The translations under genes and the position numbers were made by a program. A model generated the notes under the pieces. That model was given only the letters and a program-made list of their open reading frames with translations, was not told the DNA's origin and did no database searches. A stretch of 64,000 nt of DNA from Octopus vulgaris. Lineage: Eukaryota. Position 1 is the first letter of the stretch, and the number at the start of each line of letters is the position of its first letter. The stretch is from assembly GCA_951406725.2 (NCBI GenBank), contig OX597817.1, positions 1,550,001 through 1,614,000 on the forward strand. Direction: 5' to 3'. Positions 1 through 64,000 of this stretch are shown here, one piece after another.

Positions 1-117
1 AGAGGCCGATAAATAAGTGCTTTAAAAGAATAAGTCCGGTTGATTTGCTCGACAAAGGCGGTGCTCCAGAGAGCACTGAAACAAGTAAAAGAGCAAAGAG
101 ATTAAAGAGATATACGT

Positions 118-310
118 GGAGGCACAGTGGCCCAGTGGTTAGGGCAGCTGACTTGCCGTCAGAGGATCGCGGTTTCGATTCCGGGCGTTGTGAGTGTTTA
201 TATTATTCAGTGAAAACACTTAAAGCTCCACGAGACTCCGGCAGGGGTAGTGGAGAACCTTGCTGTACTCTTTCACCACAACTTTCTCTCACTCTTTCTT
301 CATGTTTCTA
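118..310 (+). mobile_element. tRNA-derived SINE family 4 head and body
   Basis: TGGCCCAGTGG A box and GGTTTCGATTCC B-box-like motif; no complete cloverleaf. Confidence 0.6.
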
Positions 311-2562
311 CGTTAATTTCTTCAGCACGTTGATTTCACCAGCAGGGTGTAACGGACGGAGTGTCATAGTAACATATATACGACGAGCTTTTTCAGTTTC
401 CGTCTACAACACCTTGGTAGACCGCCCGCTGCTGCCATGCATTGGGGCTGAACCGAGACATTGTGTTTGGAAAGCCAACTTTGTTAGGAGGCAAGTTTCT
501 TATCACACAGCCATCGTTCCATGTCTGACTTTAATCAAGCTTTGACCGTTGGTCAGATATGCTAATTGCGTATGTGATAGCATGTTCAAATGGTAGAAAC
601 AATTGTATGGTAGCCAATATATAGAGAAAAAATATTGTTAAATGTAACCGATATTCAGCATTTTCTTTTAATGCAGCGCTGTTTTTAAGTGACTGTGTTT
701 TTATTGTAATTCGGATACAAATCTGAAACTGAATGTTTCAAGCTTCTGCAATGCGCCAGCTTTTGAGTCAGTGTTTGTTGGTGGTCTTAATTTTGTAATT
801 TAAGAAAATGCTCCCTTCACATTTTACTTTATATATTTTATTGCAAAACTAATTTGCTATGCAACACAGAGAACAGAAGCAATTGTAACAGAAATGTATT
901 TTACTTTGCAATAGCAAGACAACATTTCTTGTGCTGTATTTTGAACAGATCATGAGGAAAATAAGGACGTTTCATTAAACTCTTAAAGTTAGGGAATAAT
1001 CTCATCTGTTTTAACAACACCACCTGATGCTTTAGAATCGGGTAGGGGTGTTCAATCAGAGTTAAAGAAGTTTCCATCATTAACCTTTTCTTTCAAGTGT
1101 TATGCATGGCTCGTGAGCGCGTAAGAGTGCGTAGGAGAGAACATTGTGTACGTGTCTGTTTTGGAATTCTTTCTGCTCCAACAACTGCGAATAAATCTTG
1201 AAGTGACACAGCTGATTGTGGTGATCGACACATTTATACTTTATAAGCAGTTTTGATACAACCATTTTCCGTGTAAAGAAGGAAATCATATCAGGATATT
1301 TCCAATTTTTCCTTTACTTTCCTTCAAAAATACCGTTGTTTTATGTGACACAGTGTTATGCGCTTTATAAAATTAATATTTCATACTTTCTACAAATTCC
1401 ATATCCATGGACAATTCTACTTTACAACTACGTATGTCAGCATTGAGTAGTTGAACAGAAGGGGGTTAATTAATTAATTATATCATCGAAAAAATACTTT
1501 TATTTTCTCTTAGAAGCAGGAAGCTTATTCTTGAATATGGAAAATATTGTAAGTTGGAAATAATTAATATCATAAGCAGCATCAAGTAATTAATATCATA
1601 AGCAGCATCAAGTAATTAATATCGGTTTCAAACTTTGGCACACGGCCAGCGATTTCGGGGGAGGGTTTAGGTCGATTAGATCGACTCCAGTGTGTTCAAC
1701 TGGCTGGTACTTATTTTATCGACCCTGAAAGGATGAAAGTCGAACCCAGCGGCATCTGTAAGCAAGTAATTGATATTAATTTTACAAACAATATGATATC
1801 GTGTGCTACATTCTTATAATGATAGTTTGATCGACAATAAAAAGAAACAAACTGAACTAAATAATTTTATTGCGCTTTGCTCTCTCCCATATAAGAAAAA
1901 TTTATGCGTGCATAAATATATATATGCATATATGTATGTATGTATGTGTGTGTGTGTATTATGCATGTATATACGTATGTATTCATGAACATACATATAA
2001 GTGTGTATGTATGTGTGTATATGTGTGACTATGCTCGCAACCAAGATTATTAGAGAGGTCTTCTTTCCCGACGTACATGCCTTCTTTAATGCAGAGGAAC
2101 TAAGATACTTGGATGGAGTATCTATGTGTGTACTCCTACAATGTAATCGATAAATCTATATCATGTACAAGCGTCCCAGTGTCACAAACAGAGGGTTTGT
2201 GACATGAGATTCCGTTCTTCGAGGTCCACCAGATCAGTTATTTTAAGTGCAGTTGGTTTTCCTGAGAACATTTGATAGCGTGAAGTAGTTAAAGGAACTG
2301 AGTTCGGACTTGATTCGCTGGCCTGGTTCGAGGGTATCCAACTAAACATCACTTTCTCACTTGACACAGATGCGCACATATACCGAGAAAACACAGAATA
2401 CATCCGTACTTACATGCGTACATATATACATACTTTACATACATACAACCATACATACATACGTGCTTGACATACATATCTACAAAGATACGTATGTGCA
2501 TATATACATACATATATATACGTGAATGCATACCTACATACATACATACATACATACATACA

Positions 2563-2593
<31 letters not shown>

Positions 2594-3418
2594 GTACATA
2601 CGTATGTGCATACATACATACGTACCCACGTACATACATTCATACATATAAAAAACAGTAATATTTTTCAGAGATTGATGAAGAGTGTAACAGTAACCAG
2701 TAAAACAACAACATCAACAACAAAAAAAGCCACCAAAAAAACAATCATAAACGAAATATAAACAAGTCAGAGCAAATGACTTGAATCTAATTTAATTATC
2801 CAAACAAACATAGTCACACTTACTTTAGTATTCCACCCACCCCCCATAACTCTACTCATCTAAGTTGCGTTCTGTTCTAAACACATTCTGTTTACCCTAG
2901 ATGTGATGATAGTGGTGGTGGTGGTGATGGTGGTGGTGGTGGTGGTGGTGGTGGTGGTGGTGGGGATGCCGATAGTAATGATGATGGTGGCGGTGCTGTG
3001 GTGCTATGGTGCGTGGGAGAAAGGAATAATTCTGTATTCTTAGGTGGCATGACATTATCACACATATCTCTTCAAAAAGTACCACCTCTCACTACTCCCC
3101 GAACAATACATACAGGCGCAAATCACACACACACACACACACACATTTTTCTATCATTTCTTAGTTATTATCCCTGTTCTTTCTAGGTATCTCCTTGTAT
3201 GGCTCTTTGCTTCTCATCTAAATTTGTTTATCTCAGCTATGTCAGTATATCTATCTGTCTATCTCCCTATGTGTCTGTTTGTCTGTCAGTCTGTCTTTCT
3301 GTGTGTCTCTGCGTGTCCGTATGTCTGTCTGTACATCATTGAAGAACACCAACATAAAAGTAGAATGGAAAATTACGGATACAAAACAAAATCAACGAGA
3401 TATATATATAATATATAA

Positions 3419-3457
<39 letters not shown>

Positions 3458-3458
3458 G

Positions 3459-3553
<95 letters not shown>

Positions 3554-3735
3554 ACACACACACGTGTACATATAGGTTTGGCGCGAAACTGCGATTGATC
3601 GTCTGGCCGGTATCTGATGTGGAACTGGCGACCATCTGCGTCTGTTTCATGTTTGCTTGTGATTTCATTATATGTTTTAACTCATATATATGTGTGTGTG
3701 TGTACGCACACATACACACACAAACACTCACACAT

Positions 3736-3789
<54 letters not shown>

Positions 3790-3804
3790 ACACACACAAA
3801 TATG

Positions 3805-4208
3805 GAAATATATAGAATTTCAGACTTCCTGCAAGTTAACTCAGTTCAGTATCGTAGATTTCTATCCTTCAATATTGAAAATCCTCCTGCAGAATACCTG
3901 AGTAAGTAATTCAACAAAATCAGAGGGCTCAGTATCAGAATCATCATGCACGCTAGAAAGTTAATCTCCTTTCACAATGGTTCGTACTGGGTAAGAATGG
4001 AAGGCGGCCCACTCCGCGTCGTAACCATGCAGCTAAGCTTCGGTTGAGGTCGCTGACCCCGTCGGGTTATTTATCCTGTGTGGACTAAGGAAGGGCAGCC
4101 CACTGCATAGATTGGTTCTTTATATGGATGATGGTCTGGTATTCTCAAACCATATGGACGGCCACACCACGGACAAGTACAGGAAGGATCGATAAAGATT
4201 TTCAAACA
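3805..4208 (+). mobile_element. Penelope-like element reverse transcriptase fragment (frameshifted)
   Basis: Translations CKLTQFSIVDFYPSI, IIMHARKLISFHNGSYWV, EVADPVGLFIL, LYMDDGL match PLE RT motif order. Confidence 0.8.
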
Positions 4209-4868
4209 ATTCTGCTACAGCCCAAGGCAGACCAATGCTTTGTAAGTGAATTTGGTAGGCGAAATGTATATGTATATATATAATATACATAAATGTATGC
4301 GCGTGTGTGTGGGTGTTTGTATATTCTTTCGTAACACTTATTATACCGGTTCTGCGAAAGAGATCGATAAAATGAACGCCAGACTTTAAAAAATTTGGAG
4401 TCGATGCGTTCGACTAAGTCATTGAAGGCGGTGCCCCAGGATGACCACAGTCGAATGTTTGAGACAAGTAAAAAAAAAAAGATTAAGATAAATATAGTTT
4501 GATATTGGCACAGAAGTAGTTGTGTGAATAAGAAAGTAATTTCGTACCAGGATGTTTCGCGTTCAATGTCCATTGTTAAAAACTTTCAGACAACAAATTA
4601 GCAAGCATTCTCGAAAATTAAGACATTCCGGTGCATTTTCGTTTCCAGGACCCCTAAAAATGAAAATATTTACTTATGCCGTATGTAGTAGTTTCCAGGT
4701 CAAAAGAGGTGTTTTCCTGAGAAATGAAGCTAAAGATGAAAGTAAAATATTGAGCCGTAGATTGCAGGTTAGATACACTAAAACATACCTTCTGACACAG
4801 TCATCATCGAAGTTGGATCCTCGAAATATTTCAGTTAGATTTTTAATTAATGTGAACAAGGCGTAAAG

Positions 4869-5029
4869 AGGCGCAAACGTGGCTGTGTGGTAAGTTGCTT
4901 GCTTCCCAACCACATGGTTCTGGGTTCAGTCCTACTGCGTGCCACCTAGGGCTAGTGTTCCCTACTAACGCCTCGGGCCGACCAAAGCCTTATGAGTGGA
5001 TTTGACAGACGGAAACTGAAGACCTCCAT

Positions 5030-5093
<64 letters not shown>

Positions 5094-5140
5094 TATATAT
5101 ATATGTACATACATACACACACACACATACACACACACAA

Positions 5141-5204
<64 letters not shown>

Positions 5205-5443
5205 GTATATATCTATGTGTGTGTGTGTCTTTGTGTCTTGTGTTTGTTCCTCCGTCACCGCTTGACAAGTGGTTTGGAGTGTTTACATCTCCCATAACTA
5301 GCGGTTCGGCAAAATTGATCGATGGAATAAATACTAGGTTTAAAACAAAAAAGTCTTGAGGTCGATTTGACTAAAACACAATAATACACAAAGGCGGTGA
5401 TCCAGCATGGCCGCAGTGAAATGACTGAAACAAGTAAAAGAAA
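4869..5443 (+). mobile_element. tRNA-derived SINE family 1 (CORE-like segment, internal TA/CA microsatellite)
   Basis: A box TGGCTGTGTGG, B box GGTTCAGTCC; tail cagcatggccgcagt...actgaaacaagtaaaag. Confidence 0.85.
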
Positions 5444-7583
5444 GGTATTATCTACTCGGGTGTATCGGGTATCAATAGAAGAGAGAACTATTAACAGCAA
5501 ATACACGGTACAAAATAACTTTTCTGAAAAAATTTCGTCTTTAATGCATTTGACTTCTTTGTGAGGATATAAAGTTCGTGTTCCGGGGAGATGGATTCCT
5601 TTAGAGGTCTATGAAAAGAGTTTTGCAAGTCATCGAGGCCCATGTATAATGGGATATATCGAACGGTAAGTCTTGAAATAATTATCTCCAAAAAATGTTT
5701 AAATGCTTTCATTTCGGCCGGGAAAACACTTCTGAAAAGAAATGAATATTTTCACATTGAACGAAGCAGCACCATTTCCTATTCAGAGGTAAATTTTAGG
5801 AATACGGAACGAAAATCTGATTATTATTTGAGTTTTCAGAAGGGAAGGAAACAAAACTGTCTTTCTCTTATCCCCACCCTCACTATCTCTCCCTCCCTCT
5901 TCGTGTTATACACATGCACACACACAGACACATACAGAGGCACACACACATAAATTTCTGTGTGCATGTGTGTGTATGTGCGCGTGTATGTTGATGTAAT
6001 TTATTTTATGAATATGCTGAAAATTACTATTTGTGCTCATATGAAAGCCAGGAATATTTTTCCGTAATGAATTTGTGTTGCAAGATTCCGAAACAGATAT
6101 TGTCGTATTTCGGGATGGTTCATATTTTTTTTTAATAATTTTTCTGTCAAATAAACACACGCAGTATATATTCATTCTGCGCTCGTTATTACTGTTTTTA
6201 TTTTGAAATAAGAACAGTAATAAACGGGTGAAGAACGAATATATAGTAAGGTTGCTTATTTGGCAAAAAAAAAAAAAAAAAAAAGAAAAGGGTAAAATGA
6301 GCATCCAGAAATACAACAATAATTTTTTTTTTTTTCCATTTTCAGGAAAAATATTGCTGTTTATCCCATAGGCTCTTGCAGAATGATGCGATGAATAAGG
6401 CGGGTGCGTTGTTTGAATTACTGAACGAGATAACTACCAAATAAAAATATGAGCGTGGGTTGAATTTGAGCGTTGCAACTCTGGGACGCGTGGTTGGACA
6501 AGGTGTTAAGAACGATATTGGGTAGATTGGTGGAAAGATGTCATGAAACAAGGTGTTTGAAGGGGAAAAAACTGTGCATCTGTGAATTGTTTTGTTTTTA
6601 ACTGTTGGTGAATGAATCTATACTAATCAGTCGAATAAGACATTTCCCATTTATTTTCGCATGTTTGTAGGGATTGTTTCAGACTCATCTGATACATGTA
6701 AATACTGCTGTGCGTAGTATTTAAGTTTTGTAGAGGCTCAACAACTGATCTGATTAGACAAGTCTGTTCTTTATGAGGCATTTTGTATAATGTTTAAACA
6801 CCACAAGAGATCTTCAGCAATTGTGACTCTTAGTAATTTGACGGCTCTGTGTGTTATTCATTGAGTGCTGTTCGTTGCGTGTAGTTCATTGTGTATTTGT
6901 TAACGTTTGTGCTAAAATGTGTAGTTTATAAATAAAGCGGTTTTATATACGACTGTTTCCTTGATATATGTAGCAAATATATCCTTAAAGCTGGAATGTT
7001 CTGCCTTCATTGAAGGATTTTTTATGGCAGTAGTTCGTGGAAATTATGGGTGTGTAGCCAGCATGAAGATGTGATGTGTGTAGGGCTGTGTATGGTGCAT
7101 TATTGTATATTAGGTGTTTTATTGGGAAATTATTCTCAGTCTGATCGGTGTCTTTTTAGGCTGTGTACAAAGCAGTAAGCTCTAGTATGTATTGATAATA
7201 TACATTTTTGTATATCATACTCCACAAACTTGTTATTTCTTATTATATTCCTCTAAGTCCTAATACATTAGATTACGTACATTTCTCTTTGTTTCAAATT
7301 TATTGTCAACTTGAACACACGTGCTCAGGATATTGTAGCTCTACAATTATTAAAATCATATTTTGCTCCACGCTTATGCTTAGTAACCCCCGTTTTGCTT
7401 GAAAGTGTCGGCGTAATGCCCAACGGAACGCACAACTCAATCGCTCATCTCTGTGAATATATTTCATTTAATGAGATCACTGGCATTGAGGTGATCTCTT
7501 GGTTTATAATATTAACTGGGTTCACGGCTTTTTACTACTTAATTTATTTCGTTATCTCTTGTAGTTTAGATATGGATATTGGT

Positions 7584-7760
7584 TTCAAAATTTAGCACAA
7601 GGATAACCAAATTCGAGTGGGGGGGGGGGAATTCGATTAAATCTACCCTAATGCTCAACTGGTATTTATTTTATCGACCACGAAAGGATGAAAGGCAGAG
7701 TCGACCTCGGCGGAATTTGAACTCAAAACGAGCTAACGATTCTGCTAGTTCGCTGCTTTA
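7584..7760 (-). mobile_element. SINE family 2 copy
   Basis: 22-bp TSD tagtttagatat(g/t)gatattggt at 7562 and 7761. Confidence 0.85.
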
Positions 7761-9085
7761 TAGTTTAGATATTGATATTGGTAATTAAATCAGACCTTCC
7801 TTATGGAATCACTTCCCCATCCATTGCTACTCGGTATTGAATATTGAATATTGACATTTTTTTTAAACTCTCATTCTACTGCCGTGGATTTGGGACTCCA
7901 TATTCCTTATTCTATTTTATTTTTATTTAAAAAATATTTTACATATCTTTTTCCTCTGAGCATTAATCTTCTAATATATAAGTAATGTTGTGGATGAGTG
8001 GTTTGTCAGAACGCTATGTCCCTAACTCAGGATCAATTTTTCCTTTCATCAATCCGATCACGATAAAATACACACCGGTAATGCACTTGGGAAAAAGGTC
8101 ATTTTAATCGACTATATCCCACCTAAATATTTGCAAACTAGTGTTTATGTTAGAAATTCTATTGGTGTTTTTCCTTTTCTTTTCTACATCTTATCACACC
8201 CAGTAATTTCGACGATTAAAATCTTTTACATTTATCTAGTAACTGCCATATCCAATTTCTTAGAGACGTGATCAACTTGGAATATTATGCACGAAGCTCT
8301 AGCCGGTTCTGTGAGGTACCAGGATTTACTTTTACCATTTAAATATTTGAAAAAGATTTCTTTTCCGATTCAATCGCATAGAATTTGAATTCAGGAGCGT
8401 TGCTTAGAAATTAGTTGATAAGCTAACAAAATATAAGAATATAGACATAAAAAGTATATTGGAGGTAAGGAGAGTTTAACGTTTGTAATAAAAGAAGCTT
8501 TCGAAGTAAGAAAAGTACATAAAGACTGATATACAAACACGATTTCAGGTTTCGAACATTACTTTCGTGCATTAACACATTGCAAAAATAACATTACTGA
8601 ACAGTAATAATTCAACTGATAAACAGAAACATACATAACACACTTAAAACAAAAATCAGTTAATCCAGAAGAATCCAACGAAGGAAATATAACTGCGTGA
8701 AAGCCCCCGACCTTCCAACTGACAAAATCGGAATTGATCAAACAATGAGGAAGATATAAGCAAGTTAATCATTAAAAATCATCGAAGCTGTAAAGAGAAA
8801 CAGACAGATTTATCATAATAAGAAATGACAAATTATATTTGAAGATTTTTTATATTCTTTCGCTATCCATATCGGGGCGCAGCTTTGGGATAGCTTTGTG
8901 ATCTGTGGACGTGACTTGCATGTCGTATACAGACCAATCTGACCACATATTGTTTCCTTTTATCTCTGAACAAACCGCCTGAACATGTTACTAAGTTTAC
9001 GATGAGTCAAGAAAATTAAGTGTCACTATTAATTTTCCCTGATTTCGACTTTTCTCTTAGTAGCCCCAAATAGTACAACACCAGA

Positions 9086-9245
9086 CTTTTAGGAAGCGTG
9101 TGGTACATCAGCTTTTAGGAAGCGTGTGGTACATCAGCTTTTAGGAAGCGTGTGGTACATCAGCTTTTAGGAAGCGTGTGGTACATCAGCTTTTAGGAAG
9201 CGTGTGGTACATCAGCTTTTAGGAAGCGTGTGGTACATCAGCTTT
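9086..9245. repeat. Minisatellite: 6 exact copies of 26 bp (cttttaggaagcgtgtggtacatcag)
   Basis: Direct count; no spacers. Confidence 0.97.
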
Positions 9246-10121
9246 GGCCGTCCATTTGCAACGACTTCAGGTCTAAAGACCAAGCACATGTTTCCATAGG
9301 CTTTATCCCCGTCGAGGGAAACAATATCGTTCCATCCTTCAGTCGGGGCTTCTTCCAACTGTTGTTTTATGGGCATACTTACCCCCATTTAAGGCAAGAT
9401 TTTGGTGTACGATTCTAATTCTTGCTCTTTCATTGCTGTATTCCTCAAACAAGAGGAGAGTATTGTCCCTCGGAACATAAAGCTCACATATTTTGATGTT
9501 CTTGTTGCTTTTCTTATGTCGGTATTTGTCCAGAGTTTCTTTCTGGTTAGCTACTTTAGTAAAGCTGTTATCAAATGCTGGTTGCCACAACTTCTGTAGT
9601 GCAAAGTGCAAAATTCTGTTTTGAAAATGTCTATCTATGTAACTGTCATTTTCTTTTTCTCTTTGTTATTACATAAGATATATATATATGCGTATATATG
9701 CATACCTAAATATGCAGGTGCAGATGCATACACATACATCTACCACATATGCATGAAACATCCTTTTTTTTTATCATCATTTATATATATATATATATAT
9801 AATAATAAACTTACTTGGAGAATAAGAAAACAACGCGAGGCGTTCAGTCATACAATAACAATTTAATAAATAAAACATGCTTTTTTTTTTTACCCCTCTG
9901 CAAAAGAATTTTATTTAATTCATTTTGCAGAAAGGACTGCTTCGGCCGGATCATATTCTGCCCTTACCTTCGAAACACGCAGGGGCAGCTGATGAAGGGG
10001 AATATTCCTTGTATTTTTGTCTTGTACTCTGTTTTTTCGTTGTCAAAAAATGTCCGTTTTCTTGTTTGATTTTATGTTTTCGTTTCTCGTTGTGTTCTAC
10101 GTTTATTTGTGGTGTCCTGTA

Positions 10122-10188
<67 letters not shown>

Positions 10189-10246
10189 ATATACATATAG
10201 ATGTAGGTATGCACATATATGTATGTATGCATATGTTTTATTTATT

Positions 10247-10292
<46 letters not shown>

Positions 10293-10837
10293 TGATAAGA
10301 CTTACTTGGAAGAGGATGTGTGGCGTTCAATCATATAATAGTATAAATAATATATACATATAGTGAAGGCGCATGGCTCAGTGGTTAGAGCGTCGAGCTT
10401 ACGATTGTGAGGTTGTGTTTTGGTATGTTTATTGTGCAACCTATATACTCTGTATTGTATTATCTTCATACAGTGTATGTATACGTTGCTATTATCGTGT
10501 GCGTGCGTATTCGTACGTTGTAGTGAGATAACTGGTGCAAACTTAGTTGCCAAAATGTTAGTTACTTCGACATGAATTTAAGTGTCAGATTCCTGATGTA
10601 ATTTTCTTTATAATGTTTTATAATTATAAATATATCATCACCTATATATCAACAAATATTTCACTGAGTATTTAGCCGGTTATTCCTCGCTTTCATTCCA
10701 TTAGAGTGCGGGAAATTACCAAGTTCAGAAATGACGTAAATATAGTTATTTTGACTTTGGGCAGTATCTGGCCTGTTGAGCTTTAAAACAGGAAGCTGTT
10801 AACATTTTTTAAGTTCTAGCAATATCCTTTTGACCCA

Positions 10838-11040
10838 TGTATGTATGTATGTATGTATGTATGTATGTATGTGTATGTATGTATGTATGTATGTATGTAT
10901 GTATGTATGTATGTATGTATGTATGTGTGTGTGTGTATGTATGTATGTATGTATGTATGTATGGATGGATGGATGGATGTATGGATGGATGTATGTATGC
11001 ATGCATGTATGTATGTATGGATGGATGGATGGATGGATGC
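10838..11040. repeat. (TATG)n/(GATG)n microsatellite
   Basis: Direct reading. Confidence 0.95.
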
Positions 11041-11506
11041 CTGCATACATGGAGTGGAGGCAAATCTTTCGAAGAGAAGTTCGTACGTTGTTGGATATTG
11101 GTCGAATTTATTAATAATTAATTAATTCGACCCCCTTTTTTCATAACAATATAATGCCTTATCTCCAAGAATTTAAACTGCAGTTTTTACCTCTGTAGAA
11201 ACGGAATGCTCTATGACTCACGTGGGCGGACAGGGAGAATAATAGATCTCATTCGTATTTTTGGATTCGCTAGTACTGGGTGTGTTTTTCCCTTATTCAT
11301 ATGTGAGTTATTTTTCTGAGTATGCATTGTCTGGAGACTTTTATTTGCAGTTGAAGAAATAGCCAAATTTTTGGCTGCTATTTCTGAAAAGTTCGGTGTG
11401 TGGTAAAGTATACTTTACCATATTTTTATAAATTAATACTAAATATATAAATGGTCTTTATACCGAATATAATTTATTAATAATTAATTAATTCACCCCC
11501 TTTTTC

Positions 11507-11545
<39 letters not shown>

Positions 11546-11548
<3 letters not shown>

Positions 11549-11766
11549 TCTTTTACTCTTTTCTTGTTTCAGTCATTGACTGCGGCCATGCTGGAGCACC
11601 GCCTTTAGTCGAGCAAATCGACTTATTCTTTGTAAGTACTTATTGTAGTAAGACTTATCCATAGTACTTATTCTATCGGTCTCTTTTGCCGAACCGCTAA
11701 GTTTCGGGGACGTAAACACACCAGCATCGGTTGTCAAGTGATGTTGGAGGGACAAACACAGACACA

Positions 11767-11820
<54 letters not shown>

Positions 11821-11992
11821 CATATATACGACGGGATTCTTTCAGTTTCCGTCTACCAAATCCACTCACAAGGCTTTGATCGGCCCGAGGCTATAATATA
11901 AGACACTTGCCCAAGGTGCCACGCAGTGGGACTGAACCCGGAACCTTGTGTTTATTAAGCAATCTACTTACCACACAGCCACTCCTACGCCT
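11546..11992 (-). mobile_element. SINE family 1 copy
   Basis: Same head, body, internal microsatellite and tail. Confidence 0.9.
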
Positions 11993-12557
11993 TTTATATA
12001 TATAAACATGAGAAGGTGTATAGATTAATTCTTAGAGTGTTGGGGCTTCATGATCATTACTTCCAGGGTTCAATTTTCGGACAGGGCAACATTTGTACTC
12101 TTGGGCAAGGCATTTCCTTTCAAGTTATTCTAATCTATTTGGAGTAGCAGGGATTAATCCTGCGACCGACTGACATCCTGTTCAATGGGACTCTGTATTT
12201 TCAGTTACCTAAATGCCTTAGAAACCCGGATAATCTCCGGCTTTATGTACCCGTAGACTTCGAGGGGAGACTTAGGATTTCATGAAGTTGGGAGAGCCCA
12301 GTTACTGTTGTTAATAGTGAGGTTTTTAGATGAAAGCGCTCTTTGGTTAATTTACAAATTCAGGCTCATAGTTCTTAGAGGGAGAGGGGTAGAGGGGAGA
12401 CAGGGGTTTGGATGACATCAACCAAGCATACGGGCAGAGTTGAGACGCATTCGTTCATAGATGAACGTACCTCAAAAGAGGCGTAACATACAGAGAGCTA
12501 GCGTGTGGATCCCACGAGGATGGGGAGACAAACATACAGACAGGTAAATAGACAGAC

Positions 12558-12620
<63 letters not shown>

Positions 12621-12863
12621 CTGACAGGACAGACTAAGAGACTAAGAGACTAAGTACATAATATTACACAGGTCGACATTTTGAAGTAAAGTGAAATGGA
12701 GACTTGCAATCTCGCTCCACCGTCTCCTGCCCCTTATTAGGGTCCGTATGACGCCAGTAGCCATTTTGACTGCACTGAGAGTGTTGTGGGAGGTGGGAGG
12801 TGCTTGTCGGTGCGTGGAGGGGGGAAAGTATTTCGTTATCGGTCTACTTATGTCTTCATCACT

Positions 12864-12910
<47 letters not shown>

Positions 12911-13126
12911 TCTCTCTGCCCAACTCTTTCCTAATGTCTCTCTTCCACTCGCTCTCGTTAATATATTAGATGAGAAAGAAGCTCAGAAATGCATTAACCT
13001 TTGCAGACCCTCCCATACTGGTGACATTAAAGCGGTTGCTGTTCAGGTTAAAATGTATTTCACACTCTTTCTGACGCTCTCATTTCATTTCTTTCTCAGC
13101 AACACACGCACACACACACACGTACA

Positions 13127-13163
<37 letters not shown>

Positions 13164-13855
13164 TCTCTCTCATACACTCTATCTCTCCCTCTCTGTCTGT
13201 CTGTCTATCTGTCTGTCTGTCTGTCTGTCTGTTTCTCCCCCCTCTCTCTCTATATATATATATGTATATAAAGAAAAGACAGAGAAAGAGAAAAAACGAA
13301 AGAGTAAAAAGATATTCTTTTACCTCCTCTTCTCCCACTATTCTATTCTATTACTCTGTCAATCCCTCTCCCTCACTCCTCCTCCCTTGCTCACGTGGCT
13401 CCCACGTGACCTTCGGCTGTCTCTCTTTATTCTAAATTGTGTTTCTTGCTTTCTCTCCGCTGTAGCTAGAACAAGGAAGAGGTGTTCTTGTCTGTCTCCT
13501 GTCCAAGCTTAATTTACGCGCTCGTCACTACAACCTTGTTTAGGCTTAGCAACCCTTTCTGCTTGTTTTCACTGTCCTGTTTGTGTTACCAATTCTGACC
13601 TTCCGCAAAATCCCAAGTTTTATCTAATTTGCTTTGCGGGAGCAACTGTTTTATCGAAAGCATATATTGTTGTTAAATGCTCGAAATACGGGAGTAGAAA
13701 ACAGCCAAAAACTGACGCAACTGGTCGTTTTTTTTGTGTTGTTTGTCTTGTTTTCCATTTGTTTCTTTCGTTGTTCGAAAAAATAGTTCGTATTCCATGT
13801 ACTCGTACTTCGTATTTTTTTGTTGTACACGTTTCGTGACGTTCTGTGTCCATAT

Positions 13856-13890
<35 letters not shown>

Positions 13891-13928
13891 CGCATAGATG
13901 TAAGTATATACATATATGTATGTATATA

Positions 13929-13977
<49 letters not shown>

Positions 13978-14271
13978 GTATAGATGTAAGTATATACATA
14001 TATGTATGTATATATGCATATATATATATATACGTATAGATGTAAGTATGTACATATACTTATGTATATATGCATATATATATACATATATGAATAGATA
14101 CATAGACAATGTATACATGCAAACATATGTATGCATGCACATATATAATACATTGGTCCCTCTCCCTCACATTCTCCCCCTTTTTAATGTGCGTGCGTGT
14201 GGAGAGGGGTGGAGGGGGCTGCTGCAAATATTTTAGATATAGAGAAAGTTAACACCACTAATTTTAAAATA

Positions 14272-14326
<55 letters not shown>

Positions 14327-15639
14327 GCTGCTACTGCTGCTCCTGCTGCCACTGCAGTAATCTCACCTTAGACCTGTTTCATCAAAAGCGTTCCAGACAA
14401 GTCTCTTTTTCTTTTCTTTGTTATTATTATTTTTTTGTTTTCGTTTTCAGTCATTGTCCATCTTGGAGTATTCTATCCTACATGTCCTCCACATTTTCTG
14501 TCTGTCGGGTATTATTTCCAACAGGTCTAACAATGCAGATTCTCCATTGGTACCCAGACAATTATTTATTGACTACTTGTTGCCGTTCTTATTGGAATTG
14601 TGACTTTTTGCAGTGAAGAAGAGAAGTGTAGTGGTAGGTAGGTGTATCAGCATTTCGTACGTCTTTACGTTCTGAGTTCAAATTCCGCCGAGGTCGACAT
14701 TGCTTTTCATCCTTCCAGGGTCAATAAAATAAGTACTAGTTGAGCCCTGGGGTTTATATAATCAACTCGCTCCTCCCCTGAAATTCTTACTGTTGTGCCA
14801 AAATTTGAAATCAATGTTCACTAGTAGCAGTGGTGGTTGTGGTAGTGGTAATAGTAGTAGCAGTAGTGGTGGTAGTCGTTGTGGCGGTAGTAGTATAGTG
14901 GTTGCCAGTTAATGTGCAGGTAGAATTACTCACGTTGACGTTGATTGGCGTGAATAAGGAATGATAATATCGCTAGTGATGGTGGTGTGTAATACGCCAA
15001 TCATCATAAAGATGTGAGTAAAAACAGTGTCTCTGCGACTCGGTGCAGAACTAATATACCAAGGGAGTTCGTCCTTAAAGTGCCATTTTATTTCTACCGA
15101 TGCTTATATCATTCGCTGACACATACGTGCATTTTCGTGTGTGTGTGTGGAGGGGGGGAGGGGAGTGCGCGTGTGTGCATTCCTTTATACATACGTACAT
15201 ATATATTATGGGCGTCCGTCCTGATTCAGTCAATCAAATTCCATTCTGGATATTCTTTTTATTCGATACCTAGTGGTATTGAATCACAAACCAAGTTGTT
15301 GCACATCTTATTTTCTTAAGAGCATTGCTATGCACGGCGCTTTCCTGCTGATGGAGGCAGTAATTATGGTATTTGGTGGACCTCATAGCAATAATAAAAC
15401 AGAAGACCTATCGGCGGCGAACAGGCAGAGTTGTTAGCACGCCTGGCAAAATGCGTACCGGCAATTCGTCAGTCTCTATATGAAATTCTGCCGAGGGTGA
15501 CTTTGCCTTCCATCTTTACGAGATCAATTAATTAAGTACCAGTAAAACTCTGAGATCGATGTAATCGACTAGACCCTCCCCCAAATTTCAGGCCTTGTGC
15601 CTATAATAGAAAATCGACCTTAGAACGTAAACACAACAC

Positions 15640-15669
15640 CGGTTGTCGAGTGGTGGTGGGTCACCTCCT

Positions 15670-15723
<54 letters not shown>

Positions 15724-15880
15724 CGGCGGGCTTCTTTCAGTTTCCGTCTATCGAATAGACTCACAAAGCTTTGGTCAGGCCGAGGCTATAGTAGCAGACA
15801 CTTGCCCAAGGTGCCACGCAGTGGAACGGAACCCAGAACCGTGTGGTTGGGATTGGGAAGCAAGATTCTAACCACGCCTA
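15640..15880 (-). mobile_element. SINE family 1 partial copy
   Basis: cttctttcagtttccgtcta...agacacttgcccaaggtgccacgcagtgg. Confidence 0.8.
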
Positions 15881-15882
15881 CA

Positions 15883-15914
<32 letters not shown>

Positions 15915-16798
15915 CACTCAGACTCACACATTATTCAATCTTTCTTAACGTGTTTTTTTTAAATTTCAGTATGAGTATATACACACATCTTTTCCATCTA
16001 AAACAATGCAGCTCCTGAATTCATTCTCATCAAAAAGATATCAAAATCTATTCCTCAAAAAGTAAATAAACTCAGACTGATATAATTTATAAAGATGATT
16101 GTAAAAGTGAAAGCTACAAACTTTACGATTCTAACCGTGAAAGGCGTCAGATATGTACAGGACTCTCTCGTAGGCTCAATATTATGTACAGGACTCTCTC
16201 GTAGGCTCAATATGCATTTACAAAAAGAAGCAACTGCAACGTGGTACATCACAGCAAAGTTACATAGAAAAAATATTAATAGTCACACTTTATTGATATC
16301 GTCACGAAGATCGACGACTGATTGTAGAAGCAATGCTCAGATTGCAACACAAGGCTGAAATTATTATACAACGTACGCACGCCACCACGAAGGTAAACAC
16401 ATTACCGTTGGCGTGCAAAACTACCGGCCCTAAAAACAATCCACTAGCATGGCATTCTAACGATCAAGGTACCGTGATGGCGTAGAACTCTATTACTGTG
16501 ATGGCCAAATTCTAGCTGTGAAGGGAGCATAATCGGAATTGTCTCCTTATAGTCTGTTTATTCATTAGCTGTCCACTATAGTAAGAGACGTTCAGGAGTT
16601 CTTACCATTCCACATTCTATATAAATAGATAAGGGTGAAATAACCTGGAAACATTGATAATGCATTTAAGAACGTTATTGTTCCAGTGGAACTATATCTG
16701 ATTCGCAGATTAAAAGATAGCTTAATAAGAAAAATTAAATCTGAATATAACAGTGTTTTCAATATATCATGTTGTCTGAAGCAACAGCTGTTCCCATT

Positions 16799-16874
<76 letters not shown>

Positions 16875-16877
16875 ATA

Positions 16878-17086
16878 GTTAATACAAACAAGAAAACACA
16901 AAGAGAAAACACAACAACGCGAGGACGTGGAAGAAATATAGTATTATTGGACGCTCAGGAAGGAAGGAAAGAAGGAGGGTTTAACGTTTCGAGCGGAGCC
17001 CTTCGTCGGAAACATAGGAGAAGGAAAGATCCCGAGAAGGGAAGACAGAGGAAAAGAAATCGCCAACGGTACACACGAGGTCACAT
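16878..17086 (-). mobile_element. About 205-bp Penelope-type terminal repeat / retrozyme-like element, copy A
   Basis: Homologous to 23875-24081, 51326-51494 and 51556-51757; abuts (TA)n; hammerhead-like motif at 16979-17013. Confidence 0.75.
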
Positions 17087-17964
17087 ACATTGCTTCTTAA
17101 GCCTCGTGTAATTATTTATTGCGTCATCTCTTTAATCGAAGCAAATCATGCGTCACGTGTTTATTTCGTTGTCTCTTACAAAGGAAGCATTTAAAGAAAA
17201 CGTACAGATTGTCTCAACAACAATCTTTGAACTTATTTGTTCTTCTACCCAACGAACTTATTAACATATTCGCTAGACAATCTGCCGAGAGTACTCTTAG
17301 GAAATAGGAACCAAATCTTTATAAAATAACCTCATACTTTCTTCAGCAAGAGAACAACATCTAGAGTACGTTGGATCTCATAGCACTCCATGGAATATGG
17401 TTGAAAAGAAAGTACAATATGGTCAAAATAGACCATTCTACTTAATGTGTATCTACTCCAGGCGGAGATCTGTTAGAATCGCCATCGCTCCCGGCTAAAA
17501 TGCTTAGCGACTTTTCTTCTGGTTATACGTTCCAAGTTCAAATAACGCCGTACTGGACTTTACCTTTCTTCCTTTGTTTCGAGATCAAAGAACTAATCAA
17601 GCATTGGCGTCGATGAAATCGATTACCCCTCTCTACCAAAATTCCTTTTGCTCTATATTAGGAAAGACCTATTTCTCTGCTCTATCAGAGTTTGCTAGGG
17701 TGCTTTGATTTTGATCTATTTGCATCTCATTCAGCTTTGGTGCAGTCATAACCCAAGATATCCCCCGTGTGAGGTTATAGCTGTGCCCGTGCATAGACAT
17801 GCACTCCTGTTTTCCTTTTTTGAGGGCACTGGACCTCGGCCATGTGGTGGTGGTGGGGGGGGTACTTTAATCAATGAAATCGATCACAGTACCAATTCCA
17901 TTCGACGAAATACTAAGTTACCAGGACGTAAACAAAACATTGCAGCTTCTAAAGTGATGAGGCA

Positions 17965-18048
<84 letters not shown>

Positions 18049-18190
18049 CACACGCACACACACACGCACACAAACACACACGAGTTTGCACGCTGTTTGC
18101 AACTACAAACGGTAACTTCTGGCATTCGAATACATATACTTATTTATATCACCTTTTTCATGTGTATATATGTATGTATTTATGTTTGTG

Positions 18191-18224
<34 letters not shown>

Positions 18225-19310
18225 CGTGTGTATGAAAGTATACATGCACACGCATATATATCGATATGCGTTATTGTGAGGAAAAACGTGTTTGTGTGTA
18301 TGAATATGTACCCATGAACGTATGCTCATATATGTGTGAGTGCGTGTGTGTGTATGTGTGTATGTGTGTATGTGTGTGTTTTCTTTATATAACCCAGAAT
18401 TAAAACATTCTCAGGTGTGATATTTAGTTACTAAATCAACCGTAAAAGTGGTAAGAGCGATTTAGAAATGTGACCGAGTTGAAGCATCCCGCAGAAACAA
18501 CAGTGTAAAGCTTGCCGTCACATCAATATTTTGTCTCTAAAGATTTATTTATTCTCCAATGACAGTCTCACTATTTGTTTTCTGTCTGTATATATCTCTG
18601 TCTAGCACCTAACCAAACGTCATATTCAATAAACAAGCCACCAAATGAGACTACTGTAAATAGACATGTTGGAAAGAGTAGACCGGTAACCAAGGGGTTC
18701 GCTAAGAGAAGCCGTTAGAGTGAGCGCCTGACTTGAAAGTAAATAACTGCTGGGGTGAACTTGATTGACAAAACCTTTGAAGGCGATGTTCTAAGCATGC
18801 CTGCAGTCCAGTGATTGAAATAAAAAGAAAAGACTATATATTTATATATAAATATATGAGCTTGCGTTGGTGTATTTATCCATACATCTGTGCTTGTGAA
18901 TGCGCGTGCTTGTGTGAGTAGGTAACTCAAAATGACGAATGAACTATAGTGGAACTATTGTGTACATTATTTTCAGTTTGTAGTAAATTAGTAATTGTAT
19001 TTGTGTGTATATAATGTATATATAATGTATGTATGTATGTATGTATGTATGTATGTATGTATGTATGTATGTATGTATGTATGTATGTATGTATGTACGT
19101 ATGTATGCATGCATGTATATTTGAATGTATGTATGTAACATCTATGCCAAAGAGCGTAGGTCATTTGCCGGCGGCCTGAAACGTCACACCAATGCTGCGC
19201 AACACGAGGCCGACTCTGAAATGCTTTGGGTGGTGGCTGAGAACGAGGAAACAACCAGCTTGTTTGTGTGTGTATGTTCATGGTGTTCGGGCTAAATTTG
19301 ACAGTTTGTT

Positions 19311-19727
19311 ATTTCTTTATTGCCCACAAGGGGCTAAACATAGAGGGGACAAACAAGGACAGACAAACGGATTAAGTTGATTATATCGAGCCCAGTGCGT
19401 AACTGGTACTTAATTTATCGACCCCGAAAGGATGAAAGGCAAAGTCAACCTCATCGGAATTTGAAGTCACAACGTAACAGCAGACGAAATACCTATTTCT
19501 TTTCTGCCCACAAGGGGACAAACACAGAGGGGACAAACAAGGACAGACAAACGGATTAGGTCGATTATATCGACTCCAGTGCGTAACTGGTACTTAATTT
19601 ATCGACCCCGAAAGGATGAAAGGCAAAGTCGACCTCGGCGGAATTTGAACTCAGAACATAACGGCAGACGAAATACGGCTATGCATTTCGTCCGGCGTGT
19701 TAACGTTTCTGCCAGCTCGCCGCCCTA
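19311..19727 (-). mobile_element. tRNA-derived SINE family 2 (Nin/Deu-like domain) with tandemly duplicated 3' part
   Basis: cctttcatcctttcggggtcgataaattaagtaccag twice on minus strand; TSD tttgacagtttgt on both sides. Confidence 0.85.
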
Positions 19728-19759
19728 GTTTGACAGTTTGTGTAAAAGGAAAAGTACAC

Positions 19760-20450
19760 ACAATATCTCATCCAAAAGATGGAGTATTAACTAAATTATG
19801 GCTGGGAGATGACAGTTTCCTCAGAGTAGTTGCCCTCAGCTTCCACTACGGCTTCAAGAAGGCTCCGCAACCTTGTACATGTGTTCCTCATTATATCCCT
19901 GGGGAGATTTTGAACATCTCCTTGATCTGGCGTTGCAGGCAGAGAGGTTGGTGTCTTTCTCAACCGCACCCCACACATAGTAATTCATGAGGTTACAAAC
20001 AAGGGAATTTATAGGCCAGAAATGGGGGCTACTGAAATTGTGGAAATTCTCCGACAACTACTTCCGATTCTTTCGGGGGTCTGCCTATGGGCTGAACCCC
20101 ACTCGCATCCATGTGGCCTTCTAGCAGCAATCTTCTCCAGGCAGAGTTTGACTATTGTCTCATGAAGCTTCACATAGCCGTCTAAATTCAGCTTAAGACC
20201 CTGTTCAGGATGTGGAGATGAATTCCGGTGGGTGAGCGCAATTAGAACGCCTACTGTGCAGCTGATTACGTCACATCCTTACAGTGTTCCCAGGGCATTG
20301 AACAGTAGTCATGATGTCGACGTTTTGATACCCGGCGCGAATAATCATCAGAAAGATAAATCTTTCCCAACGTTGAAATGGTTTCCAGTCATCCTTGACA
20401 TCTAACGTTTGCTCAAGTAAACTTTAATCTTAATGCTCTCCAACGCCGCT
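19760..20450 (-). mobile_element. Degraded maT-like Tc1/mariner transposase fragment
   Basis: FWPINSLVCNLMNYYVWGAVEKDTN on minus strand, similar to the 58.6 kb copy. Confidence 0.7.
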
Positions 20451-21042
20451 GGCTGTTCACCGATACATCAAGCTACTGTTCTTGAAAAATGGAGACGGAA
20501 GAAATCGCCAAATTTAGCTCGAACAGCCTGTATGTATGTATGTATGTATGTATGTATGTATGTATGTATGTATGTATGTATGTATATATGTATGTATGTA
20601 TGTATATATGTATGTATGTATATATATGTATGTTTGTATGTATCTATGAATGTATGTAGGAATGTACGTATGTATGTACGTATACATACGCATACCAACA
20701 CACATATACACAAACACATACACACACATTAACACACATGCGTGTATGCAATTATATACAGAAGCTGATATCCCATAAAACAAAGCAAGAGGTAAAATAT
20801 TTAAACAAACTTAAAACTAGGCTATAACGCAAACAATAATAAAGCACACCCAGTCCCCAGTGAATTCCGAGTCAGCCGTTGTAAATAGGGGGAGAAGCCC
20901 TTTCTTCTCAGACACAATTTAAAAGAAGCACTTAAAGACACATACATTAAAGTCTACGGTGAAAGTGCGCTACACACACAAAAGTATGTGTGTATGTGTG
21001 TGTGTGGGTGCGTGCGTATTTTTGTAAGCGTATGTGTGTGAG

Positions 21043-21078
<36 letters not shown>

Positions 21079-21619
21079 TATATATACATATATACATATA
21101 TATACATACGTGTGTGTGAGTTTATACTCACACACACACAAACGTACACATATACATACACACACACACACATATATATGTTTATATCCCAGAGTATATT
21201 CATATACTGAGACATCCAATGACTTGTGAGCGATTGTGTGATTGTGATTGACGGAAACAATTTAGAAGCCCGCCATGTTTGTGATTGCGTGTGTGTGAGC
21301 GTGTGTACGCGTGCGGGTGTGGTCGTTCCTCTTTCCGCCTACCTCTCAACGCTGACAACAGAGTGCGGTTTGCTTCGTCCCCGAAAAAATAACGGTCTGG
21401 CAAAAGAGGTCGACACCACACTTTTAAAAATATGTACTTAAATATCGGTGGCCATTTGTTTTAGTACACACATTGAAGGCGACGCTGTAAGCATGGCTGC
21501 GTCTAGTAACAGGATCAAATGAAATGAATACATTGATAATCAAATATTGAAGCTAATGTTAAGATGTAAAGACAGTTAGTCAGGTGTATATTGATAGATA
21601 TATTTAAAATCAAATAAAA

Positions 21620-21980
21620 GCGCAGGCAATGCTTGTGTGGTAAAAAGTTTGCTTACCACCCAAATGGTTCCAGGATGAATCCTACACCATGGCACCTTGG
21701 GTAAATGTCTTCTACTATAGCCTCGAGCCAACTAAAGCCTTGTGGGTGGATTCGGTAGACGGAAACCGAAAGAAGCATGTCGTATATATATATATATATA
21801 TACATATACATGTGTATTCACCATCATCACTTGACGACCGGTGTTGTGTTGTTTATCTCCCCGTAATTTAGTGGTTCGGCAATATAGACCAGGCGATAAA
21901 GACCCACTAAAAGTTCATCAAGGTGGTGCCCCAGTATGACCGCAGTCTGACTGAAACAAGTAAAACATAAAAAGATAAGA
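21620..21980 (+). mobile_element. SINE family 1 copy
   Basis: ggcaccttgggtaaatgtcttctactatagcc...actgaaacaagtaaaa. Confidence 0.8.
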
Positions 21981-22049
21981 GAAAAGAAAGTCAGACTGGA
22001 ATCTGGTAACAAAGGGGTATGACCACCTTCTGGTATTGACATATATTCT

Positions 22050-22262
22050 TTTCTACTCTAGGCACAAGGCCCGAAACTTTTGGGGGAGGGGCCAGTCGAT
22101 TAGATCGACTGCAGTACGCAACTGGTACTTAATTTATTGACCCCTAAAAGATGAAACGCAAAGTCGACTTCAGCGGAATTTGAACTCAGAACGTAGTGGC
22201 AGATGAAATACCGCTAAGCATTTCGCCCGGCGTGCTAACATGTCTGCCAGCTCACTGCCTTT
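22050..22262 (-). mobile_element. SINE family 2 copy
   Basis: Same body; TSD gtattgaca(t/a)atattc. Confidence 0.85.
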
Positions 22263-23874
22263 GTATTGACAAATATTCATCGCATGTATGTATATGTTCG
22301 CTCTTATTCCCAATGACTCGAACTCTTCAAGGAGTTGGTTTCTAACAATGATACAAAGCTCCATCGTTGATATGTTAATAACGAAAGCAAATTCACATTT
22401 TAAACGCGAGAAAAGTCTTAAATATTTGCACAGTTCCGCTGACAGATTGATTATCTTCGTTGAGATTATGATGTAAGATGAAGCAGTGTGGGTGACAGGA
22501 AGATCAGAGATCTTTTTTAAGGGTCGATTACCCAGCCATTACTCAAGAAGGAGTACCGTGCAGTACCAGCTAGATAGCTCAAACCTAAAAGGAACACATA
22601 GAATGGGTTACTCAATGCCCCGACTTTAATACAATAGGATACGTATTGAAACAGAAAGATAGAATGTTGTGAGCAAAATGATCCATAATTACATCAGTTG
22701 CAGAGCTGAAGGAATTGACAGTACTGTCGATAAATAGGAATCAGTCTGTTTTCAATAATTTAATCAAATCCATACATAATCGGGTGGAAATCGTTATATT
22801 ACCTAAAGGAGAACTTACAAAATATCAGTCAAACTTTTAATCATTCTGGATAATGTTTGATGTTATTAAAAGTAAAATTAGTATTTAGTTTTAATACTCT
22901 GGCCATAGAGTAATTGTAGGCAACTGTAGAGTCGCCATCCAACGGAAACAGCGTCAATAACACCACAAGCGTAGTAACACCATCAACAATATGGCTACCA
23001 ACAAGATATATTGTACGGCCTCAGGTATTAACTCCTACATCGCGAACGCATGAATACCACGAACGCGTTAATAATGGGGGTCATTTCTTGATTTCGTGAC
23101 TCTGCTAGAAATAGAAGCTAAATCTGCCTCGAATCATACTCTGCTGCTTTCCCGATAATATAACAGTTGGATAATGTAATCCTGAAGGAAAGACGAGAAG
23201 ATTATCGATGAAAAGCCTCGATTATAGGTCAGCTAGAGTGGGCTGACCCAGATCTAATAACAACATTAACACTACCCACAAACTCGCACCTAACACTATC
23301 ACCTTCTACACCAACTCTATTTCAAACACTACCGAAATAACAGCACTCATTGACACCACGAGGACTTTTCAATCTTTTAATGTCTTCCCATAATACATTC
23401 CAATGTTTTTGCTGCATTTTTTTCTCGTAAAATAACAATAGAAATAGGCAAAAGAACCAAGGATATATATAGACTTAAATTGCATTGTTATTACTGTTGT
23501 TAGTTCCACGTCTCATGGTACCAAAAGTGAATAACTTCAACAGGAATAGGAATACACCCAAAATCTTTCGCATTCGTGCGCACACCCACGTTGAATGACA
23601 TAAACGTGTAGAGCACACATTAGATATGACACAGAGAATCCACCAGACATCTGCACACAAAATCATATGCGTATAAGTGTGTGCGTTCACACACGCGCGC
23701 GCGCGCGAATTGTAGATTTTCAAATCTCATGACTCCAGATGGATACTCAACAAGAAAAAAACTCTACGCGTTGTGTTCTCTCACCTCGTTCGTAAAAATC
23801 AAGTATGTGAGGGTGTATGTATATATGCATGTATGTATATATGTATATATATGCATGTATGTATACATACATAC

Positions 23875-24079
23875 ATGTGACCTTGTGTGTACCGTTGGCG
23901 ATTTTTTTTTCCTCTGTCTTCCCTTCTCGGGATCTTTCCTTCTCCTATGTTTCCGACGAAGAGCTCCGCTCGAAACGTTAAACCCTCCGTCTTCCCTTCT
24001 TTCCTGAGCGTCCAATAAAACTATACTTGTTCCACGTCCTCGCGTTGTTGTGTTTTTTTGTGTTTTCTTGTTTGGATTA

Positions 24080-24081
<2 letters not shown>
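23875..24081 (+). mobile_element. About 205-bp Penelope-type terminal repeat / retrozyme-like element, copy B
   Basis: Same family as copy A; AATAAA downstream of the motif; T-rich 3' end running into (TA)n. Confidence 0.75.
23949..23983 (+). ncRNA. Minimal type I hammerhead ribozyme-like motif (U4C, extra A after core, palindromic stem III)
   Basis: GTTT-CCGACGA-A-GAGC-tcc-GCTC-GAAA-CG-TT-AAAC; stem I GTTT/AAAC, stem II GAGC/GCTC. Confidence 0.65.
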
Positions 24082-24124
<43 letters not shown>

Positions 24125-24126
<2 letters not shown>

Positions 24127-25318
24127 ACTTACGGCATAGTAGCCAGTGGATGTTTTGGGCTACTTTGTCGTGTCATCGCTTGTACTCATTCTGCGCAAGA
24201 CCTTCACAAGCACTGACAATGTGAATCATGCTTTCGACCCTCTTCCCACACATTCTGCAGAGGTCCGATGCACCTGTGTGGTATATATTCTTTTTCACTG
24301 AGTTGGTATTCAATGCCTTGTCCTGGGCCTCGATGATTAGGCTTTCAGTATTCTTTTCTAGGTCAACCTTGTTAAGCCACCTCCATGATGCTTCCTGCTC
24401 TTTTAATTTGTTGGTTTCATGGTGGAACTGAGCATGTAATTCCATGCGGAGTTGGGTTTCTTCTGTCTCCGTTGGCTGTTCTTGATCGGAATTCCGAAGC
24501 ACTCTCAAGTCCATTTTTGTTATATCCTTCTGCACTAGCAGCGTACTGTAGCAGGTCTTCTTTGCAGTTTACCAAATATTCTACCATGTTTCTTCTTTTA
24601 CTGTTAATGCACTCCCGTACGCTAATCAGCCCTTTGTCCACAGTTACCCTTCTTCATGTAGAGCCTGTGTACATACGCCACAGGGTGGCTGGACCATACA
24701 TTGTCATTGTCTTTTGGGTAGTGCGATTGAATTGGTTAATGTCTGCTTGTGTCCATTTCAGGATGGTTGCACTATAGTGGAATACAGCAACAGCCCATAT
24801 ATTGATAGCAGTCAGAAGGTTCCTTGAGTTGAGTTTTGATTTCAAAAGACGTTTAAGGCGCTTGAAATGTGAAGTGATGTCCATGTCTTTCATTTCTGTA
24901 TGCAAGATATTGTCCAGCTCCAGGATCCCAAGGTACGTGTACCCAACATCATCCGGGTCTTCCATTCTCTCTCTGTTTGGTAATTCTATGACCCTACAAA
25001 ATACTCTTTTCCCGCTGCTTCAAAGTAAGAACAGCGCACTTCGAGATACCAAATTCTATCCCTATATCCTTGCTGCACATTTGCATAGTATCAACCAGCC
25101 TCTCCAGGATTTCAGGCTCTGTTTTTGCGAACAGTTTTAAGTTAGCCATGAAGAGAAAGTGGTTGAGACGAGGTCCATTCTTCTCAGCTCATATTGCGCG
25201 TTGACTGCGTAGGACCACAGAAAGTGGCACCAAGGCTATAACAAATAACAGAGACTCCTTGAAAGATACCTCTCTTGATTGTTACCTCGGCTAAGTGCTG
25301 CTTGTTATGGGAAAGACT
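24125..25318 (-). mobile_element. R4/Dong-clade non-LTR retrotransposon fragment (RT to C-terminal CCHC), degraded
   Basis: IKRGIFQG, GYTYLGILELDNI, LLKSKLNSRNLLTAINIWAV, CRMCGKRVESMIHIVSACEGLAQNEYKR. Confidence 0.85.
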
Positions 25319-25343
25319 TATTATAATAATAATAATAATAATA

Positions 25344-25400
<57 letters not shown>

Positions 25401-26463
25401 TAAAAATTTGATTCGGCTCCGTGCGGCTTACAAAAGTCTATATTGTTCAGGCTTATGTAACCGAATGAAGAGATACAGGAAGTTATCTGAGCCTGAACGA
25501 GTTAGGTTTCTGTAAGATGCCTGCGAAACATTATGTTGCATGGGGCCGGCTCAAACTGTTTTAAATAATAATATATGTAACTACTACTAATGTGTTAAGT
25601 GCCTTTTCCTTTCATCTGTCCACTCACTTGTGTATGTGTGTGCGCGTGTGCGTAATTTACCATTATTCATCACAAGGCATTGGTCAGCATGGGGCTATAG
25701 AAGAAATTCTTGTGTGCGATGAGGTGTTCGTTAGTTTTTCCGCTATTCTTCGATCTCTAATGAGGGGTTCTACCGAAAGGTCGTATGAGAGCTTGCGTTC
25801 TGCTGGCACAGTTCTAAGAGTTATTGAGGTAGACAAGTCATAACAAAATAACAACTGGACGTGGAGGTGGAGTGTTTTCTCGAAACATGTTTGGCAAATA
25901 TTCTTGCTCATCAGTTTCCAAACAAGATTCAGTTTCTTCTCCAAGCAGAAAATATGCATCTACACATTTCGCAAAAAAAGACAAAAAAAAAACAAATCCT
26001 ATCCATACAGATTCGATAAACAACAATGGAACATTTCTTTTTGTTTAAAGTTTCCCTTTTATATTTATTTGGGAAGGTAGAAAATACATACCAGTAATAT
26101 ACTGCAGTGCATAAAATTTTTGATACTTCTTCACTTTACTATTTAGAAAATTAGGGATTTTCACAGCATGCATTGATCACAATGAAATCAAATAAGAAAC
26201 TAGAATCACGTAGTTCATGCAAAAGTATGGAACACTATATACGCCACAAACTTGCATGATAACTTGACAGTACATACAAGCACGTTTGTGTTTGCGCAGA
26301 AGTGTATGTTTATGTTTGTATGTTCGACAGTTTTAACATTTACAGAGTAGTTCATACATACGATAATATAACAGAAGAAAAGATATAACACACACATACA
26401 CACGCACGCACGCACGCACGCACACATATATACAATTGTACAGGTATATATCTCTCTATCTAT

Positions 26464-26507
<44 letters not shown>

Positions 26508-26703
26508 TACATATATATATATGTATAGAGTCATACTTATGTATGTAAACATATTTACGTAACATGACTTCGATAAACTTTTTCATGTTTTCATGTATAG
26601 ATGTGATGTATGTATGTGTGCACGCGTGCGTGTGTGTATGCGTGTGCACGCGTGTGTAGGGGAGGAAAATTAACATGCACCAGTCCGTTGAAGCCATAAA
26701 TGG

Positions 26704-26740
<37 letters not shown>

Positions 26741-26879
26741 ACATATATATATATATATATGTATGTATATGTGTGTGAGTGTGTAAATATGCATATATAT
26801 TTATATATGCATGTATATATACATGTAGATGTAGGTACATACATATATGTTTGTATGTATGCATATATTTTATTTATTA

Positions 26880-26996
<117 letters not shown>

Positions 26997-27454
26997 TAAA
27001 TATTTGAATATAATATAGATTTATGAAAATATATACGCTGCTGATATGTGTCCATGTGTACGTGTGCGAAATTTCCGCTGTCGTAGATTTTCCATGGAAC
27101 TGGTCCCTTTATTTTTATGGTTATCTTCAAAAAGGCGACTGTATCGCTGAACATTATGTGATGTGTGCAACGACGTAGCCTCCTCGTTTTATCTGCTACT
27201 TGAATGCTTCGCTGTATTAAATGCTTAGCGTTCGTAACGTCTTAACTACCTTTTGTTATCGGCAGCTTCGCTGTTCGCCTCTGCGTCCGCCGTTGTTTGT
27301 GCTTCGGAATTGCGTGAGAAGATGTTTTGACATTTTGTTTTCTATTTTTGCTATATAGATTTCAATTCTAGCAGAAAAAGCTTATACACACACATGCAAA
27401 CAAACATGTATACATACATACATGCATACATACATGCATGCATGCATACATACA

Positions 27455-27490
<36 letters not shown>

Positions 27491-27639
27491 TGTACATATG
27501 CTTATATACATACACACACGCACATCTATATGCATAAATAAATACATACGTTATATATATATGTGTGTATATATATATATATATACACGCATACATGCAT
27601 ATAAATGTATATATATTATATATTATATATGTGTGTGTA

Positions 27640-27671
<32 letters not shown>

Positions 27672-29852
27672 GTATGTATATATATATACACACAAAAACA
27701 CATGCAAGCACACACATTTGCATATATGTGTGTGTGTGTATGCATATATGCATTTATATTAAGATAATACTTTTTTTGTTTTTAATGTACAAGACTTAAT
27801 TACGGTTTAAAGGAAGGAGTTTTGTGCTGACTTAACAAATACCATTGGCAAGCTTCAGACACTACAGAAGTGAAAGAATATTCCGAGGCATGAGAGGGTT
27901 AAAAAATACAATAAACAAATGTAAATACTTAAGGTTCCTTACTTTACAAAACAATAAAATTTATTGAACCAAAAAGCCTTCAGGACGTTGTAGTTGTTGT
28001 TGCCGCTGCTAATATGGCCGCTGTTGTTGCGGTTGTCGCTGTTTTTGTTGTTGTTGATCTTTTTTTGTGGTTTTGTCCTTGTTTGCTTCGCCACATGTGA
28101 GCTCTAATAACAAGCTGACTTATAATCAAAGGTTTTCCGTTTCTGACCATTCTATATTTTTGTTTCATCATAGGTTTATATTACACAAAGTATCCTCCTG
28201 TTTCTAAAAGTGTTAAAGGAGATGTGATAGAGTAAACAACTCCTATATCTGGCAGAGAGAAAGTCCGCGCACAATTAATTACACCCCGAATCGTAGCCCA
28301 CGTCTTAACCGATGAAATGGCATATTCAATTAAGTGATAGTGGTTACATCTATCGAAAAGTTCCGATGTTTTCTGCTGGAACACCGAGATCACAGTTTTG
28401 TAGATCCTGTCAGACCTGGGCAGCAGCAACAACAGATAAATCATAATTCTGGGAAACAGTCGATTGAAGATGAGAGAGAAAGAGAGAGAGAGAGAGAGGG
28501 AGAGAGAGAGAGGGGGGGAAGCATTACAATTTATTAATCGAATATTAATGTCATAAACCTGCCCGAGAGAGATGGCAAGAGGGAGGGAAAGGACGTGAGA
28601 AATGTCAAAATGCCCGATGTCAACTAAGTCAACAGGGAATAGGTGAAGCAAAAAAAAATGGGGAAGCTGTTCCTGTCTAACAATAACAGTGAACAGACAT
28701 ACATTAAGTATACGTGTGCGTATATAAAAAGTTCAAATTTATAGAAAAGACGATGACAGGTCAAGAGGCTCTATTAGTTTAACGCTCGGGAAGAATGGAA
28801 AAGTCTTGGACATTTCGAGCCTACGTTCTCCGACAGGAAAGGTTTCAGAGGGGAAAAATGGAGAGAGAACGAAAGGGATATGTGTGCGTGCACGCGCACA
28901 TGTGTGTATACACTTGGTTGTTTTTATAATGCATAAACATATAGAACTACGGCCGTCACTTGCAATCAAGGATGGCAATCAATATTCTGGCATACTAAAA
29001 CCTTGCTCTCTTCCGATGTGAGCTTGGTTGTGACCTTCCGATGTGAGCTTGCAGACATTTCTACATTTACAGGTTTAATGTCTACAATTATAATTATAAC
29101 TTTCCTTTTATTACTTTGCAAAGCGTTAACATTGTTACGTTGTTTCTGTTTTTATATTTTGAATTTGAAAAGCAAGTAAAAGATGTGTGGATATGTGTAT
29201 CACATCCGTTCGCATCTGCGACAGGTGTAAAACCTAGAAGTGGTGAAGATACGAAACACCCTCAAATTCTGCCGTTACTTGCAGCTGATCGCACACCATT
29301 CTAAAAGTGAAATAATCAAACTTTGCTCTTAAATGGATGGTTACCATAAATTTAATTGTTTAATGAAAATGGCGTACATTGACACCACAGTTAAGATAAC
29401 TGGATGTAATTTGTGGATACTCCGTGGGCCGAAAACCAAAGTGAATGTCATAAGGATTTGAATTCAGAACATAAAGATGTTACACATTTTATTTTTGTTT
29501 TTAACTTTTCCTAAATCGGCTCGTATGGTCGAGTCCTCATTCACTGAGGTATACAGTAATATGTCCGAGTTGACAGAGTATGGGTCATCGGTATATTAAA
29601 TGACGGATCAGTTCGCATCACCTCACCGTCTTCTGTGCTGCGTCCAGGATAGAGTCCGAACACTGACTCTGTCTCATTGATAATAACAACACAAGAAGGA
29701 GCAGTCAGAGCAGTGTAGACTAATGTTGTTGGTAGCGACTTCAACAACATTCATAATAGGAGCATACGACCAAGGTTGTTCTAGGACTGAACATCAAGAT
29801 CATAATTGTATTTTAGTTATCATCACTAGCATTATTTATTGCTCGGTGATAG

Positions 29853-29889
<37 letters not shown>

Positions 29890-30622
29890 AAGGATGATGA
29901 TGACGACGACGATGATATATACCGTTTTGATAACAGACGAAAGGTTGGTAAACAATCTAACGAAATTAAGTAAATGTCATGAAAATTTCTCCATCGACGA
30001 ATAGGAATTTGACATGGTGACACATATACACATCCATTTACATGCGAAGTCTCACACACACACACAGAGGTGAGAATCTTGATATATACATACAAATACA
30101 TTTACACCTTTATAAATATGGCTATATATTTTGCATTAAGCGTGTGTGAATGTGTGTGCGTACGTGCGAGTATATGAGTGAATGCGCGCGTGTGCACGCG
30201 TATGTAAGACACGAAAAGAGAACAAATCATATTTATCACAGGCTATACTTGTAAATCTTTATTTCTCTCTCTTTCTTCTCCCTCTCTCCCTCTCTCTCTA
30301 CCTCTCCCTATACCTCCCAGGAAGAAAGCAGGTGAAATCACTGTAATCAGACTTCAAGAGGGATGGGCTCCGCTAGGTCTAAATGCACGAGTCAATGTGA
30401 ACGTCATGACGGCGCTCATACGACTCCGTGAAGAGTTCAGGGCACACGGAAAATACATGGCTACACAGTTACATATATGCATGCAAACATACAGACAGAC
30501 ACACACGATACACACAAACAAACAAACATGTACATAAGTATATGCGTATATAAAAGATATCTATATAAATATATTCACATACACGCACACACACACAAAT
30601 ATGTGATTAATGAGAGACGTAA

Positions 30623-31561
30623 AATGGAGGATACGAGAATCTTTATTGAACACCACAATAGTTTCGACCCATCTAGAATCGATCTCTTACACAACTGGTT
30701 TAGGTGTATCCCTCGGTATAGATGTGTTTCCACGGGTGATTTCAAGAGGTGTCTCGTTAAAATAAACTCTTTTTCACAAGATTTCTTCTAGGTCTCCGTA
30801 TATAGAAATACCAAATTAAGGGATACAGCTTCATTCTTATAGAAGATCCATAAGAAAGATCAGATATAAAAAGAAAGAAATACACAATACAACGAAAAAG
30901 TATTAGATATAACCGTTAGTAGATATGGATGTACAAACGTCCATACATACGTGATCGGGTGTACGTACACTCGCTCGTACAAACGCACACGTGTATACAA
31001 GCAGACATACACGCGTGCTCTGCCGCAGATAGACAGGTACGCAGAATTAAGTTGTTATTAATAAAGTCATTGGCTATTAGTGGCTAGTGATATGATACCG
31101 CTTGGTGAAGAGTCACAGATTCTGTAAATCAAGGCTTTATTGAGATGGATCGGGCTAATAGTGGCGTAGTAATTCTCGATATGAAGTTGTAAGAATTTTG
31201 TGGTTTTGTTATTTTCTAGTTGCTTAAACCATCCAGTTACCTCTTGGGCATCTGACCACAGGGTTAATCTACGTTTAGACTTAAGGGTGGGCACTATATC
31301 TTTTTGTATCTGATCTTTCTTATGGATCTTCTATAATAATGAAGCTGTATCCCTTAATTTGTCATTTTTATATACGAAGACCTAGAAGAAATCTTGCGAA
31401 ATAGTTTATTTTAAAGAGATACCTCTTGAAATCACTCGAAGAGACACATCTACACCGAAGGATACATTTAAACCTGTAATATAGTACCCCACCCACGAGG
31501 GATCGATGCTAGATGGGCCGAAGCAATTGTAGTGATCAATAAAGATTCGTGTATCTTCCAT
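30623..31561. mobile_element. Penelope-like relic: about 255-bp inverted repeats (30623-30875 / 31298-31561) enclosing an RT fragment
   Basis: Arms share gaagatccataagaaagatcagat and gatttcaagagg; minus-strand 31067-31294 peptide WSDAQEVTGWFKQLE...FLQLHIENYYATIS resembles PLE RT motif A region. Confidence 0.75.
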
Positions 31562-31720
31562 CTTCCATCAACAAATAGACAAACTACCAGGTCTATACCA
31601 TACACTTTATTAACTAATATGCGTGTATATATATATACTTCTAATATAGGATAACATTTTTCAGAAAGTTTCATCGAGTGGCCGGTATATTGAAATACCT
31701 TTTAAGGTCTAAGTTATAAA

Positions 31721-31895
31721 CAATTATAAATAGGGGCAAAAGAAAAATTTCTATGCCAAAATGCTGATAAATAGTCTTTAAATCGTCAAACACGATGTGC
31801 ATTTATAGTGATGTATATTGTATGTGGTGTTTGATGATTTTAAAGTCTATTATCAGCATATTAGTATAGACATTTTTCTTTTGCCCTTATAATTG
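31721..31895. repeat. Imperfect inverted repeat (about 70-bp arms)
   Basis: gggcaaaagaaaaat...tgctgataa...atcgtcaaacac / gtgtttgatgat...ttatcagca...atttttcttttgccc. Confidence 0.8.
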
Positions 31896-32550
31896 CCTGT
31901 GTGTGTGTGTGTGTATACTAAATATTAACACTAGTGTTTATCATTTTTCCACTACATATGCTCTGTGTATCATTGTTAGTAGCATCGCTAGCTATAATGA
32001 CTGACTAACCACTACACTGTGTAATACCTCGCATACATACAATGTACAACCCACGAGTGTTTTAATACATTACATTGACTTCCACTGGTAGAAAAAAACC
32101 CATGAGAATGTATATTTGTCACTTAATGACAGTGGGAGCACTGTACTTGATGAGGAACGGTAAAATCTTGTGCTTCTTTGGGTGAAATAGGTTTTATTTT
32201 AGTCATAGTTACTGTTCCCTGTTATTGTTAGTCAGGAAGAACCGTTTTTGCTTCACCGATTCGGTGTTACAGACTCGACGTTGTCTTAGTTCACAACAGA
32301 CATTTTAACATTTCTCTCATTCTTTCCTTCCCTCTCACCATCTCTCCCTCTCTGACTGTCTCTCTTTCCCCCCTCTCTCTCTCTTTATGCTCGGGATCAT
32401 ATTTATCTTTATGTGAATGAGAAGAGGGAAAGTTTATGATATTAATATTCAATTAATAAAGTCTAATGCTCATCTCTTTCTTTCCCTCTTTTCTTCTCTC
32501 TGTTTCTATGTCTAATTTTCTGCGCGCGCGTAGTTATGCGCGCACGCGTG

Positions 32551-32610
<60 letters not shown>

Positions 32611-33212
32611 TGTGAGTGTGTGTGCATCTGTCTTCTGTACCAAAATATAGTCATCGACACAGTTTGAGAGTTTGAGAGTCTAGCAAGCCGTGCCATATCA
32701 TCAACGCCCGAAGTGCATTGCCCAATTGTCTCATTCCATGGTTAGGACACTTTGTAATGCATAAAACTGATTCATTTCACCACTATAAATAATAAAAGCA
32801 CTGGCCTATGAAGTGCTGCCATTATGCAATGAGGAATTCACTTTCTCTTGTGAGTGGCCAAACTTTAAATTCTTATCTAGAAATCTATAGAGTGTATTTC
32901 TCATTGCCGGGATATTTCTAGTTAACTGAAACACAAGTAATTCCCTGAGCGTCTACAAAATGACATGCAAGTAAAAATCGGCCTAGTTCTATAACAGACG
33001 GAGGTAATTGAAAGACCACAAGCAGAGGTTTCCCCTCCAAATAATCAAATTTCAGATCCCTTTGCTGGTTTCATGTTCTCATATGGGCAAAGAAGTAATT
33101 GTTTCGTCGTAACAACAGAAACAACGACATCGCTGTAATTAAATAGTACCGCATCAATAAAGGAGCTTGCTTGAAATAGCGATTAATTCTCACTCGAATC
33201 ACGTTCGCGCGC

Positions 33213-33270
<58 letters not shown>

Positions 33271-33424
33271 CCATTTTACAAAGAAGGAATTTATTTCAGA
33301 TCGTAATTCCTTGTACATTTGTGAATAAGTAAAAGATAGGACGGTTAAATCTAGAGCAGAATTTATCCTAGATTTGCTTAGACACCAGCGATATCAACAA
33401 CAACACCAACAACAGCAGCAGCAG

Positions 33425-33486
<62 letters not shown>

Positions 33487-33788
33487 AGCATTAGCGATGG
33501 GAATCTACGGTGTCACTGGTCCTACTGGAAATAGCCGAATCTCTCTCGAAATGGACCTTGCCACCTGCGAGCGAATACGACGAGGATGCAACTGAAATGA
33601 CCTCGGCTACAGCTTAATTCATTCAGGTATGACATGGATATGTGGGTGGGTGGGGAGTAAACAAGTACACCTACAAAAGCTAAATGACATTAACAACAAC
33701 AACAACAACAACAACTAAAACAACAACCGAACCAACAACGAAGTCGGCATGAACAGGTTCACTAGTTGTACCATCATCATCATCATCA

Positions 33789-33820
<32 letters not shown>

Positions 33821-33946
33821 GTCGTCGTCATCAGTCAACAACAACAACAACAACAAGAGCTTAACTAAAGAAGCAGCAGCAATAATAACAACGATAGCAA
33901 AATCAATAGCAGCACTACGACCGGTAATCATTAGAAACTAAGTGTC

Positions 33947-33947
<1 letters not shown>

Positions 33948-33984
<37 letters not shown>

Positions 33985-34185
33985 AAGCAGTAGTAGTAGC
34001 AGTATTAATAGTAGTAAACTTGCTGCTAGTAATATACTAGTCGAGAAATGATTCGCACTAACACAGTCCTATTCTAGTTGAATACTACGAAAGTACGATC
34101 AGCATAATCAACACCACTGGCATCATCACGATCCTCCTCCGCCTCCTCCTCCTGATCATCATCATCATCAGCAGCAGTAGTAGTG

Positions 34186-34246
<61 letters not shown>

Positions 34247-34256
34247 CAGCAGCAGC

Positions 34257-34309
<53 letters not shown>

Positions 34310-34329
34310 CAGCAGCAGCAGTAGTAGTG

Positions 34330-34407
<78 letters not shown>
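33948..34407. repeat. (TAG)n/(CAG)n trinucleotide microsatellite region
   Basis: Direct reading. Confidence 0.95.
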
Positions 34408-34444
34408 ACAAATTTGACATGCCTACAAGTGTGAATATCTATGA

Positions 34445-34484
<40 letters not shown>

Positions 34485-34922
34485 TGACTTCTCTGGTTGC
34501 GAAGGAAACTGACAGGTAGAGACGGTTGGCTGGGGATAAGTGGATGGGTGTAGATGACAAGGAGAAGAAAAAAAGAGGAAGAGTGAGAGAGAGAGTAAAA
34601 AGGAGAGCGAAATGGAGAAGAGAAGGGATGGAGCTTGATGCGTTCGGTGGTCGAGGGTTCAGCCTGTATTTAGTGAGTGTGCAAACAGTTTTGTTGGTGT
34701 TTTGTTGGTGTTTTCGTGTTGTTTCTTTTGAGCCAGTGAGTAAACATCGCTGGTATTTCATCTGGTAGGAAAAAAGACGACTTGAGGCGACTAAATAACG
34801 ACGTCAGACACACCTGTGCATATCGTATGTGTGCCTGTGTTTCTCTGTGTATGCGTGTGTATGTGTGCGTGTGTCTTCAATATACGCATGTATGTATGTT
34901 TACATGCATGTATGTATGTATT

Positions 34923-35318
34923 ATCTTTTACTTGTTTCAGGCATTTGACTGCGGCCATGCTGGAGCACCGCCTTTAATCGAGCAACTCGACCCCGGGACT
35001 TATATCTTTTGTAAGCCCAGTACTTATTCTACCGGTCTCTTTTGCCGAACCGCTAAGTTACGGGGACGTATACACACCACCATCGGTTGTTAAGCGATGT
35101 TGGGTGGACAAACACAAATACATAAACACACACACACACATATATATACATATATACGACGGGCTTCTTTCAGTTTCCGTCTACCAAATCCACTCACAAG
35201 GCTTTGGTCGGCCCGAAGCTATAGTAGAAGACACTTGCCCAAGGTTCCACGCAGTGGGACTGAACTCGGAACCATGTGGTTGGCAAACAAGCTACTTACC
35301 ACACAGCCACTCCTGCGC
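34923..35318 (-). mobile_element. SINE family 1 copy (near intact)
   Basis: Full head-to-tail match to other copies. Confidence 0.9.
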
Positions 35319-35439
35319 TGTATGTATGTATGTATGTATGTATGTATGTATGTATGTATGTATGTATGTATGTATGTATGTGTGTGTGTATGTATGTATA
35401 TCTATATGTATGTATGTGTGTATGTATGTATGTCTTCTA

Positions 35440-35700
35440 TTTTTTTGTTCGAATGAACTCTTGCACTAAAAGTTCAGATATCCCACTCCAACGCATAAAC
35501 TTCTTTGGTGATGGCCTTTATCGATATTCCAGGATCGTTCATCGATAATATTTTGAGTCCGTTGTATGAATTGTGGTGTCCTTAAGGTGTTCGAATGTTT
35601 AGAATGTTTTCTCTTCAATAGAGTTGAAACATTCCTACCAGAAACATCTAATTCCATCGGAACTATTTGTCAAAAAGCCAAATAAGAAAAAATATCTTGT
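35440..35700 (-). mobile_element. maT-like transposase N-terminal fragment
   Basis: KRKHSKHSNTLRTPQFIQRTQNIIDE resembles the N-terminal region of the 59.2 kb copy. Confidence 0.55.
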
Positions 35701-35891
35701 GCAGCATTTAGAAACTTGGCAAATTCTAAACCGTTGTATTCTGTACACATCAGCACAATGACTGTTCGTCCATTCATTTTTGTTTTAGCATTATATCTGT
35801 TATTGGGGTATCTGAAAGAAATAAAAATACCTTTTTACTCGTTTGAAGAAAGTAATATACTGATAAGTGTCCTCTACCACTCATACCCTGT

Positions 35892-35940
<49 letters not shown>

Positions 35941-35959
35941 CGTGTGCATATATATATAT

Positions 35960-36184
35960 ATTCTTTTACTTTTATATTATTCTTTTACTTGTTTCTGTCA
36001 TTTGACTGCTACGATGCTGGAGAACCACCTTTAGTCGAACAAATCTACCCCAGGACTTTTTATTTGTAAGCCTAGTATTTATTCTATCGGTCTATTTTGC
36101 CGAACCGCGAAGTTACGGGGACGTAAACACACCAACATCGGTTGAAAAGCGATGGCGGGGGAACAAACACAGACATACACAAGC

Positions 36185-36223
<39 letters not shown>

Positions 36224-36372
36224 CACACATGTATTCGACGGGGTTCTTTCAGTTTCCATCTACCAAATCCACTCACAAGATTCTGGTCGGACCACGGTGC
36301 CACGCAGTGAGACAGAACCTGGAACCATGTGGTTGGTAAACAAGCTACTTACCACGCAACCACTCCTGCGCC
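35960..36372 (-). mobile_element. SINE family 1 copy with internal deletion
   Basis: Matches the 34923 copy but lacks part of the CORE-like segment. Confidence 0.85.
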
Positions 36373-36475
36373 ATATATATAAGGTTGTTCATAACTTTTT
36401 CCGTCTATAGAGAAATGGCTAAAATTTTCTCTGTTTATAATTATACCATGTGTTATTAATATATATATATATATA

Positions 36476-36748
36476 TATAAGTAACAAAGATGTACAGGTG
36501 TCCGTTCATTACGGCCGTTTCGAGTGGCTCCATTTAAATTATTAATGAAGACATTACATCAATCTGAAAAAAAAAACCGTCCTCATCAGACGAACGCATA
36601 AACTTCAAACAAAAAGGATGCACCATTTATGCGTTCACCTGACGAGAATGGCTTCTTTCAAATTGATGTAATGCTTTCGTCAATCAATTAAATGGAGCCA
36701 CTTGAAGCGGCCGCAATGAATTGACACTTGTACATCTTTGTTACTTAT
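36476..36748. repeat. Imperfect palindrome (inverted Penelope-type terminal repeats)
   Basis: ataagtaacaaagatgtaca... / ...tgtacatctttgttacttat; arms about 125 bp, spacer about 22 bp. Confidence 0.85.
36503..36596 (-). ncRNA. Type I hammerhead ribozyme-like motif with extended stem II
   Basis: Minus strand: cgttcgt-CTGATGA-(61 nt)-GAAA-cggccg-TA-atgaacg; 7-bp stem I. Confidence 0.7.
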
Positions 36749-37731
36749 TTATATTCTGTTCATTTAACTTGTAATCTGCACTTCGGAAATACTATAGAAA
36801 GTACTTTTATATAAAGTACATGTCTGAATTACCAATAGCGGATATCTTCACTTAGCTGGGTTGCGTTGTCTACACACACGATAGGAATGTTGGGTACAAA
36901 TACCCACTACACGGAGTCTTGATATTGAATATTTAAATAATATTGTTGGGGTGCACCGAACTAGCAAGGCGCCTCAATTTAAGCACCTAATCCAACAGAA
37001 TCTTAATTATATATGTATGCGCGCGCATATATATATACACATACACATACACTACATCAGTATATATACATATATAAATACATGCATACATAAGTATGTG
37101 TATGCACCCACACTTACACACACACACATATTAATTAATTAATGAGAAGGGAAAAGGGATTACGTAATCAACTTCATTAGCATAGAGTAGGGAACCTGGA
37201 GATGAGGGTTTGGTCAACATCCTAGAATCTATTAAAACGAAATGAAGTTTATTTCGGAAAGCAATTACACGCGCGCGCTCGCGCATTAAAGGTGAAACTT
37301 TTATAATGTCAGACATATTTTCGACATTTCAGAAGAAACAAGAATTGACATATTCACGTTTTTTTTTTGTTTTCTTTTTATTAAGAAGTAGTAGAAACTA
37401 GTCACCTCCACAATAAACACTCCTAGTGTGACGAAACGGGAAATTATAACAGTCAGTACTAATCAGAAGAAAAACAACGAGTGAATAAACAGAATAGTCT
37501 TTTGTGTGTTACTTCTTTTTTTTATATGGGTAATATGACTTCTCCAAGATGTAATTGTAGACACATACATACATGCACGCACACACACACATACACATGT
37601 ATGCATGCGCATATGCTTACATACATGCATATATACATATATACATACATGCATACATACATGCATATATGCATGCATACATACATACATATATATATGT
37701 ACATACATACATACATACATACATACATACA

Positions 37732-37765
<34 letters not shown>

Positions 37766-37774
37766 CATACATAA

Positions 37775-38100
37775 AAAGGAGCACTCCGTCAGTTACTACG
37801 ACGAGGGTCCTAGCTGATATGATCAGCGGAACAGCTTGCTCGTGAAATAACGTGCAAGTGGCTGAGTATTCCACAGACACGTGTACCCTTAACGTAATTC
37901 TCAAGGAGATTCAGCGTGACACAGAGTGTGACAAGGCCGACCCTTTGAAATACAGGTGCAACTCATTTTTGCCAACTGAGTGGACTGGGGCAACGTGAAA
38001 TAAAGTGCCTTGCTCAAGGACACAACTCGTCACCGGGAACTGAACTCACGACCTTACAATCGTGACCTGAATGCCCAAACCACTAAGCCACGCACCTTCA
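37775..38100 (-). mobile_element. tRNA-derived SINE family 3 (CORE-like)
   Basis: Minus strand TGGCTTAGTGG...GAGTTCAGTTCC followed by tgtgtccttgagcaaggcacttt. Confidence 0.8.
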
Positions 38101-38724
38101 CCATACATACATGTATACATACATACATAGATACTTACATACATACATGCATACATTTCTCCTTATCGATATACATCGGTCCGGGCTTAGAAGCTTGGAT
38201 TCATTTCCTTGTTGATATCACAAATGATGAAAGACTATTGAAGAAAATGGAAAATCATTTCGCCCTCAACAATCTATAATCTTTGGATTGTTTCTGATTA
38301 GAGACGTTATATTACAATAAACTTCTTTTTTTTTCGCCGGCATTGTAGTAGCTCTTCTTAATCTTAGATGGAATCTTTAGTCTACACGTGGCGGTACACA
38401 CACCACCTGTCTCCAGACTCAATCAGTGTCCGAACATTTGCTGACATGTGGAGTAAAGTCAAACATCGTTTGACGTTTGAAGGATGGCTCCGGCTGTCAG
38501 TCGACTCTCATATAATGGTCGCCCTCCCAACTCCGTTTGCCGAGGAAGGACAGGTAAGAAAGGTGTTGTGTGATTGGCAAGATTGAGAGGATTGGTGACA
38601 GGACATTTATTCTCTAGCCAAGCTCTCCTCAACATTTTCAAGTATCACTTGAAAAAGGTCGCAGCTGAGAAGGAAGTGCTATCTTCTACTTAACTTTTTT
38701 TTGAAGGCGTGTGAATGTCTAAAG

Positions 38725-39053
38725 CAGGCCTGGCCAACTCGAATTACATTATGGGCCTCTTTAAACACAGAAAGTTTTTTTGAGGGCAGCTTGTATACTT
38801 TGCGCACTAATAGTGAAATAATCAAATTACAGAATAAAGAATCTTTTATACTTTTCGTTTGTTTAAAATTATAAAATTGTAGGCTATTGCTTTATTGCCA
38901 CTTATCAATTTTAAATTTATTTTGAAACAAATGTTTTACACAAACAATTTTATTTTGAAATTAAACATAATACTTCAAGAAAGTATCAAGCAAGCCGCAA
39001 GATAAAAGTCTGCAGCCCTATGCGGCCCGCGGGCCTCAGGTTGGCCAACCCTG
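38725..39053. mobile_element. hAT (Charlie-like) MITE
   Basis: Termini CAGGCCTGGCCAAC / GTTGGCCAACCCTG; 8-bp TSD gtctaaag (38717-38724) / gcctaaag (39054-39061). Confidence 0.85.
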
Positions 39054-39379
39054 GCCTAAAGCATGGCTTGGCTGATTGGCTGATCGTTGACGGAAACGGG
39101 AAGAAGACATCTACTCATGTTATTAAGAGTAATCCGTGATTGTAAGCCGTTTCCCGAATATCTGTAGGTATCTGTACCCCACTAGAAAATAAAGCAAAGC
39201 TATTTACATAAATGATCTATATTGTTTTCTTCCTTTCCTGCCCATAAACTCCTCGACTGATTTGTGTGTTCATTGCTTGAAGTCTCTCATCTACTTCCTT
39301 TGTGGTCAATAAAATTTATTTCCGCTTTTCTTTTTCTTGTTCCGTCTTCAAATCTCCCTTAGGTGGACTTGGATTTTAT

Positions 39380-39960
39380 CCTCTTGTAGCCGATGCAATT
39401 AAGTACCAATCAACTACTAGGTTCAATAGTATCTCCTCAAAATTCTAGGTTTTGTGCTGAAATTTGAAACAATTGTTTTTATAATCACTCATAGTCGACT
39501 GTTCACGTCAGTCGGAATTTCTAATTTTGTGGTTATTTTAGAATAATTAGTAAATCAGTAGAATCATTAGGGTGCCGAAAATATCTTGCGGTATTTATTC
39601 CGGCTCTTCATGTCCTAAATTCAAATCCTACCGAGTTCAACATTGCTTTTCATACCCGTCTGTAAAACAAAGTAGCAGTTAAATATGGCGGGGGTCTATA
39701 GTATTCGACAAACCCTTCCTCTCAAAATTGATGGTCTTCTGTTTAAATTAGAAATTATTATTAAAGGGCTATGAATTGGCAAAATCTTTAGAGCACCGGA
39801 CTAAATGCCTTGTGGTATTATTCGTTCATTCTTTCAGAGTTGATAAAATAAAGTACCAGGCGGCAACTAGGGTCGTTGCAACCGACTAACTTCCTACCTT
39901 CAAAAATTACTGTCCTTGTGCATCATTTATAAACCACCACCACCACCACCACCACCATCA

Positions 39961-40032
<72 letters not shown>

Positions 40033-40056
40033 CACCACCACCACCATCACACTACA

Positions 40057-40115
<59 letters not shown>

Positions 40116-40116
40116 C

Positions 40117-40208
<92 letters not shown>

Positions 40209-40800
40209 TAATAATAATAATATTTTCTACTGTAGGTACAAGGCATGGAATTTGGAGAAAGAGATTAAGTCGATTACACCGACCCCAGTGCGTAACTGGT
40301 ACTTAATTGATCGACCCCGAAAGGATGAAAGATAAAGTTGACCCCGCGGAATTTAAACTCAGTACGTAGTGACGGACGAAATACCGCTAAGTATTTTGTA
40401 CGGCGTGCTAACGAACGTGCCAACTCGCCGCCTAAATAGTATTAAGTTCAAATTACGCCTAGCACTGGGGCCGATGTAATCGACAACTCATTGCCACTTG
40501 CAAAATTTCAGGCTTTGTGTCTATATTAGAAAGAATTGTTATGACATATAAACCACCTTTTAGCTCTCCCTCAAAATATCTAGTTTTTGCCAAAGTCAGA
40601 CATTAATATTATAAAGTTTGTCAAAAACTTTAGTGAAAGATTAAATGCCATCTTGTATGTATTTCGCCTCTTCACATTAAGGGTCAAATACTGTGGTCAA
40701 CATTGCCTTTTTCCTTTTTGGAGTCGATAAAATTAAAGTGCGAGGGAACACAATATTACAGGTTATTCCTAAATTTCTGGTTTTGTGCCTATGTAATAAA
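39380..40800. mobile_element. Cluster of SINE family 2 copies and fragments around a CAC/TAC/AAT microsatellite
   Basis: Repeated aagtacca and ttcaaat motifs; best copy at 40225-40435 (minus). Further copies near 1625, 14640, 15410, 17460, 41990 and 42405. Confidence 0.7.
39933..40220. repeat. Compound (CAC)n(TAC)n(AAT)n microsatellite
   Basis: Direct reading. Confidence 0.95.
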
Positions 40801-42651
40801 CAATTATCTTATCTGCTGAGCTGTCAAGATGCCTTATTTTGTAGCTTTTGAGACCTAAGAAAGTTTTGGATAATTTACGGTTACCAAAATGAAAATTTGT
40901 TTTTTTCCTATTGGATTATACAAAGCAAAACATCCTGAGCAAAGAGATGTTTGTTTTCCTCGATATAAAACGAGGAAAGGTTTTATTTCAATATTTTAGT
41001 TTTCTCTTTGTGTGTTTGTAAATAATGGTATCCAGAACAACGAAAAGAAATGTACTCACCGGATAGAAAAAGAAAATACTGACAAAACAGACATTCGTAA
41101 TAGAAAAAATGTAAAAACATTGCTTTTGCTACAAGACACTGATGAAAAAAATATCTAGCAGTAAGAAATTTAAATAATGGCAACATACACTTTGAAAATT
41201 CTTGAAGTGTAAGTGCTGTCAAAACAAGGATTTCCGATTCGTCTTTGTTTTTGGACATCATTAATAACATTAAATAAATGAGGTCAATTTGACAAAGTTA
41301 TGTAACGAAGCAATACGGTGTTCTTCCAGGTCACTTTATCGAATTGAGAGAAATATATAAATAACAAAAAGAAATGCATGGATATATCCTGCCATGGGTA
41401 TGGCGGCTTTCCATGTATCAACGAAAGGTCAGATACATGTAACTATGGACGACGTTTAGAAGAATATCACCTGAATTGGCCTGTGCGTGAAGCTGTCAAG
41501 AATGAAGCAAGTAAATAACCTAAGCAGATGCAATATAAACTGTCCATACATTTGTGTCATAGTAGAAGGGTCGACAAAACATGAAATAGAGCGTCAAGGA
41601 CAGATTTTCCTAAAGTAGGTGGTACTGCCCCTCTGGATGCGGTTGAAAGATCCAGTGGAGTGTTGAAGAAAAGTGGGGCGATAATGGGGTTAAAAAAAGG
41701 GAGCGATGGATATAAAAACAAAATAATGGTTTAAAGTTTTATTTGTGAAATAGTTTTGTTTTGAACTTGCTGTAGAAAGTGGTCTATGTTTGTGGTGGTG
41801 GTGAGTGGTGGAGTGAGCGCTAGGAATGCAGCCTTGGTGCCAAAGGGTTGGCAGCCGGAAAAATTTTAGGAACAAATGGTCTAGGATATTGAGAATGACA
41901 TTGGCTGCTGACTCGTCGATGCCTACGTGGTGCGATATGAATAGATAGTGAGTTGCGAGCATATGAAGAATGACATGTAATTGGTCTGCGTTCAATTCCG
42001 ACCAAAGTCACTTTACCTTCTATCCTTCTTGGGACTGATAAATAAAGTACCAGTCAATTACTGGGTCGATGGTAATGACTAACCACCAACAAAGCAGCTG
42101 GTCTTTTGTCTAAATCTGAAAGAATTATTGAGTGAATGTGAAAATTATATCACATACATTAACAAAGAGATACGTATACTGTCTACATGAAATAGGTCAC
42201 ACACATAAATAGAAGACTATATGAACCTAAACGTATAACTATATTGCATGGGGGTATATGATCTAATAGCCAAGTCCATATTGACTTATATGTGTATGTG
42301 TGCACATATAGAAGTATAGCAGTGTGTGCAAGTTGACTTACAATTCTATATATGATGAAGACACACCGATCTTGATGTCATCAATATTATATACGAGTAT
42401 GAGGGGGCGAGCTGGCAGAATCGTTGCCGGGCAGAATGCTTAGCGACATTGCGTTCGTCATTCCGTTCTGCCGAGGTGGATTTTGCTTTTCAACCTTTCT
42501 GGATCGATGAAATAAGCATCGGGTGACCACAGGGGTCGATGCAATCGCTTTGTTCCCTCTCCTGAATGGCAGGCCTTGTGCAGGAATTTTAAAGCAATAA
42601 TATTTGTGAGTATCTTTAACCTTCGGTAACTCTCCCTCGTTGTCAGCCTTC

Positions 42652-42729
<78 letters not shown>

Positions 42730-43097
42730 GTCTGTCTGTCTTTCTGTCTGTCTGTCTAGATGTGTGTTTGCATACATATAGGCATACATATATGCATACA
42801 TATATGTATACATATATGTATGCTTATTCGTATGGTTGGCTTATGTAAAGATGAACATAATACAGTGTGTGAAATGGGGGAGGGTAAATAACCAATGAAC
42901 AGAATGACGCCTACTTAACAAGTGAAGATTAACATTTCACTGTCATCATGACATCCCAATAAATAAGTTTACAATATGCATATATATATACATACATATA
43001 CATATACATACACACACACACATACACACATATATATATATATACGTGTGTGCCTATGTGTGCTCGTGTGTGCATGTACATAATGTATGTGTGCATA

Positions 43098-43143
<46 letters not shown>

Positions 43144-43540
43144 AGATAGGGGTTGTAAATGCAACCCTCCATGGGATAACATATATCCAATATACTGCTA
43201 GTGAGGTACCCAACAAAGTTAATACATAAATGTTAAGAATTGCGATACAATTAATTCATTTATTGTATTATATGGGCAAAGGTAAAATGTTTTACCACAA
43301 ATTCATAATACAAAATAAGAAAATGGAGAAATACATCGAAATCAAATATCAATTACCAGATAATACTCAATCACATACTTTATTAAACCACTACATAAGA
43401 AACTATAAGGTTGAACATAATCATGCAGGGTAAAACAGTGTACATGAAGGAGTGTACATAAAATAGTAATGTTATATAATAAGTAGAATACGTATAATAG
43501 AAAATAAATATAAGTACACATAAATATAAATATAGACTAC

Positions 43541-43667
43541 ATCTTACAGCTGTTTCGGCCATGTAGATAAGCATGTCTCATTTAACTTATATTAGCCATT
43601 TATGGTAGGTCAATATGTAGTTATAAATGAGACATTTACAAAAACATCCTAAGGCCTCTTCGGAGAT
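43541..43667 (-). ncRNA. Type I hammerhead ribozyme-like motif (U4C) with about 100-nt stem II hairpin
   Basis: Minus strand: atct-CCGAAGA-ggcc...atgtctcattta...taaatgagacat...ggcc-GAAA-cagctg-TA-agat. Confidence 0.7.
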
Positions 43668-43941
43668 TACAAATTAGATTACATACATACTTATATAGGT
43701 GTGGGTACATACCCATAATAAAACATATACATACACATATGAGTGTATATACTCATACTCATATACATATAAATATACATATACATAATGATATAAATAA
43801 TATAAATTAATAAACATACATATGCTCCACATTCAATGTTACAGCTTTTCAACTTAATGTTGTGATAATTACAATGTAGAAAAACATACACATATTAATA
43901 CCTAAATGCAGATATAGAGAGTCAAGATTACATTCTATTAG

Positions 43942-44012
<71 letters not shown>

Positions 44013-44934
44013 TGTATGTATTTGCGTGTCTGTTTTTGTCCCTCACCATCGCTTGACAGTCGATGCTGGTTAGTTTACGTCCCCATAACTTAGTGGTTCA
44101 GCAAAATAGACCAATAGAATAAGCACTAGGCTTACAAAAATAAGTCCTGGGTTCGATGGTGTGTGTGTGTGGTGTGTGTGTATATATGTGTGTGTGTGTG
44201 TGTATTCTCTCTCTCTCTTTCCCTCTTTGTATATATGTATAAATCCAGATTTCTGAGTACCTCATTTCTTCTAATATGTATATATATATATATTCACAAT
44301 GGTAAACCCAAAATAATCTGTTTGCAATTTTAGTTTGAAATTCAAGAAAAAAGTTTCAAACTTGAAGCATTTCAAAGCAGATTTCTATAATTTTAAAAAG
44401 AAAGTTGAATTCCGTTATTCTATCAAGTTAACAGCAATTTTCAAAGCTCGTTAAAGACGTTTGGCTGTTTTACAGTAATCTAAAAAATACTTTAGTTTTA
44501 TCAGATAAGACCAGGAATCTCTGTGGTGTTGACAAGAAAATCTACAATGTCTCCTTTCCAATAATAATATTATCAGCACCTACAAGAAGTCAGGAGCGTA
44601 CATGTACAATTTCATAAATTTGGAACTAAGGCAATACTACCGCTCTTTACATACACAGAATACAAGAACAACTAACAGCCACGCCACGATTGGCTAACTT
44701 ACAGTTTTAACTCAATCCTGTACTGGTTAACAACACTGGGTTGTGTTGAAATAGCAACTTAACTAAATAATTCCCAGACTGAAATAACTGCTAGGGGTAC
44801 TATGATTGACTAAAAGAGTACCCCTGCAGGAGATGCCCTGTTATTACCGCAGTCTAACGGCAGCAACCATAAAATACGATTAAACGAAAATACGAAACAT
44901 GACTATATTCTGGTATATTTATAAATTCCAATAT

Positions 44935-45150
44935 TGATTTAAAATTTTAGCACAAGGCCAGAAATTTCAGGACAGTGGGTAAGTCGATTACATCGACCCC
45001 AGTGCTCAACTGGTATTTATTTTATCGACGCCACAAGAATGAACGGCAAAGTCGATCTCGGGAGGAATTTGAACTCAGAAAGCGAAGACGGGCGAAATAC
45101 AACTAAGCAATTTGCCCGGTGGCCTAACGATTCTGCCAGCTCGCTGCCCT
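44935..45150 (-). mobile_element. SINE family 2 copy
   Basis: Same body; flanking aaattc(c/a)aatattg repeats. Confidence 0.8.
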
Positions 45151-45808
45151 TACAAATTCAAATATTGTTGTAGTTTAAAAGGGAGTTATTTTCGACATCA
45201 AAGCATACAACCTCAGTCACTTACAGTATTTATCTTTTACAGCGTGCTATGACCAAGTTCCATTCCTTATCGACTAAATTACGGCATAAAAACTCATGAT
45301 ATCGAGAGTGAATGGAAAGGAATTAACTTGGAGAGGAATTAACTTGGAGAGGAAATGCTGACGTACTTTCCATCCTACTTTGATCTTGCTGGCAGTTTAT
45401 AGTTCTTGGATACAATTTTGCTGTGAACGTACAGGCAGAGACAAATTATTGAGGTAAATTACATTTCTGAACATAGATACGAATAACATCCCGTCTTTAT
45501 TTTTCTTCTCCCATACATACATACATACATACATACATACATACATACATACATACATACATACATACATACATACATACACACCCACCCATCCACACAT
45601 ACCCATACACATACACACACGCATTTATTCTTTACACTATATATATAATTTTTTATAATTATGAGTATTATAATTATAATCATTCTCATAATTATAAAAA
45701 TTTGAAACTTTACCGATAATGGTTCTTTTAACATGCCGAACTACTTGGTAAAATTATTAATTATTTATTAATTAATTAATTTTACCCTTTATTATTATTA
45801 TTGTTGTT

Positions 45809-45920
<112 letters not shown>

Positions 45921-47255
45921 GCATTTATAGCTTAAAGAAGTGGCTAAAATCAAGCTTTGTCCTCTTGAACTATTATTTTCCTATTATGAATTTATTATAG
46001 TCATACTATTATTATTATTATTAATATTATTAGTTATATTCATACTGTTTTTCCTATACTGTAATGAAATGTGTAACATGAATTATAAATATACCAAACT
46101 TTCCAGTCTTTGTTTTGTTACGTACACACATAAGCACACATGAACTTTAGTTGTTCGGAGAATGGTCCTCTCACCCTCTCTTTCTCTCTTCCTCTCTTTA
46201 CACACACACACACACACACATACACACACACGCACACACATACACACACACATTACGTTGGTAGGGTAAAATTCAAGGTGAGTCTTCTTTTTCCATCTTA
46301 TTCCAGTATTACAATCCAGTATGTTGATGTTCTCGTTGTTGCTTGACGTAAGGTACATCTTAGAGTCGAAAATTCTGAAAATATAGTTTGCAGAGTTATT
46401 ATATAACAAAGAAGGAAGTTGGAAACATTTTTCGTATGATTTATTCACTATTACACATGTTTCATTTGCTAATAGGAATTATAAAGTTTTACTCATGAGA
46501 TAAACGTGTAAAGAATTTCCTATTAAAATTCTTCAGACAGAGAAACAAATAACTATTTGTTTTTTGTTTTTTTTTAAAATTTTTTTTTACAATGACCAAT
46601 TCTCACTTGCTGGGAGGGCATGTCAAAGTTATGGACACTCTCTTACCCTATCAGAGTTATAACAAAGAAAATAACATTGCCTTGGAAATATAAATCATCC
46701 CTTATTACTATCTGTGAACCCTTTAGCCACCACTGCAACGCATGTAATAATTACCATTAGTGAAGTAAAATATATCTTCATGCATCGCACATAACGCAGG
46801 CTGACTGGCCTCCGAAATTGTTATAGAACCTTCTGGTCCATTTTCAACTGAGTTTTTACCAACTCTGTAGAATTGTCCAATCCATAACTTTTTAAATGAC
46901 GATGACTCTGTAAGAGATTGGCTTGCTGAAAAGACTCCAGTTTGTTTTTACACTTTGCACTGTTTACACACAATATGACTTTTAATATCAGCCTCATAAA
47001 CACACAGTCGTTACCACGTTTAAACCATCTCGTTTGACTCCAACCCAATATCCAGCCCAACCTCCTTTTTATCACCTTCAAACAATATGCACAGGACTTA
47101 GCTATCTTTCTCTACTGTTTTCTAATGTTTTTACAAACGTGCTGCAGTGTGTCATAACTCACAAAAAAGCGCCCCAATCTCACTGTGTCAAGTACTTTAC
47201 ATCTGTGAAATAAAAACAATCGTTAGAACTATCCGAAACATTGAGTATCTCTCTC

Positions 47256-47290
<35 letters not shown>

Positions 47291-50024
47291 GCTCTCTTTC
47301 CACTTTACTCTCTCTCTCTCTCTCTTTCCACTTTACTCTCTCTCTCTCTCTCTTTCCACTTTACTCTCTCTCTCCGCTCTCTTTCCACTTCTCTCTCTCT
47401 CTCTCTATCTCTTTCCACTTTACTCTCTCTCTCTCGATGCAGTTACCTTATCAGGTTTACCGGTGACTTGCTGTCACTTGTGAAATTTGCAAAAGCAACA
47501 TTATAATGTTTGACTTCTGCACGGTTTACGAGAGTATCTGGGATGTGAGCGTTCTGTCTAATATTCCTCTTCGTTTTGAATGTAGCGTGTCCCATTATTC
47601 CGTTATTCTTTCATCCATTTCCCTTCTGTTCATCAACAATCAACTTTTGCTGTCACACTTTATTCGCTCCTACACAAGATTATAACGTCATTCAGTTTCC
47701 TTAACCATCCACACATGGAAGTGCAGCCTAAACATCTTATTCGAGACCCATACTGCATTAATGGAAAGGTACGTTGAGAGCATACTTCAGTCAGTCAATG
47801 GCAACCTACTCTCTTTCAACAACAAAACTACGCAATTACTACACATACCGAAACAACAGGCTTTTATCTCACCGTCTCTTCACATAAACGACACACAACA
47901 AAGTCTCTATGAATGTTAGAACCGCAGTCTTTGACAATCTCTCTTGGCTACCTCATCCCTCCCTCGTTCTCTCTCTCACTCTCTCACTCTCTCTCTCTCT
48001 CTCATTATATGTGTCTGTGTGTACGCTCGTAAATAGATGCGCGCGTTCACACACACACATATACATGCATATAAATATGTGTGGGTATGCATGTGTATAT
48101 ATATACATATGTGTGTATGTGTATATGTGTGTGTAACATTAAGACCAGTTTTGTTCTTTTAAAATTGTTCCTTTGAATTATAAGGCGTAAAGGTTATAAA
48201 ATCATCGACATTTAATGGAGCAAATCTGCTTTTCAAGACTCCGCTAATTTCCTCAGTAAGTCTGTTGTTTAATGCTATGACGTTGTCATTTACGTATATG
48301 GTGTCGTTATTGAAGCAGCTTTATACAAGTAGGAAATATCTGTATAAGCTGGTCAGTAAGTAAAGAGACAACTGCTAAGAGCTAACATACCAATACAGTC
48401 TACTCAGTAATGTATTAAACATATGATAAAGCAATATAAATACGCTTTGGTCAGTCATTAATTAACTTTACTTTTTACTCTATTCGAGCGTCGATAGTTT
48501 TATAGACGTAAATGGACAATATTCTCATTAGATACTTACGTAGAAGTAAGCTGCCCAACAAATAATCACAGTTTCTCCGTAGTATCGAATATATGAGTGA
48601 AAGGTGTTTATGCACTCGGTTTTTGAGAGATTGTATTTCTCATCTGCTGAATTGTTTCTGATTGCAACTCTCAAAATTTGAGAACAGCCTTGTGCAAAAA
48701 GCATCAGTTCAACCTGGTGATTTCGGCAATATGCATTCAGAACGTGTGTGTTTAAATTTGAAAGTACTGTTTCTTACAACGATTTCAGTACTTGTTTTGA
48801 TGAGTTAGCCAAAGAAGAAGAAAACATGGTTTATAACACTTTTCAATACCTACGAGACTAAAAGGAGGAAGGGAGGAAATTAGGGTCAGTTTAGACTCAT
48901 AGCCAGAATGCTCTTGCAACGAAGTAGATGCCACTAAAGGCGACAAACTGTTCAGATAGTGGTATTAGACCAGGTAAAGTAGTAAGTCTTTCTCTGTTCT
49001 CATCTTCATATATCATGGCTACAAGGGGTCGTCGATCCCATTACCTCCATGCCAAAGTCTGGAGATTCTTGATATTTCTTGGGAAAGATACGGCAGTGGT
49101 TTTCCGCTACTTTCAACCGGTTTATTTACAGTTCTTTTTTTTTTCTCAAGTCTTCTGCTCTCCTTTAAGGCCGAGGATCTTTTGAATTATACGGCAGTGG
49201 CACTGGTTCATATGACTTCACGACATATACATGGCCTGTATGATATATCCAAGTGCCTGATCACCTCTGAGTCTGTTTACTTTAGTCACAAGATCATTTT
49301 ATGCACTTTGACTTATAACTGGGTTTCTGATGCCACACTCCCTTAAATTCCCGAACTGGGTTTCTGACACCACACTCCCCTAAACACAACCGGATTCACA
49401 GGGTAGGATGAAGCTTACTAACCAAGAATCAACACGGTTTGCATCTGCCAAATTTCATCGACAAAGCTTTTAGTCGTCCAGAAATTATAATTATGTACCA
49501 TTCAGCAAGATCAAACCCAAAACCAGGTGTTACGAAAAGAACATTTAATCAGTATATCTTACGCACTTATAGGATTTTATAGGCTACTGATTCAGCAGAA
49601 ACTACTCTCATGTAGAGTGGAGTTTGATGGTAAGAGTTTTAGGAACTTCACCTTCATCAATTTGCGAAGATAATGAGAGATTATATGGGGTGCTAGTTCC
49701 GTTGGCTGAGTATGATTTGTGGAGCAAATCTACGCATTTGTTTAGCTCACGTACATATGATGGAGGTGGATTTCTTCACTTCCACCTGCTCCTGTAGTGA
49801 CATTCAGATTTTCGTGTTGTTTTACCATTGAAAGCTTATACTTTCCAAAGTGTTTTGTCATAGGCTGCAGAACTTAAGTTAAACGAGATTTGGCTGTTAT
49901 TTCTTGCAAGTCGAGCGACCACATTGAATATCCTTTACTGACTCGCGGTTTTAGAATGGTTAGAGTTCAATGTAGATACCGTATATTGCTAAATGTCTTC
50001 TCAATGAAAACTGACTTAGGTCTA

Positions 50025-51280
50025 AGCAGCAGCAGCAGCAGCAACAACAACAACAACGACGACGACGACGACGATGACAATAACAACAAACAACGGCATA
50101 GACTTGTGCTCTCGAAGTTCTTTTATCTTATTTCAGCAATTGACCGATTGATTGCATAAAAGACTTGCTCCCTCCTCCAGTCACAGACATACCAAAACAA
50201 GTGGGTGTTGCAGCGGAGTGGTGCTTTGTGGTGCTTCTTAGGGCGGTGGTGGTGGTGGTGTTGGTCGATGTTGTGGTGGAGCCTCTGCTGGTTGTTGTAG
50301 CAGTAGAGGCAGTGGTGGTGTTGAGGTTTGGCTATGCTGTGAATGCTATAGCACTGGTGGTGGTGGTGGTGGCGACGGCAGTATTGATGGCTGTGGAGGC
50401 AGTGGTGTGGTGGTGTCGTCGGTGTTGTTGCGGGAGCGTCAGTAGTTGCCATGGTTTCAGTGATGGTGGAAGTGAGGGTGAGGACGGAGTCGGGGTTGCT
50501 ATCGTCGGTGCTGACACTGGTATGGCGGCGGTAGTGTTGATAATTGTCATCGTTATAGTATTGTGGAGGCATGCTGGTGGTGGTGGTGTTGGAGCGTTGT
50601 TGATAAAAAAAAGGGGGCCGTATATACTCGATGTGGATGAAAAGGGGCTGACTGTCAGTATTAGTAAGCATAATTACAGCTCCAAGTCAGAGAGAGGGAG
50701 TGGTGATGTTAGTGTTAGCGGTAGAAATGATAGTACTGTTGGTGATAGTGGTGATATTAGTAATAGTGGCGGCGGCGGTTGTGGTGGTGGTGGTGGTGGT
50801 GGTGGTGGTGGTGGTGGTGGTGGTGGTGGTGGTGCATATGGCTATGTCGGTGTGGAGATTGTTGATGGTGACGGTGGGGTTGATGTTGGTGTTGGAGATA
50901 ATTGTGATTAGACTGGTGGTACTAGTAGTGGTTGTTCAGGGGTGTTGTGGTAGCAGTGATGCCGTTGACGTTGGTCGTATTAGTGGTGGTGGTCGTCATT
51001 GAGAGGATGTTATTGTAGTTGATGATGGTGCTATGTAGGTGGTCGTTGAGGGTCTGTTCTAGTTGTTGTTGACGATGGTATTGTATTAGTGGTGATGTTG
51101 GCGATAATAATGATGTTATTGGTGTTGGTGGCATTTATAGTGATGATGGTGTTGTCGTTGGTGTTCAAGTTTATGATTGTAATAATGTTATTGTTGGTAA
51201 TCTTGGAAGTAATGCTGTTCATAGTGGTATTAGGTGTTGTGACAGCGCTAGTAGTCGTGGAGATAGGTTTGATGATGTGT
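50025..51280. repeat. Degenerate GGT/GTT/GAT trinucleotide low-complexity region
   Basis: Three-periodic G/T-rich sequence with a pure (GGT)n core near 50780-50833. Confidence 0.8.
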
Positions 51281-51325
51281 GTGTGTATGTTTATATATAT
51301 ATATATATATATAAATATATATATA

Positions 51326-51757
51326 GTTAATCCAAACAAGAAAGCACAAAAAAACACAACAACGCGAGGACGTGGAACAAATATAGTATTATTGGACGCT
51401 CAGGAAAGAAGGAAAGAAGGAGGGTTTAACGTTTCGACCGGAGCTCTTCGTCGGAAACATAGGAGAAGGAAAGATCCAGAGAAGGGAAGACAGATGTGAA
51501 TATATATGTATGTCTATATGTGTACATATATTTATATATATGTATATATTTGTACCGCGTGTGTACCGTTGGCGATTTTTTTTCCTCTGTCTTCCCTTCT
51601 CTGGATCTTTCCTTTTCCTATGTTTCAGACGAAGAGCTCCGCTCGAAACGTAAAACCCTCCTTCTTCCCTTCCTTCCTGGGCGTCCAATAATACTATATT
51701 TGTTCCACCTCCTCGTGTTGTTGTGATTTCTCTTTGTGTTTTCGTGTTTGGATTAAC
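51326..51757. mobile_element. Head-to-head inverted pair (copies C and D) of the same element
   Basis: 51326-51494 is the reverse complement of about 51586-51757; (TA)n on both outer sides. Confidence 0.8.
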
Positions 51758-51758
51758 T

Positions 51759-51818
<60 letters not shown>

Positions 51819-52178
51819 TGTGTGTGTGTATGTGTGAGTGTGTGTGTGTGTACGTATGGTATAGGAATATGATTTGGCAACGTGGTTCTATAGCGTGCTT
51901 ATTTATTCAATAGTGCTTAATATTACATATTACATAACATTGCAGCATCACGTAAACTACATCATTTCCACTTTGCAATATGGAACATTTTAGTACCAAA
52001 ATCCACCTATGAAGAAATATGTTTGAAGTAAAATATATTGCGATCAGGAAGTGTTTTACAAAAAGACGAAATACAAGCACTTCAATTAGGGGAGGAGAAT
52101 TATAGCCATTCAGTCAGCTAATCATGGGCTGGCGTGCAGCAAAATTAATTGCCTGGATTAGATCCTCGCTACTACAGG

Positions 52179-52257
<79 letters not shown>

Positions 52258-52440
52258 CCATACACAACACCACCAGACCACATCAAAATATTACACATCT
52301 CCAAAAGTCTGCACAACACACTCAAAGGCATTTTCCCCAGTGCGGTTGGTAAATGCCAAAAATATCTCACAAAGAAACTGTACTGGGATCTCCTCGAGGA
52401 CAAACCAGCGGAGGAGAAAGCAAAAACTTTCGAGCAGTAA
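52258..52440 (+). pseudogene. Probable C-terminal fragment of LINE ORF1
   Basis: Stop-free frame PYTTPPDHIKIL...KAKTFEQ* ending 44 nt before the ORF2 ATG and truncated at the microsatellite. Confidence 0.6.
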
Positions 52441-52484
52441 GTAACCCTCTGTTCCTTTCACTTGTATTCTAATTCATTAGGACT

Positions 52485-53960
52485 ATGATCAAGATTGGTT
52501 GTGTAAATGCGCGTGGCTTGGGGTCCCCTTGGAAACAAGGGTACCTCTTAAATGACATAAAGTCACATAAGTTAGAAATCATAGCCATAAGTGAGACCAG
52601 ACTCCACAATCCGCGGGCCCTAAAGACCATGTTTGGCGGACAGTTCAACATTTATTTTTCCCCCTGTCTCCCGAGAATGGGCGGTAGTGGCACCGCGGTA
52701 CTTTTTCGTAAGAGTCTGGATCTCAAAGTAAGGACAATATTCGTAGACCCGGGGGGTAGACTGGTCGTCCTGGATGTCGACGGCAGCAATGGGTGCACTT
52801 TTCGACTCGTATCAGTCTACGCACCGCCCTTAACAGGTCGGGCGGATTTCTTTCAACGTCTAGAAGTATTCTTGGGAACGTCTCGTCCTTTACTCTTAGT
52901 GGGGGATTGGAATGCTACCTTGGACACGCATGTAGACTACGTGGGTAGAGATAGGAATAGACGGAGATGCAAATGCCTCAGAGACCTGCTCAGACGCTTT
53001 CAACTGTCTGACAGGTTCCGACTAGACCACCCGAATGCGCCAACGTGGACATGGAGCAACCGCATCGGGTCGTCGAGATCGTATCTAGATAGGATACTGT
53101 GTAGGACAGTAGACAAAGATAGCATAGGATGTCCACAATTCCACATAGTCAGCTACACGGATCACAAACTTGTGACATGTACGCTAGACTTAGGTAAGAC
53201 ACTTAGGTAGGGTCCCGGATACTGGAAACTAAACGCGTCTTTCCCATCGAGACAGGTTTTCAGAGACCGGATTAGCACACTAGTAAAGAGGGCTTTGACG
53301 GGAGCCATCATCAACAACAAATGGTGGTTTGCCCTCAAGAGAGCAGTAAAAGCAGAAGCGATTAGGTACAGCAAAGCACTAGCCATAGACAGAAATAGAA
53401 TTGAGAGTGAGCTGGTTAAGAAGCTAGAAGAGGCAATTAGAAGCGGCATCGCATCTGACGTTTTGGCGGCGAGGTTGGCCCTCGACCAACACTTCAACGC
53501 CAAACACGAAGGATGTGCTGTCAGAGCTAGGATGCGTGCTCTAAGGAACGAAGGTGTTGGAGCCGCGAGAGAGGCCCGGGTGGCAGAGGCGCAACAGGGC
53601 AACAAAGCCACCATTCGGTCCCTGGTAGATGAACAGGGGCGCGAATTGATCGAGCCAAGTAAAATGTGTGAGGCCTTTCAGCAGCATTTTGCCCGACTGT
53701 TCGGGACGAGTGGAGGGCAAGAACGTAGGGTGGACTTCAGTGCCTACCTACATAGCCTACCACGACTCTCGACAAGAAAGGCAGGGTGCTGCGAAGGTGC
53801 CATCACGGCGGAGGAAGTGCAGGAAGCGATGGCAGAATGCTCGAGGGACAAATCACCAGGTTTGGATGGTCTACCCTACGAGCTTTACAATTGTATGCCA
53901 GACTTGTTTGGAGATCTCTTGGCGGCGGTGTACTGCAACTGGCAGCAAAACGGGAGCATT
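52485..53960 (+). pseudogene. LINE ORF2 N-terminal half (APE endonuclease, linker, start of RT region); in-frame TAG at 53208-53210
   Basis: Motifs NARGL, ISET, VGDWN, YLDRIL, TDHKLV; the same frame continues past the stop (GPGYWKLN) into the 53295 ORF with KSPGLDGLPYELY. Confidence 0.93.
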
Positions 53961-54329
53961 TGAGATCCAGACTCTTACGAAAAAGTACCGCGGTGCCACT
54001 ACCGCCCATTCTCGGGAGACAGGGGGAAAAATAAATGTTGAACTGTCCGCCAAACATGGTCTTTAAGGCCCGCGGATTGTGGAGTCTGGTCTCACTTATG
54101 GCTATGATTTCTAACTTATGTGACTTTATGTCATTTAAGAGGTCCCCTTGTTTCCAAGGGGACCCCAAGCCACGCGCATTTACACAACCAATCTTGATCA
54201 TAGTCCTAATGAATTAGAATACAAGTGAAAGGAACAGAGGGTTACTTACTGCTCGAAAGTTTTTGCTTTCTCCTCTGCTGGTTTGTCCTCGAGGAGATCC
54301 CAGTACAGTTTCTTTGTGAGATATTTTTG
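53959..54329 (-). repeat. Inverted duplicate of 52357-52727 inside the LINE
   Basis: 371-bp reverse-complement match with 3 substitutions found by eye. Confidence 0.97.
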
Positions 54330-54342
54330 AGCCGATATTTTT

Positions 54343-56301
54343 GGTTTTGTGAGCCGAGGAGCCGTAACACTGCTGAAGAAAGATCTAAACAAGGGAAATG
54401 TAATAGATAACTTTAGGCCTATCACTCTGCTTAATGCAGACTTGAAAATTTTGGCCAAGGTGCTAGCCAAGAGGTTGGCGCTTGTCATCGAGAAACTGGT
54501 CGACAAGGCGCAAACATGCGCCGTGCCGGGCCGGAGCATCCATGACAACCTCCACCTGATGCGCTACATCATAGACAGGGTAGTTAACGAACATGGCATG
54601 GGTGGGGCGCTGATCAATTTGGATCAATCGAAAGCTTTCGATAGGGTAGACCATCGATACTTGGAGACGGTCCTCAGAGCGGTAGGCTTCGGTCCCGTCT
54701 TCCGCGGCTGGATAGCCGCTTTGTACAGAGGCATCCGTTCGGTAATTCGCGTGAATGGACATCTATCGAGACCCTTCGACATCGCACGTTCGGTCCGTCA
54801 GGGATGCCCCCTCTCGTCGCTTCTATACGTATTGACTCTCGAGCCATTATTGCGGAAGCTGGCAACTTTGAGGGGCATCCCGCGAGAACTGGGATGCGGG
54901 ACGAGCGTGTCTGCATACGCGGACGACGTCACCGTCATAGTGTCTAGCCACGAGCACATCGAGCAGGTCGGCGAGACACTGAAAAACTACGAAGCGGTGA
55001 CAGGAGCGAAAATCAACCGGGAAAAGTCAGTGGGCTTGCGACTAGGCACCTGGAGAAGCAAGCCCATGCCGTCCACCAGCGCCTCCGTCGTGGGACGCTG
55101 GACCGACGGCCCGGTTGAGTTGCTCGGGGTCTGGTTTGGTCCGGACCTCCAAGTGGAGAAGAACTGGAACGAGATAACGAGTAGGGTGGTCACTCTCGCC
55201 CGGCAATGGGCCGAGAGGAAACTGTCCCTAAAAGGTCGGGCGGAGGTGGCGAACACGTACATCGCGTCCGTCATCTACTACCGCCTGACCGTCGTACCAT
55301 GTCCCAACCCTACCATCACCAAACTACAACGCATTCTCTTTCGCTTCTTGTGGAAAGGATGCGTCCCGATGGTCAGGCGATCCATTTGCTGTCAACACCC
55401 GTTAAAAGGAGGGCTGGGCATGCCGTGGTTGATGATGCGCAGACACGCGCTGAGACTGCGACATCTCTGGCTCTATGTAGACGACGGTGAACAGATGTGG
55501 TTGCCGTTTGTGAGGCACGCTTTCCCGCAGCTCGTCTCCATGACCGAACTGCAGTCGTGGATCAAAAAGAGGCCGAAGAAGGGCGAATGGCACCGCGAGT
55601 GTCGCGTTGCTCTCAAGCAACTCTGCCGTCCCGGGTCGACCTTGAGTGACTTCATCACAACCAAAGCATTCTATAGGGGATTAGTGGAGGGGAGGTACGA
55701 CGACGAGCTCGGGGCGAACCTGGACGTCGACGAGGAGTACCTGACCCGCCTGTTCAGGACGACTTTCGGGCCAGGGCCCATGGACAACTTCCAGAGATCC
55801 CTGGTCTGGCAGTGCTACCGAGAAGCGCTACCCGTTCGGGATAAGCTCTACAGACACGGCTCGAGAAACACGGGGCCGACCTGCCCGAGATGCGGTCAGA
55901 GCGACGAAACCGTTCTGCACGCACTCGTTCAGTGTCCAACAATTTCCGACCTGTGGGCTTATGTCGAACAACTGCTGTCACGTGTGGGACGAGTCGGTTT
56001 ATCAGCTGAGTCTATCGTCAATATTGTCACGCCTCCTTCCTTCAAACGGGAAGGAAGAGCTATTTTCATCATCCTTGTGGCTATGGCGAAAGAATGTATC
56101 TGGTGGACGCGTCTGAAAGGATTGGAGACAAACACTTTCCTCTCTGGTCAATCTCTCATCAACTTCTTCAAGTACCACTTGAAAAGGAAAGTGAGAGTAG
56201 AGAGGCAAGTTTTGTCTAGCGAATGTTTTAAAAAAAGATGGGTGAATGTAGCAAGAATGGCACGTATGAATGACGAAGCCACCTTGAGCATAATCCTATG
56301 A
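54343..56301 (+). pseudogene. LINE ORF2 C-terminal half (reverse transcriptase and C-terminal zinc knuckle)
   Basis: FRPITLLNADLKILAKVL, LDQSKAFDRV, QGCPLS, YADD, CPRCGQSDETVLHALVQC; open for 650 aa. Confidence 0.95.
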
Positions 56302-56867
56302 ACCCAGAAATTGAAAACAGAGGGTTACCCACTTGCAAACAAATGTGGTAACATATAACAATATTGACCAAGGTTACCGTGGTCTTTTTCGTAGGCTTTT
56401 CTTCCCACGGATAAACCTTACTTGCTTTCCCCTTTACACCATATATCATAACACTGTGATACACGATACCTATTGATCGTTCTTTTTTTCCTCTCCCTTT
56501 TTTTTCCCCCTTTTTTCTTCTTTTTTCATTTCTCTTTCCTTTTGTTCCTTTTCCTTTCCTTTTTTTTTCTTTTTATTCTTTTTATTTTATTCAATTTTTT
56601 TTGTTTTTGTTCTTTTCTTCCCTTTTACGATCCCTCTTGATCGAAAACCTACGCCACCCCTTTTTTTTTTCTTTTGTTTTTTGTTCTCTTCATCCCCCAA
56701 AAGAAAAGCTCTACCTTGTAACTTGTCCCATCTGTGTGCAGCCCTGTGTGGCCAATAAAGAAACTTATCTATCTATCTTTCTATCTATATGTTTGTCTGT
56801 CTGTCTATCTGCTGTCTGTCTGTCTGTTTGTCTGTCTATCTGTCTGTGTATTTATGTATGTATATAG

Positions 56868-57300
56868 GTTACAAGAGGTGTATGACAACTTTTTCGGTAA
56901 TTTAATAAAACAACTTCAATCAAGTAAAAAAACAAACAACAAAAAAAAAAATAACAGAACAAAATGCTTTGATAAACATTTGTGCAAATGTTTTCAATAA
57001 GCTTTCTGAGATGAATATTCTACGAATCCACCTTCAGTTTCAATGCTGCATTAATGCGGGACTCGAATAGTCGACATGCCTGCACTAAATGACCTTTATT
57101 CATGTCGGACACTGCCTGGGCAATGGCGGCTTTCGGTGAAACTCGATATTGTGGGAATATCGATTAGTCTTCCATTTCAACTACGCTCCAAACATAGTCT
57201 ATGGGCTTTAAATCTGATGGGTTTGAAGGTCACAAGTTTGGTATTGCATGATGATAAAAGTTGTCAGACGAACATATCGAAGAAAATTTTATGTGGTACT
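56868..57300 (-). mobile_element. maT/Tc1-like transposase C-terminal fragment
   Basis: PSDLKPIDYVWSVVE on minus strand near 57170-57220. Confidence 0.55.
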
Positions 57301-58291
57301 AACTAATTTCTGTCTTTTCACGGGGAAAAAAAGTTCACCAATATTTGTAAATTCGACACTAATGCTAAAGCACAAAACTAGGTAAGTAAACAGTAGAGGA
57401 TAACACTTCTATAATCTGTAGAATTCCTTTCAAAAATAGCGGATTAAATTATAGAAGCAATTCTCATAACAGAAAAATAACCAGATAATATACCATAGTC
57501 ACAAATGAACATAAATACCTTACTGTTGACAAATAAACGTTGCGGTTAAATATCTAATTTGCGATAGTAAAGTCAACACTAATTTGAAAGATGAAACTAT
57601 GAAAGGTCTAGAAATTTTGATATTGGATTTTGGAACTTTTCTGATCCACACTAAGTACAAGGAACTCTTAATAAAAATACGGGAAAAAATTGGCAAAAGA
57701 GAAAGCTAATTGAAAGCAAAAGACTAGTAAACTATCAAATTTTCAGTATACACATATAAGTGTTCACAGTCGTCGTCTGCCTATCATTAGAAAAGGTTAG
57801 GCAGACGGCAAGAAATTCCATATATAATTAAGTGCATAGAATGTTATATGATTATATATATTAATTAGGTAGGTTGATAGATAATCCGGTAAAAGGATAA
57901 ATACATAGAAATGTTGATATATAAATTAATAAAGAGTAAAAAAAACAATAAGTCAAGTAGTTTATTAAATAAACTTTAAAATGTAGATAGATAGACTGTT
58001 AGAAAGACAGACAGACAGACAAATAGATAGATAAAATGATAAGTATGTTTCTGCATTAAATGCAGTTATATAAATGTATGTGATGTAAGAGCATGTATAT
58101 TTGTGAATGGAAACCAAGATAATTCCATGTGTTTAAAAATCTGTAATATGCATGCGTACCAGGTATATTTTGGCTAACGACTAGCATCACGCTTGAAACT
58201 CAAAAGTACCAACGAATTTGAAACAAACTGTTTTGATCTATACATGTAACTCAATAAATTGGTTGAGTGCTCTTCTTTCGTTTGTCCACTC

Positions 58292-58360
<69 letters not shown>

Positions 58361-58370
58361 AACATAAATA

Positions 58371-59635
58371 TACGCGGTGAATAAATTGTCATCTACATTA
58401 CGCAAAAATGAAAATAACTCTGACATCTCATTTTAACAGGTATATTTACCAAAATTACATTAAAGTATCTTGAAATACTAAAGAGTAAGTTTATTTAATA
58501 AAAATCGCCATTGGCTTCAAACATGGCCTCTAGATGACTTCGGAATCTCCTGCAACTCCTGTGGATGGTCACCTTGTTTAATTTGGTGAATGTTGCCATA
58601 ATCCTTGCCTTCAGTTCATCTTTGGTGTTACAAGGAGTTTTGTTGGTCTCTCACTCAACTGCATCCCACACATAATAATCAAGGAGATTGCAGTCTGGGG
58701 AGTTAGGTGACCAGAGATTAGAAATGATTTGGTCTCAGAAATTGTTTCACAGCCATGACTGGGTTTTCCTGCTTGTGTGGCATGGTGCAGAGTCCCGTTG
58801 CCAGACATAGGGTCTTTCAACAGCCATCCTTTTCACCCAGGGCACATGATGTAGGCCTCTGGCACTTGGTGTAAGCCTTTGTGTTGAGACTGAGGCCGTG
58901 TGGGAAAATGAATGGAGGAATCACTAGTCACCATCACTAGTGAACACTCTAAATACTATGATGTTGACTGGATGTTTGAGTTTTATCGCCCTCGGTACCT
59001 GTTTTGGGGACACGGCAAGCTAATGTTTGTTCTATATGCTCACCGTCTGATCCAGCAGAAATTTTCTCGTTTGACAAAAACCAAAGCATGTTCGGTTGGA
59101 GAGGATGCTTGAGTTTGTTCAAAGGCTTCGTAGCGCGGGCTTTCCTCTTGTCATTGATGGCTTGGGATAAAAATTGGCCCTTTCTCATCTTGATTGAGGA
59201 ATACCGAATGTTTTCATGCATAACCTGCCTGATAAGAAAGTTAGACACTCCCATGTCGCTGGCGATGGACCTGGATCTCACCTAGAGATTCAGGAGTTCT
59301 TTTCTTATCAGAACGATGAGAGTGAGTTTTCCGAGCTGCTGTACCTTCGTAATCATGATTAGACTCATCCAACTCTTTCCGAATTCTCTGCACCTCAGAC
59401 TGACACCCAAACATTCTGAAATGTTCGTATTGGAGATTCCCGCGAGAATGTCAAGCAGCATAGCAGGTTGTTTCCAAATTTCTAGCCGAGTGAATTGCGT
59501 CATTGTGCTGTTTTTTTCTCAAAGACGGTGCCCAACTGACCCTACTATACTGTGTAGTTGAGAAACCCAAAAACAAATAAAGCGCATGCGTGAAAATAAA
59601 ATATTAAATGATGACAATTTACCAATCGCACCCTA
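58371..59635 (-). mobile_element. Tc1/mariner DD37D (maT) transposon, near full length, degraded
   Basis: YVWQRD-(37 aa)-DYYVW with WSPNSPDCNLLD; terminal repeats share taaattgtcatc; TA-rich flanks. Confidence 0.85.
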
Positions 59636-59637
59636 TA

Positions 59638-59695
<58 letters not shown>

Positions 59696-60294
59696 TACAC
59701 AAGAACACACACACATACACAAGAACAGACACACACACGCGCACACACGTACACACATACACGAACACAAACATACACACTATTTCTTTATTAAACACAA
59801 ACATACATACACGCCCACCCATACATATGCACATGGGTACGCTTGTTTGTGAGTGTGTGTGTGAATACCAATATCTATGTCAGTAAATTGGAAGCGCTGT
59901 TGGTATTTATGTATGAGTGTGTATGTGTATATGAAGAAATGCCTTTTGCCTGGCAGCAGGTACAATATGGAGAGCGGGTTATGCAGCTTAAGGCTATTTA
60001 TTCCGGGTCAGCTTAGTGGAACATCTAACGCCGTCGTTAGGCTGCCGAAGGCTTTTGTTATCCATTCGGCAACCTGGAGCCATTTCTGATGAACACTTCT
60101 ACCACACCCCCCACACGCCCCACCACTCAATCTACCCGCCATATGAATACTTTTTTTGTATACGCGTCTATCTATGTATGTATGTATGTATGTATGTATG
60201 TATGCATGTATGTATGTATGTACGTATATGTTTACGTAAGTAAAGAAACATACGACTACATGCAGATAGACACGCGCACACAACTGTATCATTA

Positions 60295-60321
60295 TCTATC
60301 TATCTATCATCTATCTATCTG

Positions 60322-60384
<63 letters not shown>

Positions 60385-60437
60385 CTCTCTCTCTCTCTTT
60401 CTCTATCTATCTGTCTGTCTGTCTGTCTGTTTGCCTG

Positions 60438-60475
<38 letters not shown>

Positions 60476-60580
60476 AATCTATCTATCTGTCTGTCTGTCT
60501 GTCTGTCTGTCTGTCAGTCTGTCTATCTATAATCCTGTGTATGTGTCTGTGTATCTATTTACCTATCTGTCTATCTATCT
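60295..60580. repeat. (CTAT)n/(CTGT)n compound microsatellite
   Basis: Direct reading. Confidence 0.95.
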
Positions 60581-60904
60581 ACACACACACACACACACCT
60601 CAGTATGTTTGTGACCCTCTATTTTAATGTAGACCTCTGATATATATTTATGTCTTTGTGGATTCGAGTTCAAATCAACATAACACCACTAAAGTGATTC
60701 TGCCATCAAAACATATATCATAGCTAAGATGAAAAGAAAACGCAACAAAAGAATATATAAAAGTTAAAAGAATAGGAACCATAATACGAAGCGAAAGAAA
60801 TTGAAATACAAGCATTTCGCTTCAGTAATATCATAGCTAGTATCAATAAAGTTATTGATACTAAATGATTTTTATGCATGTGCGTGAATGTGTGTTTGGG
60901 TATG

Positions 60905-61082
60905 TGTGAATGTATGCATGCATGTATGTATGTATGTATGTATGTATGTATGTATGTATGTATGTATGTATGTATGTATGTATGTATGTATGTATGTATG
61001 TATGCATGCATGCATGTATGTATGTATGTATGTATGTATGTATGTATGTATGTATGTATGTATGTATGCATGTATGTATGTA

Positions 61083-61115
<33 letters not shown>

Positions 61116-61530
61116 CTATGTATGTATGTATGTATGTATGTATGTATGTATGTCTGTATGTATGTATGTATGTATGTATGTATGTATGTATGTATGTATG
61201 TATGTATGTATGTATGTATGTATGTATGTATGTATGTATGTATGTATGTATGTATGTCTGTATGTATGTATGTATGTATGTATGTATGTATGCATGCATG
61301 CATGTATGTATGTATGTATGTATGTATGTATGTATGTATGTATGTATGTATGTATGTATGTCTGTATGTATGTATGTATGTATGTATGTATGTATGTATG
61401 TATGTATGTATGTATGTATGTATGTATGTATGTATGTATGTATGTATGTATGTATGTATGTATGTATGCATGCATGCATGTATGTATGTATGTATGTATG
61501 TATGTATGTATGTATGTATGTATGTATGCA
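60905..61530. repeat. (TATG)n microsatellite, about 625 bp
   Basis: Direct reading; interrupted by tgcatgca and tctg variants. Confidence 0.97.
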
Positions 61531-62048
61531 TGCACGTACCTAGCTACCTACATACATACATGCATACATGCATACATACTATGTATTTTTTAGTGGGGGG
61601 GGGGGGGCAAAAAATACACAGTATGTATGTATGTATATATGTAGGTAGGTAGGTAGGTAGGTAGGTAGGTAGGTAGGTAGGTAGGTAGGTAGGTACGTGC
61701 ATGCTTAACTAGATATGTATACCTTTGATCCTTATAAGGCACACATTAATTGTTCTAATCGAAATGTTTATTCAATGAAAGTGCTCTATATATCATCAAA
61801 GGTTACCTGCGGCTACAACCAGAGTTTGCGTGAAATAAATGGAAAGAATAAATCTTGGATATGGCCAAATTGACGAAATAAGTATGTATATATGTATATA
61901 TATATGACAGCAACGTTTTGTGTACCTTTTTAATCCCACAATTCAGTTCGATTTTCCATGAGGCGCTTTTATCCCAAAAATTGACGGACAAAGTTAAATC
62001 ACGTACGCGTGCGCGCACCCCAGGCACACACGCGCGCACACACACACA

Positions 62049-62101
<53 letters not shown>

Positions 62102-62227
62102 TTTCGAAGTAACGTGCGCCTCACCTTGCATACACTAGTCCAGATTCTACTGCGGTTAGAATAAGGTTAGACTAGGTTGTAAGTGACGTCTAGGCTCAAA
62201 CATACATACATATATACATATATACAA

Positions 62228-62258
<31 letters not shown>

Positions 62259-62583
62259 TACTTACAGATATACATACATACATGCATACATGCATACATA
62301 CATGCATACATACATACATACACACACATACATATATACATGCACGCACACACACATATACACGTACACGAGTTTCTATGTATGTATGCGTAAATTTGTG
62401 TTTGACACAACATTGCTTGGCAACTAGTCTTGATTTTTAAAAACTTTTCCATAACTTAGCGACTCTGCAAAACAGAGCCGAAGAATACAAAGAACTGCGA
62501 CCAATTTTCTCGACTAAACTCTTGAAGGCGTCACCTTAACATGGTTCCAGTTCAATGTCTGCAACAAATAAGAGGCAGGAACG

Positions 62584-62648
<65 letters not shown>

Positions 62649-63259
62649 ACACATTCACGTACATGTGTGTTTTGTGTGTTTGTGTTTGTCGTCTTTCATA
62701 TATAATATCTATATCATATCAACTTTCCTAAACAGAATGTATTTATTTACTTTCATATACATTATACTCCTATTTCCCAAAAGAGTTCCTACCCAAGACC
62801 CTTAAATTTCAGCGAAATAATATTTGAATTCTGTGAAAAAAAATTCTTGGCTTCAGCAAGATAAAACGTCTTTTAAAGAAACTTACTATAAGTATGTGTT
62901 AATAAAAAATAGTATTCAACATTTTCAGAATAATAAGTTATTTTAAGTTGCACTTTTTTTTAATGGATACATTATCTCGCTAAAACAACTTGTGTTTCAC
63001 TGCGTGATGTATTGAATTGCCGGTGGTTGATATTGCAGCATAAAACATAAATATAAGTTGTGGGACTTTTGGAAAATCATATAAGAGTTCTGCAGTCAAA
63101 TAAATATGGGAACCATTGATATATACACAAGGGGTTGAGGAAAATAATGGAAACACCGTTAGAATTCAAAACTGCACCATACTCTATAGATGTATCCATA
63201 TCAATTATGTGTGCCTTTTACTTGTTGTTATATTCCTGTTTGGTTTCTTTTACTTTTCT

Positions 63260-63461
63260 TTTATTCTTTTACTTGCTTCAGTCATTTGATTGCGACCATG
63301 CTGGAGCACCGCCTTAATCGGTTTTAGTCGAAGAAATCGACTCCAGGACTTATTCTTCGTAAGCCTAGTACTTACTCTGTCGGTCGTTTTTTTTTGCCGA
63401 GCTGCTAAGTTACGGGGACATAAACACAACATCAGTTGTCAAGCGATGATGGAGGAGCAAC

Positions 63462-63492
<31 letters not shown>

Positions 63493-63830
63493 TTTCCAGT
63501 AATGTTTCTCAGGGCTTTCAATTCACCACAATTGATCAATAGACCAATTGAGTAAATCTATCTATAACGACTGCAGGAAACTGCTGTAAACCAAATTTGC
63601 TCTAATATAAGAATTATATGTAACGACTGTTATTTTAACTTGTCTGTCGTGTGTATGTGTGTGTGTGTGTGTGTGTGTGTACACAGCTTCTGTCTACCTA
63701 ATCCACTCACAAAGCTTTGGTCAGCCCGAGGTTATAGTAGAAGACACTTGCCCAAGGTGTCATACAGTAGGACTGAACCCAGAACCATGTGGTCGGGAAG
63801 CAAGCTTCTTACCACACAGCCACGCCCGTG
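63260..63830 (-). mobile_element. SINE family 1 copy interrupted at its internal microsatellite by about 150 bp of other sequence
   Basis: 3' half at 63260-63470, 5' half at 63683-63830. Confidence 0.8.
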
Positions 63831-64000
63831 CATATATTTAAATAAGTTAAAATGCACGACCTGTCTCATTTCTGAGGAGGAAAAATTGTCGGAGCGCAGA
63901 TGGCTGAACCTTGACTCACTACATCAGCTGAATAGCTAAAGTTTTTCAATGTTTCGAGAGGTCGGCTGTGGCAAACATAATTCTAGATCTAAGGCAAAGC

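What the first reader, a model, noticed from the sequence alone, without database searches (positions are those of the whole stretch)
23875..24081. Dispersed about 205-bp non-coding element carrying a minimal, dimer-dependent hammerhead ribozyme-like motif (four copies in 64 kb)
Seen: four copies (16878, 23875, 51326, 51556), all beside (TA)n, share GTTT-CCGACGA-A-GAGC-tcc-GCTC-GAAA-CGTT-AAAC. This gives a 4-bp stem I, a 4-bp stem II, the core with U4C plus one extra A, and a loopless self-complementary ACGT stem III. Copy A changes a stem II pair to a tolerated G-U. Copy C has a G-G mismatch and copy D has CAGACGA/GUA. Established: Penelope-like element terminal repeats and metazoan non-LTR retrozymes carry minimal type I hammerheads thought to act as dimers. 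Inference: an abundant, microsatellite-targeted retrozyme-like family with a non-canonical core that standard CUGANGA searches would miss.
Basis: partly seen in the sequence, partly recalled or inferred. Interest (0 to 1): 0.85.

Follow-up and report, generated by a model that had tools for sequence, protein, structure and literature searches.

The report
Penelope retroelement end with variant hammerhead
This 205-base repeat is the terminal repeat of a known kind of animal jumping gene (a Penelope-like retroelement), left as roughly 20,000 short stubs in TA repeats, and it carries the known minimal hammerhead motif, predicted but not shown to cut RNA, with one core letter changed in most copies.

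Summary
The four copies and the motif are real. The unit is not a free retrozyme. It flanks reverse transcriptase + GIY-YIG ORFs as a direct repeat in the same genome, so it is the pseudo-LTR of a Neptune-type Penelope-like element (PLE). A 29-base core has 10,308 exact matches, about 22,000 copies by estimate; most are solo stubs ending in (TA)n. The extra A, short stems and palindromic stem III are published features of PLE minimal hammerheads (PMC4209133). Only U4C departs from that consensus. U4C looks derived: the older subfamilies have U4 (2,681 exact copies), while the largest and the youngest intact subfamilies have C4. The 26-base core is otherwise invariant against 33% flank divergence. 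The same C4 core, with a covarying stem I, occurs in an unrelated PLE family in metagenome contigs. Copies span the cut site and almost none start there, so insertion likely uses uncleaved RNA. Cleavage is untested. This scan has noted related U4C PLE ends elsewhere in this genome (e1-9568192, e1-9543091).

The parts
23875..24081 (+). Copy B: solo pLTR (3' end) of a Neptune-type PLE, main C4 subfamily
   Evidence: 92% identical over 200 bases to the downstream pLTR of ORF-bearing locus L199
23949..23983 (+). Minimal type I hammerhead motif: stem I, core with C4 at 23954, extra A, stem II, palindromic ACGU; predicted cut after 23979
   Evidence: sequence; matches the consensus in PMC4209133 Fig S3 except position 4; pair counts
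24084..24123 (.). (TA)20 target array at the 3' end of copy B
16878..17086 (-). Copy A: solo pLTR, C4, G-U in stem II; groups nearest the U4a subfamily
16823..16877 (.). (TA)n target array at the 3' end of copy A
51326..51494 (-). Copy C: 5'-shortened solo pLTR, main subfamily, G-G mismatch in stem II
51292..51325 (.). (TA)n array at the 3' end of copy C
51559..51757 (+). Copy D: solo pLTR of the U4a subfamily (GUA triplet) with a private A at position 4; head-to-head with copy C
51759..51815 (.). (TA)n target array at the 3' end of copy D

Best explanation
The unit is the terminal repeat (pLTR) of a Penelope-like retroelement that encodes a reverse transcriptase and a GIY-YIG nuclease elsewhere in this genome, and the window's four copies are stubs likely made when that enzyme copied only the last ~205 bases of uncleaved element RNA into a nicked TA repeat. 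Shown: the unit flanks the ORF on both sides with a period of 5.4-6.2 kb; downstream and solo copies stop at a short TTATA stretch that the element itself carries at the pLTR-body junction; 157 of 184 3' ends run into (TA)n. Inferred: the nuclease nicks (TA)n, the nicked end pairs with that stretch and primes reverse transcription, which mostly runs off near base 1 of the unit (a likely transcription start in the pLTR). The hammerhead is predicted to be a weak, dimer- or protein-dependent ribozyme of the parent transcript that is not needed for insertion. U4C likely arose once in the master lineage and was tolerated, or favoured, as an attenuating change. The solo copies are inferred to be inert, decaying by-products.
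For: pLTR: 20 loci were fetched around thumb-domain hits; all 20 carry a match to the unit and 10 have it on both sides of the ORF. L209 is 91-92% identical to copy B; L198's ORF is 86% identical to the intact 949-aa protein of L204. That protein has weak RVT_1 (E 0.001) and GIY-YIG (E 0.011) Pfam hits in PLE order, both below cut-off, a C-x4-CxxC linker and 463 homologues, most listed ones with PF00078 + PF26215. Target; (TA)n bias is known for Naiad and Neptune PLEs (PMC8557442). Junction. 5' ends: 46 of 66 within -15..+16 of base 1. Uncleaved template: starts at the cut site 29 matches (27 places) vs 10 and 19 at two control positions; the anole Poseidon element also inserts uncleaved RNA and its hammerhead needs the protein (PMC11167929). 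Selection on the core: 0 of 26 core differences vs 39 of 117 flank differences between main and youngest subfamilies, Fisher p 1.4e-4. Stem I covaries between this family and the metagenome family. Polarity of U4C: U4b/U4c copies are older (flank divergence 8.3% and 5.0% vs 3.3% for main; p 1e-5); U4 is 26% of exact matches against 3% for a CpG-decay control. Long or ORF-linked members exist in the subfamilies examined.
Against: No cleavage assay. The lone motif is predicted to misfold (core GACG pairs with the CGUU palindrome), and the unconstrained dimer does not fold as a hammerhead dimer either. Stem II is invariant but for one G-U change, so it gives no covariation; the stem I covariation is two lineage-level events, and the count of pairs changed on both sides does not beat shuffles (241/500). 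The youngest family has a U-U mismatch in stem I. No transcription start was mapped. U4a and main are not separable in age (p 0.16), and the subfamily tree is rooted only by copy age and by published U4 motifs. In 51 copies picked by their 5' end, non-CpG decay was 1.4% in the core vs 2.7% in flanks, which pure neutrality does not predict, although hidden subfamily differences in the flanks could cause it.
Confidence: 0.8

Rival explanations
1. The solo ~205-base units are a SINE-like non-autonomous lineage: they are transcribed from their own pLTR promoter and re-copied in trans by the PLE enzyme.
For: Narrow 5'-end peak (46 of 66); solos vastly outnumber long copies (about 22,000 units, vs 263 exact matches to a motif reaching 15 bases further 5'). 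Rotifer pLTRs suffice in cis for mobilisation in trans (PMC3846280 passages).
Against: Solo and long copies are intermixed in the tree, and the subfamilies examined have long or ORF-linked members; no solo-only subfamily was seen in 186 copies.
Confidence: 0.2
2. The conserved core no longer cuts: with U4C it is kept as a binding site for the element's protein or as a DNA promoter element.
For: U4C considerably lowers activity in vitro in a viroid hammerhead (PMC3088659); the youngest family also has a weaker stem I; conservation is at sequence level, loop II included; no genomic footprint of cleavage.
Against: Stem I pairing is kept with different letters and loop II differs in the metagenome family; position 17 varies only among U, C and A, as a hammerhead requires; the viroid U4C variant still works in vivo.
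Confidence: 0.25
3. One reading: a non-LTR retrozyme family that spreads through self-cleaved monomers and circles.
For: Monomer size fits (150-450 bp) and retrozymes are thought to derive from PLE pLTRs (PMC7229834 passages; bioRxiv 10.64898/2026.07.22.740005).
Against: No arrays of units: 12 of 139 3-kb loci hold more than one copy, 5 on the same strand, none an array of like units. Ends are fixed at the pLTR boundary, not at the cut site. The hammerhead is of the minimal PLE type, not the canonical retrozyme type. The unit flanks ORFs.
Confidence: 0.03

Closest known systems
[quoted passage not shown]
   Same: Type I, 3-5 bp stem I, unpaired base between 9 and 10.1, G10.1-C11.1, palindromic 15.2-16.2, no loop III, mostly single motifs from truncated PLEs; the Acropora motif has nearly the same stem II and the same GAAA-CGU.
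   Different: Position 4 is C in about three quarters of copies; the Fig S3 motifs as extracted all show U4. Loop II is 3 bases.
Neptune/Nematis-type EN+ PLEs (PMC8557442)
   Same: Single ORF, RT then C-terminal GIY-YIG, C-x2-5-CxxC linker, pLTRs from partial tandems, inverted stubs, (TA)n targets.
   Different: About 3 kb CA-rich 3' UTR; clade not placed on a tree with named references.
PAc, Poseidon element of the green anole (PMC11167929)
   Same: Copies contain the intact hammerhead; insertion from uncleaved RNA; AT-rich targets; copying starts near the pLTR-body junction.
   Different: Here the end point has 4-7 bases of TA-like homology to the target, and the hammerhead lies well upstream of the ORF; PAc initiates without homology and its motif overlaps the ORF start.
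U4C natural viroid hammerhead variant (as cited in PMC3088659)
   Same: Same core change.
   Different: There a rare variant of a full ribozyme; here fixed in an expanding retroelement lineage with a minimal motif.
Non-LTR retrozymes (PMC7229834)
   Same: Short non-coding unit with a type I hammerhead, thousands of copies.
   Different: No tandem arrays, no canonical stems, ends not at the cut site, protein-coding parent attached.

Membership tests
EN+ Penelope-like element (pLTR of) | Direct terminal repeats flanking one ORF | tested here: met
   10 of 20 fetched loci have the unit on both sides, period 5.4-6.2 kb
EN+ Penelope-like element (pLTR of) | RT followed by C-terminal GIY-YIG nuclease | tested here: met
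   YIDD and IYC..YVGQT motifs in the ORF; weak Pfam hits below cut-off; homologues with PF00078, PF26215, PF01541
EN+ Penelope-like element (pLTR of) | 5'-truncated copies, partial tandems and inverted stubs | tested here: met
   upstream repeat 250-580 bases in five young copies
EN+ Penelope-like element (pLTR of) | RT groups with PLE RTs in a phylogeny | not tested
   no named reference proteins at hand
Neptune clade | C-x2-5-CxxC linker between RT and EN (shared with Nematis) | tested here: met
   definition from PMC8557442 passages
Neptune clade | Placement in the Neptune clade rather than Nematis | not tested
   hence 'Neptune-type'; the motif's likeness to the Acropora Neptune hammerhead is only a lead
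PLE minimal hammerhead | Short stem I, stem II with G10.1-C11.1, extra base after A9, palindromic stem III, NUH | tested here: met
   against the consensus
PLE minimal hammerhead | Core CUGANGA with U4 | tested here: not met
   U4 in 2,681 of 10,308 exact matches; C4 in 78 of the first 100 listed and in three window copies; so a variant, not a consensus member
PLE minimal hammerhead | Self-cleavage as a dimer or with protein help | not testable with these tools
   needs an in vitro assay
Non-LTR retrozyme | Head-to-tail arrays of units, each with a hammerhead | tested here: not met
   window copies are single or head-to-head
Non-LTR retrozyme | Canonical type I hammerhead (6-bp stem I, loop-loop contacts) | tested here: not met
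   4-bp stem I, 3-base loop II
Non-LTR retrozyme | Monomeric linear and circular RNA ending at the cut site | tested here: inconclusive
   only assembled contigs of guessed type were available

The most novel reading that the evidence does not exclude
U4C is a repeatedly selected brake: two distant PLE lineages (this genome and the metagenome family) each fixed the same core change against CpG mutation pressure, because a slower, protein-gated hammerhead leaves more uncleaved RNA for insertion, and the largest burst of copies followed the change. The natural U4 and C4 subfamilies would then form a ready-made series for testing what PLE hammerheads are for.
Probability: 0.15. Interest if true: 0.6.

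Novelty: new variant of a known kind. Interest (0 to 1): 0.3.

Why it matters
The role of PLE hammerheads is an open question (PMC8557442, PMC11167929). This family offers natural U4 and C4 versions of one motif, with ordered ages and an intact young parent, so activity and its effect on transposition can be compared directly. It also shows that CUGANGA-based counts would miss about three quarters of the motifs in such a family. The element class, its layout, its target and the minimal motif are all already described.

Tried and rejected
Rfam: no hammerhead hit on the unit. Expression: no RNA holder listed; 19 of 23 rows hold the young element, all as assembled contigs, type guessed or unknown. 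Two layings cover the unit and show C to T at 23954 in 11-24% of summed contig depth in four runs, but contigs cannot show strand, ends, level or circles, so nothing is drawn from them. First candidate parent, an AT-rich 811-aa PLE family found through an RT fragment near L118: rejected, it lacks the unit. No PLE ORF remnant lies in the window. A genome search by Pfam PF26215 was not possible. CpG decay as the source of U4 copies: rejected (26% vs 3%; 27 of 28 U4-selected copies fall in U4 subfamilies). A genomic footprint of cleavage: not found; the small excess at the cut site is explained by a TA overlap there. Folding gave only a small U4/C4 difference in misfold probability (0.67 vs 0.51, two natural copies that also differ in loop II); not used. 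Unselected DNA: 3 copies in 190 kb (19 stretches), too few for a density. Literature: Lunse et al. 2017 on PLE hammerhead variants could not be read and may already report U4C; one search returned an unrelated paper. Searches 'hammerhead+U4C' (1 paper), 'hammerhead+CCGA+catalytic core+retrotransposon' (1 unrelated), 'hammerhead+octopus' (15 of 51 listed, none on this family) and searches showed no report of U4C in a PLE; bioRxiv supplements and figure images were not visible.

Full report
Observation. The four copies, their strands, their (TA)n neighbours and every stated base change are in the sequence. The own genome has 2.8 Gb in 227 contigs; it looks like an octopus genome, which is my inference from size and recalled repeat types, not a call result. 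A 29-base core pattern with position 4 free has 10,308 exact matches and 0 reversed-control matches. Of 66 copies not picked by their core, 31 match that pattern, which gives about 22,000 copies; 3 copies in 190 kb of unselected DNA agree only loosely (95% range 3-46 per Mb).

The unit is the end of something longer. 3' ends are fixed: 184 of 195 copies reach the end and 157 of these run into (TA)n; 8 of the 27 others are upstream pLTRs that run into the element body. 5' ends vary. Copies picked by a motif just upstream (263 matches) continue through more than 1 kb of shared CA-rich sequence. One of them, L121, has a PLE thumb-domain fragment 2 kb upstream on the same strand. A genome search with that fragment gave 8,713 candidates, 150 scored. 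I fetched 20 of these, chosen for high score or long open frames. All 20 carry a match to the unit, and 10 have it on both sides of the ORF; in L197 the upstream copy is fused into the ORF and is not counted. L209 is 91-92% identical to copy B; L198 and L199 are 87-91%; a young family with an unbroken 1008-codon frame (949 aa from the first Met) is about 75% identical, and 14 of its 15 copies examined differ from their consensus at 0-1 of 131 flank sites. The protein reads RT, thumb, C-x4-CxxC linker, GIY-YIG, with weak Pfam support and 463 homologues, the few named ones from corals, snails and an urchin. That is the layout of Neptune- or Nematis-type PLEs (PMC8557442, passages). I did not place it on a tree.

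The hammerhead. PMC4209133 (main text parts 1-2 of 4 and supplement parts 1-2 of 3 read) defines the PLE minimal motif with a short stem I, a conserved base between 9 and 10.1, G10.1-C11.1 and a palindromic stem III, mostly as single motifs of truncated PLEs, with low activity even as dimers. The motif here fits all of this; the Acropora digitifera Neptune motif in Fig S3 is nearly the same. Only position 4 differs. U4C is known as a natural viroid variant with lower activity in vitro that still supports infection (PMC3088659, passages and section 8). Across seven subfamily consensuses built from 186 copies, 1 of 26 core columns varies (position 4) against 85 of 150 flank columns; main vs young is 0 of 26 against 39 of 117. 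In the inserted copies it decays: 30 of 66 no longer fit the motif.

A second family. One metagenome scan with the C4 core gave 65 loci, 47 distinct contexts. Their flanks are unrelated to the window's unit; six have a GIY-YIG fragment upstream of the motif and one more has a thumb-region match in the opposite orientation. They match the published coral Neptune motif but with C4. The pattern forced C4, yet 5 of 6 neighbouring motifs not matched by the pattern also have C4. Stem I pairs there with different letters. On a 14-row alignment that I chose (6 own, 8 metagenome), 92% of cells pair and two stem I pairs switch UA to GC or CG; these are two lineage-level changes, and the pair-count measure does not beat shuffles.

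History of U4C. U4 is in 2,681 of 10,308 exact matches; the CpG-decay control at position 7 has 235. U4 copies form their own clade, and 27 of 28 U4-selected copies fall in U4 subfamilies. With the 29 loci picked for likeness to copy B left out, flank divergence is 8.3% (U4b, 5 copies), 5.0% (U4c, 20), 3.0% (U4a, 18), 3.3% (main C4, 74), median 1.1% (young C4, 22). The consensus tree is a chain U4b/c, U4a, main, then the other C4 groups. The simplest reading is one U-to-C change that persisted to the youngest intact family. U4a and main overlap in age, and the root rests on ages and on published U4 motifs. Window copy D is a mutated U4a copy; B and C are main; A groups nearest U4a.

How the stubs likely form. 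Upstream pLTRs run into the body through a short TTATA stretch, and downstream and solo copies end in that stretch and go on as (TA)n. This suggests target-primed copying from nicked (TA)n with a few bases of homology (inference). 46 of 66 copies start within -15..+16 of base 1, 5 further upstream, 15 further in; some of the 15 are diverged subfamilies whose alignment stops early. Such a peak suggests run-off at an RNA 5' end in the pLTR, not random truncation (inference; no start was mapped). If cleaved RNA were the template, copies would begin at 23980. Genome-wide, TA-flanked starts there number 29 matches at 27 places, against 10 and 19 at control positions, among about 22,000 units. This agrees with the anole Poseidon element, whose hammerhead needs the protein and is dispensable for insertion in vitro (PMC11167929, parts 1-2 of 4 read). 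Folding predicts that the lone motif hides its palindrome by pairing with the core, consistent with a gated ribozyme but also with a dead one.

Not a retrozyme. Retrozymes are tandem arrays with canonical motifs, expressed as circles (PMC7229834, passages; bioRxiv 10.64898/2026.07.22.740005, parts 1-2 of 5). Here 12 of 139 short loci hold more than one copy, 5 on the same strand, none as an array. C and D are head-to-head and from different subfamilies, so no window copy has a same-strand partner. Solo pLTRs are described in rotifers (PMC3846280, passages). An octopus repeat annotation lists active Penelope families but does not mention ribozymes (PMC13282606, passages). PMC6765202 was seen as passages.

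Earlier notes of this scan, read after my analysis, reach the same class for other pieces of this genome; a look-up by sequence gave one unrelated note.

Verdict. Real, abundant, and explained: the pLTR of a Neptune-type PLE with the known minimal hammerhead. What is new is narrow: U4C fixed in an active lineage and seen again in a distant family. I found no report of this in the searches named, but the most relevant paper was unavailable. Interest 0.3.

Noticed in passing
L156 (G000:C25:4968500-4978499), minus strand, about 2775-2810 and 6770-6805 of the reverse complement; also L154-L159: A separate, young AT-rich PLE family (unbroken 811-aa RT + GIY-YIG frame in many copies, plus an upstream ~490-aa frame) whose pLTR seems to hold a minimal hammerhead with the U3-A8 core swap and a six-base palindrome (motif read by eye).
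   Followed up: partly
L046:128-176 (+); L036:2368 (+): Other minimal hammerhead families in this genome: one with canonical core and a long stem II (2 copies seen), one U3-A8 type (4 copies seen).
   Followed up: no
window 52357-56298: LINE with endonuclease-like (52473-53207) and RT-like (54331-56298) frames whose 5' part is duplicated in inverted orientation: 371-base arms, 99% complementary, 1231 bases apart. L1/Tx1-like by recall.
   Followed up: no
window 19310-19676: Tandem pair of a 184-base unit, 91% matches; resembles an abundant octopus SINE by recall; related pieces recur in many fetched loci.
   Followed up: no
window 24176-24568 (-): 131-codon fragment that looks like the C-terminal part of an R4/Dong-type LINE protein (recalled), just beyond copy B's TA array.
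   Followed up: no
L204:4460-7100 and L121: The parent element has a ~2.8 kb CA-rich 3' UTR with two GC-rich islands; L121 joins the thumb region to the UTR without the nuclease domain.
   Followed up: partly
L209:3321-3514 and 8678-8863 (-): Both pLTRs of this copy share a C3-to-U change in the core, suggesting that it was copied from an RNA or master with a defective motif.
   Followed up: no

Follow-up and report, generated by a model that had tools for sequence, protein, structure and literature searches.

The palindrome at positions 36480–36754 of the window (the whole stretch of 64,000 nucleotides that we analyzed) quite likely represents one old and truncated insertion of a high-copy Penelope-like element (PLE) family, with an inverted copy laid down at insertion and both copies since decayed. 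Each arm carries a type I hammerhead motif. In the right arm, the core pair 15.1-16.1 is G-C. Most likely, this G-C core arose by chance at this one locus, as decay rather than as a new type of ribozyme, because it is rare among related copies and adjoins other damage. The parts of the unit are listed in Table 1.

Table 1. Parts of the insertion, in window coordinates
Feature	Positions	Strand	Description and basis
(TA)n microsatellite	36459–36479		Adjoins the left end; probable target site; from sequence
Left arm (124 nt)	36480–36603	-	pLTR-like terminal repeat with the hammerhead, as an inverted, 5'-truncated copy; from self-comparison and family depth
Left type I hammerhead	36503–36596	-	Core canonical, stem I of 7 bp, loop III palindromic, two mismatches side by side in stem II
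Unpaired centre (21 nt)	36604–36624		Lies between the head-to-head copies; from self-comparison
Right arm (130 nt)	36625–36754	+	Direct copy of the terminal repeat; from self-comparison and family contigs
Right type I hammerhead, decayed	36632–36722	+	CTGACGA, long stem II (36646–36703), G15.1, C16.1, A17, C2.1·A1.1 mismatch
One-sided extension of family sequence	36755–37000	+	Element body or long tail; from bridging contigs; right boundary approximate
TA/CA-rich simple repeat	37004–37060		Right end of the unit; from sequence

The first-pass annotation had placed a palindrome with a hammerhead motif in each arm here, and the palindrome is real. The inverted repeat pairs 36471–36572 with 36653–36754 (102 nt, 85% identity), and an inner inverted pair links 36570–36602 to 36626–36658. 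When the arms are aligned globally, 108 of 130 positions are identical, and the remainder are 18 transitions and 4 transversions (17% divergence; the arms are 83–85% alike). The alignment of the palindrome to itself by BLAST scores 220 bits, as compared to at most 31 bits in 100 shuffles. The predicted minimum free energy of the palindrome strand is −145.4 kcal/mol (z = −21.4), and none of 200 shuffled sequences did as well.

An artefact of assembly was ruled out as the source of the palindrome by contigs from two public runs. A contig from run X1 (record 1) matches 36508–36744 with no differences, and a contig from X2 (record 9) matches 36492–36744 with one other letter and one gap. (X1 may derive from the assembly's source sample; X2 is from another sample.) A third contig, from run X5 of organism B (record 17), differs from 36499–36718 by 8 other letters and 3 gaps; it probably comes from the same locus in that organism. 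The centre of the palindrome varies, with a 7-letter insertion behind 36599 in an X2 contig and a 2-letter gap at 36611 in an X5 contig. No contig in any of the four runs that we used covers 36375–36479. The surroundings are AT-rich, animal-type DNA of cephalopod-like appearance (the GC content of the window is mostly 33–41%) with many microsatellites and much retroelement debris. Close to the left end of the element is a short interspersed repeat (36230–36385), which has several diverged copies elsewhere in the window (for example 35153–35327 and 11825–12000; 72–84%).

To learn the state of the family, we read it through contigs of 4 of the 24 public runs (X1, X2, X5, and X6), placed on 36375–36990 at 80% likeness. 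(Our description of the family draws on the rows listed, which are 40 of 134 for variants, 15 of 43 for joints, 24 of 940 for loose ends, and 32 of 4,317 for pieces.) In the four runs, 947, 1,181, 815, and 1,214 contigs were placed, and over half of them are less than 90% alike, which indicates that the family is dispersed and diverged, in organisms A, B, and C alike. By BLAST, the element has no further match below E = 0.1 in the rest of the window. As the first-pass annotation had proposed, this is another hammerhead family: it is high-copy, its core is canonical, and it has no BLAST similarity to the window's other hammerhead-like repeats. Rfam gave no matches at the gathering score over the whole window. 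At E values of up to 10, there were 22 weak matches to generic hairpins within 36300–37050, and none to a hammerhead. Among the papers listed by a literature search on hammerheads of octopus Penelope elements, none concerns this family, judging from titles and the first lines of abstracts. By this search, the family is apparently undescribed, though its kind is known, and the copy at our locus has decayed.

The contigs also show that the palindrome is not the unit that is repeated. In X1, the depth is 303 at the centre (36606–36626) as compared to up to about 21,000 in the arms, and it stays high to about 36960. Furthermore, contigs bridge the end of the right arm (36639–36888 and 36701–36953 in X1; 36639–36888 in X6). 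Family sequence continues past this arm for about 250 nt, to at least 36990, which was overlooked in the first-pass annotation; family contigs were placed for the extension only up to that position. Other contigs end at 36754 and go on into (TA)n (16, 13, and 19 of them in X1, X5, and X6). Joints of 36521 to 36701–36709 are also seen in a few contigs, as would be expected of palindromes with a shorter centre and no CUGANGA core; the sides of these joints are just 27–30 letters long, which makes this weak evidence for such palindromes.

The unit is asymmetric. It runs from (TA)n, which the left end abuts, through the inverted 124-nt copy, the 21-nt centre, the direct 130-nt copy, and the extension of about 250 nt to a TA-rich repeat. 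The extension has no second copy within the window. As compared to several family contigs, about 7 nt are missing from the locus copy at 36954, many joints fall at 36955, and a short hairpin comes after this site (around 36968–36987). The region 36954–36990 may be the distal end of the family.

This arrangement resembles a PLE insertion. PLE insertions are described as having an inverted, 5'-truncated copy that adjoins the upstream pLTR and a one-sided tail of 30–40 bp, and their microsatellite targets hide target duplications (Craig et al. 2021, PMC8557442). Head-to-head is the usual arrangement of the inverted copy (Arkhipova et al. 2013, PMC3846280). PLE hammerheads have a palindromic helix III and require dimers, and pairs of them occur on opposite strands, 100–700 bp apart (Cervera and de la Pena 2014, PMC4209133). 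The tail has been tied to two internal starts of reverse transcription, and in vitro, insertion does not require the ribozyme (Frangieh et al., PMC11167929). At our locus, there is a terminal repeat whose family majority has a type I hammerhead with a palindromic helix III near the 3' end; the predicted cut site is about 39 nt before the family end point at 36754. An inverted, 5'-truncated copy is adjacent to it, head-to-head. The copies are dispersed, their targets are probably AT-rich or microsatellite DNA, and their loose ends run into (TA)n. A one-sided extension is present as well, but it is about 250 nt long instead of 30–40 nt.

We searched the unit for coding remnants, and none of its 10 short stop-free fragments has a match in Pfam. 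(These fragments encode 22–42 amino acids, so this is a weak test for a truncated copy.) There is no downstream pLTR or second direct copy in the window. Since no RT-GIY-YIG sequence is linked to the family, we infer that it is a PLE family from its architecture.

If so, the insertion would have formed as follows. An RT-GIY-YIG protein that is encoded elsewhere would have nicked TA-rich DNA and reverse-transcribed the family's RNA, and the inverted 5'-truncated copy would have been made from the same template during the same event. In active members of the family, two ribozymes in tandem would be able to cleave as a dimer by means of their palindromic loop III. The changes A15.1>G and U16.1>C would be two of the many neutral transitions in the right arm, perhaps aided by repair within the 8-bp palindrome or by inheritance of a minority C16.1.

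This layout also occurs in a second, younger family of the window. Its four copies (in 51286–51798, 23913–24082, and 16877–17049) are 91–96% alike to the one at 51325–51500 and carry a minimal type I hammerhead whose core is CCGACGA (U4C) in three copies and CAGACGA in one. Each of the four copies ends in (TA)n, and the two at 51286–51798 are head-to-head.

The hammerhead of the left arm reads on the minus strand as CTGATGA (36589–36583) and GAAA-CGGCCG-TA (36521–36510, with GAAA at 36521–36518, U16.1 at 36511, and A17 at 36510). This canonical core and its stem I of 7 bp can be read directly in the sequence, as had been noted. The arm had also been called intact, which does not hold: its stem II pairs are GC, GU, A·C, C·A, GC, GC, UG, UA, UG, and UG, so two adjacent mismatches follow the first two pairs. 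By the canonical criteria of PMC3088659, the core and the core-adjacent pairs are present in the left arm, and the defect lies in stem II.

In the right arm, on the plus strand, we find CTGACGA (36639–36645) and GAAG-CGGCCG-CA (36704–36715), with G15.1 at 36707, C16.1 at 36714, and A17 at 36715. The first-pass annotation was correct that the 15.1-16.1 pair is G-C here and that the palindrome of stem III is kept. It described the long stem II as well-paired, and 9 of its 10 pairs do form, but the pairing is only fair: the stem opens with a G·U and has A·C at the third position. It also missed that the pair at the cleavage site is mismatched (C2.1·A1.1, 36638/36716). Position 2.1 is T in the left arm and in the family's loose ends upstream of the core, so the C in the right arm is an uncompensated change, and of the same kind (T>C) as C16.1. 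As compared to the canonical features in PMC3088659 (A15, U16, and paired 1.1-2.1), the right arm has G15.1, C16.1, and the C2.1·A1.1 mismatch. In a scan of the window for hammerheads, the right arm scored 16 and the maxima of 20 shuffles were up to 15, which is weak by itself. Overall, the palindrome and the core motifs stand as first described, but the intactness of the left arm and the quality of right-arm stem II do not.

The earlier reading of the G-C pair as a compensated change, with the suggestion of aligning genomic homologues to see if it recurs, can be judged from the contigs. Position 15.1 (36707) is A in 96.8, 95.9, 97.0, and 98.5% of the depth in X1, X2, X5, and X6 (84, 97, 79, and 104 contigs), and 16.1 (36714) is T in 83.2, 85.7, 92.2, and 87.9%. 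(Contig depth is not equal to copy number.) The majority core of the family is canonical (GAAA-CGGCCG-TA). Letters other than A at 15.1 amount to 1.5–4.1% of family depth with the locus itself included, so a G-C subfamily can account for at most about 1.5–4% of it. For comparison, five other sites that are private to the locus copy have shares of 2.6–10%, and the share at 15.1 is no larger. At 16.1, letters other than T make up 8–17% of the depth, which is above most other private sites; this share pools unnamed letters irrespective of the letter at 15.1, and clipping in the alignment, which favours the query's letter, may inflate it. A minority lineage with C16.1 may exist. The family does have the hammerhead core, and the G-C pair is largely a one-off. 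The proposal of a separate hammerhead family survives, and so, as a prediction, does that of a fold-back transcript; that of a recurrent compensated core is not supported, given its rarity and the uncompensated mismatch at the cleavage site.

Published mutagenesis, like the folding costs given below, speaks against cleavage by the right arm. Changes to A15.1 lower hammerhead activity more than 100-fold (PMC4075628). Mutants at 15.1 or 16.1 lose at least 10-fold, and such motifs were set aside as cryptic if found in repeats (PMC3088659). A natural U15.1-A16.1 swap cleaves weakly (PMC3088659), which shows that swaps of this pair are not always dead, and C16.1 has been targeted or rescued with inosine at 15.1 (PMC8879150). 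We did not find G15.1-C16.1 in the main text of PMC3088659, or any measured activity for it in the literature searched, including text passages of PMC9901934. By analogy, the G-C core of the right arm might retain some residual cleavage. Outside the family, we scanned viral contigs for the G-C motif, and none of the 120 listed loci (of about 210 estimated in total) has both a stem I of at least 4 pairs and a stem II of at least 3. A metagenome scan for the core with the canonical loop motif gave 10 loci, which lie in prokaryote-like coding DNA with a GC content of 0.45–0.72; none is similar to the element by BLAST. In both scans, the matches look like the work of chance.

We considered several other explanations. 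The right arm could be one copy of a minor subfamily with a functional G15.1-C16.1 core, whose members cleave as homodimers via their own palindromic loop. Both changes preserve the pair and the palindrome, and in a crude simulation (9–18 transitions spread over 130 nt), both sides of one chosen pair changed in just 0.4–1.8% of trials. The non-A depth at 15.1 (338, 161, 41, and 212 in the four runs) is also higher than the depth of the locus's own contigs (36.8 in X1 and 15.4 in X2), and the variable 16.1 would fit too. On the other hand, when any of 21 pairs counts, both sides changed in 9–33% of trials. The shares at 15.1 are no higher than at other private sites, the left arm, which likely came from the same template, is canonical, and the right arm has its mismatch at the cleavage site. 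Moreover, the published rescue of C16.1 uses inosine rather than G, and none of the 120 viral loci listed has both stems. We consider this subfamily very unlikely. The same goes for its strongest form, a small lineage (a few percent of copies at most) with a working hammerhead that cleaves after GCA and, owing to its changed palindrome, forms dimers only with its own kind. Another possibility is that the palindrome has been kept by selection as a hairpin RNA, which either yields small RNAs directed against the family or is a substrate for editing. The strong hairpin predicted on both strands and the close palindromic copy in organism B, which is probably the same locus, would be expected from this. 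But the arms are 17% diverged, the G·U-tolerated changes have no strand bias, and unrelated families in the window form similar fold-backs, so selection on the hairpin seems highly improbable. (A-to-I editing as the source of the changes was dropped, because A>G and T>C changes both occur in the right arm, and there is no strand bias.)

The other two alternatives concern the kind of element. It could be a non-autonomous short retroelement (retrozyme-like or SINE-like, of about 370 nt or more) that is mobilised by PLEs, so that the locus is a monomer with an inverted piece. We found no coding remnant in the unit, the extension is about the size of a retrozyme monomer (150–450 bp, PMC7229834), and a preprint derives animal retrozymes from PLEs (10.64898/2026.07.22.740005). 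However, the head-to-tail repeat that defines retrozymes is absent from the locus and from the window, and many family contigs stop at 36754 in (TA)n. This alternative is unlikely, and the story of insertion and decay would be identical under it. The palindrome could instead be a MITE or fold-back DNA transposon, with the hammerheads in its terminal inverted repeats by chance; it is palindromic, about 280 bp long, and has TA-rich flanks. This is largely refuted and has hardly any chance of being right, as family sequence runs through the right "end" in the bridging contigs and the depth of the centre is far under that of the arms. Overall, we favor the decayed PLE insertion.

The two arms of this insertion seem to have decayed separately. 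Among the variant rows listed, the right arm has a letter unlike that of the left arm and unlike the family's at 36679, 36681, 36707, 36714, and 36728; the same holds for the left arm, as compared to the right arm and to the family, at 36522, 36538, 36540, and 36581. At one place (36525/36700), both arms have the same letter although the family majority is another, which is expected if both came from one template. The 18 transitions between the arms result in G·U on the plus strand in 7 cases and on the minus strand in 11 (p = 0.48), so neither strand's hairpin appears to be favoured.

An unrelated inverted pair in the window (30621–30874 and 31299–31564; 82% alike and 424 nt apart) has hammerhead-like 3' halves that face outward. 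One copy has GAAA and the other has GAAG-CAATTG-TA, with an uncompensated A15.1>G at 31520, and the 5' core is decayed in both. This pair is not related to the element, yet it likewise has A15.1>G in one copy.

On each strand of the locus, there is only one sense ribozyme, and its antisense arm comes first. A read-through RNA is therefore predicted to zip into a hairpin instead of cleaving. In the folding model, constraining the hammerhead within the palindrome costs 74.6 kcal/mol on the plus strand and 85.0 kcal/mol on the minus strand. Even for a lone arm, the hammerhead fold costs 8–10 kcal/mol. These costs predict that ribozyme cleavage from this locus would be negligible. The first-pass annotation had suggested that a fold-back would compete with the ribozyme, and the model agrees: the hairpin is predicted to be 75–85 kcal/mol better than the ribozyme fold.

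The closest known systems are the insertion units of EN+ PLEs (PMC3846280, PMC8557442). As described there, these units have a head-to-head, inverted, 5'-truncated copy beside a direct terminal repeat, a hammerhead near the 3' end of the repeat, a one-sided extension, and a microsatellite target without a clear target duplication, all as at our locus. The locus differs from them in lacking an ORF and, within the window, a second direct pLTR, and in its extension of about 250 nt instead of 30–40 nt. We liken it by architecture to the EN+ clades (Penelope/Poseidon, Neptune, Nematis, and Hydra) rather than placing it among them. The PLE hammerheads described in PMC4209133 share the type I topology, an enlarged helix II, and the palindromic 15.2-16.2/loop 3, and they too are dispersed as single or opposite-strand motifs with high sequence heterogeneity. 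At our locus, the helix II region is 58–61 nt, which is longer than their helices of 6–8 bp; also, G10.1·U11.1 appears to be the family state here, and by Rfam we matched the family to none of the described ones. Animal non-LTR retrozymes, as described by Cervera and de la Pena (2020, PMC7229834), are similar in being non-coding, low-GC repeats with a type I hammerhead. But they are arranged head-to-tail in tandem, and our locus is not. Among the natural core variants in the main text of Perreault et al. (2011, PMC3088659), the 15.1-16.1 swap is known as the weakly active U-A, and G15.1-C16.1 at our locus is not the family state.

These results would add one more hammerhead-bearing, probably Penelope-like, family, which is common to at least three organism labels and whose helix II is unusually long. 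Its extension of about 250 nt might mark an internal start of reverse transcription that is more distant than the described tails of 30–40 nt imply. There is also a caution: before a change that looks "compensated" in one copy of a repeat is taken as covariation, data on the family are required. If the G-C core were nevertheless recurrent and active, it would extend the cleavage rules of hammerheads with a natural base where inosine was used. And a working G15.1-C16.1 lineage would show orthogonal core pairing in a natural ribozyme, and the rule that A15.1-U16.1 is nearly invariant would fall.

The window contains several other repeats. A single hammerhead-like motif on the minus strand (46440–46548) has CTGAAGA, a long AT-rich stem II, and GAAA-CATG; its scan score of 14 is within the range of the shuffles. 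There are short imperfect palindromes at 6098–6321 (71%) and 31721–31895 (77%), with no hammerhead motif and no other copy found in the window. Finally, a LINE-type element at 52473–56301 has pieces of an endonuclease-like ORF (by eye), a duplicated 5' part on the minus strand (53803–54213), and a reverse transcriptase (54331–56298) whose frame of 656 amino acids matches RVT_1 (E = 1e-33) and zf-RVT.

Follow-up and report, generated by a model that had tools for sequence, protein, structure and literature searches.

Templated insertions (TINS) have been defined with a 100-bp window, and iterative TMEJ is described in the same source as yielding overlapping copies (PMC13269935). In Drosophila, SD-MMEJ leaves insertions that are patched from overlapping copies of both sides of the break (PMC2943611). 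Fold-backs reported in yeast span 5-34 bp (PMC11724301), and inverted insertions have been argued to come from the sister chromatid, not from fold-back (PMC13269935). Human genomes hold templated insertions of 376 and 815 bp at junctions (PMC5120786). In two people, complex germline events involving multiple switches accounted for 33 of 103 calls and 26 of 99 calls (PMC8421209). In a long-read survey of 1,019 human genomes, inverted duplications were the commonest non-mobile-element class of inversion, with 277 events of median length 284 bp, mostly bearing 1-15 bp of microhomology (PMC12350158).

Inverted sequence is also found among L1 insertions. Internal duplications, with a median of 22 bp, accompany 283 of 1703 5'-inverted L1 insertions, and the 5' and 3' switching variants of twin priming described in that study all accompany 5' inversion (bioRxiv 2024.08.27.596794). 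A further 81 of its 3,598 insertions are unclassified, and its supplements might hold a plus/minus/plus layout. Within the L1/Tx1 clade, Kibi and Koshi are non-LTR retrotransposons that target microsatellites (PMC4494074).

Here, we examine a LINE copy in Octopus vulgaris whose ORF2 is interrupted by a 371-nt piece of LINE sequence in reverse orientation. It lies in a window of 64 kb, by which we mean the whole stretch of DNA that was analysed. The locus most likely adds one case to a known mutation class, the scar of error-prone copying at a break. The element and its flanks comprise the following features:

52179..52257, forward strand: perfect (TCTA)n array of 19.8 units with 100% matches, abutting the 5' end of the LINE
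52258..56764, forward strand: L1/Tx1-type LINE copy of 4507 nt, about 4.12 kb once the insert is discounted, its ends set by the flanking TATC arrays
52258..52440, forward strand: open frame of 60 codons with no ATG, a putative ORF1 tail
52485..53207, forward strand: endonuclease part of ORF2, apurinic-type (Pfam PF03372, E 3.9e-18)
53208..53210, forward strand: in-frame TAG in ORF2, separate from the insertion and absent from the original prediction
54343..56301, forward strand: resumed ORF2 with 652 open codons, RT and C-terminal zinc-binding region; 54343-54344 are native or donor-derived
56302..56764, forward strand: 3' UTR with a pyrimidine tract and AATAAA at 56754-56759, with no poly(A) tail after it
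56766..56855, forward strand: degenerate TATC/TCTG array, abutting the 3' end of the LINE

The element appears to be an L1/Tx1-type non-LTR retrotransposon, a class drawn from its domains and matches. The resumed part of ORF2 matches PF00078 (E 9.6e-34) and PF13966 (E 7.8e-8), and its best solved-structure match is human L1 ORF2p (E 3e-33, versus E 1e-15 for R2). The best protein relatives are 72-74% identical (62-67% in the endonuclease), and named relatives include the coleoid cephalopods Argonauta hians (64%) and Acanthosepion pharaonis. This search covered proteins of up to 1141 residues, against about 1145 for the whole ORF2, and intact close relatives were possibly missed. A 50%-cluster search returned nothing nearer than about 70%, on short pieces, and no stray copy turned up when contigs of bacterial and archaeal genomes were scanned twice. 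The 60-codon frame at 52258-52440 found no match in a homologue search, and the chance of such a frame is about 0.16.

GC content is 51% over 52258-56301 versus 37% outside the element, and the LINE has no frameshift apart from the insert; the copy therefore appears to be young. The closest relative (P0001) reads through the position of the TAG at 53208-53210. A leave-one-out decay test at conserved columns, in which the window copy differs in 37 of 324 columns, was uninformative because this copy comes from a different subfamily than the other sequences. Only 227 nt separate the upstream array from the ORF2 ATG. Recent near-full-length L1-Tx1 insertions in O. vulgaris average 5.4 kb, a value that we calculated with Table 1 of PMC13282606, and this copy falls about 1.3 kb short of it. 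The LINE is therefore likely 5'-truncated. We regard it as a dead copy with no likely function.

The insert itself and its two borders can be divided into these pieces:

52357..52727, forward strand: donor arm, spanning the putative ORF1 tail, a spacer and ORF2 codons 1-81
53211..53960, forward strand: ORF2 linker up to the break; 53959-53960 are native or shared with the insert
53959..54329, reverse strand: inverted copy of 52357-52727, with 3 differences
54328..54335, forward strand: patch of 8 nt with the same sequence as 54350-54357 in the resumed ORF2 and a 2-nt overlap with each neighbour
54334..54344, reverse strand: second, 11-nt copy of the donor end, the reverse complement of 52356-52366

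Comparison of the arms confirmed the original prediction that 53959-54329 is the reverse complement of 52357-52727 with exactly three differences, which fall at 52410/54276, 52542/54144 and 52620/54066. Each arm is 371 nt long, 1231 nt lie between them, and together they form the longest inverted pair in the window. A BLAST search of the LINE against the 64 kb found no source for the insert outside the same element, and the only close family copy within the window is a single 73-nt fragment of 81% identity at 38584-38655.

ORF2 resumes with little loss, as had been proposed: the reading ...QQNGSI runs to 53960 and GFVSRGAVTLL continues from 54343, with one codon missing. Among 120 homologous proteins, 77 aligned closely enough on both sides of the break to pass the filter, and 75 of these carry exactly one residue between the two ORF2 pieces (Pro in 70 of the 75), which indicates that a continuous ORF2 template existed at the time of the event. 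The loss amounts to 3-7 nt, the lower figure applying if both bases at each outer join belong to native ORF2 and the higher if neither pair does. At the left join, no bases match before 53959, though an interrupted ATT codon would allow up to 2, and both outer joins have 0-2 nt of homology depending on the identity of the lost bases. Pairing of the break end with the donor start is no better than chance, since 482 of 500 random upstream 31-mers pair equally well or better. Given this chance-level pairing and the 0-2 nt of microhomology, simple hairpin priming at the left join is unsupported.

At the right junction, the pattern first described as gatatttttg-agcc-gatatttttgg matches the sequence, and its 15-nt stutter can be fully parsed: 8 nt from the resumed ORF2 are followed by 11 nt from the donor end again. 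Sources thus alternate along the junction in the order donor, partner, donor, partner, with 2-nt overlaps (TG and GA) at the inner joins. Every base of 53959-54344 is traced to the donor (52356-52727) or to the resumed ORF2 (54350-54357). Within the 64 kb, the 11-mer at 54334-54344 has a single further match, in reverse, at 52356-52366. An 11-mer would be expected by chance within 40 positions with a probability of about 6e-6, and the 8-mer at 54328-54335 within 30 positions with a probability of about 6e-4. The shared motif tttgtgag, another element of the earlier reading, is present as an 8-mer at 54313-54320 (donor end) and 54346-54353 (resumed ORF2), and could have held both templates together. 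Among 20000 pairs of 20-mers drawn at random from the element, 80 had a shared run of at least 8 nt, a post hoc figure for which window sizes were picked after the motif.

This junction anatomy supports the earlier proposal of template switching with microhomology, and it fits described classes of event. We consider that the insert and its stutter are probably the scar of one microhomology-mediated templated insertion, which would likely have copied this element's own upstream sequence. The DNA may have broken, or synthesis may have stopped, near 53960, after which the end would have moved onto the opposite strand 1.2 kb upstream and used it as the template for 371 nt. Two tries would have been needed for rejoining, first an 8-nt patch from the right partner and then an 11-nt re-copy of the donor end, and the 3-7 nt of ORF2 were lost. 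The enzyme would have been a host repair or fork polymerase, acting in Pol theta-type end joining or in FoSTeS/MMBIR, and the three arm differences presumably arose after copying. The pieces and their sources, the 2-nt inner overlaps and the one-codon loss are read directly from the locus. The order of the steps is one that we infer, since starting at either end would yield an identical product.

The locus shows a small deletion, inserted bases drawn from nearby sequence, and a patchwork of repeated synthesis, all of which characterise templated insertions. Under the narrow (SIQ) definition of TINS, which places the template within 100 bp of the break, only the 8-nt patch fits; the main template lies 1231 nt away. 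The 371-nt piece is both longer and more distant than narrow TINS or yeast fold-backs, and so leans towards a replicative switch. A word search of the open-access literature found no paper on characteristic template distances.

The same kind of copying might have happened while the LINE was integrating, although we think this unlikely. The second-strand end would then have switched onto the element RNA or onto its own new strand, copied 371 nt and returned; as a timing variant of templated insertion, this would give the same final sequence. L1 integration is reported to produce fold-back inverted duplications of 52-220 bp as well as template switches (PMC10191854, bioRxiv 2024.12.14.628481, bioRxiv 2024.08.27.596794), and the arms have diverged to an extent that would suit the age of the LINE copy as a whole. 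However, the integration-time duplications described in these sources copy flanking genomic target DNA or come with 5' inversion, whereas the insert here is internal and the 5' part of the element is in sense orientation. The age ranges, moreover, are too wide to favour integration as the time of origin. Arm divergence is 0.40% per arm (95% range 0.08-1.2%), and one stop in 3423 coding sites corresponds to 0.7-0.8% divergence since insertion (95% range 0.02-4.6%). An insert as old as the copy is predicted to show 5-6 arm differences (0.1-34), against the 3 seen; this divergence suits an origin at integration as well as one by later repair. Should inserts of the sense/antisense/sense type prove to be enriched in young L1/Tx1 copies relative to other DNA, this would point to an integration-time mechanism outside the L1 classes reported in bioRxiv 2024.08.27.596794.

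It is also improbable, and rather more so, that the insert is a fragment of another family copy (DNA, cDNA or RNA) that was caught at the break, in which case the arm differences would be copy-to-copy differences. Near-identical donors would exist, as 421 recent L1-Tx1 insertions in 13 families are recorded for O. vulgaris (PMC13282606). Two of the three differences are synonymous in the frames of the element; for one of these, the frame is that of the unconfirmed ORF1. This excess points faintly to a donor elsewhere among the active copies, but it is not significant (chance 0.15-0.22). The third difference changes an amino acid, and the Asp of the inverted arm is found in none of the 44 homologues (of 302 proteins) that cover the site, which argues against a captured copy and hints faintly at a later mutation in what would be a non-coding arm. 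Two of the 44 have Tyr, as the donor arm does, and one of these two is 66% identical. In addition, the donor stretch lies wholly inside the part retained by this copy, 1.2 kb from the break, and the window holds no other close copy. Self-templating from this copy is the likely source. As a separate origin for the differences, A-to-I editing of RNA before reverse transcription was considered and rejected, with only one of the three fitting the sense strand.

An artefact of assembly or library preparation, such as a repeat misjoin or a fold-back or amplification chimera, is very improbable. Our evidence is assembled sequence, and the locus is a young repeat in microsatellite-rich DNA. Against this, the joins share 0-2 nt, far below what an overlap misjoin would need, the arms differ at 3 sites, the resumption of ORF2 within one codon would require two coordinated errors, and the window is without N.

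Promoters of L1-type elements are located in the 5' UTR. The suggestion that this locus supplies a trans-silencing dsRNA is left without support, neither a promoter-bearing 5' end nor a host exon having been found, and a dedicated siRNA pathway being reported as absent from molluscs. In its fullest form, the idea is that of a natural 'LINE killer' similar to maize Mu killer, in which a read-through transcript would form a 371-bp stem over the ORF2 start, be diced or feed piRNAs, and damp the L1/Tx1 family; we find this scarcely credible, and a silencing role of any kind improbable. If transcribed, the arms would pair in a very stable stem that covers the ORF2 start (computed at -733.6 kcal/mol), Mu killer provides a precedent (PMC1563492), piRNAs are abundant in molluscs (PMC12479628), and the inverted arm is antisense to the family mRNA. 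Yet the ORF2 ATG is preceded by so short a leader, in a copy so reduced in length, and the sequence bears no sign of transcription. Nor did a search for host genes find a Pfam match above the cut-off in 296 of 474 open frames of at least 55 codons, those retained elsewhere in the window once low-complexity and within-element frames were dropped; one weak match fell below it, and short exons or long introns would escape such a search. Local RNA structure over 52258-52500 is not significant (z -1.45). A survey of molluscs that includes O. bimaculoides reports no dedicated siRNA Dicer or Argonaute and no siRNA signature, and describes piRNAs as needing no hairpin (PMC12479628). Any oppositely oriented copy of the family would presumably already give antisense RNA. 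The same survey suggests that editing may melt such duplexes in molluscs (PMC12479628). A silencing role, if true, would mean LINE damping in a phylum reported to be without a dedicated siRNA pathway (PMC12479628), and the locus would matter more if it were transcribed and yielded small RNAs or hyper-editing. Word searches of an open-access library, judged by title or opening of the abstract, brought up no described LINE that has a silencing role or carries an inverted duplication internally, which does not imply its absence from print.

Set beside known systems, the locus resembles Mu killer in that part of a transposon is duplicated in inverted orientation. It differs in that Mu killer, in a plant, has its transcription start inside a host gene and gives rise to small RNAs (PMC1563492), features that would be hypothetical for this LINE. 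The host element is similar to Kibi and Koshi in having an ORF2 with endonuclease, RT and a C-terminal zinc-binding region, and in that both of its ends abut a microsatellite. Arrays of at least five units number five in the window, and TATC arrays flank both ends of this single insertion. The repeat is nevertheless TATC, not the TC or TTC of Kibi and Koshi; one locus cannot show targeting.

Twin priming shares with this locus the presence of inverted LINE sequence within a LINE and the possibility of duplication. It inverts the 5'-most part of the element and leaves a short duplication at the inversion join, while in this copy the 5' part reads in sense and ORF2 is picked up again within one codon. 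The original prediction held that classical twin priming inverts the 5' part without duplication, which is too strong in view of the 283 duplications cited above; the present layout is still not that of twin priming. Twin priming is ruled out by the plus/minus/plus arrangement, in which 52258-53958 is sense and 371 nt derive from 1.2 kb away, against a median duplication of 22 bp. L1 fold-back duplications share some features with the locus, being LINE-linked inverted duplications of tens to hundreds of bp with 2-bp microhomology (PMC10191854; bioRxiv 2024.12.14.628481). In those reports, flanking DNA is copied via a small hairpin, unlike the internal insert and 1.2-kb spacer seen here.

As a tidy example of a probable templated-insertion scar in an invertebrate germline, the locus would serve at most as a single observation of iterative microhomology-mediated switching in cephalopods. 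With the insertions of TMEJ and SD-MMEJ (PMC2943611, PMC13269935), it shares a small deletion, a nearby inverted template, a two-sided patchwork and 2-nt overlaps. It departs from usual TINS in that the main piece is 371 nt long and comes from 1.2 kb away. In size, microhomology at the inner joins and multiple switches, it is like human MMBIR/FoSTeS insertions and short inverted duplications (PMC8421209, PMC12350158, PMC5120786). Unlike those human germline cases, the event took place in an invertebrate, with one retrotransposon copy holding the template as well as the target.

Within the LINE, a perfect 13-nt complement pairs window positions 52441–52453, the spacer directly 3′ of the putative ORF1 stop, with 56316–56328, the 3′ UTR directly 3′ of the ORF2 stop. 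Complements as long as this arose in 24 of 300 shuffles, and the match may be due to chance; where its two halves lie nevertheless hints at a long-range contact in the RNA. ORF2 itself holds a further native inverted match (53853–53878 against 54642–54667; 26 nt, 85%) with a 14-nt perfect core. Its arms flank the break site near 53960, and no part for it could be demonstrated in the proposed microhomology-mediated templated insertion.

Beyond this copy, the window contains other repeats and a long open frame:

38559–38687, old LINE fragment, related to this copy and similar to ORF2 at its C-terminal end
51279–51800, 16823–17090 and 23818–24128, young short repeat family, copies 88–95% identical
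26215–27108 (−), open frame of 297 codons in an AT-rich stretch

The old fragment resembles ORF2 at 52% of amino acids and, over 73 nt, at 81% of DNA positions. The short repeats have (TA)n on their flanks, and two copies facing each other make up the inverted pair at 51279–51758. A Pfam search with the 297-codon frame gave no match. At 1797–1985 (+) there is a weak Pfam match to a CHD6-9 helical domain, at 19.9 bits against a cut-off of 27, which is possibly due to chance.

One 63%-identical relative, protein P0005, is labelled as coming from a bacterial metagenome-assembled genome; its source sequence is likely animal host DNA inside that assembly.

Microsatellites adjoin both ends of the LINE:

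52179–52257, perfect (TCTA)n array, 5′ side
56766–56855, degenerate TATC/TCTG array, 3′ side

An AATAAA lies 6 nt ahead of the 3′ array, and the LINE lacks a poly(A) tail. The LINE may be a member of a Tx1 family that targets TATC repeats, similar to Kibi/Koshi (PMC4494074), but arrays of this kind are common across the window.
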